Shown here: positions 1 to 64,000 of the stretch, piece by piece
Layout: every line of letters begins with the position of its first letter
Position numbering within the stretch: position 1 is the stretch's first letter
Made by a program: the position numbers and the translations under genes
Notes under the pieces: generated by a model
Told to the model about the DNA's origin: nothing
Databases searched by the model: none
The model's input: only the letters and a program-made list of their open reading frames with translations
Source: Escherichia coli
GTDB taxonomy: Bacteria > Pseudomonadota > Gammaproteobacteria > Enterobacterales > Enterobacteriaceae
Length of the DNA: 64,000 nucleotides
Strand: one strand, 5' to 3'
Assembly: GCF_003334385.1 (NCBI RefSeq)
Contig: NZ_QOWN01000007.1

Positions 1-11929: not shown

Positions 11930-12829
11930 ATGGCAGAATTTCCCGCCAGCTTACTGATTCTTAATGGCAAAAGTACTGACAATCTACCCTTGCGCGAAGC
12001 AATTATGCTGTTGCGTGAGGAAGGAATGACGATCCATGTGCGGGTCACCTGGGAGAAAGGTGATGCCGCACGATTTGTAGAGGAGGCCCGGAAGTTGGGC
12101 GTCGCAACGGTGATTGCTGGAGGTGGCGATGGCACCATTAATGAAGTTTCTACGGCGTTGATTCAGTGTGAGGGGGATGACATACCCGCGCTGGGAATTT
12201 TACCATTAGGAACCGCCAATGATTTTGCCACCAGCGTAGGGATTCCTGAGGCACTGGATAAGGCGCTGAAACTGGCAATTGCCGGTGACGCCATTGCGAT
12301 AGATATGGCGCAGGTCAACAAACAAACCTGTTTTATTAATATGGCGACAGGCGGATTTGGGACGCGTATTACCACAGAAACGCCGGAAAAATTAAAAGCC
12401 GCGCTGGGTAGCGTCTCTTACATCATTCATGGCTTAATGCGTATGGATACTCTGCAACCGGACCGTTGTGAAATCCGCGGTGAAAACTTTCACTGGCAAG
12501 GTGACGCCCTGGTCATTGGTATTGGTAACGGGCGTCAGGCCGGTGGCGGTCAGCAATTGTGTCCGAACGCGTTAATTAACGATGGCTTGCTGCAACTGCG
12601 CATTTTTACCGGCGATGAAATACTTCCGGCTCTCGTATCAACCTTAAAATCTGACGAAGATAACCCGAATATTATCGAAGGCGCTTCGTCGTGGTTTGAT
12701 ATTCAGGCACCACACGACATCACCTTTAATCTTGATGGCGAACCGTTGAGTGGGCAAAATTTTCATATTGAAATACTTCCGGCAGCGTTGCGTTGCCGTC
12801 TGCCACCAGATTGCCCGCTTTTACGTTAA
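11930..12829 (+). CDS. yegS: Lipid kinase YegS (DAGK-catalytic-domain family, 299 aa)
   Basis: ORF 11930..12829; GGDGT motif ([13 protein letters not shown]) typical of the diacylglycerol-kinase catalytic fold. Confidence 0.85.
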
Positions 12830-12902
12830 ATAAAAGCAAGCGCAGAAGCAGGATTAGCAGACCGGCATCATCCCTGGGATCTTCTGCGCTCACCCTTTTT
12901 TG

Positions 12903-13556
12903 TTACGCAGCTACGGCTAACGCTGCCAGTAATTCATTCATCGATAAATATCTTGCACTCGCCGCATTAAAGCAGGTTTGTTGGGCATCTTCTGATACCA
13001 CAATGGTGTTTATTCCTGCCGCCTGTGCTGCCTGAAAACCACTCACGCTGTCCTCTATAACCAAACAATCTGCAGCAGACAGTTGCAATTCTCGCAGTGC
13101 AGAAAGATAAACTGCCGGATGGGGTTTCCCATGCTTTTCGTCATCAGCACTACAAATCACCGAAAAATAATGCTGAATATTGAGTTTTGTCAGTACAGCA
13201 TCGATCACCTGGTAAGATGAAGAGGTTGCCAGCGCCAGTTGATAGCCACTCCGGCGCAAAAAAAATAACACGTCCTGAACGCCTGGCATCGCTTCGCCCG
13301 TCCCGGCAATCAACGTAGTGATCAGGCGGCGAATCTCACTTTCCAACAGTGCGGGTTCAATGTGTAAATGACAATATTCACACCAGGTTTGGGCAATCTC
13401 ATCCAGCCTTTTACCTTTAGTCAGTCTTATACACTCTTCGTCACTGACACATGCGCCCCACCTTGCCAGTGCTCCCTTTTGTGCCTCACGCCATAACCCT
13501 TCCGAATCAATGATGACGCCGTCCATATCAAAAATGACTGCTTTACAATTAAACAT
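12903..13556 (-). CDS. HAD-superfamily sugar-phosphatase / beta-phosphoglucomutase-like hydrolase (about 217 aa)
   Basis: ORF 12903..13601 (-); HAD motif I FDMDGVIID near the N-terminus; start chosen at ATG 13556 (MFNCKAVIFDMDGV). Confidence 0.6.
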   Translation of the reverse strand: MFNCKAVIFDMDGVIIDSEGLWREAQKGALARWGACVSDEECIRLTKGKRLDEIAQTWCEYCHLHIEPALLESEIRRLITTLIAGTGEAMPGVQDVLFFLRRSGYQLALATSSSYQVIDAVLTKLNIQHYFSVICSADDEKHGKPHPAVYLSALRELQLSAADCLVIEDSVSGFQAAQAAGINTIVVSEDAQQTCFNAASARYLSMNELLAALAVAA

Positions 13557-13600
13557 TGTTCCTCGCAATAAAGCCTGGCACCACACCAGGCTTGTCGTCA

Positions 13601-14878
13601 TCAGGAAATGGTGGCGGTCTTCCCTTCACACACTTGCTGATTTGAGAATCCCGGTTGTTCGACGCGAATAAACGGGCAAATAATAAACGCTATCACATAC
13701 AGGGTGGTGTAAGCGATAACCACACCAATAGTACTGAAATAAGGCAGAAGTACCACGGCGATTGCCGGAGCAAGGAAGTTGGACAACCCGGCTGAAAGGT
13801 TATAAACCGAAATAGCTGCTCCTTTATGTTTCGGTTCCAGTGCCGGGAAAACGGCTGCCATCGGTACGAATGCAGCAACAAAGATCCCCAGTGCCACCGC
13901 AGGTATCAGCGCCATAGCAAAGTTATGACCGAAATGTTGCGGCATGTAGTAGAACGCCAGGCTTGAAAGCGCCATTCCCACGCAACCAAACCAGCGAACA
14001 ACTTTCATCCAGCCCATTTTCTCTGCCAGCACGCCCCAGAATACGTTAGAGAAGATGGTGGTAAAGAAGAAGACTGCCCAGACCTGCAACCACTCAGAGG
14101 TGGTAAAGCCCAGCTCATCAACAAACATCATCGGCATAATTACGGCGAATCCGAATAAAGATAAGGTGTTGATAATGCGAACAATACTGGAAAGCAAAAT
14201 ATTGCGGTTGGTATAAAGCAAAGTCACCGCACGGCCCAGTTCGCTAAACTTCTCTTTTGTGGTTAGGTTTTGCATATGGCGTGGTGTTTCTACTTTGCGC
14301 ATAGAAATTAACGCAACAGCGCCACCAACCCCACAGAAGGCCAGCGCCAGCCATAATGTTCCCATTTCGCCAATAAGCGGAATGGTAAAACTGGGGATGT
14401 AGCTGCCGAATACGCCGATACCAATAGAGTAAACTGCCCAGAACCAGCCCAGAGCAGCACTGGTGCTGTCACTGCGTACGTTATGGACAATCGCCACAAT
14501 AAAGGCGTAGAGGAACAGCGGATAGGCTAGGCCACGAATACCATAAAACAGCAGGATTAACCCATAGTTCGCCTGCCCCAGACCAAAGACCAGAAACAGC
14601 ACGTGAAATACGCACCACAGCACAAAGCCGATAAACATGGTTTTTTGTGGCGTAATAATTTCGGCAACTACGCCGGAAACCCAGGCGGAAAGCGCTGCCG
14701 CCAGGCCATAGAGCGTAAAGGCAAAGGAGGCTTCTGCAGGCGTGAAACCCAGTGCTTTAATGTAATGCGACAGGAATGCCAGTTCAAAACCGTCTCCGGT
14801 CATAAAGATGGCAATGGCAATATATCCCCACACCAGATTTAAGGGTAATCCCAGCCATTGTTTATTTGTTAACGACAT
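13601..14878 (-). CDS. dalT: Pentitol (D-arabinitol) MFS transporter, DalT-like (about 425 aa)
   Basis: ORF 13601..14920 (-); start chosen at ATG 14878 (MSLTNKQWLGL) by alignment with the paralogous rbtT-like ORF; multi-TM. Confidence 0.7.
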   Translation of the reverse strand: MSLTNKQWLGLPLNLVWGYIAIAIFMTGDGFELAFLSHYIKALGFTPAEASFAFTLYGLAAALSAWVSGVVAEIITPQKTMFIGFVLWCVFHVLFLVFGLGQANYGLILLFYGIRGLAYPLFLYAFIVAIVHNVRSDSTSAALGWFWAVYSIGIGVFGSYIPSFTIPLIGEMGTLWLALAFCGVGGAVALISMRKVETPRHMQNLTTKEKFSELGRAVTLLYTNRNILLSSIVRIINTLSLFGFAVIMPMMFVDELGFTTSEWLQVWAVFFFTTIFSNVFWGVLAEKMGWMKVVRWFGCVGMALSSLAFYYMPQHFGHNFAMALIPAVALGIFVAAFVPMAAVFPALEPKHKGAAISVYNLSAGLSNFLAPAIAVVLLPYFSTIGVVIAYTTLYVIAFIICPFIRVEQPGFSNQQVCEGKTATIS

Positions 14879-14946
14879 AGTGACCTCGTTTGTAGGATAC
14901 AAAACGCCGCTCCGGTGCAAACACCGGAGGGCATTTGTGACAGATG

Positions 14947-16410
14947 TTATTGATTGCGATAGTTCAGGTCGTTGTGATACAGCGCAGTAAACTGCTGATA
15001 TCGTTGCATCAGCGCATTATGACGTTCAGGATCGCTGCGCCAGGTTTTGAAGATTTCAGGTTTTTCACACACTGCCGCCAGTGGTTTTCCCGCAGCAAGA
15101 CAGGCCAGACGCGCGGCTCCCAGCGCCCCACCCGTTTCACCGCCTTTATGCGTCACCACTGGCATATCGAGAATATCGGCCAGTAACTGCGCCCAGAATG
15201 GACTTCTCGCCCCCCCACCTACCAGCGAGCATTGCTCAATTGCCGTACCGCTTTCTTGCAGGACTCGCAGCCCATCGGCAATACCAAAGCTGACGCCTTC
15301 CAGCACTGCATATCCCATTAGCGCACGCTGACTGGAGTGTGTCAGCGCCCAGAACAATCCCCGGGCATGAGGATCGTTATGTGGCGTACGTTCACCAGAA
15401 AGATACGGGAGGAACATCGGTGCACTGGCTTTGTCTGCATCAGAAAGTTGGGCAATCTCTTCCAGTAACTCTGTTTCCGTTACCCCCACCAGACGGCAGA
15501 ACCATTGCAGACAACTGGCGGCACTGAGCATTACACTCATCTGGTGCCATAAATTCGGTAGTACGTGACAGAAAGCATGGACTGCTGATTGCGGCGCAGG
15601 ACGATAGGCATCTGTCACTACAAACAACACCCCGGAAGTTCCCAAAGAAATAAACGCATCTCCGGGAGAAACGGCCCCCACACCAATTGCGCTCACGGCG
15701 TTATCGCCACCGCCACCAGCAACTACAACCGAAGATGTCAGCCCCCAACGGCTGGCAACTTCAGGGGAAAGAGTGGCAGAAACGTCACAACCTTCCACCA
15801 GTTCCGGCATATTCGCCCGTGTCAGGCCACATTTTTCCAGCAACGAATCTGACCAGTCGCGTTTTTCCACGTCGAGCCACAACGTGCCAGCAGAATCCGA
15901 CATATCGGAAATCTTTTGGCCGGTCATTTTGAAACGCAAATAGTCTTTCGGCAGTAAAACGGTGGAAATGCGCGCAAAGTGCTGCGGCTCATGGCGCCGT
16001 ACCCATAGCAATTTGGGGGCGGTAAATCCAGGCATCGCCAGGTTTCCCGCTACCTGATGCAACTCTGGTGCGATCTCTTCCAGCTCCGCACACTCCTGCG
16101 CACTGCGGGTGTCGTTCCATAAAATCGCCGGACGAATCGCCTCTCCTTTTTCATCCAACAGGACGGCACCATGCATTTGACCAGAAAGGCCAATGGCTTT
16201 GATCGCCTGCCAGTGGTGACCGCATTTTTCCCGCAGGGTCGACATTAAATATTCCGTCGCTTCCCACCAGGCTTGCGGCGATTGTTCTGACCAGTGTGGA
16301 TGGGGCCGCTGAATGGTCAGCGGCGCACTATGGGTGGCAACAATTTCATTGTTTTCATCAATGACCAGCGCCTTAACTTCCGATGTGCCCAGATCGATAC
16401 CCAGATACAT
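14947..16410 (-). CDS. dalK: FGGY-family sugar kinase, xylulokinase (DalK/XylB-like, 487 aa)
   Basis: ORF 14947..16410 (-); N-terminal MYLGIDLGTSEVKA FGGY motif. Confidence 0.75.
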   Translation of the reverse strand: MYLGIDLGTSEVKALVIDENNEIVATHSAPLTIQRPHPHWSEQSPQAWWEATEYLMSTLREKCGHHWQAIKAIGLSGQMHGAVLLDEKGEAIRPAILWNDTRSAQECAELEEIAPELHQVAGNLAMPGFTAPKLLWVRRHEPQHFARISTVLLPKDYLRFKMTGQKISDMSDSAGTLWLDVEKRDWSDSLLEKCGLTRANMPELVEGCDVSATLSPEVASRWGLTSSVVVAGGGGDNAVSAIGVGAVSPGDAFISLGTSGVLFVVTDAYRPAPQSAVHAFCHVLPNLWHQMSVMLSAASCLQWFCRLVGVTETELLEEIAQLSDADKASAPMFLPYLSGERTPHNDPHARGLFWALTHSSQRALMGYAVLEGVSFGIADGLRVLQESGTAIEQCSLVGGGARSPFWAQLLADILDMPVVTHKGGETGGALGAARLACLAAGKPLAAVCEKPEIFKTWRSDPERHNALMQRYQQFTALYHNDLNYRNQ

Positions 16411-16423
16411 AACCGCCTCCTGG

Positions 16424-17791
16424 TTAGTTAATTAACGCGTAGACGTCAGCGATTTTTTCGCGCAACAACGCGGCAAAATCTTCACGTTCGGTTAAATCGC
16501 CAAACAGCGCTTTATCACTGGCATAAACAGCGACGGGATCGGCAGACTGGAACATTGCATGGACAGCTGGTGCATCAAGGATGCCATCCTGATATTCATA
16601 GGGCAGTTTGCCGTGATGCCATTGCTCCATGAATACGTAAAACAGTGCAGGTAACATGGCGGTGGCATTCGGGCGAACGCCTCGCTGGTAGCACTCTCGC
16701 AGTGTGGGGGCAATCATCGCCGGAATTTTCGAGAAACCATCCGCAGCGACGCGTTGGTTGGTGTCCTGAATATGTGGATTGGTAAAACGCTTGAGTACAA
16801 CATCACGGTAGGTTGGCAAATCGATACCGTTATCGCCCAAGCAAGGAATGACATCTTCCGTCACGTAGCGGTCGGCAATCTGATAGATAAAATCGGTCAT
16901 TGTGCTTTCGTGGATATATTTTTGACCGATTAACGTACCTGCCCAGGCGATGCAACTGTGTGAAGAGTTAAGAATGCGAATCTTCGCCTCTTCATAGGGG
17001 ATTACCGACGCCACCAGTTCGACACCGACCTTCTCCAGTGCCGGACGGACATCACGGAAATTATCTTCCACGACCCACTGGATAAAGGTTTCGCCCATTA
17101 CCGGCGCTTTATCGGCAATACCCGTTTGAGCCTTGATCCGTGCCGGAAGTTCTGCTGCCGGACGAGGCGTAATGCGGTCAACCATGGTATTCGGGCAAGT
17201 GGTATTTGTACTCAGCCAGTCGATGACATCCTGTTTGCCAGTTAGCTGGAGAAACTCAACCAGGCCATCATGGAAACGTTCACCATTATGGCGCACGTTA
17301 TCGCAATTCAGCAGGGTTAGTGGTCCGGCGTTATTTGCCATACGTGCTTCGAGGATACGGGTAATAACACCGTAAATTGTTTTGCATCCCCCTTTAAGAT
17401 CTGCCGCTAAATCAGGATTGTTAACTTCCAGTTTGTGACTGGTATTCAGGTAGTACCCGCCTTCGGTGACGGTGAAAGCAATCACTTTTGTCTTCGGATC
17501 TGCCCCTTCAGCAATCAGCGGTTGTAAATCTGCCTGCCACGGTATCAACTTCTGAATTGAGGTGATCTCTTCATATTCGCTTACCCCTTCCGGGCTGACG
17601 GTTTCCAGCACATAGCGACCTTTCTGTGCACTGAGTGCCTGTACGACATGTTCAGCATCATTACGAATATTGCCCGCAGCAATGCTCCAGCGTTTATCGC
17701 CCATCACCTGCAAACGGTGTAGATACCACGCCTGATGTGCGCGATGAAAAGAACCTAACCCGATGTGCAGCCATGTAAATTGTTCGTTCAT
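16424..17791 (-). CDS. dalD: Mannitol-dehydrogenase-family D-arabinitol 4-dehydrogenase (DalD-like, about 455 aa)
   Basis: ORF 16424..17836 (-); start chosen at ATG 17791 preceded by GGAG; N-terminal [13 protein letters not shown] nucleotide-binding motif. Confidence 0.75.
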
Positions 17792-18003
17792 TGTTTCGTT
17801 CTCCATTGACGTTATGGCTGAACTGTAATCGAACATTTGAGTTAATTAAGAGCGTTAGATCACAAAAGAACAATTGACCAAAAAAATTACAAATGACCAA
17901 ATCAAAGCAATAAACTTGCCTCGCGGTAAAGCTATGGCCAAAATGACGCTAATCAGTTGCGGGATTTTCACGATTCCGCACGCCACTTTTGAGGTAGGGA
18001 AAC

Positions 18004-18945
18004 GTGAACAAAGAAGATGACATCAGGCTCGATCAAAAAGTACGGGCGGCATGGATGTACTACATTGCCGGACTTAATCAGAGTGAAATCGCAAGTCAGT
18101 TAGGTACTTCACGGCCAGTGGTTCAACGCCTGATAGCAGCAGCGAAAGACGAAGGGATTGTGTCGATTGGATTGCATCATCCGGTTGCCAACTGTCTCGA
18201 TTATGCCCAACTGTTAAAGGAAAAGTACCAATTAACCGACTGCAATATTATGCCGGTTTACAGTATTGAAAGTACGCTCGACAGCGTGACATTTGGCTGT
18301 TATCAACTGATGGCGCGTTACTTACAGGGTGACAAACCGACCATCGTTGGTATTGGTTCTGGCTTAACGTTGAAGAAAACCATTAAACGTATCGATTTTG
18401 ATAGTCAGAATACCCGCTGTGTGGCGCTGATTAGCGCCATGAATGAACACGGGCAATGTAACTATTACGACGACGTACCGCTGCTTTTGGCGAGAAAAAT
18501 TCAGGGAAAATATTACCAGTGGCCAGCTCCACGCTATGCTCAGTCCCGCGAAGAGTACCAAATGTGGTCAACCAATCGATTGTTCCGCAACGTCTCTACC
18601 GTAGCGCGTGACTCTGATGTTATTTTCGTGGGTATTGGTGCTTTAGGTCGTCAAAGCCCTATTTTCAAAGATGGCTTTATTGATGAGCAGCAACTGGAAG
18701 AGTTAACAGCACGCGGAGGCGTTGGTGAAATCCTCGGACGCTTTATTGATGCTGAAGGCAATGTTGTGGAAAGCCAGATCAACCAGATGATCACCAGCCA
18801 TGATATCCGCGAAAGCAACTGCCCACGTATCGCAGCTGCCTGTGGTGAGGATAAACGTCCGGCGATCCTCGCAGCATTAAAAGGTGGGTGGATCAACGGT
18901 CTGGTCACCGATGAACACACCGCACGCTGGTTGCTGACACGTTAA
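18004..18945 (+). CDS. dalR: SorC/DeoR-like sugar-binding transcriptional regulator, divergent from the dal operon (DalR-like, 313 aa)
   Basis: ORF with GTG start at 18004 and GAGGTAGGG upstream; N-terminal HTH (LNQSEIASQLGTSRPVVQRL) plus sugar-binding-type C-terminus. Confidence 0.65.
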   Translation: MNKEDDIRLDQKVRAAWMYYIAGLNQSEIASQLGTSRPVVQRLIAAAKDEGIVSIGLHHPVANCLDYAQLLKEKYQLTDCNIMPVYSIESTLDSVTFGCYQLMARYLQGDKPTIVGIGSGLTLKKTIKRIDFDSQNTRCVALISAMNEHGQCNYYDDVPLLLARKIQGKYYQWPAPRYAQSREEYQMWSTNRLFRNVSTVARDSDVIFVGIGALGRQSPIFKDGFIDEQQLEELTARGGVGEILGRFIDAEGNVVESQINQMITSHDIRESNCPRIAAACGEDKRPAILAALKGGWINGLVTDEHTARWLLTR

Positions 18946-18947
18946 TC

Positions 18948-19979
18948 TCAGCTGACAACATTCAGGCTCGGAATGAGTTGTGGCGGTATCTCAATGCGAC
19001 GCAGGGTGGTATCGCCAGAATCCACAATTTCAAACACTTTTTCGAGCATGGCGGGTACATCCTGACGAACCATATCGATATCGTGCCCGAGCAGAGAAAC
19101 AAAAGGATCCCAGTCAAAACACCCCATTGGCGGTTGATTGGCTCCCGTCTGCCCGGTTTGCGCCAGCCAGCGAACCACCCCTTCAAGAGAGATTGTCGAG
19201 TTGACGAATAACCCGTGAAGCGATACTGCAGAGCTTTGGAAGACCTCTTTCAGTAATCCCTCTACGCGAGCAGAAGAGTAGCCGGTAACCAGTTTATGTT
19301 CATCCGGTACGGTTATCCCCAAAGCCTGATGGGCATCGACAAAACCACATAAACGTTCAGCAGTATTGTTATCGCTTATACGTCCACCGACAAAAGTCAA
19401 AGGTGCCAGCTTGCCATAGCGTTTCTGGCTGTTGGCTAAAATTCTTTCCGTCAATAATTTCGCCCCCATATAGTTATCAGAAATGATCGACGGCGCCAGT
19501 GTTCCCGGCAGATCCAGATTCAGTGTCGGTACGCCCGCTTGCTGGCACATTTGGGCTATTTTATCCGGTTGAGTCGCTCCGGTAGCAATGACCCAATCCA
19601 CCTGCCAGGAGAGCATGGCGCGAGCAGCCTCAATTTCCAGTTCTGGCTGTCGCCGCGTACAGGTGATGATTGGCAGTAATCCTCTGGCACGCGCCATCTC
19701 TTCAAATTTTTCGGCAATCGATCCAAAGTATCGGTTGTCATATTTCGGCACAATCATGCCAATAACGTTGGATTTTTTACTGCGCAGTAAACTTGCCTGC
19801 CGATTAATGGCATATCCCTGCTCTTCCGCAATACGGGAGACCTTCTCAGCCAGCTTTGCGCTGATGCGTCGCTTTTTCCAGTTGCCATTCAAAATAGCGC
19901 TTACCGCACTGGCAGAAACGCCGGTTAATTCTGCCAGGTCGTAAATGGTCGTTTTCTTCGTTTTCTCAACGCGTGTCAC
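18948..19979 (-). CDS. rbtR: LacI-family transcriptional regulator, divergent from the ribitol operon (RbtR-like by position, 343 aa)
   Basis: ORF 18948..19979 (-); LacI-type HTH TIYDLAELTGVSASAVSAILNG; symbol assigned by adjacency, not verified. Confidence 0.6.
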   Translation of the reverse strand: MTRVEKTKKTTIYDLAELTGVSASAVSAILNGNWKKRRISAKLAEKVSRIAEEQGYAINRQASLLRSKKSNVIGMIVPKYDNRYFGSIAEKFEEMARARGLLPIITCTRRQPELEIEAARAMLSWQVDWVIATGATQPDKIAQMCQQAGVPTLNLDLPGTLAPSIISDNYMGAKLLTERILANSQKRYGKLAPLTFVGGRISDNNTAERLCGFVDAHQALGITVPDEHKLVTGYSSARVEGLLKEVFQSSAVSLHGLFVNSTISLEGVVRWLAQTGQTGANQPPMGCFDWDPFVSLLGHDIDMVRQDVPAMLEKVFEIVDSGDTTLRRIEIPPQLIPSLNVVS

Positions 19980-20137
19980 AAATTTGCCTCTTCATTTTGA
20001 ATGTCTCTTGCTGAGAATTTAAGCAAGTGCTAGATCTGCTTCATCGATTGAGCAGTTTGCTTCACACGGCAGCTAAATTCCCGTTCAGTGCGTGCAAGCA
20101 AACAGAGACTATAAATTCGCCCTGGTAAAAGGATTAT

Positions 20138-20890
20138 ATGATGAATCACTCTGTGCCCTCTATGAATACTCCCCTTAATGGCAAAGTTGCAGCTATCACT
20201 GGCGCTGCGTCAGGTATTGGCCTGCAATGTGCAAAAACGCTGCTCGATGCAGGAGCAAAGGTAGTATTGATTGACCGGGAAGGCGACAAACTGCACAAGA
20301 TTGTCGCTGAGTTAGGCGAAAACGCGTACGCGCTGCAACTCGATCTCTTCAATAATCAGCAAGTCGATAACATGCTGGCGGACATTATCGAACTGGCGGG
20401 TGGGCTGGATATTTTTCATGCCAATGCAGGCGCTTATATTGGCGGCCCAGTGGCTGAAGGTGATCCAGATGTCTGGGATCGTGTGTTAAATCTGAATATA
20501 AATGCGGCGTTTCGCTGTGTCCGTGCAGTCCTGCCGCATATGATTGCGCAGAGGTCGGGCGATATAATTTTTACCAGTTCCATCGCGGGCGTCGTTCCGG
20601 TTATCTGGGAACCGATCTACACCGCGTCCAAATTTGCCGTTCAGGCATTCGTACACACTACCCGCCGCCAGGTTTCTCAATATGGCGTGCGTGTGGGTGC
20701 GGTGCTGCCAGGACCAGTAGTCACTGCCCTGCTTGATGACTGGCCAAAAGCCAAAATGGAAGAAGCCCTGGCAAATGGTAGCCTGATGCAACCGATTGAA
20801 GTGGCGGAATCAGTATTGTTTATGGTGACCCGCTCGAAAAATGTCACCGTGCGAGATTTAGTGATCCTGCCTGGCAGTGTCGATCTGTAA
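20138..20890 (+). CDS. rbtD: Short-chain dehydrogenase, ribitol 2-dehydrogenase (RbtD-like, 250 aa)
   Basis: SDR motifs TGAASGIG and YTASKFAV; close resemblance to Klebsiella ribitol dehydrogenase as I recall it. Confidence 0.8.
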
Positions 20891-20900
20891 GGGCGCAATC

Positions 20901-22505
20901 ATGACAATAACCAAAACCGTTATTGGTGTTGATGTGGGATCAGGCAGTGTCCGCGCCGGGATTTTTGATCTCAACGGATCTCTGCTATCCCATGCCACAG
21001 AAAAAATCACGACTACGCGGCGCAGCGGAAGCCGCGTGGAACAGTCCAGCCAGGAGATCTGGCAGGCGGTCTGTTCATGTATTCGTAATGCGCTCACTCT
21101 GGCAGACGTTTGTGCACAAAGTGTGGCAGGCATCGGTTTTGATGCCACCTGTTCTCTGGTGGTACTGGATAAAAACGGTGATCCATTGCCTGTCAGCCCG
21201 GAAGGAGATGCAAAGCAAAATATCATTGTGTGGATGGATCACCGCGCCACCGAACAAGCAGAGCGAATCAATGCCACTCACCATCCGGTGCTGAACTACG
21301 TCGGTGGTAAAATTTCGCCTGAAATGGAAACACCGAAAATTCTCTGGCTGAAAGAAAATATGCCAGAGATCTACGAACGTGCCGGACAATTTTTCGATCT
21401 GGCCGATTTTCTGACCTGGCGGGCTACCGGTGATTTAGCGCGTTCAGTATGCACTGTTACCTGTAAATGGACGTGGCTGGCACATGAAAATCGCTGGGAT
21501 CCAGATTATTTCCGCACCATTGGCCTTGCAGAGTTAGCGGATGAAGATTTTATTCGCATTGGTCATCATATTGTTTCTCCCGGAACACCTTGTGGAAATG
21601 GTTTAACAGCACAAGCCGCGGCAGAGATGGGATTACTCCCCGGCACACCTGTCGCTGTAGGGTTAATTGATGCTCACGCTGGTGGCATCGGTACGGTTGG
21701 CGTAGAAGGTGGAGCGCTGAACAATCTCGCGTATGTTTTCGGCACTTCTTCATGCACCATGGCATCTACCACTTCTCCCTCGTTTGTACCGGGTGTCTGG
21801 GGGCCGTATTACAGTGCGATGGTTCCAGGTCTGTGGTTAGTTGAAGGCGGGCAAAGTGCTGCGGGAGCAGCTATTGACCAGCTACTTGATTTCCATCCGG
21901 CTGTTGAAGAAGCTCGCGAAATGGCACAACGTGTGAATCAGCCCCTCCCCGTCTGGCTTGCTGATCGAATCCTCGAAAAAACGGCGCAACCATCAGATGC
22001 TGTCGCCCTGGCGAAAGGGCTACACGTGGTGCCGGAATTTCTCGGAAATCGCGCCCCCTTCGCAGATCCTCATGCCAGAGCGGTAATTTGTGGCCTGGGT
22101 ATGGAGCGAGATCTGGATAATTTACTCGCCTTGTATATCGCTGGATTATGCGGAATTGGTTATGGTCTGCGCCAAATTCTCGACGCTCAAACAGCGCAGG
22201 GAGTAGTGAGTAAAAATATCGTTATTAGCGGCGGTGCCGGGCAGCATCCACTGGTACGACAAATTCTGGCAGATACCTGCGGTATTCCGGTCATTACCAC
22301 GCAATGCTGCGAACCGGTTTTATTAGGCTCGGCCATTCTTGGTGCTGTCGCCGGAAATATTGCACCTTCTGTTGGCGAAGCGATGCAACAATTCACCCAT
22401 GTGGATAAATATTATTATCCGCAAGAACGCTATCAATCTCTTCATCATCGTCGATATGAGGCCTATAAGCAGTTGCAGCATACTGCAAAATTACTCAGAG
22501 ACTAA
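20901..22505 (+). CDS. rbtK: FGGY-family D-ribulokinase (RbtK-like, about 534 aa)
   Basis: ORF 20877..22505; ATG at 20901 just after the rbtD stop; IGVDVGSGSVRAG FGGY motif. Confidence 0.75.
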   Translation: MTITKTVIGVDVGSGSVRAGIFDLNGSLLSHATEKITTTRRSGSRVEQSSQEIWQAVCSCIRNALTLADVCAQSVAGIGFDATCSLVVLDKNGDPLPVSPEGDAKQNIIVWMDHRATEQAERINATHHPVLNYVGGKISPEMETPKILWLKENMPEIYERAGQFFDLADFLTWRATGDLARSVCTVTCKWTWLAHENRWDPDYFRTIGLAELADEDFIRIGHHIVSPGTPCGNGLTAQAAAEMGLLPGTPVAVGLIDAHAGGIGTVGVEGGALNNLAYVFGTSSCTMASTTSPSFVPGVWGPYYSAMVPGLWLVEGGQSAAGAAIDQLLDFHPAVEEAREMAQRVNQPLPVWLADRILEKTAQPSDAVALAKGLHVVPEFLGNRAPFADPHARAVICGLGMERDLDNLLALYIAGLCGIGYGLRQILDAQTAQGVVSKNIVISGGAGQHPLVRQILADTCGIPVITTQCCEPVLLGSAILGAVAGNIAPSVGEAMQQFTHVDKYYYPQERYQSLHHRRYEAYKQLQHTAKLLRD

Positions 22506-22606
22506 TTAACCAGCCGCCTGACGCTGTTTTCAGGCAATCACTAATAACGACTCACTCCGGTAATATCCCGGAGTGCATTCATCTGCACCCTAAAAACGAG
22601 GTTTAT

Positions 22607-23881
22607 ATGTCCAGAAATAATAAACAGTGGTTGGGTTTGCCACTGCATCTGATATGGGGATATATCGCCATCGCAGTATTTATGACTGGTGATGGTTTCG
22701 AACTCGCATTCTTATCGCACTATATTAAATCGTTAGGCTTCACACCTGCGGAAGCCTCTTTTGCCTTTACGCTCTACGGCCTGGCGGCTGCCCTTTCCGC
22801 CTGGGTTTCTGGGGTAGTAGCGGAAATCATCACGCCGCAAAAAACCATGCTGATTGGTTTTGTCCTATGGTGCGTATTCCATGTTCTGTTTCTGGTCTTT
22901 GGATTAGGACAGGCAAACTATGGGTTAATCCTGCTGTTTTACGGGATTCGTGGTTTAGCGTATCCGCTATTTCTCTACTCATTTATCGTCGTTATTATTC
23001 ATAACGTGCGTAGCGAAAATTCCAGTTCTGCTCTGGGTTGGTACTGGGCGGTATATTCAGTAGGGATCGGTGTTGCTGGCAGTTATATTCCCAGTTTTAC
23101 GATACCGATTATGGGTGAAATGGGAACCTTATGGCTGGCACTGGCGTTCTGCTTTGCTGGCGGTGTCATTGCCATGATCTCCTTGCGTCATGTTAAAACG
23201 CCTGGACATATGCATAATTTAACTCCCCGTGAGAAGTTTGCAGAATTAAGTCGGGCAGTAACTTTACTTTATACCAACCGCAATATTTTTCTCTCCAGTA
23301 TTGTGCGCATTATAAATACCTTATCGTTATTCGGTTTTGCGGTCATTATGCCAATGATGTTTGTGGATGAACTGGGATTCACCACCTCTGAATGGTTGCA
23401 GGTCTGGGCGGCATTTTTCTTTACCACTATTTTCTCTAATATTTTTTGGGGGATTGTGGCAGAAAAAATGGGCTGGATGCGTGTTATTCGCTGGTTTGGT
23501 TGCCTCGGGATGGCAGCATCAAGTTTAGCGTTTTACTACATGCCGCAATACTTTGGTCACAACTACTGGATGGCAATGATTCCGGCGATTGCTCTGGGAA
23601 CTTTTGTTGCTGCATTTGTGCCGATGGCCGCTGTCTTCCCGGCACTGGAACCAAAACACAAAGGTGCTGCAATCTCGGTTTACAACCTCTCTGCGGGTAT
23701 GTCTAACTTCCTGGCTCCGGCAATTGCCGTGGTGTTATTACCGTGGTTTAGCACTATCGGTGTGGTCATTGCCTATACAGCATTGTATCTATTGGCCTTT
23801 GTCCTTTGCGCATTCATTCGCGTTGAGCAGCCAGGATTCAGTTCTGCGCCAGTGACTGAGAAGGCATTGAATATCTCCTGA
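22607..23881 (+). CDS. rbtT: Pentitol (ribitol) MFS transporter, RbtT-like (424 aa); paralog of the dalT-like gene
   Basis: ORF 22607..23881; long stretches of amino-acid identity with the 13601..14878 product. Confidence 0.7.
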   Translation: MSRNNKQWLGLPLHLIWGYIAIAVFMTGDGFELAFLSHYIKSLGFTPAEASFAFTLYGLAAALSAWVSGVVAEIITPQKTMLIGFVLWCVFHVLFLVFGLGQANYGLILLFYGIRGLAYPLFLYSFIVVIIHNVRSENSSSALGWYWAVYSVGIGVAGSYIPSFTIPIMGEMGTLWLALAFCFAGGVIAMISLRHVKTPGHMHNLTPREKFAELSRAVTLLYTNRNIFLSSIVRIINTLSLFGFAVIMPMMFVDELGFTTSEWLQVWAAFFFTTIFSNIFWGIVAEKMGWMRVIRWFGCLGMAASSLAFYYMPQYFGHNYWMAMIPAIALGTFVAAFVPMAAVFPALEPKHKGAAISVYNLSAGMSNFLAPAIAVVLLPWFSTIGVVIAYTALYLLAFVLCAFIRVEQPGFSSAPVTEKALNIS

Positions 23882-23903
23882 AAAACGAAACGCATCAGGC
23901 ACT

Positions 23904-23930
23904 CATCCTCTCCCTCATGGGAGAGGATGA
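23904..23930. terminator. Hairpin between the convergent rbtT-like gene and fbaB (candidate bidirectional terminator)
   Basis: tcatcctctccc / gggagaggatga stem around a 3-nt loop, between stop codons at 23881 and 23938. Confidence 0.5.
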
Positions 23931-23937
23931 TTTCACA

Positions 23938-24990
23938 TCAGGCAATAGTGACTTTGTTATCGAGATAAACGTCCTGCACGGCGTTAATCAGTTTCACGCC
24001 GTCAGCCATCGATTTCTTAAATGCTTTCCGCCCCAGAATCAGCCCCATTCCGCCTGCGCGTTTGTTGATAACCGCAGTACGCACTGCATCGCTGAGGTCA
24101 GTTTCACCGCCCGCAGCACCGCCGGAGTTTATCAACCCAGCCCGACCCATATAGCAGTTAGCTAACTGATAACGCACCAGATCAATCGGGTTTTCGCTGG
24201 TCAATTTGCTGTAAACACGATCGTCGGTGTAACCGTAATTAATTGCTTTATAGCCGCCGTTATTTTCCGCCATTTTTTGTTTGACGATATCTGCACCGAT
24301 GGTTGCCGCCAGATGGTTTGCCTGACCGGTCAGGTCGGCGGAAACATGGTAATCAACGCCATCTTTCTTAAAGGCGGAGTTACGCAAATAGGCCCACAGC
24401 ACTGTCACCATACCCAGCTCGTGCGCACGTTCAAAAGCCGCAGAAATTTCTTCAATCTGGCGACGTGACTCTTCCGAGCCAAAATAGATAGTCGCACCAA
24501 CCGCAACCGCGCCCATGTTGAACGCCTGCTCCACGCTGGCATACAGCGTTTGATCGTAGGTATTCGGGTAACTTAGCGTCTCGTTGTGATTAAGTTTGAC
24601 GAGGAATGGAATGCGATGCGCATAACGCCGCGATACCGACGCCAGCACGCCGTAAGTTGACGCCACACAGTTACAGCCCGCTTCGATCGCCAGTTCAACA
24701 ATGTTTTTCGGGTCAAAGTAGAGCGGGTTAGCAGCAAATGAAGCTCCGGCAGAGTGCTCAACGCCCTGGTCAACCGGCAGAATAGAAAGATATCCTGTGC
24801 CAGCCAGACGCCCGGTGTTGTACAACGTCTGCATATTACGTAACACCGCTGGCGGGCGATTATTGTCAATCATTACGCGGTCTACGTAGTCATGTCCGGG
24901 GAGATAAAGCTGGTCAGAAGGAATTGTCATACAACGGTGCTGTAAAAGGTTGTCGGCGTCTTTGCCAAGCAACTGCGCAATATCTGTCAT
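23938..24990 (-). CDS. fbaB: Class I fructose-bisphosphate aldolase FbaB (350 aa)
   Basis: ORF 23938..25062 (-); start chosen at ATG 24990 ([16 protein letters not shown]). Confidence 0.85.
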
Positions 24991-25246
24991 TACTATGCTC
25001 CCGTAAATTCCGATTGGATATCGGCTATGGATTGTCCTGGCCCGCCTTTTGCGGGCAATCATAATCCTGGTCGTTACGGGCGAGTTTTTCCATCTTTTGG
25101 ATGTTTTTTCAGCGTTTTCTGTTGGCTCGATTCATCAGAAAAAATGTTAGCGCGGTCAAGTTTTCACCGCAAAGGTATTTAAAAGGTATTATTAAGTGGT
25201 ATTGTCATCGCGTACCTTACATTACCTGTCATGAAGGAATTAAAAG

Positions 25247-26524
25247 ATGAAAACAACAGCAAAGCTGTCGTTCATGATGTTTGTTGAATGGTTTATCTGG
25301 GGCGCGTGGTTTGTGCCATTGTGGTTGTGGTTAAGTAAAAGCGGTTTTAGTGCCGGAGAAATTGGCTGGTCGTATGCCTGTACCGCCATTGCGGCGATCC
25401 TGTCGCCAATTCTGGTTGGCTCCATCACTGACCGCTTTTTCTCGGCGCAAAAAGTGCTGGCGGTATTGATGTTCGCAGGCGCGCTGCTGATGTATTTCGC
25501 TGCGCAACAGACCACTTTTGCCGGGTTCTTTCCGTTACTGCTGGCTTACTCTCTAACCTATATGCCGACCATTGCGCTGACTAACAGCATCGCTTTTGCC
25601 AACGTGCCGGATGTGGAGCGTGATTTCCCGCGCATTCGTGTGATGGGCACTATCGGCTGGATTGCCTCCGGTCTGGCATGTGGTTTCTTGCCGCAAATAC
25701 TGGGGTATGCCGATATCTCACCGACTAACATCCCGCTGCTGATTACCGCCGGAAGTTCTGCTCTGCTCGGTGTGTTTGCGTTTTTCCTGCCCGACACGCC
25801 ACCAAAAAGCACCGGCAAAATGGATATTAAAGTCATGCTCGGCCTGGATGCGCTGATCCTGCTGCGCGATAAAAACTTCCTCGTCTTTTTCTTCTGTTCA
25901 TTCCTGTTTGCGATGCCACTGGCGTTCTATTACATCTTTGCCAACGGTTATCTGACCGAAGTCGGCATGAAAAATGCCACCGGCTGGATGACGCTCGGCC
26001 AGTTCTCTGAAATATTCTTTATGCTGGCATTACCGTTTTTCACTAAACGCTTTGGTATCAAAAAGGTATTATTGCTTGGTCTGGTCACCGCTGCGATCCG
26101 CTATGGCTTCTTTATTTACGGTAGTGCGGATGAATATTTCACCTACGCGTTACTGTTCCTCGGTATTTTGCTTCACGGCGTAAGTTACGATTTTTACTAC
26201 GTTACCGCTTACATCTATGTCGATAAAAAAGCCCCCGTGCATATGCGTACCGCCGCGCAGGGGCTGATCACGCTCTGCTGCCAGGGCTTCGGCAGTTTGC
26301 TCGGCTATCGTCTTGGCGGTGTGATGATGGAAAAGATGTTCGCTTATCAGGAACCGGTAAACGGACTGACTTTCAACTGGTCCGGGATGTGGACTTTTGG
26401 CGCGGTGATGATTGCCATTATCGCCGTGCTGTTCATGATTTTTTTCCGCGAATCCGACAACGAAATTACGGCTATCAAGGTCGATGATCGCGATATTGCG
26501 TTGACACAAGGGGAAGTTAAATGA
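25247..26524 (+). CDS. yegT: MFS nucleoside-transporter-family protein YegT (425 aa)
   Basis: ORF 25247..26524, multi-TM; first gene of the yegTUV cluster. Confidence 0.85.
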   Translation: MKTTAKLSFMMFVEWFIWGAWFVPLWLWLSKSGFSAGEIGWSYACTAIAAILSPILVGSITDRFFSAQKVLAVLMFAGALLMYFAAQQTTFAGFFPLLLAYSLTYMPTIALTNSIAFANVPDVERDFPRIRVMGTIGWIASGLACGFLPQILGYADISPTNIPLLITAGSSALLGVFAFFLPDTPPKSTGKMDIKVMLGLDALILLRDKNFLVFFFCSFLFAMPLAFYYIFANGYLTEVGMKNATGWMTLGQFSEIFFMLALPFFTKRFGIKKVLLLGLVTAAIRYGFFIYGSADEYFTYALLFLGILLHGVSYDFYYVTAYIYVDKKAPVHMRTAAQGLITLCCQGFGSLLGYRLGGVMMEKMFAYQEPVNGLTFNWSGMWTFGAVMIAIIAVLFMIFFRESDNEITAIKVDDRDIALTQGEVK

Positions 26525-27525
26525 AAACAGAACGTATTCTCGGTGCTCTTTATGGGCAGGCGTTAGGGGATGCGATGGGGATGCCCTCCGAGCTTTGGCC
26601 ACGCAGCCGCGTTAAAGCACACTTTGGCTGGATTGACCGTTTTCTTCCTGGACCAAAGGAGAATAACGCGGCCTGTTATTTTAACCGCGCCGAATTCACC
26701 GACGATACCTCGATGGCGCTGTGTCTGGCGGATGCGTTACTGGAACGTGAAGGCAAGATCGATCCGAATCTGATTGGGCGTAATATTCTCGACTGGGCGC
26801 TGCGTTTCGACGCCTTTAACAAAAACGTACTTGGTCCGACCTCGAAGATTGCGCTTAACGCCATTCGCGACGGTAAACCCATTGCTGAACTGGAAAACAA
26901 CGGCGTGACCAACGGCGCAGCGATGCGCGTCTCGCCATTAGGTTGTTTGCTTCCGGCGCACGATGTTGATTCCTTTATTGATGATGTGGCGCTGGCGTCC
27001 AGCCCGACCCATAAATCCGATCTGGCGATTGCAGGCGCGGTAGTCATCGCATGGGCGATTTCTCGTGCCATTGACGGAGAAAGCTGGTCAGCGATTGTAG
27101 ATTCACTGCCTTCAATTGCGCGACATGCACAGCAAAAACGCATCACTACCTTCAGCGCCTCACTGGCAGCACGTCTGGAGATTGCGCTGAAAATTGTGCG
27201 CAATGCCGACGGCACCGAATCCGCCAGCGAACAGCTTTACCAGGTCGTTGGCGCAGGTACCAGCACTATTGAGTCCGTTCCGTGCGCCATTGCGCTGGTT
27301 GAACTGGCACAAACCGACCCGAATCGCTGCGCCGTCCTGTGCGCTAACCTTGGCGGCGACACAGACACCATCGGCGCTATGGCGACGGCGATTTGCGGCG
27401 CGTTGCATGGCGTTAACGCTATCGATCCTGCATTAAAGGCGGAACTGGATGCGGTAAATCAGCTTGATTTCAACCGCTATGCCACAGCGCTGGCGAAATA
27501 TCGTCAACAACGGGAGGCGGTATGA
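26521..27525 (+). CDS. yegU: ADP-ribosylglycohydrolase-family protein YegU (334 aa)
   Basis: ORF overlapping the yegT stop; recognised from the translation and synteny. Confidence 0.85.
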   Translation: MKTERILGALYGQALGDAMGMPSELWPRSRVKAHFGWIDRFLPGPKENNAACYFNRAEFTDDTSMALCLADALLEREGKIDPNLIGRNILDWALRFDAFNKNVLGPTSKIALNAIRDGKPIAELENNGVTNGAAMRVSPLGCLLPAHDVDSFIDDVALASSPTHKSDLAIAGAVVIAWAISRAIDGESWSAIVDSLPSIARHAQQKRITTFSASLAARLEIALKIVRNADGTESASEQLYQVVGAGTSTIESVPCAIALVELAQTDPNRCAVLCANLGGDTDTIGAMATAICGALHGVNAIDPALKAELDAVNQLDFNRYATALAKYRQQREAV

Positions 27526-28487
27526 GCGGCGCTCGATTACACACGCTGCTGCCTGAATTAACCTCGCGTCAGCCGGTGATGGTCGTCGGCGCGGCGGTCA
27601 TTGATGTGATCGCCGACGCTTATGCCCTCCCCTGGCGTGGGTGCGATATCGAACTGAAGCAGCAGAGCGTTAACGTTGGCGGCTGCGCACTGAATATTGC
27701 CGTGGCGTTAAAGCGCCTCGGCATCGAAGCGGGTAATGCCTTGCCGCTCGGTCAGGGCGTGTGGGCGGAGATTATTCGCAACCGGATGGCGAAAGAGGGG
27801 TTAATCAGCCTGATCGATAACGCCGAAGGCGATAACGGCTGGTGTCTGGCGCTGGTTGAGCCGGATGGCGAACGCACTTTTATGTCATTCAGCGGTGTGG
27901 AAAATCAGTGGAATCGCCAGTGGCTGGCGCGATTAACCGTTGCGCCTGGCAGCCTGCTCTATTTTTCCGGTTATCAACTGGCCTCGCCCTGCGGCGAATT
28001 GTTAGTGGAATGGCTGGAAAAGCTGCAAGACGTGACGCCGTTTATCGATTTTGGCCCACGTATCGGCGATATCCCGGACGCATTACTGGCGCGGATCATG
28101 GCCTGTCGACCTTTAGTATCACTCAATCGTCAAGAGGCTGAGATTGCCGCCGAACGTTTTGCTTTATCCGCAGAGATAACAACACTTGGCAAGCAATGGC
28201 AGGAGAAATCTGCCGCGCCGTTGATCGTTCGTCTCGATAAAGAGGGTGCATGGTATTTCAGCAACGACGCTTCTGGCTGCATTCCGGCATTTCCAACGCA
28301 AGTTGTAGACACCATTGGGGCGGGCGACAGTCATGCAGGTGGCGTACTTGCCGGGCTGGCCTCTGGTCTGCCACTGGCGGATGCCGTATTACTGGGCAAT
28401 GCAGTGGCGTCGTGGGTTGTCGGGCATCGGGGCGGTGATTGTGCGCCAACGCGCGAGGAACTACTCCTCGCACACAAAAACGTATAG
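27522..28487 (+). CDS. yegV: PfkB/ribokinase-family sugar kinase YegV (321 aa)
   Basis: ORF overlapping the yegU stop; C-terminal DTIGAGDSHAGG PfkB signature. Confidence 0.85.
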   Translation: MSGARLHTLLPELTSRQPVMVVGAAVIDVIADAYALPWRGCDIELKQQSVNVGGCALNIAVALKRLGIEAGNALPLGQGVWAEIIRNRMAKEGLISLIDNAEGDNGWCLALVEPDGERTFMSFSGVENQWNRQWLARLTVAPGSLLYFSGYQLASPCGELLVEWLEKLQDVTPFIDFGPRIGDIPDALLARIMACRPLVSLNRQEAEIAAERFALSAEITTLGKQWQEKSAAPLIVRLDKEGAWYFSNDASGCIPAFPTQVVDTIGAGDSHAGGVLAGLASGLPLADAVLLGNAVASWVVGHRGGDCAPTREELLLAHKNV

Positions 28488-29207
28488 ATCGCTGCGACAG
28501 TGGCTAATGCTGTACTCAATAGGCCGTTGCTGTTGGTCAAGCGCCACTTGCTTGATCACCAGCACCGGTATTTTGCTATCTAACTGAATATGTGACTGAA
28601 ACTCGGCATCCGGCATCCGGGCGCTAACGCGGGAACGTGTACGTTGTGGGTAAATGTGCTGGCTGCGGAAATAGTCATAAAGTGAAATCCCGATGGCATC
28701 AACATCATGAATTAAATGCGCCGGAACCCACGATTCCTCAATCGATACCGCTTCTTCATCGACATAGCGAATACGCTTAAGCAAAAAGACATCACTTCCT
28801 GCTTCGACCGCCAGCTGCTGCGCGACTTCTTCGGGACATTTCACGACACGCTTGTTAACCCATAGCGTATCGGGCTTTTTCCCGCGCAATACCACCTGCT
28901 GAGAAAAACCTCGCGCTTCTTTCAACGAGTATTCGAAGATGTTGTTGATCTGCGTGCCGTAACCGCGCGAACGCGTCACCACACCCTCTTCTTCCAGCGC
29001 CTGCATCGCCTTGCGCACCGTAATGCGCGAAACGCCGGTTAACTGACTTAAATCACGCTCACCGGGCAAAATATTGCCATGCTCCAGCACCCCGCTGCGC
29101 ACGGCATTTTTTACCGTTTCGGCAAACTTAATATAAAGCGGCGTGTTATCCGCAGCTAAAATACGCTCGTTCAGTTGGGCAATCAGCTGGGTATGCGCTT
29201 GTTCCAT
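28461..29207 (-). CDS. yegW: GntR-family transcriptional regulator YegW (248 aa)
   Basis: ORF 28461..29207 (-); N-terminal GntR HTH (LPGERDLSQLTGVSRITVRKA). Confidence 0.85.
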   Translation of the reverse strand: MEQAHTQLIAQLNERILAADNTPLYIKFAETVKNAVRSGVLEHGNILPGERDLSQLTGVSRITVRKAMQALEEEGVVTRSRGYGTQINNIFEYSLKEARGFSQQVVLRGKKPDTLWVNKRVVKCPEEVAQQLAVEAGSDVFLLKRIRYVDEEAVSIEESWVPAHLIHDVDAIGISLYDYFRSQHIYPQRTRSRVSARMPDAEFQSHIQLDSKIPVLVIKQVALDQQQRPIEYSISHCRSDLYVFVCEE

Positions 29208-29258
29208 TTGTCTTTTTCCTGCCAGGGAGTCTGGTGGGAGTATATCACTGCTTCTTAT

Positions 29259-30077
29259 TTAAGGCGTTTCTTTAATCCCATCAACGAATCCCTGCAACTC
29301 CTCCACCGTGCCATTAAACACATTAAAATCCACCGGACCATTGATGCCATCTACCTGTCCACGGTCGGAATGCTGCCAGAAGCGCCAGGCCATTCCGTCA
29401 TTGTCCGGACGACGTTGATAATAGTGAGCCACCCACCACGGATATTCATTAAAATAGCCCGCCAGATTCGTGTGATAAAAAACGGCTCCTGAGTAAATAA
29501 TCGGCTTTTTTCCCGTGCGTTTTTCTACCATTTTTAGCCACTGACTTACCCGCTTGCGTAATTCTTTTGCCGATAATTTTCCCCGTTCTTCTACGTCCAG
29601 CACGGCAGGGAAATCGCCTTGTGAGAAATCCACCGTTTGCAGAAATAATCGCGCCTGAACTGAAGCGGATACCGACGGGGAGAAATAATGATACGCCCCA
29701 CGCAGCATGCCATTTTCGCGGCTTAGTTGCCAGTTACGCGAAAAATAGGGGTCCACCAGCTTTTCGCCTTCCGTCGCCTTAATAAAAGCAAACTGTAAGC
29801 GGATACCGTTGTCGCGCATTTTTGCCACCCGCTGCCAGTCGATCCGCTCCTGCCAGCGCGAAACATCTATTCCGTGAATGGTATAACTGGCAGGAATGCG
29901 AATTGCGAAAGATTTAACCGGGCGATAACCGTAGAAGTGGATGTAGTCTTTAATCTGAACTGCTGTCGAATAGAAAAAATTCACCGTCTGACGCGGATAA
30001 ATTGCAATGATGGAAATTAGCCCAAGAACGCATAATAAAGCGGTGAATTTTTTTCGACTGGTGATTCTCAGCTGCAT
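29259..30077 (-). CDS. yegX: Glycoside hydrolase family 25 (lysozyme-like) protein YegX
   Basis: ORF 29259..30086 (-); start chosen at ATG 30077 (MQLRITS...), exact start uncertain. Confidence 0.8.
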   Translation of the reverse strand: MQLRITSRKKFTALLCVLGLISIIAIYPRQTVNFFYSTAVQIKDYIHFYGYRPVKSFAIRIPASYTIHGIDVSRWQERIDWQRVAKMRDNGIRLQFAFIKATEGEKLVDPYFSRNWQLSRENGMLRGAYHYFSPSVSASVQARLFLQTVDFSQGDFPAVLDVEERGKLSAKELRKRVSQWLKMVEKRTGKKPIIYSGAVFYHTNLAGYFNEYPWWVAHYYQRRPDNDGMAWRFWQHSDRGQVDGINGPVDFNVFNGTVEELQGFVDGIKETP

Positions 30078-30141
30078 TGGTTTCATCCCTGAATGTCAGT
30101 GCCAAAGACTGACAATAACCAAAGCAGCTATAGTACGGTGC

Positions 30142-30942
30142 TCACCACCAGGCGTGGAAGTGGTGAACCGGACCAATACCGTGACCAACTTCCAGCGTGT
30201 CGGCCTGGGCTAACGCCGATGAAAGCCAGCTTTTTGCCTCCTGTACGGTGTCAGCCCAGTTTGTATGGCGCGGGCGTAGTGCAGCCAACGCCGCAGAGAG
30301 TGTACAACCAGTGCCGTGGGTGTTTTTGGTCATAATGCGCGGTGCGGTAAACCGTTGTTCACCCTCGCGAGTAAACAGCCAGTCCGGGCTTTGCTCATCA
30401 TCCAGATGACCACCTTTCATTAGCACTGCGCCACAGCCCATCGCCAACAGCGATCGCCCTTGTTCCAGCATTTCCTGTTCGTTGCGCGCGTGTGGCGCGT
30501 CGAGCAAGGCGGCAGCTTCGGGCAAGTTTGGCGTTATTAATGAAACCTGTGGCAATAATCGACTGCGCAGCGTAGCAACCGCCGAAGGTGAAAGCAGCGG
30601 ATCGCCGCTTTTTGCCAGCATAACAGTGTCGAGTACCACGTTTTGGATCTGATAACGTTGCAACCGTTCTGCCACCGCTTCAACAATATCGGTTTCCGCC
30701 AACATACCGATTTTAGTGGTATCGATTCGCACATCGCTGAACACCGAATCGAGCTGGGCGGCGACAAAATCAGGCTCAATGCGATACACCGACTGTACGC
30801 CACGGGTATTTTGCGCCACCAGTGCAGTAATAACTGAGCAACCATAAGCGCCAAGTGCCGAGAAGGTTTTAAGATCGGCCTGAATCCCCGCACCACCACT
30901 CGGATCAGTACCGGCAATCGTCAGAGCGTTAATTCGTTTCAT
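30142..30942 (-). CDS. thiD: Hydroxymethylpyrimidine / phosphomethylpyrimidine kinase ThiD (266 aa)
   Basis: ORF 30142..30942 (-), start overlapping the thiM stop. Confidence 0.9.
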
Positions 30943-31727
30943 GCCTGCACCTCCTGCGTCAATTGCCAGAGCGCATCAAGGAAATGTGGAACAAAACTGC
31001 CTGGCCCCTCGCTTCTGGCGACAGCGCGTTCTCCGGCTTGTTTCATCCAGTGACAGGCAGATGCGACATTTTCCAGCATATCGCCTGGTAAGGCACAACA
31101 GGCAGCGACAACCGCCGATAATGCACAGCCAGTTCCTACCACTTTGGTCATTAACGGATCGCCACCGTGAATACCAATGATACGATGTCCATCGGTAACA
31201 TAATCCACCTCGCCAGTGACCACGACGATTGCGCCAGTTTCCCGTGCCAGTGTTTGTGCAGCGGGTATCGCGTTAGCTGCGGCGTCAGTGGTATCCACTC
31301 CCCGTCCGCCATTAGCAATGCCAGCTAATGCCATGATTTCCGAAGCATTACCACGTATCGCTGCCGGTTTAAAAGATAAAAGTTCATGACAAAAATGGCG
31401 GCGATAATCGAGCGCACCCACCGCTACTGGATCAAGCGTCCAGGGTGTTTGAGAGCTTTTTGCTTGCTCAACGGCAGCACGCATCGCCTGTGCGCGTGGC
31501 TGCGTCAGTGTGCCAACGTTAATCAACAAGGCACTGGCGATAGCCGCAAACTGACTGGCCTCTTCGGTTTCGATAACCATCGCTGGCGATGCACCGAGCG
31601 CCAGCAAGGTATTGGCGGTAAAGGTTTGCACCACATCATTGGTCATGCAGTGCACAAGAGGGGAATGTTGGTGAAAAAGGTGTAACGCGTGCGCAGATTG
31701 CGCTGAACCCAGCAGGTCGACTTGCAT
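30939..31727 (-). CDS. thiM: Hydroxyethylthiazole kinase ThiM (262 aa)
   Basis: ORF 30939..31727 (-), starting MQVDLLG; preceded by a thi-box leader. Confidence 0.9.
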
Positions 31728-31850
31728 AGTTTGCTCCTGCCATAACGTGAAGAAGCAATGACCTGGTGGTCCGTGACTTCCCTACGCTGGCATTATCCAG
31801 ATCAGGTGATACGGGTATTTCTCAGCCTTCACGCAGAAGGGCACCCCGAG
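31728..31850 (-). promoter_or_regulatory. TPP (thi-box) riboswitch in the thiM 5' leader
   Basis: Minus-strand leader reads ggggtgcccttctgcgtgaaggctgagaaatacccgtatcacctgatctggataatgccagcgtagggaa..., with the conserved CUGAGA thi-box element; matches the thiM riboswitch as I recall it. Confidence 0.8.
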
Positions 31851-31949
31851 TCGTTTGGTTGCGATGATAAATCGCAGAGGAGGATGGTAATGTCCAGCGC
31901 ACGCGTTGTAAACGAGGAAAAACGGCAGTTTTACAATCGCGTTAATAAA

Positions 31950-32222
31950 TTATTTGATATATGAATCCAGCACCTTCAGAACGACATCCAGATCTTCTTC
32001 ACGTTTTAGCTCATCCCCCTGGTGAACGATGTGTTCCGTCAGATGACCTTTAATCACTTCCCGCATCAGACCGTTTACCGCGCCACGGATAGCAGCAATC
32101 TGTTGTAAAACTGCAGCGCATTCGTGCGGCTCGTCGAGCATTTTCTTGAGCGCCACGACCTGGCCCTGAATCTTACTGGCACGCGCTTTCAGTTTCTGTT
32201 TATCACGGATTGTATGAGACAT
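31950..32222 (-). CDS. rcnR: Ni/Co-responsive repressor RcnR (CsoR/RcnR family, 90 aa)
   Basis: ORF 31950..32222 (-), divergent from rcnA. Confidence 0.85.
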
Positions 32223-32270
32223 GGCAACACCTGGTTAACAAGAATATGAAAAATCATAGCACTATTAATC

Positions 32271-32305
32271 TACTGGGGGGTAGTATCAGGTACTGGGGGG
32301 GAGTA
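32271..32305. promoter_or_regulatory. Two RcnR operator sites (TACT-G6/7-N-AGTA) in the rcnR-rcnA divergent promoter
   Basis: tactggggggtagta at 32271-32285 and tactgggggggagta at 32291-32305; matches the known G-tract inverted-repeat RcnR operator. Confidence 0.6.
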
Positions 32306-32342
32306 GAATCAGATTGCCGAATTAATACTAAGAATTATTATC

Positions 32343-33167
32343 ATGACCGAATTTACAACTCTTCTTCAGCAAGGAAACGCCTGGTTCTTCATCCCCAGCG
32401 CCATCTTACTTGGTGCGCTTCATGGCCTGGAACCAGGGCACTCAAAAACGATGATGGCGGCGTTTATCATCGCCATCAAAGGCACCATTAAACAGGCGGT
32501 GATGCTCGGACTGGCAGCAACCATTTCGCATACCGCGGTGGTCTGGTTGATTGCCTTTGGCGGGATGGTGATCAGTAAGCGCTTTACTGCTCAATCAGCA
32601 GAACCGTGGCTCCAGCTGATTTCCGCAGTGATCATTATTAGCACCGCGTTCTGGATGTTCTGGCGTACCTGGCGCGGCGAACGCAACTGGCTGGAGAATA
32701 TGCACGGGCATGATTATGAGCATCATCATCACGATCACGAAGATCACCACGACCATGGACATCATCACCATCACGAACATGGCGAGTATCAGGATGCCCA
32801 TGCACGAGCCCATGCCAATGATATTAAACGACGCTTTGATGGTAGAGAGGTCACCAACTGGCAAATTTTGTTATTTGGCTTAACAGGTGGTCTTATCCCC
32901 TGTCCGGCAGCAATTACCGTGCTGTTGATTTGCATTCAGTTGAAAGCCCTGACACTGGGCGCAACACTGGTCGTCAGTTTCAGCATTGGCCTGGCGTTAA
33001 CGCTGGTCACCGTAGGCGTTGGCGCAGCAATCAGCGTTCAGCAGGTCGCAAAACGCTGGAGCGGATTTAACACTCTCGCTAAACGCGCCCCCTATTTTTC
33101 CAGTCTGTTGATTGGCTTAGTTGGTGTGTATATGGGCGTACATGGCTTCATGGGCATAATGCGATAA
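32343..33167 (+). CDS. rcnA: Nickel/cobalt efflux permease RcnA (274 aa) with a His-rich loop
   Basis: ORF 32343..33167; membrane segments and HGHDYEHHHHDHEDHHDHGHHHHHEHG tract. Confidence 0.9.
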   Translation: MTEFTTLLQQGNAWFFIPSAILLGALHGLEPGHSKTMMAAFIIAIKGTIKQAVMLGLAATISHTAVVWLIAFGGMVISKRFTAQSAEPWLQLISAVIIISTAFWMFWRTWRGERNWLENMHGHDYEHHHHDHEDHHDHGHHHHHEHGEYQDAHARAHANDIKRRFDGREVTNWQILLFGLTGGLIPCPAAITVLLICIQLKALTLGATLVVSFSIGLALTLVTVGVGAAISVQQVAKRWSGFNTLAKRAPYFSSLLIGLVGVYMGVHGFMGIMR

Positions 33168-33385
33168 CTCAATCCTTTAGGCTTGCATGTTATCTTCAGC
33201 CCAGGATGATTCTTAAATCAGCTATTTCCGCTGACTCTCTGCTCGCTAAGGATGCTTTTAGGGCATCCTTTCATTTACACTTTTTACGAAATCATGGGAT
33301 CACTAACAAAATATCGCTTGTCAGTTATATTGTATGGCAGGAAAGATATGCGACTGATATTACAGATCCCCAAAGTGGAGAGTTT

Positions 33386-45800: not shown

Positions 45801-46694
45801 CCACGGCAGTTCACCGTCAGCTTTGATGAAACCTTAAAACCGTTTGTGCGTGATGTTTCCGGCAGCCGCCTGAAAGACCTGCCCAAACCGAACAAAAGCG
45901 ATGATGAAACGCGGGCGAACGATGCGGTTAACCGCTACAAATTGCTGAAAAAAGATGCGCGTACCATCGCCGCCCAGCAGGTAGCAAGGCTGGAATCCGC
46001 CATGTGCCTGCGCCGCCGCTGGTCGCTGGAAAACTTCCAGCTCTTCCTGGTTGAGCATCCGCTGGTTCGTCACTTAACCCGCCGTCTGATTTGGGGCGTT
46101 TATAGCGCCGAAAACCAGCTACTGGCTTGCTTTCGCGTAGCAGAAGATAACAGCTCCAGCACCGCTGACGATGATCTTTTCACCCTGCCGGAAGGCGATA
46201 TCTCTATCGGCACTCCTCACGTTCTGGAAATATCACCAACGGATGCTGCCGCCTTTGGTCAGCTTTTTGCCGACTACGAACTGCTACCACCGTTCCGCCA
46301 GCTCGACCGTAACAGCTACGCCCTGACAGAAGCCGAGCGCAATGCCAGTGAACTGACCCGCTGGGCAGGCAGAAAATGCCCGAGTGGTCGGGTCATGGGG
46401 CTGGCGAATAAAGGCTGGATAAAGGGCGAACCACAGGATGGAGGCTGGATCGGATGGATGATCAAACCTTTGGGTCGCTGGTCGTTAATCATGGAAATCG
46501 ATGAAGGCTTTGCGGTAGGCATGTCGCCAGCCGAACTCAGCGCTGAGCAGCTCTTAAGCAAGCTGTGGCTATGGGAAGGCAAAGCAGAAAGATATGGCTG
46601 GGGGAGTAATTCAACACAGGAAGCGCAGTTCTCCGTAATCGATGCCATCACCGCCAGCGAGCTAATTAACGATATTGAAGCCCTGTTTGAATAA
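42900..46694 (+). pseudogene. molR: MolR (YehH) WGR-domain / YehI-like large protein, one frame of about 1264 codons interrupted by one in-frame TGA (43722-43724)
   Basis: ORFs 42900..43724 and 43836..46694 are in the same frame; the sequence between them translates without further stops (RLRKHLSLTEESLWQ...); N-terminus has a WGR-like motif (HISWGKVGTKGQ); strongly paralogous to yehI. Confidence 0.7.
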
Positions 46695-46703
46695 GGAAAG
46701 AGC

Positions 46704-49700
46704 ATGGACAAGGAATTACCGTGGCTGGCGGATAACGCCCAACTGGAACTGAAATATAAAAAAGGCAAAACGCCGCTCAGTCATCGTCGCTGGCCGGGCG
46801 AACCAGTGTCCGTTATCACTGGAAGTCTCATCCAGACATTGGGTGATGAATTGCTACAAAAAGCTGAGAAGAAAAAAAACATTGTCTGGCGTTATGAGAA
46901 TTTTTCACTGGAGTGGCAGTCCGCCATCACGCAGGCCATCAACTTGATCGGCGAACACAAACCCTCAATCCCGGCCCGGACAATGGCGGCGCTAGCCTGT
47001 ATCGCGCAAAATGACAGCCAACAGTTGCTCGACGAAATCGTCCAACAAGAGGGGCTGGAATATGCGACTGAGGTGGTGATTGCACGCCAGTTTATTGCGC
47101 GGTGTTATGAGAGTGATCCTCTGGTAGTGACATTGCAGTATCAGGACGAGGATTATGGCTATGGTTATCGCTCAGAAACCTATAACGAATTCGATCTCCG
47201 ACTGCGTAAGCATCTCTCTCTGGCAGAGGAAAGCTGCTGGCAGCGTTGCGCCGACAAACTCATTGCCGCACTACCAGGAATAACCAAAGTTCGCCGCCCT
47301 TTTATTGCGCTGATCCTCCCGGAAAAACCAGAAATAGCCAATGAGTTGGTAGGCCTTGAATGCCCGCGAACTCATTTTCATTCTAAGGAGTGGTTAAAAG
47401 TTGTTGCTAATGACCCCACAGCGGTGAGAAAACTCGAACACTACTGGAGCCAGGATATATTTAGCGATCGAGAAGCCAGCTACATGTCGCATGAAAACCA
47501 CTTCGGCTACGCGGCCTGCGCCGCCCTTTTGCGCGAACAAGGACTGGCAGCCATTCCGCGCCTCGCGATGTATGCCCATAAAGAAGATTGCGGCAGTCTG
47601 CTGGTACAAATTAACCATCCGCAAGTCATCCGCACCTTGCTACTGGTGGCTGATAAAAACAAACCCAGCCTGCAACGTGTAGCTAAATACCATAAAAACT
47701 TCCCCCATGCGACGCTCGCCGCACTGGCAGAACTGCTGGCGTTAACAGAACCACCAGCCCGCCCTGGTTATCCAATCATCGAAGACAAAAAGCTGCCTGC
47801 ACAGCAAAAAGCACGCGATGAATACTGGCGTACGCTGTTACAAACGCTGATGGCATCGCAGCCACAACTGGCAGCAGAAGTGATGCCGTGGTTAAGTACT
47901 CAACCCCAGTCAGTGCTGAAGAGTTATTTATCGGCACCGCCCAAACCGGTTATTGATGGCACCGATAACAGCAATCTGCCAGAAATCCTCGTTTCACCAC
48001 CGTGGCGTAGTAAGAAAAAAATGACAGCTCCACGTCTTGATTTGGCACCGCTCGAATTAACTCCGCAAGTTTACTGGCAACCAGGCGAACAAGAGAGGCT
48101 TGCCGCCACTGAGCCTGCCCGTTATTTCAGCACGGAATCTCTTGCGCAACGCATGGAACAAAAAAGTGGACGAGTTGTATTACAGGAACTGGGTTTTGGG
48201 GATGATGTATGGCTGTTTCTGAATTATATACTCCCCGGAAAACTGGATGCTGCACGCAATTCACTCTTTGTTCAGTGGCATTACTACCAGGGGCGGGTTG
48301 AAGAGATCCTGAATGGCTGGAACTCCCCGGAAGCACAATTAGCAGAACAGGCGCTCCGCAGCGGTCACATAGAAGCGTTAATTAACATATGGGAAAATGA
48401 CAACTACTCACATTATCGTCCGGAAAAGAGTGTCTGGAACCTGTATTTATTGGCACAGTTGCCGCGTGAGATGGCTTTGACCTTCTGGCTGCGTATCAAT
48501 GAGAAAAAGCATCTGTTCGCGGGTGAGGACTATTTTCTCAGTATCCTCGGATTGGATGCGCTACCAGGTCTGCTGTTGGCTTTTTCACATCGTCCAAAAG
48601 AAACATTTCCGTTAATTTTAAATTTTGGCGCAACAGAACTGGCGCTGCCTGTTGCCCACGTCTGGCGACGTTTCGCGGCGCAGCGTGATCTGGCTCGCCA
48701 GTGGATTTTACAATGGCCGGAACATACGGCTAGTGCACTTATCCCTCTTGTCTTTACCAAACCCAGCGATAATAGCGAAGCCGCATTACTTGCCCTGCGT
48801 TTACTGTACGAACAGGGACATGGCGAATTGCTACAAACCGTGGCAAACCGCTGGCAGCGTACAGATGTATGGTCTGCCCTGGAGCAGTTGCTTAAACAGG
48901 GTCCAATGGACATTTACCCGGCACGCATTCCAAAAGCCCCTGATTTCTGGCATCCGCAAATGTGGTCCAGGCCGCGCCTTATCACTAATAATCAAACTGT
49001 TACCAATGACGCTCTGGAAATTATCGGCGAAATGCTGCGCTTTACCCAGGGGGGACGTTTTTATAGCGGGCTGGAACAACTGAAAACGTTCTGCCAGCCA
49101 CAAACGCTGGCAGCTTTTGCCTGGGATCTCTTCACTGCGTGGCAACAAGCTGGTGCCCCCGCAAAAGACAACTGGGCATTTCTGGCGTTAAGTCTCTTTG
49201 GTGACGAAAGCACGGCACGGGATCTGACGACACAGATCCTCGCCTGGCCACAAGAAGGCAAATCTGCCCGTGCTGTCAGCGGCCTGAACATCCTTACCCT
49301 GATGAATAATGATATGGCGCTGATACAGCTGCATCATATATCGCAACGGGCTAAATCCCGCCCCTTACGTGATAACGCGGCGGAATTTCTTCAGGTGGTC
49401 GCAGAAAATCGCGGGCTAAGCCAGGAAGAGCTAGCGGACAGATTAGTCCCAACCCTGGGCCTTGATGATCCGCAGGCGTTGAGTTTTGATTTTGGTCCCC
49501 GGCAGTTTACCGTTCGCTTCGATGAAAATCTCAACCCGGTTATCTTTGATCAGCAAAACGTTCGCCAGAAAAGCGTTCCCCGTTTGCGCGCCGATGACGA
49601 TCAACTGAAAGCGCCCGAGGCACTGGCCCGACTAAAAGGGCTAAAAAAAGATGCTACTCAGGTGAGCAAAAACCTGCTCCCGCGTCTTGAAACGGCCCTA

Positions 49701-50336
49701 CGTACCACCCGACGCTGGTCGCTGGCAGATTTTCATTCTCTGTTTGTTAATCATCCCTTTACCCGTCTGGTTACCCAGCGATTAATATGGGGGGTTTATC
49801 CGGCAAATGAACCGCGTTGTTTACTCAAAGCCTTTCGTGTGGCCGCAGAGGGGGAGTTCTGCAATGCGCAAGATGAGCCAATTGACCTGCCTGCGGACGC
49901 TCTGATTGGCATTGCCCACCCGTTAGAAATGACAGCAGAAATGCGCAGTGAATTTGCACAGCTTTTTGCCGATTACGAAATTATGCCGCCTTTTCGCCAG
50001 TTGTCGCGCCGCACGGTGCTGCTCACACCTGACGAGTCAACCAGTAACAGCCTGACTCGCTGGGAAGGTAAATCCGCTACCGTTGGGCAACTTATGGGAA
50101 TGCGATACAAAGGCTGGGAGTCAGGCTATGAGGACGCATTTGTCTATAACCTGGGTGAGTACCGGCTGGTCCTTAAGTTTTCACCCGGTTTTAACCACTA
50201 CAATGTTGATAGCAAAGCGCTAATGAGCTTCCGTTCTCTTCGAGTGTACCGTGACAATAAATCCGTCACTTTTGCCGAACTTGATGTGTTTGATTTGAGT
50301 GAGGCGTTAAGCGCACCTGACGTCATTTTCCATTAA
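46704..50336 (+). CDS. yehI: YehI, large protein of unknown function (1210 aa), paralog of MolR
   Basis: ORF 46704..50336; extended colinear similarity to the molR translation (e.g. LEYATEVVIA, LPEKPEIA, FAWDLFTAWQ.AGAP). Confidence 0.8.
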   Translation: MDKELPWLADNAQLELKYKKGKTPLSHRRWPGEPVSVITGSLIQTLGDELLQKAEKKKNIVWRYENFSLEWQSAITQAINLIGEHKPSIPARTMAALACIAQNDSQQLLDEIVQQEGLEYATEVVIARQFIARCYESDPLVVTLQYQDEDYGYGYRSETYNEFDLRLRKHLSLAEESCWQRCADKLIAALPGITKVRRPFIALILPEKPEIANELVGLECPRTHFHSKEWLKVVANDPTAVRKLEHYWSQDIFSDREASYMSHENHFGYAACAALLREQGLAAIPRLAMYAHKEDCGSLLVQINHPQVIRTLLLVADKNKPSLQRVAKYHKNFPHATLAALAELLALTEPPARPGYPIIEDKKLPAQQKARDEYWRTLLQTLMASQPQLAAEVMPWLSTQPQSVLKSYLSAPPKPVIDGTDNSNLPEILVSPPWRSKKKMTAPRLDLAPLELTPQVYWQPGEQERLAATEPARYFSTESLAQRMEQKSGRVVLQELGFGDDVWLFLNYILPGKLDAARNSLFVQWHYYQGRVEEILNGWNSPEAQLAEQALRSGHIEALINIWENDNYSHYRPEKSVWNLYLLAQLPREMALTFWLRINEKKHLFAGEDYFLSILGLDALPGLLLAFSHRPKETFPLILNFGATELALPVAHVWRRFAAQRDLARQWILQWPEHTASALIPLVFTKPSDNSEAALLALRLLYEQGHGELLQTVANRWQRTDVWSALEQLLKQGPMDIYPARIPKAPDFWHPQMWSRPRLITNNQTVTNDALEIIGEMLRFTQGGRFYSGLEQLKTFCQPQTLAAFAWDLFTAWQQAGAPAKDNWAFLALSLFGDESTARDLTTQILAWPQEGKSARAVSGLNILTLMNNDMALIQLHHISQRAKSRPLRDNAAEFLQVVAENRGLSQEELADRLVPTLGLDDPQALSFDFGPRQFTVRFDENLNPVIFDQQNVRQKSVPRLRADDDQLKAPEALARLKGLKKDATQVSKNLLPRLETALRTTRRWSLADFHSLFVNHPFTRLVTQRLIWGVYPANEPRCLLKAFRVAAEGEFCNAQDEPIDLPADALIGIAHPLEMTAEMRSEFAQLFADYEIMPPFRQLSRRTVLLTPDESTSNSLTRWEGKSATVGQLMGMRYKGWESGYEDAFVYNLGEYRLVLKFSPGFNHYNVDSKALMSFRSLRVYRDNKSVTFAELDVFDLSEALSAPDVIFH

Positions 50337-50396
50337 AACACAGCGGGCAGTGATGCAACTGCCCGTTATCAACACGACTTACCAGCGGGGAAAGCG

Positions 50397-50714
50397 ATGA
50401 TCGTGCAAAAAGAGCTGGTTGCTATTTACGATTATGAGGTCCCTGTACCTGAAGATCCGTTTTCCTTCAGACTTGAGATCCATAAATGCTCTGAATTATT
50501 TACAGGTTCCGTCTATCGACTGGAGCGATTCCGGTTACGTCCAACATTTCATCAACGTGATCGAGAAGATGCTGACCCGCTAATAAATGATGCGTTGATT
50601 TATATAAGAGATGAGTGTATTGATGAGCGGAAATTACGAGGTGAATCACCTGAAACTGTAATAGCAATTTTTAATCGTGAACTACAGAATATATTCAACC
50701 AAGAAATAGAATAA
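50397..50714 (+). CDS. yehK: YehK, small protein of unknown function (105 aa)
   Basis: ORF 50397..50714 followed by a terminator; synteny. Confidence 0.7.
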   Translation: MIVQKELVAIYDYEVPVPEDPFSFRLEIHKCSELFTGSVYRLERFRLRPTFHQRDREDADPLINDALIYIRDECIDERKLRGESPETVIAIFNRELQNIFNQEIE

Positions 50715-50883
50715 TATACTCTAAATAATTCAAATTGGTCCGATCCGGCGCAACGTCCCAATGGCCTGGATTATAAATCTCATTATCTTAATTGCAACGG
50801 GGTCCAGCCGTGGTTATAATTCGTTCGTTGGAACACGATGTTGCACAGACTGTGGTGTTAGGCCTGAAAATAGTAAATAAAAG

Positions 50884-50909
50884 AACCTGCCTCACCAGCA
50901 GGTTTTTTT
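50884..50909 (+). terminator. Rho-independent terminator after yehK
   Basis: aacctgc-ctcacca-gcaggtt hairpin followed by ttttttt. Confidence 0.6.
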
Positions 50910-51020
50910 ATTTACTGTGATCTGCTTTCCAGATATTTTTCGCTCAAACAACTAATGCGCCAAACATTTATTGCGCGTAAAATATCGTTTATTTCATTAA
51001 TACATTTCAGGGATGAATAT

Positions 51021-52109
51021 ATGTCACCGCAGAATAATCATCTGCAGCGTCCGCCTGCTGCTGTGTTATACGCCGATGAACTGGCAAAATTAAAACAAAA
51101 TGATAACGCACCTTGCCCGCCCGGTTGGCAGTTAAGTTTGCCTGCGGCCCGTGCTTTTATCCTTGGCGACGAAGCGCAAAATATCAGCCGTAAAGTGGTG
51201 ATTAGCCCCTCCGCTGTCGAACGTATGTTAGTCACTCTTGCTACCGGCCGCGGTTTGATGTTGGTGGGGGAACCGGGTACCGCAAAATCTCTTCTTTCTG
51301 AATTACTGGCAACCGCTATTAGCGGCGATGCCGGGTTAACCATCCAGGGCGGGGCATCTACCACCGAAGATCAAATCAAGTATGGCTGGAACTACGCCCT
51401 GCTTATCAATCATGGTCCGTCAACGGAAGCGCTGGTCCCTGCCCCGCTTTATCAGGGAATGCGCGACGGCAAAATCGTCCGTTTCGAAGAGATAACGCGT
51501 ACACCGCTGGAAGTGCAGGACTGTCTGTTAGGTATGCTTTCTGACAGGGTGATGACGGTGCCGGAACTCACTGGTGAAGCCAGTCAGCTCTATGCGCGAG
51601 AAGGCTTTAATATTATTGCCACTGCCAATACCCGCGATCGCGGCGTCAATGAAATGAGTGCTGCGCTAAAGCGTCGCTTCGATTTTGAAACGGTTTTTCC
51701 GATTATGGATTTCGCCCAGGAGTTGGAACTGGTCGCCAGTGCTTCGGCGCGTTTGCTGGCCCATAGCGGTATTCCGCATAAAGTGCCTGACGCGGTACTG
51801 GAATTACTGGTCCGCACCTTCCGCGATCTGCGTGCCAACGGCGAAAAGAAAACGTCAATGGATACACTGACAGCGATTATATCCACCGCTAAAGCCGTGA
51901 ACGTGGCCCATGCTGTGGGCGTCCGCGCCTGGTTTTTAGCGAATCGCGCGGGGGAGCCTGCCGACCTGGTGGAATGTATTGCCGGAACCATCGTCAAAGA
52001 TAACGAAGAAGATCGCGCGCGTCTGCGCCGTTACTTCGAACAGCGTGTCGCCACACATAAAGAAGCTCACTGGCAGGCTTATTATCAAGCCCGCCACCGC
52101 CTGCCGTGA
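51021..52109 (+). CDS. yehL: MoxR-like AAA+ ATPase YehL (362 aa)
   Basis: ORF 50955..52109; start chosen at ATG 51021 (MSPQNNHL); Walker A GEPGTAKS. Confidence 0.85.
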   Translation: MSPQNNHLQRPPAAVLYADELAKLKQNDNAPCPPGWQLSLPAARAFILGDEAQNISRKVVISPSAVERMLVTLATGRGLMLVGEPGTAKSLLSELLATAISGDAGLTIQGGASTTEDQIKYGWNYALLINHGPSTEALVPAPLYQGMRDGKIVRFEEITRTPLEVQDCLLGMLSDRVMTVPELTGEASQLYAREGFNIIATANTRDRGVNEMSAALKRRFDFETVFPIMDFAQELELVASASARLLAHSGIPHKVPDAVLELLVRTFRDLRANGEKKTSMDTLTAIISTAKAVNVAHAVGVRAWFLANRAGEPADLVECIAGTIVKDNEEDRARLRRYFEQRVATHKEAHWQAYYQARHRLP

Positions 52110-52119
52110 GGAAAGATGC

Positions 52120-54399
52120 ATGAGCGAGCCGTTAATTGTCGGCATCCGGCATCATAGTCCGGCCTGCGCCCGGCTGGTGAAATCGTTAATCGAAAGCCAG
52201 CGGCCACGATACGTGTTGATTGAAGGCCCGGCTGATTTTAATGACCGGGTAGACGAACTGTTTTTAGCCCACCAGCTTCCGGTAGCTATTTACAGTTATT
52301 GCCAGTATCAGGACGGTGCAGCCCCCGGGCGTGGTGCCTGGACGCCATTTGCTGAATTTTCGCCGGAGTGGCAGGCGCTACAAGCCGCACGTCGCATTCA
52401 GGCACAAACTTACTTCATCGATTTGCCTTGCTGGGCGCAGAGTGAAGAAGAGGACGATTCGCCTGATACGCAAGATGAAAGCCAGGCCTTACTGCTGCGT
52501 GCCACCCGCATGGATAACAGCGATACCCTGTGGGATCACTTGTTCGAAGATGAAAGCCAGCAAACTGCATTACCCTCTGCGCTGGCGCACTATTTTGCCC
52601 AACTGCGGGGCGACGCCTCCGGCGATGCGCTCAATCGTCAGCGCGAAGCCTTTATGGCCCGCTGGATTGGATGGGCGATGCAGCAAAATAATGGCGACGT
52701 GTTAGTTGTCTGCGGTGGCTGGCACGCTCCGGCACTGGCAAAGATGTGGCGCGAATGCCCTCAGAAAATTAACAAGCCAGAATTGCCCTCGCTGGCAGAT
52801 GCCGTTACAGGTTGTTATCTCACACCCTACAGTGAAAAGCGCCTTGATGTGCTGGCAGGATACCTTTCAGGAATGCCTGCCCCGGTATGGCAAAACTGGT
52901 GCTGGCAGTGGGGCTTGCAGAAGGCCGGTGAACAACTGCTAAAAACTATCCTTACCCGTTTGCGCCAGCACAAATTGCCCGCTTCTACCGCGGATATGGC
53001 TGCCGCTCATCTGCATGCGATGGCGCTGGCACAGTTGCGCGGTCATACACTACCGTTACGCACTGACTGGCTGGATGCCATAGCAGGCTCGCTGATTAAA
53101 GAAGCCCTGAACGCGCCGTTGCCGTGGAGCTATCGCGGCGTTATTCATCCCGATACCGATCCGATTCTGCTAACGTTGATAGACACATTAGCGGGTGACG
53201 GATTCGGTAAACTTGCCCCTTCTACGCCACAACCGCCTCTGCCAAAAGATGTCACCTGCGAACTGGAACGTACCGCAATCTCCCTTCCGGCGGAGCTTAC
53301 CTTAAATCGCTTTACCCCCGATGGGCTGGCGCAAAGTCAGGTGTTACATCGGCTGGCAATACTGGAGATCCCTGGGATTGTACGCCAGCAGGGAAGTACA
53401 CTGACACTTGCAGGCAACGGTGAAGAACGCTGGAAATTAACCCGCCCGCTTAGCCAGCATGCGGCATTGATTGAGGCCGCCTGTTTTGGTGCCACACTCC
53501 AGGAAGCCGCACGCAATAAATTAGAAGCCGATATGCTGGACGCGGGCGGAATCGGCAGTATCACCACATGTCTTAGCCAGGCGGCGTTAGCGGGTCTGGC
53601 GTCCTTCAGTCAACAATTACTGGAGCAACTCACACTATTAATCGCCCAGGAAAATCAATTTGCCGAAATGGGCCAGGCGCTGGAAGTGCTTTATGCCTTA
53701 TGGCGGCTGGATGAAATTAGCGGTATGCAAGGCGCGCAGATATTACAAACGACGTTATGCGCGACTATCGATCGCACGCTGTGGCTGTGTGAATCTAACG
53801 GCAGACCGGATGAAAAGGAGTTTCACGCTCACCTGCATAGCTGGCAAGCGCTTTGCCATATTCTGCGCGATCTACATAGCGGCGTTAATTTACCCGGCGT
53901 TTCTCTTTCTGCGGCGGTAGCCTTACTGGAGCGACGCAGTCAGGCAATTCATGCCCCGGCGCTGGATCGCGGCGCGGCTCTTGGCGCACTAATGCGTCTG
54001 GAACATCCCAACGCCAGTGCCGAAGCGGCGCTGACGATGCTGGCGCAGTTATCCCCGGCACAATCTGGTGAGGCGCTGCACGGTTTGCTGGCGCTGGCCC
54101 GCCATCAACTGGCCTGTCAGCCGGCATTTATCGCCGGTTTCAGCAGTCATTTAAATCAACTGAGTGAAGCCGATTTTATTAACGCCCTGCCCGATTTACG
54201 CGCGGCGATGGCCTGGCTACCACCACGAGAACGCGGGACGCTGGCGCATCAGGTGCTTGAGCATTATCAACTGGCGCAACTTCCCGTTTCGGCGCTGCAA
54301 ATGCCGTTGCATTGTCCACCACAGGCCATTGCACATCATCAACAACTCGAACAGCAGGCACTGGCATCGCTGCAAAACTGGGGAGTTTTCCATGTCTGA
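52120..54399 (+). CDS. yehM: YehM, large protein of unknown function (759 aa)
   Basis: ORF 51979..54399; start chosen at ATG 52120 (MSEPLIVGIRHH), 10 bp after the yehL stop. Confidence 0.8.
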   Translation: MSEPLIVGIRHHSPACARLVKSLIESQRPRYVLIEGPADFNDRVDELFLAHQLPVAIYSYCQYQDGAAPGRGAWTPFAEFSPEWQALQAARRIQAQTYFIDLPCWAQSEEEDDSPDTQDESQALLLRATRMDNSDTLWDHLFEDESQQTALPSALAHYFAQLRGDASGDALNRQREAFMARWIGWAMQQNNGDVLVVCGGWHAPALAKMWRECPQKINKPELPSLADAVTGCYLTPYSEKRLDVLAGYLSGMPAPVWQNWCWQWGLQKAGEQLLKTILTRLRQHKLPASTADMAAAHLHAMALAQLRGHTLPLRTDWLDAIAGSLIKEALNAPLPWSYRGVIHPDTDPILLTLIDTLAGDGFGKLAPSTPQPPLPKDVTCELERTAISLPAELTLNRFTPDGLAQSQVLHRLAILEIPGIVRQQGSTLTLAGNGEERWKLTRPLSQHAALIEAACFGATLQEAARNKLEADMLDAGGIGSITTCLSQAALAGLASFSQQLLEQLTLLIAQENQFAEMGQALEVLYALWRLDEISGMQGAQILQTTLCATIDRTLWLCESNGRPDEKEFHAHLHSWQALCHILRDLHSGVNLPGVSLSAAVALLERRSQAIHAPALDRGAALGALMRLEHPNASAEAALTMLAQLSPAQSGEALHGLLALARHQLACQPAFIAGFSSHLNQLSEADFINALPDLRAAMAWLPPRERGTLAHQVLEHYQLAQLPVSALQMPLHCPPQAIAHHQQLEQQALASLQNWGVFHV

Positions 54400-55528
54400 A
54401 CTGAACGATCTTCTGACCACCCGTGAGCTACAACGCTGGCGATTAATTCTTGGCGAAGCGGCAGAAACGACGCTTTGTGGGCTGGATGACAACGCCCGGC
54501 AGATAGACCACGCGCTGGAGTGGCTGTATGGGCGCGATCCTGAACGGCTCCAGCGTGGTGAACGTTCCGGTGGATTAGGTGGCTCAAATCTCACCACCCC
54601 TGAGTGGATCAACAGTATTCACACGCTGTTTCCGCAGCAGGTGATTGAGCGGCTGGAAAGCGATGCCGTGCTGCGCTACGGCATTGAAGATGTGGTGACG
54701 AATCTCGACGTGCTGGAACGTATGCAGCCTTCTGAAAGCCTGCTACGCGCTGTTTTGCACACCAAACATCTGATGAACCCCGAAGTACTGGCTGCCGCCC
54801 GCCGGATAGTGTGCCAGGTTGTTGAAGAAATTATGGCTCGACTGGCAAAGGAAGTTCGTCAGGCTTTTTCTGGTGTCCGCGATCGCCGTCGCCGTTCATT
54901 TATTCCACTGGCGCGAAACTTTGATTTCAAAAGTACTCTGCGCGCCAACCTGCAACACTGGCACCCGCAACACGGCAAGTTGTATATCGAATCCCCCCGC
55001 TTTAACAGCCGCATTAAACGCCAAAGCGAACAATGGCAACTGGTCTTACTGGTTGATCAAAGCGGATCGATGGTCGATTCGGTGATCCACTCTGCGGTGA
55101 TGGCGGCCTGTTTGTGGCAGTTACCCGGCATTCGTACCCATCTGGTGGCGTTTGACACAAGCGTCGTTGATCTCACGGCAGACGTTGCCGATCCGGTAGA
55201 GTTATTAATGAAAGTACAGTTGGGCGGCGGGACCAATATCGCCAGTGCCGTGGAGTATGGTCGGCAACTTATTGAACAACCAGCGAAAAGCGTCATTATC
55301 CTCGTGAGCGATTTTTACGAAGGGGGTTCATCATCATTACTGACGCATCAGGTGAAAAAGTGTGTCCAGAGCGGCATCAAAGTGCTGGGACTGGCAGCGC
55401 TCGATAGCACCGCAACACCTTGCTATGACCGCGATACGGCCCAGGCGCTGGTTAATGTCGGCGCACAAATAGCCGCCATGACGCCGGGCGAGCTGGCATC
55501 ATGGCTTGCGGAGAATCTTCAGTCATGA
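54392..55528 (+). CDS. yehP: von Willebrand factor A (VWA) domain protein YehP (378 aa)
   Basis: ORF 54164..55528; start chosen at ATG 54392, overlapping the yehM stop (ATGTCTGA); MIDAS-like DQSGS in LVLLVDQSGSM. Confidence 0.8.
   Translation: MSELNDLLTTRELQRWRLILGEAAETTLCGLDDNARQIDHALEWLYGRDPERLQRGERSGGLGGSNLTTPEWINSIHTLFPQQVIERLESDAVLRYGIEDVVTNLDVLERMQPSESLLRAVLHTKHLMNPEVLAAARRIVCQVVEEIMARLAKEVRQAFSGVRDRRRRSFIPLARNFDFKSTLRANLQHWHPQHGKLYIESPRFNSRIKRQSEQWQLVLLVDQSGSMVDSVIHSAVMAACLWQLPGIRTHLVAFDTSVVDLTADVADPVELLMKVQLGGGTNIASAVEYGRQLIEQPAKSVIILVSDFYEGGSSSLLTHQVKKCVQSGIKVLGLAALDSTATPCYDRDTAQALVNVGAQIAAMTPGELASWLAENLQS

Positions 55529-64000: not shown

Follow-up and report, generated by a model that had tools for sequence, protein, structure and literature searches.

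What occupies the yegS-fbaB interval of an E. coli chromosome when the gat operon found there in K-12-type strains is missing, and by which route did the replacement arrive? In the window, the whole 64-kb stretch of E. coli DNA analysed here, the interval is filled by a block that runs from the yegS stop to the fbaB stop (12830-23937), a layout that RefSeq also gives for an E. coli chromosome with 100% identity. The ORF listing and RefSeq annotation place yegS at 11930-12829 on the plus strand and fbaB at 23938-24990 on the minus strand. We consider it very probable that this is the classical pentitol locus of the E. coli C type (rtl/atl, corresponding to rbt/dal), built of two independently regulated, back-to-back operons and imported from an E. 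fergusonii-like source. The locus itself is already known, as the classical rtl/atl versus gat polymorphism with the gene order of Klebsiella dal/rbt.

Alternative occupants of the yegS-fbaB interval

All genes of the block are intact, 93% of it is coding, every open reading frame is assigned and no gap exceeds 212 bp. The gene order is HAD-dalT-dalK-dalD on the minus strand, dalR on the plus strand, rbtR on the minus strand and rbtD-rbtK-rbtT on the plus strand. The first-pass annotation had described two modules in mirror orientation. This holds for the gene order T-K-D-R/R-D-K-T, but a ninth gene, encoding a HAD phosphatase, had been overlooked in the left arm, and the mirror symmetry is therefore that order plus one. 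The symmetry is limited to gene order: the kinases DalK and RbtK share 24% identity, the dehydrogenases of the two arms belong to unrelated families, as do the regulators, and the transporters, described as clear paralogues at first pass, are the sole close pair between the arms (85% protein and 77% DNA identity). The two transporter genes form a 1256-nt inverted repeat (13646-14901 versus 22584-23839). Recent gene conversion between dalT and rbtT in the window allele was considered and rejected, the identity being 62-87% per 100 nt with a longest identical run of 26 nt. An Rfam scan of 10500-26000 gave no match within the block; it returned CyaR upstream of the block and one sub-threshold snoRNA match, which we take as chance.

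A gat-only strain holds gatR-gatDCBAZY in the same interval, so that the pentitol modules do stand at the gat position. Homology to gat-only E. coli extends as far as 12829 and is found again from 23937 (junctions 12829/12830 and 23936/23937), and the limits given at first pass, 12830-23935, were thus right to within 2 nt. The K-12-type gat operon fills exactly this interval from yegS stop to fbaB stop and is also a polyol catabolic cassette. Its genes, however, are unrelated, encoding PTS uptake, galactitol-1-P dehydrogenase, tagatose-bisphosphate aldolase and a DeoR-type repressor, with no sequence similarity to the block. As an allele the block takes in everything between yegS and fbaB, so the carrier chromosome is without gat there, and no gat homologue was found anywhere in the 64-kb window.

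Three haplotypes occur among 5426 complete E. coli genomes: gat only, the window allele (309/5426) and a second pentitol allele (27/5426), which is ~83% identical to the window allele, lacks rbtT and is followed by gat. Genomes with gat DNA (5112/5426) and those with the window allele add up to 5421 of the 5426. This distribution matches the first-pass view of alternative cassettes at one site and also the published reading, in the passages of PMC2806823, PMC6805351 and PMC5094792 that cite Link & Reiner 1983 and Woodward & Charles 1983 for gat and rtl/atl as alternatives. Two partial matches (H89 and H90) were rejected as new haplotypes, being IS1-mediated truncations or rearrangements of the window allele.

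The blocks of E. coli C, H10407 and UMNK88 are 99.9% identical to that of the window. In E. coli C, whose rtl-atl genes have been called a ‘genotypic exclusion’ or ‘chromosomal alternative’ of gat, this identity covers all 11091 bases (CP020543); the block has the same yegS-fbaB position near metG, gat is absent and nothing of substance differs. According to PMC6805351, E. coli C uses ribitol and D-arabitol and is alone among E. coli in using pentitols, a claim that stands against the 309 complete genomes counted here with the window allele.

Origin of the window allele

E. fergusonii carries the same nine-gene block, with the same spacing, between yegS and fbaB, and is diagnostically adonitol- and D-arabitol-positive (PMC5454151). 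Its genes share 96-98% DNA identity with those of the window allele (~2.7% diverged), and its flanks, of E. fergusonii type, share 85% (yegS), 94.7% (fbaB) and 94.2% (yegT). We scored diagnostic sites that separate three non-island E. coli from three E. fergusonii. There are 126 such sites in yegS. Of the first 119, 118 carry the coli-type base in the window, and the last seven, in the last 34 nt of the gene (12796-12829, plus strand), carry the fergusonii-type base; a separate flank comparison returned the same seven window-specific substitutions at the yegS end. The 44 diagnostic sites of fbaB scored FFFCCCCFFFFFF across 23950-24034, and from 24049 on 31 sites are coli-like. Against a gat strain there are 10 substitutions within the first 100 nt and one more at 24055, with no others as far as 25100. 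Sites and substitutions together place the right end of the putative imported tract in the 3' end of fbaB (23938-24034, minus strand), opposite its left end in the last 34 nt of yegS.

E. fergusonii-type bases that reach into both yegS and fbaB argue for replacement by homologous recombination and not for transposition. The window allele most likely entered E. coli in this way from an E. fergusonii-like donor, a direction of transfer that we infer from these sequence comparisons, and the crossovers would lie within the 3' end of each flanking gene. Given the ~2.7% residual divergence and four coli-like fbaB sites within the tract, the actual donor may be an unsampled relative. Citrobacter koseri, which seemed the nearest relative in a DalD search of genome contigs (94% DalD identity), was rejected as donor, since its DNA identity across the island genes is only 74-81%. 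The same search missed E. fergusonii despite the near-identical gene there, so absence from that search is not evidence of absence.

The second E. coli allele (O55:H7 CB9615 and DEC5; O127:H6 E2348/69) bears on how the block came to be in the species. It has the same left junction after yegS, the same HAD-dalTKD-dalR-rbtR-rbtDK order and a homologous hairpin between yegS and the HAD gene. It differs in sequence, with 78-85% DNA identity per gene to the window and dS of 0.9-1.5, and in its right end, where a terminator hairpin of its own closes rbtK and gatR-gatDCBAZY comes next in place of rbtT; PMC2806823 likewise has this allele adjoining gat. In the E2348/69 lineage the rbt half has decayed.

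We regard it as unlikely that the window allele came down vertically as the ancestral state of Escherichia, with gat arriving later to displace it in most lineages and with no import between species. Such a history would fit the conservation of the yegS-HAD-dal-rbt-fbaB arrangement across Enterobacteriaceae, and the O55:H7 / E2348/69 allele, ~1.8% diverged between its two sublineages, does look like an old resident. The window allele, however, is near-invariant: among the 54 full-length matches listed, drawn from across the 309 carriers, nearly all differ by no more than ~0.1%, against up to 3.5% in the flanks. Relative to E. fergusonii the allele has a dS of 0.075-0.18, about half that of six flanking genes (0.17-0.26), and fergusonii-type bases extend beyond it into the yegS and fbaB ends. 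Finally, with a dS above 1 between them, the two E. coli pentitol alleles cannot both be of vertical descent.

A transposon-like mobile element bounded by ~1.3-kb inverted repeats and inserted into the gat site is a very improbable alternative to import by homologous recombination. Link & Reiner reportedly raised the transposon idea in 1982, with the first sighting of inverted repeats on either side of the E. coli C genes, and the 1256-nt repeat near both block ends and the patchy distribution of the block in E. coli are in its favour. The repeats are, however, intact paralogous transporter genes of only 77% identity, and the coding density, with no gap above 212 bp, leaves no room for a transposase or integrase. 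The block ends lie inside homologous flanking genes and lack direct repeats, and this slot is filled by the same dal/rbt genes in six or more further genera of enterobacteria. Apart from a second place in PSS-08-2, the genomes gave no copy on a plasmid or elsewhere on the chromosome. Judged by the hallmarks of a composite transposon or genomic island (transposase or integrase, IS ends, target-site duplication, tRNA or att site), the block does not qualify as either.

Pentitol pathways and their control regions

Layout and profile matches agree with the first-pass assignment of dalT-dalK-dalD on the minus strand with a divergent SorC-type regulator, and of a LacI-type regulator with divergent rbtD-rbtK-rbtT on the plus strand. 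On the dal side, dalT (13601-14878, minus strand) encodes a D-arabinitol MFS transporter (TIGR00897 RbtT/DalT/CsbX, 514 bits, cut-off 375; UniRef label ‘D-arabitol membrane transporter’), dalK or xylB (14947-16410, minus) a D-xylulokinase (TIGR01312 XylB equivalog, 636 bits, cut-off 380) and dalD (16424-17791, minus) a D-arabinitol 4-dehydrogenase of the mannitol dehydrogenase family (NF043014 DalD equivalog, 755.9 bits, cut-off 600). The three genes share one transcription direction, with gaps of 13 and 68 nt. Divergent from dalD, dalR (18004-18945, plus) encodes a SorC-family regulator whose best NCBIfam matches, SorC-type DeoR and LsrR, fall under their cut-offs; the Pfam model Sugar-bind (PF04198) matches its E. 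fergusonii orthologue. D-arabinitol is taken up by DalT, converted by DalD to D-xylulose and by DalK to D-xylulose-5-P, which enters the pentose phosphate pathway. In the window strain it would enter via DalT and pass through D-xylulose to D-xylulose-5-P by the same two enzymes, with the operon predicted to be under its own SorC-type repressor, DalR, acting from the divergent promoter region.

On the rbt side, rbtR (18948-19979, minus) is convergent with dalR across a 2-nt gap and encodes a LacI-family regulator, with LacI-family NCBIfam matches that are all under their cut-offs and Pfam LacI and Peripla_BP matches to its orthologue. The product of rbtD (20141-20890, plus), named ribitol 2-dehydrogenase in its source, has the TGAASGIG and YTASK motifs; no specific model exists for this enzyme, so it matches generic SDR models only. 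The rbtK gene (20901-22505, plus) has the source name ‘D-ribulokinase’ and matches the FGGY pentulose kinase model TIGR01315 (919.8 bits, cut-off 408.7). The ribitol MFS transporter gene rbtT (22607-23881, plus; TIGR00897, 514.7 bits), the dalT paralogue, has a product 98.8% identical to the E. fergusonii ATCC 35469 protein labelled ‘Ribitol transporter’ in UniRef. Ribitol is taken up by RbtT, converted by RbtD to D-ribulose and by RbtK to D-ribulose-5-P, again feeding the pentose phosphate pathway; here too it would enter via RbtT and be passed through D-ribulose to D-ribulose-5-P by RbtD and RbtK, with a LacI-type repressor of its own, RbtR, probably acting from the divergent promoter region.

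For RbtD, DalR and RbtR, which no equivalog model covers, specificity is assigned by orthology and synteny. The proposed likeness to Klebsiella is borne out by the K. pneumoniae locus (L009), which has the same order and orientation (rbtT-rbtK-rbtD-rbtR/dalR-dalD-dalK-dalT) and protein identities of 85% for DalD, 84% for DalK, 86% for DalT, 82% for DalR, 88% for RbtD, 76% for RbtR and 73% for RbtK, with 61% for the HAD protein. The dal/rbt genes of this species were characterised by Heuel et al. 1998, according to the passage of PMC12307932 that cites them. The K. pneumoniae DNA is only 69-78% identical to the window, its rbtR-rbtD spacer is longer, and its rbt-side and dal-side transporters cluster with each other, unlike the window rbtT, which groups with that of Leclercia. 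It is barely credible that the genes act instead on other polyols (hexitols, xylitol, L-arabinitol), as the generic SDR matches of RbtD and the best match of the HAD gene to a hexitol phosphatase model might suggest, since DalD lies well above its equivalog cut-off, the locus is fully collinear and 73-88% identical with that of K. pneumoniae, the species of the Heuel 1998 work, and it is 99.9% identical to that of E. coli C, a described ribitol/D-arabitol user (PMC6805351). Both the Klebsiella comparison and the profile models match the products to pentitol, not hexitol, enzymes.

A promoter scan gave seven sigma-70-like sites versus 13.8 expected by chance, with none in the two control regions. 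The promoter and terminator scan being uninformative, phylogenetic footprints were used. The dalD/dalR divergent region (17792-18003) contains the motifs GATCACAAAAGAACAA (17858-17873) and ATTACAAATGACC (17886-17898), and in a 14-taxon alignment including Vibrio and Aliivibrio GATCACAAA is near-invariant amid otherwise diverged spacer DNA. The motifs at 17858-17898 are probably the DalR operator, a candidate proposed from this conservation. The rbtR/rbtD divergent region (19980-20140) contains the pseudo-palindrome GCTTCATCGATTGAGC (20038-20053), identical in 11 of 13 taxa, K. pneumoniae included, in an otherwise diverged spacer and 2 nt different in Cedecea and Buttiauxella. A second, inverted copy is present in Klebsiella, Enterobacter sp. 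10-1 and Raoultella. This element is probably the RbtR operator. At the outer ends, the spacer between yegS and the HAD gene (12830-12902) contains a hairpin at ~12839-12892 (inverted repeat I9; -21.6 kcal/mol) flanked by an A-run and a T-run, which is likely a bidirectional terminator; the spacer has a homologue in the O55:H7 / O127:H6 allele and none in gat-only strains. The rbtT/fbaB spacer (23882-23937) has a strong hairpin at ~23903-23930 (-25.9 kcal/mol) and is not homologous to the spacer between gatY and fbaB in gat strains.

The phosphatase gene and the meaning of the locus

The last dal-side gene (12903-13556, minus strand) encodes an HxpB/YniC-like HAD-IA phosphatase. It scores 171.5 bits against the NCBIfam HxpB model NF008087, under the equivalog cut-off of 191, placing it in the same HAD-IA sugar-phosphate phosphatase subfamily but not as an HxpB equivalog. 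It retains intact DMDG, ATSS, K and EDS motifs, the best solved relative is 1te2, a 2-deoxyglucose-6-P phosphatase, and a GAGGAA ribosome-binding site precedes the ATG. A dN/dS of ~0.09-0.2 indicates purifying selection, and the gene lies 3' of dalT in all Enterobacteriaceae and Vibrionaceae loci long enough to show it, bar that of E. asburiae (L010). The dalT-HAD spacer (13557-13600, minus strand) contains a GC-rich stem-loop (13567-13594) with a weak U tract. A stem-loop of varying sequence is at the same position in 10 of 10 taxa examined, with a full T-run in Vibrio furnissii.

Although conserved from E. coli to Vibrio, this phosphatase is to our knowledge uncharacterised, and its gene is not known to belong to the published Klebsiella dalDKT description. 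It may have a housekeeping role on mis-phosphorylated polyols or excess pentulose phosphate. More tentatively, and less likely than not, it could be a dedicated pentitol-phosphate or pentulose-phosphate ‘safety valve’, which would clear toxic D-arabinitol phosphate or xylitol-5-P produced by pentulokinases or by a PTS such as Gat. If true, this would provide a mechanistic link to the toxicity of D-arabitol in gat-positive cells (Reiner 1977, in the passage of PMC5094792 that cites it) and hence to the rare coexistence of gat and atl.

The locus is a textbook case of alternative metabolic cassettes at one site and the basis of adonitol-positive E. coli phenotypes; the present analysis settles no open question and its additions are modest. 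One of them is the conserved phosphatase gene in the dal operon. At this slot, which is conserved across Enterobacteriaceae, the polymorphism reflects one allele replacing another and not the insertion of a mobile element. The common E. coli pentitol allele looks introgressed from the E. fergusonii lineage, which matters for the adonitol and D-arabitol schemes used to separate the two species.

Gene content and setting of the pentitol block

The window runs through mdtB, baeSR, yegPQ and yegRS into the pentitol block and continues with fbaB, yegTUVWX, thiMD, rcn, yeh and metG; strain WP7-S17-ESBL-04 is 100% identical to it over the query. Nine intact genes lie between the yegS stop (12829) and the fbaB stop (23938). 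A HAD hydrolase gene (12903-13556), dalT (13601-14878), dalK/xylB (14947-16410) and dalD (16424-17791) occupy the minus strand, followed by dalR (18004-18945, plus), rbtR (18948-19979, minus) and, on the plus strand, rbtD (20141-20890), rbtK (20901-22505) and rbtT (22607-23881). Coding sequence makes up 93% of the interval, and the largest gap is 212 bp. The match to a gat-only E. coli, in which gatR-gatDCBAZY fills the yegS-fbaB interval, ends at 12829 and restarts at 23937, and no gat homologue was found across the 64 kb window. The first-pass annotation had placed mirror-image D-arabinitol (dal) and ribitol (rbt) operons at the galactitol (gat) position, 12830-23935, and the gene listing, the break in homology and the lack of gat in the window bear out both the observation and its coordinates. 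Its dal and rbt genes stand, but the HAD gene had been overlooked.

DalD exceeds the D-arabinitol 4-dehydrogenase equivalog cut-off (755.9 bits vs 600), as do DalK for the xylulokinase model TIGR01312 (636 vs 380) and RbtK for the FGGY pentulose kinase model (919.8 vs 408.7), while DalT and RbtT each score ~514 bits on the RbtT/DalT/CsbX model, whose cut-off is 375. RbtD is an SDR without any specific model, and DalR and RbtR were assigned at the family level only, as SorC-type and LacI-type, respectively. Among the database source names for these exact proteins are 'ribitol 2-dehydrogenase', 'D-ribulokinase' and 'D-arabitol membrane transporter'. Enzymes of these families convert D-arabinitol to D-xylulose and D-xylulose-5-P, and ribitol to D-ribulose and D-ribulose-5-P. 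The K. pneumoniae locus is collinear with the window block, with proteins 73-88% identical; dal and rbt were characterised in that species, according to the citation of Heuel 1998 in PMC12307932.

The order yegS-HAD-dalT-dalK-dalD-dalR-rbtR-rbtD-rbtK-(rbtT)-fbaB, or subsets of it, recurs in Klebsiella, Raoultella, Enterobacter, Leclercia, Superficieibacter and Citrobacter koseri. The rbtT gene is found in K. pneumoniae, Raoultella, one Leclercia and the window, and is missing from K. oxytoca, K. spallanzanii, Enterobacter spp. and Superficieibacter; only the dal half occurs in E. asburiae and K. indica. Occupation of the same slot across genera argues that the block is an old resident of this site in the family and not a mobile island. 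Two loci carry Bacteroidota labels: an enterobacterial-type dal locus under Chryseobacterium sp. 18061 (L022; DalD 84% identity) and a Vibrio-type one in a Lacinutrix MAG (L031; DalD 72% identity). The former has the same gene order as, and similar identities to, loci of Citrobacter sp. 18056 (L024), from the same CACS accession series, and Pluralibacter (L023). Contamination or mis-binning is more likely for both than real presence in Bacteroidota.

Several features were noted in the surrounding DNA. The CyaR/RyeE sRNA (10952-11037, plus strand, 100.7 bits) directly follows yegQ. The adjoining yegR segment (11040-11833) has a low GC content of 39-42% and is E. coli-specific, because the E. 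fergusonii alignment stops exactly at the CyaR 3' end and restarts ~100 nt before yegS. At the yegR position, 190 nt upstream of yegS, one E. fergusonii strain has a P2-like cox/repressor/integrase set (L065:1-1598), which suggests a phage integration hotspot adjoining the block. In E. coli O55:H7 a ParD/ParE toxin-antitoxin pair with a frameshifted parD separates yegP from yegQ (L003:7978-8573), and E. fergusonii has a ParE gene on the upstream side of yegQ (L063, L064:1-68); the annotation of the strain that matches the window exactly over 11900-25100 shows no such pair. The large DUF4132 gene adjoining yehI, at ~42900-46694 by coordinate transfer from NZ_AP022177.1 (a strain identical over the queried part), is classed in that strain's annotation as a pseudogene, interrupted by an internal stop.

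Mirror order, control regions and the HAD gene

The genes are ordered T-K-D-R / R-D-K-T about a 2-nt gap between the convergent dalR and rbtR. This mirror symmetry is one of gene order, not of duplication. The sole close paralogues are dalT and rbtT, which are 85% identical in protein and 77% in DNA and form a 1256-nt inverted repeat; DalK and RbtK share 24% identity, and the two dehydrogenases belong to unrelated families, as do the two regulators. Reportedly, Link and Reiner described in 1982 1.4 kb 'inverted repeats' around the E. coli C genes, which we take to be, most simply, dalT and rbtT. Nothing points to recent gene conversion of dalT and rbtT, whose longest identical run is 26 nt. 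By neighbour joining, the transporters on the rbt side in Klebsiella and Raoultella (L009, L014, L044) group beside the dal-side transporters of the same genera, and the window rbtT groups with its rbt-side counterpart from Leclercia NCTC13032, away from the window dalT. The rbtT gene may have more than one origin, or gene conversion may have homogenised it in Klebsiella and Raoultella.

Scanning for consensus promoters was uninformative, and operator candidates came from clear phylogenetic footprints. The rbtR/rbtD spacer holds a pseudo-palindrome, GCTTCATCGATTGAGC (20038-20053), that is the same in 11 of 13 taxa, with diverged surrounding DNA, and is present as a second, inverted copy in Klebsiella, Enterobacter sp. 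10-1 and Raoultella; we infer that it is a typical LacI-family operator candidate. A second putative operator is formed by the conserved motifs GATCACAAAAGAACAA (17858-17873) and ATTACAAATGACC (17886-17898) of the dalD/dalR spacer, where a core, GATCACAAA, is retained as far as Vibrio and Aliivibrio. Strong hairpins in both outer spacers of the block look like terminators common to the block and the convergent neighbour genes.

The HAD-IA phosphatase gene is preceded by a good ribosome-binding site and encodes the catalytic motif set intact. Its top family match is the hexitol phosphatase HxpB (171.5 bits, just under the cut-off of 191), and its closest solved structure is E. coli YniC (PDB 1te2). 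It lies 3' of the dal-side transporter in all Enterobacteriaceae, Rouxiella and Vibrionaceae loci of sufficient length except that of E. asburiae (L010), at a distance of 47-96 nt (181 nt in C. koseri), and Neisseria-type loci are without it. A GC-rich stem-loop separates the two genes in 10 of 10 taxa, its sequence not conserved. The gene changes faster than the genes around it (between the two E. coli alleles, its protein identity is 81%, vs ~93% for theirs), with a dN/dS of 0.09-0.2 that indicates purifying selection. The most economical guess at its role is the clearing of mis-phosphorylated polyols or of surplus pentulose phosphate, a point of interest in view of the D-arabitol toxicity reported for gat-positive cells (Reiner 1977, cited in PMC5094792).

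Haplotypes and their probable exchange in E. coli

Among 5426 complete E. coli genomes, the window allele, counted at an identity of at least 99%, was present in 309, including E. coli C, ETEC H10407 and UMNK88, and gat DNA in 5112. The two counts add up to 5421, in keeping with near-complete exclusivity. Among the full-length type 1 matches listed, a spread sample, nearly all were 99.9-100% identical to the window allele; IS1 or IS2 disrupts it in a few carriers. A second pentitol allele, in 27 of the 5426 genomes, is 78-85% identical per gene (dS 0.9-1.5), is without rbtT and is directly followed by gatR-gatDCBAZY. Thirteen genomes, chiefly O55:H7, have it intact; in the other 14, of the O127:H6 E2348/69 type, the rbt half has decayed. 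This second allele is the minority having both clusters that PMC2806823 noted for O55:H7 CB9615.

In the E2348/69 lineage (L004:16096-18391), rbtR is truncated and frameshifted, rbtD is partial and rbtK has a frameshift and a stop, and HAD-dalTKD-dalR is intact beside an intact gat operon in all 14 genomes.

Contigs of E. fergusonii carry this set of nine genes in the yegS-fbaB interval, with an RbtT 99.5% identical to that of ATCC 35469, and the species is adonitol- and D-arabitol-positive in diagnostics (PMC5454151). DNA identity between the window and E. fergusonii is 96.3-98.0% for the block genes, vs 94.7% for fbaB, 94.2% for yegT and 85% for yegS, and dS is 0.075-0.18 in the island vs 0.17-0.26 for yegQ, fbaB, yegT, yegU, yegV and yegW. 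Three non-island E. coli were compared with three E. fergusonii to define diagnostic sites, fixed differently in the two sets. Of those in yegS, the window has the coli-type base at 118 of the first 119 and the fergusonii-type base at the final 7 (12796-12829); fbaB has the pattern FFFCCCCFFFFFF over 23950-24034 and is coli-like at the remaining 31 of 31. These patterns point to an imported tract of about 12796-24034, with an E. fergusonii-like donor as its source; homologous recombination would have brought it in, displacing the prior yegS-fbaB content. The donor is called only E. fergusonii-like because of a residual 2.7% divergence and a short coli-like patch. From the uniformity and rarity of the allele in E. 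coli, we infer that transfer was into that species.

At 11930-12689, yegS is unusually far apart in E. coli and E. fergusonii (85% DNA identity for the gene, with a dS of 0.84-0.93 vs ~0.25 in neighbouring genes), and 12690-12795 has zero fixed differences. It looks as though yegS holds a separate, older recombination boundary.

The account in the first-pass annotation is correct and the finding already known: the polymorphism, the metG-proximal mapping, the exclusion with gat and the Klebsiella-type mirror order belong to the literature of 1975-1998, as cited in PMC6805351, PMC2806823, PMC5094792 and PMC12307932. The additions made here are incremental comparative genomics, namely the HAD gene, the three haplotypes, the two operator candidates and the mapped recombination ends with their E. 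fergusonii-like source. Homologous recombination across yegS-fbaB would necessarily have replaced whatever stood between, and such replacement is the structural basis of the 'genotypic exclusion'.

Follow-up and report, generated by a model that had tools for sequence, protein, structure and literature searches.

Why does a gene for a HAD-superfamily phosphatase stand directly behind the D-arabinitol genes of E. coli, and does it belong to their operon? In the window (the whole 64,000-nucleotide stretch of E. coli DNA analyzed here), the gene is preceded by dalT (13601..14878, minus strand), encoding the D-arabinitol MFS transporter of the RbtT/DalT/CsbX type (TIGR00897, 513.9 bits against a cut-off of 375; PGAP coordinates in KE58), by dalK, annotated xylB, for D-xylulokinase (14947..16410, minus strand; TIGR01312, 636 bits), and by dalD for D-arabinitol 4-dehydrogenase (16424..17791, minus strand; NF043014, 755.7 bits against a cut-off of 600). 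Divergent from dalD lies dalR (18004..18945, plus strand), a SorC-type sugar-binding repressor gene, annotated by PGAP as 'sugar-binding transcriptional regulator', with PF04198 in the orthologous loci. In this pathway arabinitol is taken up unphosphorylated, and only one phosphorylated intermediate is formed. The rbt operon, which is paralogous to dal, has no counterpart of the HAD gene. A literature search for dalT, dalK, rbtT or phosphatases in dal operons returned nothing relevant, the original description of Klebsiella dal/rbt (Heuel et al. 1998) and the toxicity papers of Reiner lying outside its scope.

The ORF list and the sequence place the HAD gene at 12903..13556 on the minus strand, from an ATG at 13556 to a TAA stop at 12903-12905. 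It encodes 217 amino acids plus stop, and its assignment as a HAD-IA (C1-cap) phosphatase gene was based on the PGAP annotation, NCBIfam and PDB matches, alignment and an AF2 model. The product starts with MFNCKAVIFDMDGVIIDSE, which includes the FDMDGV motif, and its RefSeq/PGAP entry (WP_000481293.1, 'HAD family hydrolase') has the same start at 13556. A preliminary description of the locus had named an FDMDGV-containing HAD-superfamily gene at this position, which the ORF, the motif and the domain matches confirm; its statement that the gene follows dalT on the same strand also stands, both being on the minus strand, while the 45-bp spacer that it gave is in fact 44 nt long, running from 13557 to 13600 between the dalT stop (TGA, 13601-13603) and the ATG. 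A Shine-Dalgarno sequence, GAGGA, could be read at 13560..13564 (minus strand), 4 nt 5' of the ATG, and is mostly unpaired in the E. coli folding ensemble (unpaired probability 0.6-0.96). Some ENA gene calls (P0001) start at another in-frame ATG, at 13601, which shares the letters ATGA with the dalT stop and would lengthen the product to 232 amino acids. We rejected this start: its 15-codon extension is unconserved, crosses a conserved hairpin and is not preceded by a Shine-Dalgarno sequence, and PGAP as well as all orthologues start downstream, with 28 of 28 orthologues beginning 3-6 codons ahead of the IFDMDG motif.

The family of the 217-residue protein was then clear: Pfam PF13419 (HAD_2) and PF00702 match the identical protein P0001, 41 NCBIfam HAD models match, and PDB entry 1TE2 is matched with E = 2.3e-28, so that its identity as a HAD protein is far beyond chance. 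The catalytic motifs are present as D10-M-D12-G-V14 (I), T111/S112 (II), K144 (III) and E168-D169 (IV); in an alignment of 43 homologues, D10, K144, E168 and D169 are invariant, and D12, T111 and S112 are at least 90% conserved. Moreover, the AF2 model (pLDDT 96, pTM 0.91) predicts a Rossmannoid core and a C1-cap, formed by helices 19-86 between strand 1 and the remaining core, and its neighbours are YniC/HxpB (1TE2, TM 0.87), CbbY (TM 0.86) and the MtlD phosphatase domain (7OCS, TM 0.85). Each of these best structural neighbours is an enzyme for polyol or pentulose phosphates. To our knowledge, substrate specificity in this HAD-IA-type subfamily cannot be deduced from sequence. Curated family models gave scores below their cut-offs, namely 171.6 bits against 191 for NF008087 (HxpB equivalog), 91.3 against 189.4 for TIGR01990 (beta-phosphoglucomutase equivalog) and 116 against 153 for TIGR02009 (beta-PGM/YqaB subfamily). 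An HxpB orthologue was considered and rejected on the first of these scores, on an identity of 32%, on its separate, distant branch in the NJ tree and on its different gene context.

We then turned to the question of whether the gene belongs to the pentitol (dal/rbt) island or to the chromosomal backbone. In pentitol-negative genomes the megablast match stops at position 1030 of the query (12829 of the window), the yegS stop; yegS itself was matched in 5,423 of 5,426 E. coli genomes, the match ending exactly at that stop, and K-12 has gatR at the site of the island. Within the same 5,426 genomes, dalD was found by megablast in 330 (about 6%) and the HAD gene in 308, all of them dalD-positive, and the HAD gene was not found in any pentitol-negative genome. 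The 27 genomes with the divergent dal allele fall below the sensitivity of megablast for the HAD gene; the one that was checked (EPEC) does carry it, and both E. coli dal alleles have the HAD gene beside dalT. Since homology to K-12 ends at the yegS stop and only dalD-positive E. coli carry the gene, it is part of the island and not of the backbone. The left boundary of the island lies at 12830, the first base past the yegS stop codon, and the HAD gene is the leftmost island gene, as the preliminary description had proposed in taking it for a boundary marker. Where yegS and the HAD gene converge, at 12838..12892, the island-specific DNA contains a bidirectional terminator-like hairpin (-36.2 kcal/mol, z = -2.8), in which 12840-12848 pair with 12881-12889 and T-rich runs are found on both strands. 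As a separate observation, strain PSJ-32-1 has an IS1 deletion stump.

The association with dal extends well beyond E. coli. Among 24 proteobacterial species or loci whose homologue shows 48% identity or more, 22 have the HAD gene directly after dalR<->dalD-dalK-dalT, and six further species add to this conserved order; in K. variicola, C. koseri, V. fluvialis and V. natriegens, too, it directly follows dalDKT. Altogether, the gene was found next to dalT in seven Klebsiella species, Raoultella, C. koseri, Enterobacter, Pectobacterium, Vibrio and others besides E. coli. In Pectobacterium (dalDKT-HAD-tal-tkt) and in Aeromonas (dalDK-HAD-tal-tkt, dalT being lost) it is internal to the gene row. 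The outer flank varies by genus (yegS, nitroreductase, tal-tkt, cobT), and the linkage to dalDK(T) is kept in Enterobacterales, Vibrionaceae and Aeromonas. In the 28 species examined, the spacer from dalT measures 17-63 nt, on the same strand and with no intervening divergent gene, the Shine-Dalgarno and spacer layout is conserved, and the reading frames are intact. Serratia rhizosphaerae, an Erwinia sp. and Uruburuella (Neisseriaceae) have dalR/dalDKT without the HAD gene, in line with the earlier view that a phosphatase lies outside the canonical dalDKT pathway; because of these Serratia, Erwinia and Neisseriaceae operons, the gene is not a universal dal component and appears dispensable. 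Overall, it really does constitute a conserved but optional fourth dal gene, which E. coli shares with about 28 further species. As dal operons work without it and rbt has no counterpart, any benefit that it brings must be conditional.

The 44-nt spacer contains a stem-loop at 13571..13593 (minus strand), AAGCCUGGU-GUGGU-GCCAGGCUU, followed by UAUUG, with 9 bp and a folding energy of -13.8 kcal/mol; it begins 7 nt past the dalT stop and ends 14 nt ahead of the HAD start. An equivalent GC-rich hairpin is present in the spacer of 27 of the 28 dal-HAD loci (dG -14 to -28 kcal/mol), with 14-25 nt between hairpin and HAD start codon, and RNAalifold identified compensatory double changes at seven of its nine pairs, a new detail of this analysis. 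The U-tract that follows is strong in Vibrio, where it is of textbook quality, and in C. koseri, and moderate in E. coli, and the element thus looks terminator-like in the former two and weakly so in the latter. A second hairpin, CCUCCGGUG...CACCGGAG followed by GCGGCGUUUUGU, was detected by folding and conservation in the dalK-dalT spacer (14879..14946, minus strand) and is kept in 24 of 24 loci compared, HAD-less ones among them; in operons that lack the HAD gene, a terminator hairpin is found at the equivalent place after dalT. Searches of Rfam with the hairpins returned noise only (E at least 0.086, far under the gathering scores). We also considered the dalT-HAD hairpin as nothing but the ancestral operon terminator, a reading weakened by the comparable dalK-dalT hairpin, which is conserved and must be read through. 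Occlusion of the ribosome-binding site, as in AraL of B. subtilis, is likewise unsupported in E. coli, given the unpaired Shine-Dalgarno sequence.

In an NJ tree, the dal-linked HAD proteins are monophyletic and apart from E. coli HxpB. The next clade out consists of Pasteurellaceae proteins encoded inside glucitol PTS operons (srlAEBD-(gutM)-HAD-srlR), a neighbourhood that lends support to a polyol link, and the nearest relatives outside dal, those of V. ruber, are encoded singly, close to hrpA. The dN/dS of the HAD gene is 0.09 relative to the EPEC allele and 0.06 relative to C. koseri, at dS > 1, values that refer to the two closest comparisons, as dS is saturated beyond C. koseri, and they show that purifying selection acts on it. 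Compared with dalRDKT, its product evolves 3-4 times faster, which would also fit an enzyme of loose specificity under weak selection. In one Escherichia lineage (P0003), the second motif-I aspartate is replaced by Asn.

On balance, we favour the explanation that the gene product is a functional HAD-IA phosphatase, predicted from its sequence and modelled fold to act on sugar or polyol phosphates, and that the gene is an optional fourth dal gene expressed by read-through as a safety valve for polyol or pentulose phosphates; taken as a whole, this account seems somewhat better than an even proposition. The same strand, the 44-nt spacer, the good Shine-Dalgarno sequence, the synteny, the co-occurrence with dalD and the monophyly all support membership of the operon, from which we infer co-transcription with dalDKT. 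The HAD gene would have no promoter of its own, and its transcript would come from the dalD promoter, reading through the spacer stem-loop to the true operon terminator, which we would place after the HAD stop. Expression is probably by attenuated read-through, because the conserved stem-loop resembles a terminator in several species; as a partial terminator, as a stabilizer of the 3' end of the dalDKT message, or as both, it would keep the phosphatase below the level of the pathway enzymes. The enzyme may hydrolyze phosphorylated pentitols and pentuloses that accumulate when the pathway is induced, candidate substrates being D-arabinitol or xylitol phosphate, made by a side-activity of xylulokinase or by PTS systems, and excess D-xylulose 5-phosphate (Xu5P), and it would return them to a free, exportable or re-usable form. 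Xylitol phosphate, from xylulokinase or from the fructose PTS, is toxic (PMC3962153, PMC6411968). The role of the phosphatase is most likely that of a safety valve, working at a low level, for phosphorylated by-products that are toxic.

Several points speak against this account. In some species the spacer hairpin might stop transcription completely, as the Vibrio U-tract illustrates, and the HAD gene would then need an unrecognized promoter inside dalT. In addition, the pathway has a single phosphorylated intermediate, and a Xu5P phosphatase would therefore make a futile cycle with DalK. The dal operons that do without the gene, the faster evolution of its product and the open E. coli Shine-Dalgarno sequence, to which a translational block of the AraL type does not directly apply, count on the same side. 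A more specific version, which we think less likely than not, is that the dal-linked clade is a dedicated pentitol-phosphate repair enzyme, specific for D-arabinitol or xylitol 5-phosphate arising from a side-reaction of the operon's xylulokinase or from a hexitol PTS, with its dose set by the intercistronic attenuator hairpin. If this were true, the dal clade and its srl-embedded Pasteurellaceae sister clade would form a family of damage-control phosphatases resident in polyol operons, and the enzyme might help to account for the conditions under which E. coli can harbour both pentitol and galactitol genes.

A different possibility is that the gene encodes an independent, housekeeping-type sugar phosphatase, in effect a second HxpB, with its own promoter and no relation to arabinitol beyond adjoining dal. 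HxpB is indeed its best NCBIfam and PDB match, its nearest relatives outside dal are encoded singly in V. ruber, and the terminator-like spacer hairpins of Vibrio and C. koseri would suit a separate transcription unit. However, the linkage to dalDK(T) has been kept across three groups, Enterobacterales, Vibrionaceae and Aeromonas, despite their differing outer flanks, the gene is confined in E. coli to dalD carriers, the protein is not an HxpB orthologue by score, identity or clade, and the 14-25 nt from hairpin to start leave no room for a promoter there. Moreover, a promoter scan of the minus strand detected no sigma-70-like site in the dalT-HAD interval, which is weak negative evidence, the same promoter/terminator scan having overlooked the spacer hairpin as a terminator owing to its stem-extension rule. 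We consider this explanation unlikely.

It is less probable still that the enzyme runs the pathway backwards or sideways, either converting Xu5P to xylulose, which DalD would reduce to D-arabinitol as an osmolyte or redox sink, or acting as a beta-phosphoglucomutase-like mutase on pentitol or pentulose phosphates. The Acinetobacter MtlD phosphatase domain, from a mannitol-making enzyme, is the second-best structural neighbour, and the protein is hit by the beta-PGM/YqaB subfamily model, but at scores under the cut-offs of both that model and the beta-PGM equivalog; the operon, for its part, encodes a kinase and an uptake transporter and has a repressor of a kind typical of catabolic operons, and the genes added to it in some genera, tal and tkt, drain Xu5P to central metabolism. 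Least probable of all, in our judgement, is a decaying, functionless passenger kept only by its location in a mobile block. The three- to fourfold faster evolution, the dal operons that do without the gene, the Asn substitution in P0003 and the IS1 deletion stump would agree with decay, whereas the low dN/dS, the intact frames in 28 species, the invariant or at least 90% conserved catalytic residues in 43 homologues and the conserved Shine-Dalgarno and spacer architecture would not.

The finding of an optional phosphatase gene in dal is tidy but ordinary, and overturns no known principle. Nevertheless, HAD phosphatases resident in operons are a recurring and poorly understood metabolic layer that limits sugar-phosphate stress and metabolite damage, and the dal gene offers a clean, genetically tractable case, being optional, with natural controls that have or lack it and an RNA element that probably sets its dose, in a host system that is a classic model of pathway evolution through the pentitol genes of Klebsiella and E. 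coli C. Knowledge of its substrate would improve the annotation of about 500 identical sequences labelled 'HAD family hydrolase', and of hundreds more orthologues in Klebsiella and Enterobacter, and would be relevant to the bioproduction of xylitol and arabitol, the yield of which is limited by pentitol-phosphate toxicity.

Among known systems, E. coli HxpB/YniC (hexitol phosphatase B, a 2-deoxyglucose-6-phosphatase; 1TE2, NF008087) shares with the dal-linked protein the HAD-IA C1-cap fold and the same four motifs. Residues of HxpB predicted to contact the sugar include E22, W25 and S117 (PMC10576766), and three of four such residues are kept, E22/W25/S117 corresponding to E19/W22/S113, whereas at the position of Leu52 in the HxpB cap loop the dal-linked protein has a Lys, K49, that is nearly invariant. 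Sugar or polyol monophosphates are the substrates of HxpB and the predicted substrates of the dal-linked protein; however, the two are 32% identical, and hxpB stands by itself in the backbone, flanked by yniB and ydjM, while the dal-linked gene is operon-linked and island-borne. A passage in one report (PMC3607736, citing Kuznetsova 2006) states that overproduction of YniC protects against 2-deoxyglucose, the toxicity of a dead-end sugar phosphate being relieved.

A functional analogy is offered by AraL of B. subtilis, a non-essential HAD phosphatase encoded in araABDLMNPQ-abfA, which is active on Xu5P, is held at a low level by a hairpin, and has been proposed to clear accidentally accumulated sugar phosphates (PMC3207120). 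Both are HAD phosphatases in a catabolic operon that produces D-xylulose 5-phosphate, and both have a stem-loop just upstream of or over the gene start; natural HAD-less operons imply that the dal gene, like AraL, may be dispensable. AraL belongs to subfamily IIA (NagD type), however, so that the relation is one of analogy and not of homology; its hairpin occludes the ribosome-binding site, whereas the predicted E. coli fold leaves the dal Shine-Dalgarno sequence accessible and the dal hairpin is more like a terminator or 3' stabilizer; and AraL is internal to its operon, while the dal gene is distal in most species.

The phosphatase domain of A. baumannii MtlD (7OCS, with mannitol-1-phosphate bound) is of the same subfamily and fold (65 bits), and in it a polyol-phosphate phosphatase is fused to an enzyme of the mannitol-dehydrogenase family, to which DalD also belongs. 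MtlD is a biosynthetic fusion that makes mannitol as a compatible solute, whereas the dal genes are separate and their operon catabolic, and the identity is about 26%. Finally, CbbY (xylulose-1,5-bisphosphate phosphatase; 4UAR/4UAU) has the same fold and is a metabolite-damage-control phosphatase for a xylulose phosphate, encoded beside the pathway that it protects, although its identity to the dal-linked protein is about 26% and it acts on a bisphosphate that RuBisCO forms as a by-product and that would not be expected when enteric bacteria degrade arabinitol.

The HAD gene runs on the minus strand from an ATG at 13556 to a TAA stop at 12903-12905, encoding a protein of 217 aa (N-terminus MFNCKAVIFDMDGVIIDSE) which is currently annotated only as 'HAD family hydrolase'. 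Both its location, 12903-13556, and the presence of a dalT-like gene on the same strand, as given in the preliminary description, were confirmed from the sequence. The dalT product is an RbtT/DalT/CsbX MFS transporter (TIGR00897, 513.9 bits), and genes for xylulokinase and D-arabinitol 4-dehydrogenase (NF043014, 755.7 bits) are found upstream of it on the same strand, the latter being divergent from a SorC-type regulator gene. As dalT ends with a TGA at 13601-13603 (minus strand), the spacer separating it from the HAD gene is 44 nt long, and not 45 bp as first counted. An in-frame ATG at 13601, which overlaps the dalT stop codon and would yield 232 aa, was rejected as the start codon: a GAGGA Shine-Dalgarno sequence precedes the ATG at 13556, PGAP annotates that same start (WP_000481293.1), all orthologues begin 3-6 codons ahead of IFDMDG, and the 15-codon extension would cross a conserved hairpin. 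A literature search, which did not cover the original Klebsiella dal/rbt paper, returned no description of this gene.

We then focused on whether the gene belongs to the pentitol island. Gene order in the window is mdtD-baeSR-yegP-yegQ-yegR-yegS, then HAD-dalT-dalK-dalD diverging from dalR, rbtR diverging from rbtD-rbtK-rbtT, and fbaB-yegT, while K-12 has gatR...gatY between yegS and fbaB in place of the dal/rbt genes. With a 3.2-kb query reaching from yegS to dalT, matches were obtained in 5,423 of 5,426 complete E. coli genomes; similarity to pentitol-negative strains ends precisely at the yegS stop codon (12829), and the remainder of the query beyond yegS was present in only 332 genomes. 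When the HAD gene itself was used as query, 308 E. coli genomes were retrieved, every match with at least 99% identity, while dalD was detected in 330, of which 303 have the allele of the window and 27 another one at ~83% nucleotide identity. In the divergent allele, too, e.g., that of EPEC O127:H6, dalT is followed by a HAD gene (213 aa, 81% identical). Taken together, the position at which the matches end, the HAD and dalD counts and the EPEC gene place the HAD gene within the island, as its leftmost gene, tracking dalD. It thus marks the left boundary that had been proposed, is absent from the backbone of pentitol-negative strains, and lies next to dalT in other E. coli as well.

In the EPEC locus (L093, NZ_LT903847.1, 2512-15412), yegS-HAD-dalTKD-dalR precedes pseudogenised rbtR/rbtD/rbtK, after which comes an intact gatR-gatD-gatC... 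cluster, so that dal and gat coexist there and decay is limited to rbt, a situation relevant to the 'genotypic exclusion' of pentitol versus galactitol genes. E. coli PSJ-32-1 (L094, 5074-6632) has lost the whole dal/rbt island by IS1-mediated deletion, so that just the 3'-terminal 228 bp of the HAD gene and a piece from the 3' end of rbtT remain between yegS and fbaB, and strain CX21 has an IS3 insertion within the yegS-dalK stretch. The paralogous dalT and rbtT (85% amino-acid identity), located at opposite ends of the island, form an inverted repeat of 1,256 nt in the window (13646-14901 / 22584-23839, 78% complementary); the HAD gene lies outside its left arm, and no counterpart of it follows rbtT in the window. 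Link & Reiner (1982) reportedly described ~1.4-kb inverted repeats around the rbt-atl genes of E. coli C, which we take to match the dalT/rbtT repeat. Between yegQ and yegR, strain KE58 (L001, 1-13135) carries a complete P2-like prophage (integrase, cox, replication and capsid genes), at a site where K-12 keeps only an ogrK remnant and the window (~10870-11900) appears to have neither.

A cross-species scan, taking one genome per species, returned 80 loci, and these were then compared by tblastn with the window's Dal proteins. Among the 24 proteobacterial loci at 48% identity or more, the HAD homologue directly follows dalDKT in 22, and these include seven Klebsiella species, in which the preliminary description had suggested looking for it, as well as Raoultella, Enterobacter, Rouxiella, Mangrovibacter, Cedecea, Dryocola, Buttiauxella, Superficieibacter, Pluralibacter and Vibrio; the HAD gene stands alone in the remaining two, V. 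ruber and a relative. In K. variicola, C. koseri, V. fluvialis and V. natriegens, dalR is divergent from dalD-dalK-dalT-HAD. Pectobacterium odoriferum has dalD-dalK-dalT-HAD-tal-tkt, and Aeromonas caviae has dalD-dalK, a 470-bp gap without dalT, and HAD-tal-tkt. Nonetheless, dalDKT occurs without the HAD gene in Serratia rhizosphaerae, an Erwinia sp. and one Neisseriaceae contig; the gene is an optional member of the dal operon. Both tests proposed earlier, on neighbourhood and on backbone membership, hence support the cautious interpretation offered at that stage. The pentitol locus occupies one and the same chromosomal position, between fbaB and yegS, in E. coli, C. koseri (L004, 8742-9641) and Klebsiella (K. 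variicola, L003, 8961-15412), which indicates that it is old in Enterobacteriaceae and did not enter E. coli recently. In Klebsiella, the HAD gene is separated from yegS by six additional genes (an MR_MLE enolase-type enzyme and a peptide ABC transporter).

The dalT-HAD spacer holds a 9-bp GC-rich stem-loop (13571-13593, minus strand) followed by UAUUG. An equivalent hairpin was found in 27 of 28 dal-HAD loci (dG -14 to -28 kcal/mol; median z -2.7 versus shuffles), being absent only from V. albus, which has a 17-nt spacer. The stem sequence varies by genus while pairing is kept, the 5' and 3' arms being AGCCUGG / CCAGGCU in E. coli, GGCUGGCAUG / CAUGCCAGCC in Klebsiella, GGCCGGCAUG / CAUGCCGGCC in K. 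michiganensis, GGCAGGCAUGG / CCAUGCCUGCC in Pectobacterium and GGGUAUGGCAA / UUGCCAUACC in Vibrio, and compensatory double changes affect 7 of the 9 pairs in the RNAalifold consensus. Vibrio (U6AU5) and C. koseri (U5) have a canonical U-tract, E. coli and Klebsiella a moderate one, and Mangrovibacter and Rouxiella none; therefore, the element cannot be regarded as an intrinsic terminator in all species. HAD-less operons have a terminator hairpin right after dalT, at the same position. A second conserved stem-loop, CCUCCGGUG...CACCGGAG followed by GCGGCGUUUUGU, is located in the dalK-dalT spacer (14879-14946, minus strand) together with a conserved leader, CUGUACCCUGAAAACGAGGUCA, ahead of dalT; both occur in all 24 loci examined, HAD-less operons among them, and this hairpin must be read through if dalT is to be expressed. 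In Enterobacter sp. 10-1 and K. indica, that spacer reaches 183-194 nt owing to an extra long palindromic insert. Conserved hairpins in both spacers indicate an operon segmented into dalDK, dalT and HAD, and the most economical reading is graded expression, lowest for HAD, by partial termination and/or 3'-end protection. A translational block of the AraL type is not supported in E. coli, as the Shine-Dalgarno sequence is predicted to be unpaired. An Rfam search with the hairpins matched no family. A strong, bidirectional hairpin that separates HAD from the convergent yegS (stem 12840-12848 / 12881-12889, both strands, -36 kcal/mol) is the predicted real end of the transcription unit.

At the protein level, the four HAD motifs (D10/D12, T111/S112, K144, E168-D169) are all present and invariant or nearly so in 43 homologues, and the AlphaFold model is of high confidence, with a pLDDT of 96 and a pTM of 0.91. 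Its nearest solved structures are E. coli YniC/HxpB (1TE2, TM 0.87), the xylulose-1,5-bisphosphate phosphatase CbbY (TM 0.86) and the mannitol-1-phosphate-bound phosphatase domain of A. baumannii MtlD (7OCS, TM 0.85), all three being enzymes for polyol or pentulose phosphates. Orthology to HxpB was rejected on score (171.6 bits versus a cut-off of 191; 32% identity) and by a NJ tree, in which HxpB is distant and the dal-linked proteins all fall in one clade. Of the HxpB residues predicted to contact the sugar, E22, W25, L52 and S117 (PMC10576766), three are conserved as E19, W22 and S113, whereas a Lys (K49), itself nearly invariant, takes the place of L52. The gene is predicted to encode an uncharacterised, operon-resident HAD sugar- or polyol-phosphate phosphatase.

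Homologues with 40-46% identity were found in Bibersteinia and Mannheimia within the glucitol PTS operon srlA-srlE-srlB-srlD-(gutM)-HAD-srlR-gutQ (L041, Bibersteinia trehalosi, 6492-7136; L045, Mannheimia sp., 6489-7136). This Pasteurellaceae protein appears to be an uncharacterised operon-resident hexitol-phosphate phosphatase, and the recurrence of such genes within operons for polyols favours a role related to polyol phosphates. The srl-embedded sister clade and the conserved attenuator-like hairpin are modest additions. In Mannheimia, mtlA-mtlD adjoins the srl operon. Flavobacterial homologues with 42-47% identity (L029-L031, L038, L042 and L043, from Flavobacterium, Polaribacter, Flavicella and Wenyingzhuangia) share a few bases with the end of a gene weakly similar to that of NtrR, an ADP-ribose-responsive repressor (83.8 bits, under the cut-off of 400). 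A mannitol-dehydrogenase-family gene lies ~4-5 kb away on the opposite strand in five of these six loci, with none at L029.

Against the window, the EPEC allele shows 92-94% identity for DalR/D/K/T and 81% for HAD, with dN/dS of 0.02-0.04 and 0.09, respectively; the corresponding values for C. koseri are 90-93% and 69%, with 0.03 and 0.06. By dN/dS, the HAD gene is clearly predicted to be functional, and these values, together with intact catalytic motifs, make a decaying passenger gene highly improbable. Amino-acid change is 3-4 times faster than in the dal neighbours, as would be expected of an accessory, loosely specific enzyme. It is also unlikely that the gene is an unrelated neighbour transcribed from its own promoter, since the outer flank changes from genus to genus while linkage to dalDK(T) is what is conserved, and only 14-25 nt separate hairpin and start codon. 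Nor is the enzyme likely to act in biosynthesis or as a mutase, since it scores under the cut-off of beta-PGM models and shares its operon with genes for a kinase, an uptake transporter and a repressor. In protein cluster P0003 (Escherichia sp. MR, 38 member sequences), FDMNGV stands for FDMDGV, with Asn at residue 12, the second motif-I aspartate and general acid/base; its loss would be expected to cripple catalysis, and the enzyme may be inactive in that lineage.

Based on the gene integrity, fold, synteny, selection and conserved RNA structure demonstrated here, we propose that the HAD gene would be transcribed from the dalD promoter by read-through, that the spacer hairpin would keep its level down, and that the enzyme may hydrolyse phosphorylated pentitols or pentuloses piling up while the pathway is active. 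Its substrates may be D-arabinitol or xylitol phosphate, arising from a xylulokinase side-activity or a PTS, and excess Xu5P. Xylitol phosphate, when produced by xylulokinase or by the fructose PTS, is a known toxic dead-end (PMC3962153, PMC6411968), and the presence of tal-tkt behind HAD in Pectobacterium and Aeromonas suggests that the pathway is under genuine pressure to deal with Xu5P overflow. Among known phosphatases, overproduced YniC protects against 2-deoxyglucose (PMC3607736). The best precedent is B. subtilis AraL, a non-essential HAD phosphatase of the arabinose operon with Xu5P among its substrates, whose level is kept low by an mRNA hairpin and whose proposed task is the removal of sugar phosphates that have built up by accident (PMC3207120).

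Follow-up and report, generated by a model that had tools for sequence, protein, structure and literature searches.

The systems with which the control region of the D-arabinitol operon can best be compared are those of the Bacillus subtilis repressors DeoR and CggR and of Escherichia coli LsrR. DeoR and CggR are tetramers that act on operators made of two halves, and single half-operators are not bound (PMC11229326). The TTGAACA half-site of DeoR is read through base contacts made by R34 and R39 (PMC11229326). The CggR/gapA operator is described as a tandem direct repeat occupied cooperatively by a tetramer, the inducer lowering this cooperativity (PMC2943609, PMC11229326). LsrR is also a tetramer (PMC11229326), and the gap between lsrR and lsrA contains LsrR boxes for both promoters together with two CRP sites (PMC5137460). 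Work on Vibrio sp. dhg showed that xylB is derepressed when the divergent regulator beside atlA-xylB-atlT, the presumed orthologue of DalR, is lost, and that re-expression of the regulator lowers xylB up to 100-fold (PMC9134653).

The DNA analysed here, referred to as the window, is a stretch of 64,000 nucleotides matched at 100% identity by E. coli chromosomes. It carries a D-arabinitol/ribitol island (12903-23881) which is flanked by yegS and fbaB and is present in 330 of 5426 complete E. coli genomes (~6%). A HAD hydrolase gene, dalT, xylB (dalK) and dalD lie on the minus strand, dalD being the first gene of dalD-xylB(dalK)-dalT. They are followed on the plus strand by dalR, which encodes a SorC-family "sugar-binding transcriptional regulator". 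The LacI-family regulator gene rbtR is on the minus strand directly downstream of dalR, and rbtD, rbtK and rbtT come after it on the plus strand. The divergent genes dalD and dalR are separated by 212 bp (17792-18003), the span to which the original prediction assigned operator and catabolite-control motifs; its naming of the two genes, dalD and dalR, is borne out by the open reading frames, the annotation and the Pfam domains, which show dalD divergent from a gene for a SorC-family regulator. The ribosome-binding site of dalD, GGAG, is the complement of 17801-17804, 9 nt upstream of the ATG. In the literature available to the search, no paper on a DalR operator was found; the Klebsiella genes were reportedly sequenced by Heuel et al. 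in 1998, and that work and Scangos and Reiner (1978) may already propose sites.

Two copies of the 8-mer TGACCAAA in this gap belong to a conserved bipartite element which, judged from its sequence and its distribution, is most likely the DalR operator. The element consists of the units called B and C in Table 1, where the other features of the gap are also collected.

Table 1. Features of the dalD-dalR gap and of the corresponding Vibrio loci. Positions are those of the window unless a locus is named; information content is from 21 non-redundant enterobacterial gaps.
Feature	Position	Strand	Bits per column	Remarks
dalD, D-arabinitol 4-dehydrogenase	16424..17791	-		from the ORF list; start at 17791; 100% identical RefSeq annotation "dalD"
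Predicted dalD -10, TACAGT on minus strand	17822..17827	-		predicted start ~17815
Unit A, AATCGAACATTTGAGT	17827-17842	+		weak in-register copy in the dalD promoter spacer; putative function
Unit 0, TTAAGAGCGTTAGATC	17846-17861			weak copy coinciding with the CRP-like site
CRP-like site, TGTGATCTAACGCTCT on minus strand	17849..17864	-	1.59	centre 17856.5; overlaps unit 0
Unit B, putative DalR operator, AAAAGAACAATTGACC	17864-17879	+	1.51	contains the first TGACCAAA; tandem repeat
Unit C, putative DalR operator, AAAATTACAAATGACC	17883-17898	+	1.65	contains the second TGACCAAA; nearly invariant
Unit D, ATCAAAGCAATAAACT	17901-17916	+		doubtful partial copy beside the dalR -35
Predicted dalR -35, TTGCCT	17916..17921	+	1.78 (TTGCC, 17915-17921)	TTGC columns invariant in 37 aligned enterobacterial gaps
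Predicted dalR -10, CAAAAT	17939..17944	+		inside the third motif; predicted start ~17951
dalR leader			0.46	
Whole gap			1.09	
dalR, SorC-family repressor, GTG start	18004..18945	+		from the ORF list
V. furnissii inverted repeat	L039 3828-3847 / 3855-3874			20 nt, TCACAAATGAACAAAAGACC; perfect
V. hibernica inverted repeat				18 nt; perfect
V. neptunius inverted repeat				21 nt; 95%

An alignment of DalR homologues was used to scan one genome per species, which gave 46 loci. Nearly all of these keep dalD divergent from dalR with a gap of 190-270 bp, from Enterobacterales to Vibrionaceae and Alteromonadales. The comparable set consists of the 45 orthologous gaps between dalD and dalR, from Enterobacterales and Vibrionaceae, that contain TCACAAA. 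Thirty-seven enterobacterial gaps were aligned, and 20 non-redundant ones served to tabulate the register of the units. A single block aligns ungapped in all 37 of them, ACTGTA-N20-TAAGAGC-N4-GATCACAAAAGAGCAA(A/T)TGACC-N4-AAATTACAAATGACCA-N5-GAGCAA-N4-CTTGCC-N17-(C/G)AnAATG. The footprint core, TAAGAGC-N4-GATCACAAAAGAGCAA-TGACC-N-AAATTACAAATGACCA, is conserved; the dalR leader, by contrast, varies almost at random.

Several loci deserve a separate remark. A contig labelled Chryseobacterium sp. 18061 (L029) has a dal locus of enterobacterial type with a DalR 77% identical to that of E. coli, and one labelled uncultured Lacinutrix (L038) has a locus of Vibrio type with a DalR 63% identical to that of E. 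coli; contamination or mis-binning is likely in both. In C. koseri NCTC10786 (L003 2672-3791), S. rubidaea NCTC12971 (L037 2637-3762) and L. adecarboxylata NCTC13032 (L031 3040-3501), dalD is split between reading frames or matched only in part, which reflects either pseudogenes or indel errors of assembly. In an enterobacterial metagenome-derived genome (L027 3004-4001) the gap is 996 bp long, with the units on the dalD side intact and extra DNA before dalR. The allele of E. coli O55:H7 (L002 1-14593) is ~83% identical over the 2.6-kb query from dalD to dalR; rbtT is missing from it, and gatR and gatD follow directly. The "genotypic exclusion" of pentitol and galactitol genes is an old concept, and the layout of the O55:H7 island fits it.

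The two copies of TGACCAAA (17875-17882 and 17894-17901) and the third motif, TGGCCAAAATGAC (17935-17947), lie exactly where the original prediction had placed them. The TGTGATC element that it located at 17840-17855 on the minus strand is displaced by ~15 bp, GATCACA being found on the plus strand at 17858-17864. The 8-mer occurs nine times on both strands of the 64 kb against 2.6 expected, and this excess may come from oligonucleotide or codon bias. At the rate given by the seven copies elsewhere (window 1364, 7578, 10340, 23552, 30325, 31143 and 46254), ~0.02 copies are expected in the 212-bp gap, and the Poisson probability of two is ~3e-4. None of these seven matches the extended 16-mer unit described below. 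The two copies in the gap are the 3′ parts of a tandem direct repeat, 17864-17882 and 17883-17901, of 19 nt and 84% identity; a direct match of 12 of 14 positions at any lag from 8 to 60 was seen in 3 of 300 shuffles of the gap. The real evidence for the motifs is their conservation rather than such window statistics.

Conservation also changes the outline of the motif. The 8-mer itself is not the conserved unit, as its trailing AA(A) is variable in both copies, and the first copy reaches only 1.08 bits per column in the 21 non-redundant enterobacterial gaps. The repeat that is conserved reads ACAAWTGACC(A), with an A-rich 5′ part. Units B and C share the consensus AAAAGA(G/A)CAAATGACC and are 16-bp elements 19 bp apart. 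The pair is found in register at this distance in 20 of 20 non-redundant enterobacterial gaps and, by matrix scan, in Mangrovibacter yixingensis (L018). Loss of the motifs from orthologous promoters would have spoken against the original prediction, and no such loss is seen: copy 2 is nearly invariant, and copy 1 is in register and conserved, if more variable than copy 2. The right half of unit B reads GACC, ACCC, GCTC, GATC or GCCC among the 20 gaps. A scoring matrix trained on the enterobacterial units B and C only gives 24.6 for B and 25.8 for C, against a maximum of 10.2 elsewhere in the window.

Further copies of the 16-mer, absent from the original prediction, stand in register at steps of 18-19 bp across the gap. 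Over 20 species the mean matrix score is +2.8 for unit A, +2.7 for unit 0 and -1.1 for unit D, with a background of -16.8 +/- 5.2. Unit A keeps its register 56 bp to the left of unit C in these 20 species, and the G, A, C and A of its GAnCA are conserved. In unit D, GAGCAA is moderately conserved; the distance from TCACA to the -35 varies among lineages from 55 to 70 bp, so that unit D keeps no constant phase. We regard B and C as solid, A and 0 as plausible and D as doubtful.

The internal structure of the unit can be described in two ways. The core GAnCAAWTGAnC has two to four symmetric pairs out of six, so the units are weakly palindromic. A perfect palindrome, GAGCAATTGCTC, is seen in C. 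koseri only, with a one-mismatch version in E. coli O55:H7. An internal direct sub-repeat of 8 bp is an equally good description of the unit, and the matrix peaks recur at 8-bp shifts because the unit is itself made of two similar 8-mers, AAAWGAVC. Two matrix hits inside dalR, 18222-18237 (+) and 18630-18645 (-), were considered as auxiliary operators since they are among the ten best of the window. They were set aside as chance hits, the homologous positions in 47 loci not being conserved (median score ~0). Readings of the gap as IHF-, ArcA- or CytR-like sites were dropped on inspection by eye, because conservation does not extend to the bases that match. Another direct repeat, 13 nt long (TATGGCTGAACTG / TATGGCCAAAATG), lies at window 17813-17825 and 17933-17945, where it overlaps both predicted -10 regions; its copies are 77% identical and weakly conserved, and it is probably due to chance.

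It is hardly credible that the tandem repeat is a chance or neutral duplication with no function. Short two-copy repeats are common, and in the E. coli O55:H7 allele the first TGACCAAA is replaced by TGCTCTAT, the second copy being kept except for one base (TGACCACA). Against this, register and sequence are conserved across genera while the neighbouring leader is randomized, and the Vibrio loci, an independent test, also contain the units. The comparative data effectively refute this explanation. It is also quite improbable that the A/T-rich repeats merely belong to the promoter architecture as UP elements, bent A-tract DNA or Fis/IHF sites. Units B and C are indeed A-rich with periodicities of 8 and 19 bp, and, counted from either predicted promoter, they extend from about -49 to -87, overlapping the zone of UP elements. 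Yet the best-conserved positions are not A-tracts but G and C at fixed register (GAnC, TGACC), the B/C element occurs only in this gap within the 64 kb, and an exact palindrome of 20 nt in Vibrio is typical of a sequence-specific dimeric or tetrameric protein.

The Vibrio loci are an independent test of the units. DalR is ~65% identical in Vibrionaceae, and the matrix finds unit B at its usual place and, on the opposite strand, a second unit. Inversion of the second unit is seen in four Vibrio loci and one Aliivibrio locus; in Enterobacterales this unit is direct. Where the Vibrio operator is palindromic (four loci, L032, L034, L036 and L039), unit B is on the same strand as in E. coli. The arms of the inverted repeat, measured in three loci, are 18-21 nt long and 95-100% complementary. 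The two units of V. furnissii score 16.1 and 16.1, against 12.7 for the 99th percentile in shuffles. From unit B to the second unit, the distance between centres in Vibrio is 19 bp, as in Enterobacterales, when the 12-bp core GAnCAAnnGAnC is considered, and 23 bp when the 16-mer is considered. Other arrangements are also found. In V. viridaestus units A, 0 and B are used instead, with unit A scoring best (18.7); V. albus has three direct GAGCAAA units; and in Colwellia and Psychromonas weaker unit-like sequences are present near dalD.

The protein expected to recognize these units is DalR itself. Precomputed Pfam assignments place PF04198 and PF13384 on identical and related proteins, and the closest solved structures, matched over the full length, are LsrR (2.6e-34), B. 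subtilis DeoR (6e-27) and SorC (2.7e-23). R34 and R39 of DeoR align with R37 and R42 of DalR, both invariant in the DalR alignment, when residue numbers are deduced from the structure chain. In every locus with strong units the recognition helix is SRPVVQRLIA, and it changes to SRP(A/S)(V/A)QRMIA in Colwellia and Psychromonas. It is highly improbable that another regulator, either the LacI-family RbtR or an unlinked factor, occupies the units. The rbtR gene is immediately downstream of dalR, and unit B of C. koseri is a perfect 14-bp palindrome, AGAGCAATTGCTCT, superficially like a LacI operator, with one mismatch in O55:H7 (AGAGCAAATGCTCT). Nevertheless, the units persist in loci without rbtR and rbtD, such as those of E. 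asburiae, K. indica, Mangrovibacter, Rouxiella and Vibrio, and they are intact in at least 12 loci, Vibrio included, where the fetched DNA has no rbtR or rbtD. The units therefore track dalR and dalD and not the ribitol regulator. LacI-family operators typically have a central CG, which the units lack, and the units co-vary with the recognition helix of DalR.

On the dalD side of unit B, the possible CRP half-site of the original prediction is one half of a complete CRP-like site of 16 bp, AGAGC-N6-TCACA. Of the 45 comparable loci, all have TCACA and 40 have AGAGC, always 6 bp apart. The CRP consensus is matched at seven of 10 positions, and the three mismatches leave all four G:C pairs intact. 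At three mismatches, this consensus has 197 matches in the window against 227 expected, so that the match alone is not above chance. A GATC (Dam) site, 17858-17861, falls in the strong half of this CRP-like sequence; most species keep it, and the Buttiauxella group has CGTC, CATC or AATC instead.

Both promoters of the gap were deduced from conservation and not from a consensus scan, which found in the gap neither a sigma-70 promoter nor a terminator. The scan would not be expected to reveal a consensus promoter for dalD, because an activator-dependent promoter has a poor -35. At a fixed offset of 38 bp from TCACA, all 45 loci have TAnnnT (TACAGT in 23, TACATT in 10, TAGAGT in eight and others in four), and positions 1, 2, 4 and 6 of this hexamer have a high information content; a -10 element would be expected to show such a pattern. 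Because the conserved TAnnnT puts the start near 17815, the CRP-like centre would fall at ~-41.5, which is the class II position. AGAGC-N6-TCACA can accordingly be read from the sequence as the putative CRP site of a class II dalD promoter with a poor -35.

The AAGAGC bases resemble the repeat unit as well, and their conservation cannot be assigned unambiguously to CRP. A different reading, somewhat unlikely on balance, is that AAGAGC-N4-GATC(ACA) is DalR unit 0 and not a CRP site, the gap then holding an array of four or five DalR units on which CRP does not act directly. Unit 0 stands 18-19 bp to the left of unit B, in register, and scores above the background, as reported above; its scores are 9-12 in the Vibrio loci, and L038 gives 15.3. 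As a half-site for CRP, AGAGC is poor and yet is widely kept, and the inverted arm in V. furnissii, V. hibernica and V. neptunius carries TGTGA or TTTGA, so that CACAAA may belong to the unit. Other features speak for CRP. Unit B is preceded by an invariant CAC, whereas the three equivalent bases that precede the A-rich stretch of unit C vary, and the Buttiauxella group keeps TCACA despite its changes in GATC. The distance from the conserved -10 is the classic one for class II promoters, with a poor -35, and the pentitol operons of Klebsiella are subject to catabolite repression.

On the dalR side, the original prediction had counted the third motif among its candidate operator and catabolite-control sites. 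Its conserved core, GCCAnAATG, lies 17 bp downstream of TTGCC in 42 of the 45 loci and varies like a -10 hexamer, so that it is better read, on sequence grounds, as the putative -10 of dalR. TTGCC(T/A)-N17-(C/G)AnAAT is found in the same 42 loci, always with a 17-bp spacer, and the hexamer varies as (C/G)A(A/G/C)AAT. The TGAC tail of the motif is limited to the loci of E. coli, Citrobacter, Enterobacter cloacae and Leclercia (L005). In the window, the dalR promoter is below the threshold of a simple scan; across orthologues it has the sigma-70 pattern, with conserved -35 and -10 elements and a spacer within 16-18 bp. The earlier view of the gap as a region of candidate operator and catabolite-control sites is thus supported in part: units B and C are conserved as a bipartite element and the CRP-like sequence is conserved as a full site, whereas the third motif is, for the most part, better taken as a putative -10.

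Small G+C-rich hairpins are present in the dalR leader at window 17961-17981 and 17967-18008, one of which can pair with the region of the GTG start. Hairpins of different sequence are found in the same place in many species, with folding energies no different from those of shuffles (z mostly -1 to +0.5), and the idea of a structured leader was dropped for this reason. No Rfam family matched 17600-18200 at E-values up to 1, which indicates no known RNA element.

Taken together, units B and C probably form the main DalR operator, which would stand beside a CRP site and between two promoters in a compact back-to-back control region. By our own arithmetic, the midpoint of the two units (17883) is also the midpoint of the two predicted starts. 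If DalR behaves like DeoR and CggR of B. subtilis, it may bind B and C cooperatively as a tetramer built of two dimers. Unit B would then abut the CRP site near -41.5 of an activator-dependent class II dalD promoter, with TACAGT as -10 and a poor -35, and the weaker units 0 and A would overlap the CRP site and the promoter spacer. Since the units abut or overlap these elements, DalR is expected to exclude CRP and RNA polymerase from the dalD promoter. Bound DalR would probably also dampen its own promoter, TTGCCT-N17-CAAAAT. D-arabinitol or a derivative may occupy the sugar-binding domain and release DalR, after which cAMP-CRP would activate dalD. With respect to each of the two predicted core promoters, B and C lie upstream, at ~-58 and ~-77; a simple steric block would hence require either the weaker units (A, 0 and D) or a competition between DalR and CRP, both of which are presumed. 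An extension of this scheme, tentative but conceivable, is a four- or five-unit DalR array (A, 0, B, C and possibly D) with a period of ~18.5 bp, running from the dalD promoter spacer to the dalR -35. If so, DalR would form a higher-order assembly, either a pair of tetramers or one octamer, that extends outward from the two strong units in the centre, and it would compete with CRP for a shared site.

The analysis provides a testable operator/promoter map for the D-arabinitol operon, which also occurs in Klebsiella, Enterobacter and Vibrio species. Operators have been defined for very few members of the SorC family, and the present one would come third or fourth; it exists naturally in a direct and an inverted form and could help to show how SorC-family tetramers read DNA. 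If the second unit is indeed used in either orientation at the same 19-bp core spacing, these tetramers would be indifferent to the orientation of the half-operator. From a practical point of view, removal of the Vibrio sp. dhg repressor unlocks the xylulokinase needed for engineered xylose use (PMC9134653). The general picture of sugar-operon regulation is unchanged.

Compared with the systems introduced above, the locus resembles most closely that of DeoR. The DeoR operator has two halves of roughly 16 bp, and the tetramer needs both (PMC11229326); by analogy, DalR may bind the two 16-bp units found here. As in a bipartite operator of the SorC type, the two similar halves are about two helical turns apart, a spacing below that of DeoR and CggR, and a SorC-family repressor is encoded at the locus. 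DeoR and DalR have the same domain layout and size, their base-contacting arginines align and the SRPxVxRL helix is conserved; in both cases the regulator gene adjoins the operon that it controls or, for DalR, would control. The right half of the DeoR operator, TTACATATGTTCAA, and unit C, TTACAAATGACCAA, agree at 12 of 16 positions, a marginal likeness reached in ~5% of shuffles, and a comparison with the left half-operator does not pick out unit B. The spacing is 19 bp here, 22-23 bp in DeoR by our own count on the published 39-bp operator and ~21 bp in CggR. The DeoR operator extends from -60 to -21 and shares bases with the -35; units B and C, in contrast, are placed between two divergent promoters, beside the CRP-like site.

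The CggR operator is, like B and C, a tandem direct repeat. CggR belongs to the winged-helix subclass and differs from DalR in the type of DNA-binding domain, its repeat is G-rich (CGGGAC-N6-TGTC), and its operator is downstream of the start, from +32 to +77. The gap between lsrR and lsrACDBFG in E. coli shares with the present one the divergent arrangement of regulator and operon, and LsrR is the best structural relative of DalR. The LsrR box elements (AACAAT ... AAGATTTAA) differ from the DalR unit, two CRP sites are present there against one candidate here, and the effector of LsrR is phospho-AI-2 and not a pentitol.

In class II CRP promoters such as galP1, a site near -41.5 replaces a poor -35, and one half of the site is strong and the other weak. 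Here the position is relative to a predicted start, and the strong half would be TGTGATCTA. The conservation of the weak half is unusually high and suggests an additional constraint, the overlap with a DalR-type unit. Set against these systems, the control region is an ordinary sugar-operon switch of a known type, in which the occurrence of a direct or an inverted second half is mildly interesting.

Follow-up and report, generated by a model that had tools for sequence, protein, structure and literature searches.

The convergent regulator genes dalR and rbtR of the Escherichia coli pentitol island meet tail to tail across a gap of 2 bp. This arrangement is best read, at a probability of about 0.7, as an ordinary compact junction whose gap drifts between lineages, where antisense read-through would be ended by Rho, the effect on either gene would be small and the two regulons would stay essentially independent. 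The 2-bp junction is not beyond chance expectation, and E. coli has such junctions in many places. Functional cross-talk between the two regulons, which a preliminary description of the same DNA had put forward as something that convergent transcription could create, is unlikely to be large, judging from the sequence.

The dalR/rbtR junction and its surroundings

The window, which is the whole stretch of 64,000 nucleotides analyzed, carries the known E. coli pentitol island, whose gene cluster and layout had been described before in Klebsiella and E. coli C. The gene order in the cluster is dalT-dalK-dalD, then dalR converging on rbtR, then rbtD-rbtK-rbtT, and inverted copies of dalT/rbtT flank the island. 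Of 5426 complete E. coli genomes, 330 carry the pentitol island. Very probably it is the same island as the ribitol-arabitol (rtl-atl) genes of E. coli C (Link and Reiner, 1983, as cited in PMC6805351 and PMC2806823), a horizontally acquired ribitol/D-arabitol cluster that adjoins or replaces the galactitol genes and is found in a minority of E. coli. The features around the junction are as follows:

13601..17791, minus strand: dalD-dalK(xylB)-dalT structural operon, pointing away from the junction (NCBIfam and annotation)
17792..18003, no strand: dalD-dalR divergent control region, inside which the dalR promoter must lie (annotation and sequence)
18004..18945, plus strand: dalR (atlR), SorC-family repressor gene of the D-arabitol operon; 313 aa; start GTG; stop TAA at 18943-18945
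18946..18947, no strand: 2-bp spacer 'tc' separating the stop codons (read from the sequence)
18948..19979, minus strand: rbtR, LacI-family repressor gene of the ribitol operon; 343 aa; start GTG at 19979; stop TGA at 18948-18950
19980..20140, no strand: rbtR-rbtD divergent control region, inside which the rbtR promoter must lie (annotation and sequence)
20141..23881, plus strand: rbtD-rbtK-rbtT structural operon, pointing away from the junction (NCBIfam and annotation)

Across the junction the plus strand of the window reads ...ctg aca cgt TAA tc TCA gct gac..., in which the TCA at 18948-18950 is the rbtR stop TGA of the other strand. The coding sequences, stops included, do not overlap in the window (gap +2) or in a second E. 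coli allele (+1). In RefSeq/PGAP, a 100%-identical E. coli chromosome is annotated with identical CDS limits for both genes, which confirms the earlier statement that the two regulator genes converge and end 2 bp apart. An annotation artefact or a pseudogene is ruled out, as neither ORF is truncated, both agree with PGAP, and their homologues are intact and equally long. The IS1 annotated in reference strain 4/2-1 is absent from the window. An Rfam scan of the whole window at the gathering threshold found nothing at or near the junction, the only matches being CyaR, a TPP riboswitch and OrzO-P elsewhere.

The assignment of the two regulators to the SorC and LacI types, already made in the preliminary description, is borne out by their domains. 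The 313-aa DalR has the Pfam domain Sugar-bind PF04198 (2.8e-51) and an N-terminal HTH, the SorC type. The 343-aa RbtR has LacI PF00356 and Peripla_BP_1/4, and its best NCBIfam matches belong to the FruR/ScrR subfamily, every one of them below its cut-off. In the dal operon, NCBIfam identified D-arabinitol 4-dehydrogenase by the DalD equivalog (755.7 bits; cut-off 600), xylulokinase by XylB (636.3 bits; cut-off 380.25) and a DalT-type MFS transporter by RbtT/DalT/CsbX (513.9 bits; cut-off 375). In the rbt operon, the predicted D-ribulokinase matches FGGY pentulose kinase at 919.7 bits against a cut-off of 408.7, and the predicted RbtT transporter matches RbtT/DalT/CsbX (514.7 bits; cut-off 375). 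The predicted rbtD product, a putative ribitol dehydrogenase, is identified just as an SDR, with no ribitol-specific NCBIfam model above its cut-off.

The promoters of both regulators were sought with a consensus scan. On the dalR side the best sigma-70-like match is 8/12 (TTGCCT-17-CAAAAT, 17916-17944), and in the rbtR-rbtD control region nothing sigma-70-like reaches 8/12, whichever way it is read; such scans are blind to activator-dependent and atypical promoters, and their outcome is weak evidence. A-rich TGACCAAA-like direct repeats are visible in the dalD-dalR control region. The palindrome CTGCTTCATCGATTGAGCAG lies at 20036-20055 in the rbtR-rbtD control region.

Terminators and antisense read-through

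The claim that there is no room for terminators between the two genes also stands. The spacer has only 2 bp, so a hairpin cannot fit, and the terminator scan found no intrinsic terminator on the plus strand at 18946-19979 and none on the minus strand at 18004-18947. A relaxed scan of nine loci likewise gave no credible or conserved intrinsic terminator. As no terminator lies in or near the junction, each regulator mRNA would run past its stop as untranslated RNA antisense to the partner gene. With no intrinsic terminator on either path, the 3' ends must fall inside the partner gene, and antisense overlap is almost unavoidable.

The read-through is most likely ended within a few hundred nt by Rho, acting on C-rich, ribosome-free RNA. 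Stretches with C>G occur within about 100-340 nt on both read-through RNAs:

19046..19185, plus strand: C>G stretch in the RNA that reads through from dalR and is antisense to rbtR; candidate site of Rho loading
18608..18787, minus strand: C>G stretch in the RNA that reads through from rbtR and is antisense to dalR; candidate site of Rho loading

In the dalR read-through, 80-nt windows at offsets 101-161 past the stop have a C/G of 1.28-1.72; in the rbtR read-through, windows at offsets 161-261 past the stop have 1.53-1.91. The background of antisense strands in the analyzed DNA has a median C/G of 1.12 and exceeds 1.5 in just 16% of windows; because antisense strands are generally C-rich, the C>G stretches are compatible with a rut site and not diagnostic of one. 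Antisense transcription is known to be suppressed by Rho, and Rho-dependent termination relieves the interference of closely spaced convergent genes (PMC6847712).

Head-on encounters of polymerases at this junction would be occasional. With an assumed elongation rate of 45 nt/s and opposing firing at 0.001/s or less, the probability of meeting an opposing polymerase is roughly estimated at 0.09 or below, even over a shared track of 2 kb. The effect on dalR or rbtR expression is expected to be small, because the promoter-like signals of both repressor genes are weak and the induced operons face outward, and the two regulons would be essentially independent.

Variation of the junction and the Klebsiella hairpin

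Tight convergent junctions are frequent in this genome. Of the 24 intact convergent pairs annotated in 200 kb of the matching strain, 5 have gaps no larger than 2 bp, namely dalR/rbtR (+2), cueR/ybbJ (0), hemH/aes (-4), yohO/yehW (-20) and yegV/yegW (-27), the last of which also lies inside the window (28461-28487). The other four pairs are likewise tail to tail and have no intergenic space for a terminator. They are, however, functionally unrelated, whereas dalR and rbtR encode the repressors of sister pathways.

The same gene order is found in Klebsiella, Enterobacter, Leclercia and further relatives; a contig search for related loci found 5 loci. Across loci the dalR/rbtR gaps are +2, +1, -4, -4, +2, +7, +9, +22 and +21 bp, and neither the sequence nor the length of the junction (-4 to +22 bp) is conserved. 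Enterobacter (L005), Leclercia (L006) and Shimwellia (L014) have a 4-bp overlap (CTAG or TTAA); in the Enterobacter locus the dalR stop has been lost, resulting in 2 extra codons and the CTAG overlap. The DalR C-terminus, ..TARWLLTR*, is invariant in nearly all relatives. The end of RbtR is variable and corresponds in the window to the following feature:

18951..18980, minus strand: non-conserved C-terminal tail codons of RbtR (QLIPSLNVVS), filling the space up to dalR (comparison of relatives)

Past the conserved 'EIPP' the RbtR tail has 4-12 residues, and its sequences are unrelated among relatives (LLMSSR, RLMSSS, IFVT, ELIGSQSLSG and VLIGSHNGMGES). Between EIPP and the stop of dalR there are 34-35 nt in loci of the E. 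coli, Enterobacter and Leclercia types, and Klebsiella has 42 nt. The DalR C-terminus is probably held by protein function, and the RbtR tail after 'EIPP' appears unconstrained, its frame running on to the first stop. A fixed DalR end together with an RbtR tail that is free to run on would lead to gaps between -4 and +22 bp in different lineages, and the 2-bp gap would be the present state of a drifting junction.

A close known counterpart is the dal-rbt cluster of Klebsiella pneumoniae and K. aerogenes (Heuel et al., 1998, Microbiology 144:1631; Wu et al., 1985, EMBO J 4:1339, as cited in PMC5156309 and PMC12307932). The Klebsiella loci (L009-L011) have the same gene content in mirror-image order, the SorC-type and the LacI-type regulator converging at its center, and their proteins are 81-82% (DalR) and about 76% (RbtR) identical to those of E. 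coli. The junction itself differs. After EIPP the Klebsiella RbtR tail counts 6 residues and the E. coli tail 10, and the Klebsiella spacer is 21-22 bp long with a stem-loop (z -2.2 to -5.4), compared with 2 bp and no structure in E. coli. This spacer pairs with the last dalR codons, thus forming a stable stem-loop centered on the dalR stop codon (-39.1 and -26.1 kcal/mol; z -5.4 and -3.4). By locus, the z-scores are -3.4 and -5.4 in L010 and -2.2 and -2.4 in L009. In loci with dal only, the dalR-end hairpin was not found after dalR, and the hairpin is specific to Klebsiella. The E. coli junction does not fold better than its shuffles over 58 nt (z +0.39 and -1.06) or over 121 nt (z -0.41 and -1.70), nor does that of the second E. 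coli allele (z -0.45 and -0.74). The Klebsiella hairpin, which is statistically significant, hints that insulating dalR from rbtR can matter and that E. coli has lost it.

Cross-talk, collision and comparison with known systems

The chief alternative is that unterminated convergent transcription of dalR and rbtR causes meaningful interference, or antisense cross-talk by way of RNase III or duplex formation, so that the induction of one regulon shifts the repressor of the other. The idea is attractive because both genes repress sister pathways, and the 3' overlap, almost unavoidable with a 2-bp gap and no intrinsic terminator on either path, speaks for it. Every dal+rbt locus examined keeps the tight packing without a canonical terminator, and antisense transcription is able to tune expression in E. 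coli (PMC4731013). Moreover, dalR and rbtR might be auto-regulated, since both regulators adjoin their own putative operators in the divergent control regions, and a rise on induction would increase the collision frequency. However, only the regulator genes converge, while the induced structural operons face outward, and the promoter-like signals are weak (dalR, 8/12) or absent (rbtR). The junction is conserved neither in sequence nor in length, and unrelated genes are often packed equally tightly, in about 1 in 5 convergent pairs of the same genome. In the classical Klebsiella aerogenes work of Mortlock and colleagues, ribitol and D-arabitol reportedly each induce their own enzymes separately, which also speaks against cross-talk. 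Untranslated antisense RNA rich in C over G is expected to be cut off by Rho (PMC6847712). In a synthetic E. coli system, repression scales with how strong the antisense promoter is, and RNA polymerases whose mRNA is under translation withstand about 85% of head-on collisions (Brophy and Voigt, 2016; PMC4731013), so that translation-coupled polymerases would come through most encounters. Taken with this evidence, appreciable cross-talk is unlikely. Synonymous-site conservation at the gene ends is no test of antisense function here, because cis-antisense complementarity is preserved automatically. A bolder form of the idea holds that the E. coli island, having lost the Klebsiella hairpin, has dalR and rbtR mRNAs with a long shared 3' overlap and mutual repression via polymerase collisions, RNase III cleavage of the duplex or both, with induction of one regulon measurably shifting the repressor level of the other and hence its induction threshold. 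We regard it as doubtful, more so than cross-talk in general; if true, it would be a natural antisense coupling of two repressors that differs between genera.

Two other alternatives concern the way in which the transcripts end. Collision of polymerases could cause bidirectional termination at the gene boundary, giving defined and overlapping 3' ends without Rho or a U-tract. Such termination has been reported as prevalent among convergent E. coli pairs (Ju et al., 2019, as presented in bioRxiv 10.1101/2022.10.23.513370), and the Klebsiella junctions do have a strong stem-loop centered on the dalR stop codon. By the same preprint's account, the model requires an RNA stem-loop at the boundary to set where the polymerases collide, and works best in highly expressed pairs. 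The E. coli junction, on the other hand, lacks better-than-random structure, and its repressor genes have weak promoter-like signals, which makes collision termination improbable there. Cryptic intrinsic terminators inside the opposite coding sequence, ending each transcript shortly past its stop, are less probable still. A weak hairpin with a T-rich tail does recur in most relatives about 770-800 nt past the dalR stop, and one relative (L017) has GCGGGAUCUCCCGC and then UGCUGUUUCU 25-42 nt after the dalR stop. But the recurring hairpin reaches just -5.4 to -5.8 kcal/mol, and its conservation is explained by protein coding, as it is the reverse complement of the codons of the conserved RbtR motif KYDNRYFG. 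In E. coli the plus strand is empty for about 770 nt, up to the sole candidate of the relaxed scan (-5.8 kcal/mol), and the minus strand is entirely empty.

An ordinary compact junction with Rho-ended read-through can also be set against described systems of convergent transcription. The hairpin-dependent bidirectional terminators (Ju et al., 2019; Wang et al., bioRxiv 10.1101/2022.10.23.513370) resemble dalR/rbtR in that the genes are convergent and have no canonical intrinsic terminator. Their defining boundary stem-loop is absent from the E. coli junction and present only in the Klebsiella version. The constructs of Brophy and Voigt (2016; PMC4731013) share convergent transcription through a coding region, where collisions and antisense RNA are possible repressors. 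In those constructs, strong antisense promoters were placed deliberately, in contrast to the weak-looking promoters at dalR and rbtR. In an excludon, a long transcript serves as the mRNA of one gene and as a repressing antisense RNA for a neighbor of opposing function, whereas the functions of dalR and rbtR are parallel, both repressing sister pathways.

A full-text literature search found no discussion of the 2-bp dalR/rbtR junction and no mapping of dalR/rbtR transcripts. In itself the junction has little significance, as descriptions of the cluster and of its mirror-image layout go back to the 1970s-1990s and E. coli routinely has tight convergent junctions. Its value is modest and lies in being a clean natural test case, with a strong hairpin in Klebsiella, 2 bp and no structure in E. 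coli, and a 4-bp overlap in Enterobacter and Leclercia. Comparison across these species could show what share a boundary hairpin has in insulating weakly expressed convergent genes.

The convergent regulator genes and the pentitol island

The window comes from the E. coli chromosome between mdtB/baeSR and the yeh genes, and dalR and rbtR, the repressor genes of the D-arabitol and ribitol operons, lie at the centre of its pentitol island. The preliminary description, which had placed a SorC-type and a LacI-type regulator gene tail to tail with 2 bp between them, is right in all details; the ORF ends, the gap and the regulator types were confirmed by the sequence, the PGAP annotation and the protein domains.

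Genes of the pentitol island in the window
13601-14878, minus strand: dalT
14947-16410, minus strand: dalK/xylB
16424-17791, minus strand: dalD
18004-18945, plus strand: dalR, ORF of 313 aa, end ...CTG ACA CGT TAA, stop at 18943-18945
18946-18947: spacer 'tc', the 2 bases between the dalR and rbtR stops
18948-19979, minus strand: rbtR, ORF of 343 aa, TGA stop seen as TCA at 18948-18950
20141-20890, plus strand: rbtD
20901-22505, plus strand: rbtK
22607-23881, plus strand: rbtT

The CDS limits of dalR and rbtR are identical in the PGAP annotation of the 100%-identical E. coli chromosome NZ_CP023834.1, whose locus coordinates equal those of the window across 2718-43563. The 313-aa protein carries a SorC-family sugar-binding domain (PF04198, 2.8e-51) C-terminal to its HTH, and the 343-aa protein has LacI HTH and Peripla_BP domains, with FruR/ScrR as the nearest subfamily. 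DalD, XylB, the FGGY pentulose kinase and both RbtT/DalT transporters score above the curated NCBIfam cut-offs.

The dal/rbt locus is an already known system, and its junction is of an ordinary type. The cluster was characterised in Klebsiella (Wu et al., 1985; Heuel et al., 1998; as cited in PMC5156309 and PMC12307932), and in E. coli C it is described as a horizontally acquired cluster that alternates with the galactitol genes (Link and Reiner, 1983, as cited in PMC6805351 and PMC2806823). Read directly from their sequences, the Klebsiella loci have the same gene order as the island in the window. Of 5426 complete E. coli genomes, 330 have the island: 303 match the window at 99% identity or more, and a second allele of about 83-84% identity accounts for the remaining 27. 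This second allele (L002, E. coli 2013C-4465; L003, a derivative of EPEC E2348/69) is without rbtT and adjoins gatR and the gat operon; the island in the window adjoins fbaB, and gat genes are absent. The E2348/69 derivative carries rbtR, rbtD and rbtK as pseudogenes. The dalT and rbtT genes form an inverted repeat of ~1.25 kb flanking the island (13646-14896 and 22589-23839), with 77.9% nucleotide identity and 361 of 425 residues identical, which we take to be, probably, the 'inverted repeats' reported around the ribitol-arabitol genes of E. coli C.

Promoter-like signals for the two regulators are poor. Toward dalR, the best sigma-70-like match is 8/12 (TTGCCT-17-CAAAAT, 17916-17944); no sigma-70-like match of at least 8/12 was found for rbtR. 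The rbtR-rbtD control region contains a 20-bp imperfect palindrome, CTGCTTCATCGATTGAGCAG (20036-20055), which was flagged as terminator-like by the scan. It is probably not a terminator and looks more like a candidate operator of the LacI family (RbtR). TTGCTT/AAGCAA half-site-like repeats lie near it. The dalD-dalR control region (17870-17950) is A-rich, with repeated TGACCAAA-like motifs (TTGACCAAAAAAA, ATGACCAAATC, ATGGCCAAAATGAC), which are candidate operators of the SorC-type DalR. This divergent control region is interrupted in the metagenome contig L016 by a YoeB/YefM toxin-antitoxin pair (L016:4224-4753).

Gap size at the junction

Intact convergent pairs were counted in a 200 kb annotation of the matching strain, where the gap is ≤2 bp in 5 of 24 pairs (4 of 23 without the focal pair), a small sample. 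The tightest, yegV (plus)/yegW (minus), overlaps by 27 bp at 28461-28487 of the window, with both stops verified. A 2-bp convergent gap is thus not unusual, and the configuration is clearly commonplace.

Convergent gaps (bp; negative values are overlaps)
Pairs in the 200 kb annotation
dalR/rbtR: +2
cueR/ybbJ: 0
hemH/aes: -4
yohO/yehW: -20
yegV/yegW: -27
dalR/rbtR in the window and related loci
E. coli main allele (window): +2
E. coli second allele (L002): +1
Relative L018: +2
Enterobacter cloacae (L005): -4 (CTAG)
Leclercia MAG (L006): -4 (TTAA)
Shimwellia (L014), rbtR decayed: -4
Metagenome contig L016: +7
Metagenome contig L017: +9
Klebsiella (L009): +22
Klebsiella (L010/L011): +21

DalR ends in ..GLVTDEHTARWLLTR* with hardly any variation among the relatives, synonymous sites being free to vary. 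The RbtR tail beyond the conserved 'EIPP' is variable in both length and sequence (QLIPSLNVVS, ELIGSQSLSG, VLIGSHNGMGES, RLMSSS, LLMSSR, IFVT). Between EIPP and the dalR stop lie 34-35 nt in the loci of Escherichia, Enterobacter and Leclercia type, 42 nt in those of Klebsiella and 22-24 nt in L016/L017. In E. cloacae, CAG replaces the usual dalR stop, so that the ORF is two codons longer and reaches the rbtR stop. This variable tail and gaps from -4 to +22 indicate a junction that is always short and not conserved in sequence; the gap size is where drifting stop codons chance to fall. Such drift fits the usual explanation of convergent overlaps, in which the loss of a stop codon lengthens the 3' end of a gene (PMC2716372).

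L007, L012, L015 and L023-L025 have no rbt half, and other DNA follows dalR there. In two of these dal-only loci, both of Enterobacter type, the first 6-9 nt past the dalR stop (TCTTCCGCG in L007, at 6943-6955; TCTTCAGCG in L015) agree with the 3' end of rbtR in Leclercia NCTC13032 (L008), at 9/9 positions in L007 and at the first 6 only in L015. The agreement is a hint, too short for certainty, that dal-only islands may stem from loss of their rbt half by deletion. C. koseri (L004) and Shimwellia have a frameshifted or decayed rbtR, and dalR is apparently frameshifted in Leclercia NCTC13032, possibly by assembly error; these lesions point to regulator decay in some lineages.

Transcript ends around the junction

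In the terminator scan, no terminator-like site was found on the plus strand over rbtR or on the minus strand over dalR. A relaxed scan of nine loci gave nothing on the E. coli rbtR read-through path and, on the dalR path, only a weak hairpin ~770 nt downstream with a T-rich tail (19715-19737, plus strand, -5.8 kcal/mol). Most relatives have it at the equivalent position (-5.4 to -5.8 kcal/mol), because its sequence is the reverse complement of the codons for KYDNRYFG, a conserved motif of RbtR; it is probably a by-product of that motif. The E. coli junction showed no structure over 121 nt (z -0.41 on the plus and -1.70 on the minus strand) or 58 nt (z +0.39 and -1.06), nor did that of the second allele (z -0.45 and -0.74).

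In Klebsiella, by contrast, the spacer of 21-22 bp pairs with the final codons of dalR in a stem-loop that has the dalR stop at its centre. In the counterparts of window 18915-18972, its energies are -39.1 kcal/mol (minus strand, z -5.4) and -26.1 kcal/mol (plus strand, z -3.4) in the K. oxytoca group (L010:5912-5968), and -25.7 and -20.9 kcal/mol (z -2.4 and -2.2) in the K. pneumoniae-like locus (L009:4560-4617). Since it has no U-tract, it is closer to the boundary elements described by Ju et al., which consist of a hairpin only, than to a classical terminator. At the equivalent position in E. coli, the DNA codes for the RbtR tail and just a 5-bp remnant, GCTGA/TCAGC, is seen; the dal-only loci examined likewise have no hairpin that uses the end of dalR.

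Because Rho terminates ribosome-free antisense RNA and lessens interference where convergent genes lie close together (PMC6847712), we infer that each regulator RNA would end by Rho-dependent termination a few hundred nt inside the opposite gene. The sequence is compatible with this, though no proof of it: C>G stretches occur soon past the dalR stop (plus strand, 19046-19185, C/G up to 1.72) and the rbtR stop (minus strand, 18608-18787, C/G up to 1.91), the medians in the window being 1.12 for antisense and 0.89 for sense strands.

Interference and cross-talk between the regulons

The preliminary description had also raised possible interference or antisense cross-talk between the two pentitol regulons. 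Such a functional effect has no support and is probably small. Convergence is confined to the two regulator genes, and the inducible structural operons face outward. In the E. coli system of Brophy and Voigt, a stronger antisense promoter gave more repression, and about 85% of RNA polymerases on translated mRNA survived head-on collisions (PMC4731013). A rough estimate, assuming 45 nt/s and hypothetical firing rates, puts the probability of meeting an opposing polymerase at ≤0.09 over a 2-kb shared track and ≤0.02 over 400 nt for opposing firing of ≤0.001/s. Termination by collision, as outlined in bioRxiv 10.1101/2022.10.23.513370, requires a stem-loop at the boundary and is most effective when expression is high; neither applies to the E. 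coli junction.

Unterminated dalR RNA would run antisense over rbtR and then sense into rbtDKT, and rbtR RNA likewise into dalDKT, so total termination failure would cross-activate the operons, beyond mere interference. In classical Klebsiella physiology each pentitol induces its own enzymes separately, which argues against strong read-through coupling of the operons. The sole feature that adds some plausibility to cross-talk in E. coli is the Klebsiella hairpin that E. coli is without. A genus-specific mutual antisense coupling of both repressors after loss of this boundary hairpin would be of moderate interest if true, and we consider it quite improbable.

Elsewhere, the closely related reference strain 4/2-1 carries an IS1 in a WGR/DUF4132 gene at ~43556-43563, where the window is contiguous without it. 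Three RNA features reached the Rfam gathering threshold:
10952-11037, plus strand: CyaR sRNA, between yegQ and yegR
31762-31858, minus strand: TPP riboswitch, upstream of thiM
50834-50909, plus strand: OrzO-P type I antitoxin RNA

Follow-up and report, generated by a model that had tools for sequence, protein, structure and literature searches.

The operator of the Ni(II)/Co(II)-responsive repressor RcnR is known from Escherichia coli K-12, where a tandem operator made of two TACT-G6-N-AGTA motifs was mapped in the rcnR-rcnA intergenic region (Iwig & Chivers 2009, J Mol Biol 393:514, pmid 19703465; Blaha et al. 2011, Biochimie 93:434; both as represented in later papers). The operator is common to rcnA and rcnR (Blaha et al. 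2011, as cited), and the two-site statement is repeated in PMC7105576, in which the operator placed behind an unrelated promoter conferred RcnR- and cobalt-dependent control that was inducible by cobalt. Literature citing Iwig & Chivers 2009 assigns one RcnR tetramer to each site, with contacts at TACT and AGTA and a G-tract that tends to the A-form, and according to citing papers the binding of apo-RcnR and its release by Ni(II) or Co(II) have been published for the K-12 sequence. For Salmonella RcnR, the fit gave two tetramers per rcnA promoter DNA. A model of RcnR recognition co-authored by Iwig and Chivers (PMC5146963) combines shape selectivity and specific arm contacts with non-specific distal binding that 'might result in DNA-wrapping'.

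Two further members of the CsoR/RcnR family offer a comparison. E. coli FrmR, a paralogue acting at Pfrm (Denby et al. 2016, PMC5146963), likewise has tandem type I sites, with a central GC tract between short inverted repeats, that overlap the promoter. The RcnR sites are distinguished by a pure run of six or seven guanines, TACT/AGTA flanks and a response to Ni and Co. The type 2 operators of Streptomyces lividans CsoR (PMC3902906) resemble the RcnR sites in being G/C-tract pseudopalindromes with GTA-containing arms, and CsoR is, like RcnR, a tetrameric four-helix-bundle repressor that reads DNA partly by shape. However, a CsoR type 2 site has two short interrupted G/C tracts and ~11 bp between its arms, is sandwiched by two tetramers and is bound by a protein carrying the RLXR motif, whereas for RcnR the tract is unbroken, a single tetramer binds each of two tandem sites and the motif is RASK, the counterpart in RcnR of the RLXR DNA-binding motif of CsoR (PMC3902906).

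Exploring a stretch of 64,000 nucleotides from an E. coli genome (hereafter the window), we found that positions 32223-32342 are exactly the 120-bp non-coding gap between divergent rcnR and rcnA, the start codon of rcnR lying on the complement at 32220-32222 and the ATG of rcnA at 32343. The rcnR gene (31950..32222, minus strand) encodes a protein of 90 amino acids, assigned as the Ni(II)/Co(II)-responsive repressor by its open reading frame, by NCBIfam and by the RefSeq annotation. This ORF matches the NCBIfam equivalog NF011613 over its full length with 197 bits (cut-off 138, E=4e-59); the second-best NCBIfam match, the model of the paralogue FrmR, scored 76 bits, which is under its own cut-off. 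The protein retains His3, Cys35, His60 and His64, the H-C-H-H metal ligand set, together with the RASK motif. By equivalog score and metal ligand set, the gene adjoining the gap encodes a true RcnR of the CsoR/RcnR family. On the other side, rcnA (32343..33167, plus strand; 274 amino acids; NCBIfam NF007454, 558 bits; RefSeq annotation) encodes the His-rich Ni/Co efflux transporter. Downstream of it lies rcnB (yohN; 33386..33724, plus strand), the co-regulated accessory periplasmic subunit. An NCBIfam profile search at E<=1e-3 gave no match to rcnB, and the gene is identified from what RefSeq annotates in the corresponding part of BW25113; in the mechanical ORF list the rcnB frame reaches upstream to 33206. 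All three genes are full length.

The control region (32223..32342) is 100% identical to that of K-12 BW25113, and so is a longer query of 271 bp (32150-32420), which was matched in 5,364 of 5,426 complete E. coli genomes, always between flanks annotated as rcnR and rcnA. Over the surrounding 6.3 kb there are 87 differences from BW25113, and thus the strain is not K-12. Locus, divergent genes and two motifs are those of the K-12 PrcnA/PrcnR operator, with no difference in the control region. The initial annotation had called the region intact in this strain, and the full-length genes, the retained RcnR ligands and RASK, and the K-12 control region bear this out. Elsewhere in the window, a TPP riboswitch (31762-31858, minus strand; Rfam RF00059, 71 bits) lies just past the 3' end of rcnR and upstream of thiM-thiD (30939-31727 and 30142-30942, minus strand). 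Matches were also found to the CyaR/RyeE small RNA gene (10952-11037, plus strand; RF00112, 100.7 bits) and to the OrzO-P antitoxin RNA (50834-50909, plus strand; RF02083, 99.2 bits), the latter suggesting that the strain has a zor-orz type I toxin-antitoxin locus.

Within the gap, site 1 (32271..32285, plus strand), proximal to rcnR, reads TACTGGGGGGTAGTA, that is TACT-G6-T-AGTA, and matches the published motif. Site 2 (32291..32305, plus strand), proximal to rcnA, reads TACTGGGGGGGAGTA, that is TACT-G7-AGTA or, written against the motif, TACT-G6-G-AGTA. The two are separated by the 5-bp spacer TCAGG (32286..32290), start 20 bp apart and have their G-tracts on the same (plus) strand; a repeat finder placed them in one direct-repeat family with 93% identity. 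Searching the window with the pattern TACTGGGGGGNAGTA returned these two sites as the sole matches in 64 kb even when two mismatches were allowed (0.21 expected); with no mismatch the number expected by chance was 0.00, as determined from 100 dinucleotide-preserving shuffles. Runs of six guanines taken alone are not over-represented in the 64-kb window (12 seen, 22 expected), indicating that it is the complete motif, present as a pair, that carries the signal. Two exact TACT-G6-N-AGTA matches thus stand in tandem inside the rcnR-rcnA gap, which is the arrangement of a type 1 operator. The motif of the published RcnR footprint, in the form in which citing papers give it, is the sequence of sites 1 and 2 and lies nowhere else in the gap. 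The coordinates and the pattern search agree with the initial annotation, which had described two near-identical TACT-G6/7-(N)-AGTA elements between divergent genes. Its estimate of about two helical turns for their spacing is fair, 20 bp being ~1.9 turns of B-DNA, and the flanking RcnR and RcnA genes together with the K-12 operator sequence uphold its view that the G-tracts fit the mode of recognition by RcnR. We concluded, with a probability of about 97%, that the two elements together form the tandem type 1 operator at which RcnR represses, by the mechanism proposed below.

To compare the operator across species, one genome per species was scanned, and 80 rcnR loci were recovered that span Escherichia, Citrobacter and Salmonella to Rahnella, Hafnia, Edwardsiella, Morganella and one Vibrio. 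The divergent neighbour is rcnA in virtually all of them, most commonly across a gap of ~120 bp (118-125 bp). Aligning 77 unique intergenic sequences (76 species loci and the window) and measuring identity to the window revealed a strong phylogenetic footprint: mean identity was 0.50 in the left flank, 0.93 in site 1, 0.39 in the 5-bp spacer, 0.998 in site 2 and 0.57 in the right flank. Further conserved islands are the two -10 elements and the AGG and AAGAA Shine-Dalgarno regions. Two sites are recognisable in 66 of the 76 species loci; exact TACTGGGGGGTAGTA serves as site 1 in 57 of these 66 and exact TACTGGGGGGGAGTA as site 2 in 63, the latter also in most loci with one recognisable site. 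The N of the consensus is accordingly not free in nature: nearly all species have T there in site 1 and G in site 2. Of the 66 two-site loci, 64 keep the 20-bp distance between site starts and 65 have a gap of 5 bp. The spacer is free in sequence but fixed in length across species, which points to a phasing constraint between two bound proteins. From this fixed gap we infer that the two RcnR tetramers may bind jointly or cooperatively; for cooperative binding, which the initial annotation had suggested, the invariant 5-bp gap is indirect backing.

The window carries the standard allele, and alleles differing in site number or tract length belong to other genomes. Intergenic gaps of 100-102 bp with a single G7-type operator, shorter by exactly one 20-bp unit, were found in Enterobacter sp. 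CC120223-11, Erwinia psidii and Edwardsiella anguillarum, and five Morganella loci have kept site 2 next to a degenerate site 1. Nine Kosakonia, Phytobacter and Enterobacter loci with gaps of ~142 bp (L049, L052, L053, L056, L057, L058, L063, L064 and L069) carry an extra AACTGGGGGGGAGTT (AACT-G7-AGTT), located 21 bp to the rcnR side of site 1 at about position 50 of the gap, which may be a third, variant RcnR site. Among E. coli, a perfect 20-bp duplication, TACTGGGGGGTAGTATCAGG, creates three tandem sites in 3 of ~5,340 genomes, those of EC26, N39 (NZ_CM165893) and N47; the different RcnA protein alleles of EC26 and N47 hint at independent duplication events. When E. coli genomes were searched with a one-site query, the 25 matches listed were all two-piece matches to two-site variants, in a ranking that does not separate single-piece matches. 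In Escherichia whittamii Sa2BVA5, the representative genome of its species, a deletion of ~150 bp has removed the two operators and the two promoters along with roughly 11 codons from the start of rcnA. It runs between two short direct repeats, AACACCTGGTT and AACGCCTGGTT (at 32226-32236 and 32376-32386 of the window).

Tract length also varies. At least 60 and up to 93 complete E. coli genomes, many of them O121:H19 (for example RM8352, 16-9255 and FWSEC0006), carry a G8 allele of site 2, TACTGGGGGGGGAGTA, in which the distance between the TACT and AGTA arms grows by 1 bp, and G8 was seen in one Enterobacter and one Morganella genome as well. Site 1 is G5 in 15 E. coli genomes, and single genomes have G5 with G9, G5 with G5, a T-to-G change in site 1 that makes both sites TACT-G7-AGTA, or a site 2 whose AGTA is short of one A; the tract-variant loci are those of E. 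coli 2012C-4606, RM8082, 25DN, CRE1493 and DFS.1. Such variants are what one would expect if the G6 and G7 runs were phase-variable tracts that switch rcnA or rcnR by slipped-strand mispairing, independently of any role as repressor sites. Yet they make up only ~2% of the ~5,340 genomes, the G8 allele looks lineage-fixed rather than flickering, and some of the singletons may be homopolymer sequencing errors. Moreover, tract lengths are the same in the 57 (site 1) and 63 (site 2) of 66 two-site loci counted above, whose spacers are randomised, and slippage leaves unexplained why the TACT and AGTA arms are conserved as well as the G runs are. We therefore regard slippage as very improbable and keep to the reading of the two elements as an RcnR operator.

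To place the operator relative to the promoters, we used published transcription start sites (TSSs). Table S1 of Kim et al. 2012 (PLoS Genet) gives a 51-nt sequence for each of three MG1655 TSSs, one of rcnR and two of rcnA, and all three 51-mers map exactly onto the window. The rcnR TSS (MG1655 2183841, 11 reads) falls at 32245 on the minus strand; the major rcnA TSS (MG1655 2183912, 25 reads) falls at 32316 and the minor one (MG1655 2183891, 12 reads) at 32295, both on the plus strand, the minor one at the first G of the site 2 tract. Upstream of the rcnR TSS, at -16 to -8, lies TGcTATGAT (32253..32261, minus strand), which probably acts as an extended -10 element and whose pattern TGnTATnnT is conserved in the 77-sequence alignment. 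The probable -10 element of the main rcnA promoter, TAGAAT (32304..32309, plus strand; -12..-7 of the TSS), is conserved among the species and shares bases with the AGTA arm of site 2. Numbered from the published TSSs, site 1 occupies -45..-31 and site 2 -25..-11 at the main rcnA promoter; at the rcnR promoter the two occupy -26..-40 and -46..-60, respectively. The operator sites thus overlap the core promoters of both rcnA and rcnR. As they lie over the spacer and -35 region of PrcnA and over the -35 region of PrcnR, promoter occlusion is the likely step of repression.

Other elements of the gap were considered and set aside. A generic consensus promoter scan missed both the extended -10 of rcnR and the TAGAAT of rcnA. 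Its proposals were instead TTGCCG-16-TATTAT, with its end at 32341, and, on the minus strand, TTAACC-18-TACAAT, with its end at 32209. These were rejected because their starts would fall inside or at the very edge of coding sequences and disagree with the experimental TSSs. An imperfect 16-nt inverted repeat (32259-32274 and 32302-32317; 75% complementary) brackets the pair of sites, and a TATGA-N4-TCATA palindrome (32245-32258) overlaps the TSS and -10 of rcnR. Neither is conserved across species and both are probably due to chance.

The same overlap with the promoters raises the question of whether the repeats are conserved solely as core elements of two divergent promoters, with no repressor involved. 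Site 2 runs into the TAGAAT of PrcnA, site 1 overlaps both -35 regions, and TAGTAT could serve as a -10 for the minor rcnA TSS; the overlapping promoter hexamers could hence be the source of part of the conservation. However, the G-tracts themselves have no sigma-70 role, and the most invariant bases are these tracts and the TACT arms, unlike any sigma-70 element. In addition, no promoter requires the 15-mer to occur twice, as it does here, and the transplanted operator brings an unrelated promoter under RcnR- and Co-dependent control (PMC7105576), so that an account based on promoters alone is exceedingly unlikely. We assign just as little weight to a G-quadruplex or another non-B DNA structure that would regulate transcription by itself. 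Although the non-template strand of rcnA contains two long G runs, the first G of one of them being the minor rcnA TSS, there are two runs only and an intramolecular quadruplex needs four, as judged on anatomy. Such a structure gives no reason for invariant TACT/AGTA arms or for a fixed 20-bp register; the literature, for its part, assigns the tracts a duplex, A-like shape that is read by RcnR, and makes regulation dependent on RcnR.

For the RcnR operator we propose the following mechanism, for which the literature supplies the binding of RcnR, its stoichiometry and metal response, the A-form character and the wrapping. In the absence of metal, one RcnR tetramer would sit on each TACT-G6-N-AGTA site, touching the TACT/AGTA inverted-repeat arms and reading the central G-tract by its shape. 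Set 20 bp apart on nearly the same face of the helix, the pair of tetramers would together cover the rcnA promoter from -35 to -10 as well as the -35 region of PrcnR on the divergent side, and would thereby exclude RNA polymerase from both promoters. Occlusion as the exact step of repression, and an interaction between the two bound tetramers, are suggested by this geometry. Non-specific contacts may in addition wrap the flanking DNA. Such wrapping would reportedly take in ~50 bp of flanking DNA, with a single negative supercoil. Binding of Ni(II) or Co(II) to RcnR, through ligands that include His3, Cys35, His60 and His64, would lower its affinity for DNA and so allow transcription of rcnA-rcnB, for efflux, and of rcnR itself.

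Together, the data indicate that the finding in the window is real and was correctly located and interpreted in the initial annotation, yet it is already known in detail for the identical sequence. The window shows that this strain possesses an intact copy of a well-characterised metal-responsive switch, a confirmation that is useful for annotation only. The comparative data validate the published operator model cleanly and independently, and what is mildly new, the cross-species footprint and the natural alleles of copy number and tract length, comes from other genomes. It is conceivable, though doubtful, that the operator array is a naturally tunable module in which site number and G-tract length heritably reset the threshold of Ni/Co efflux in different lineages. 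The rare alleles are ready natural mutants for how the number of sites and the spacing of half-sites set the threshold of repression.
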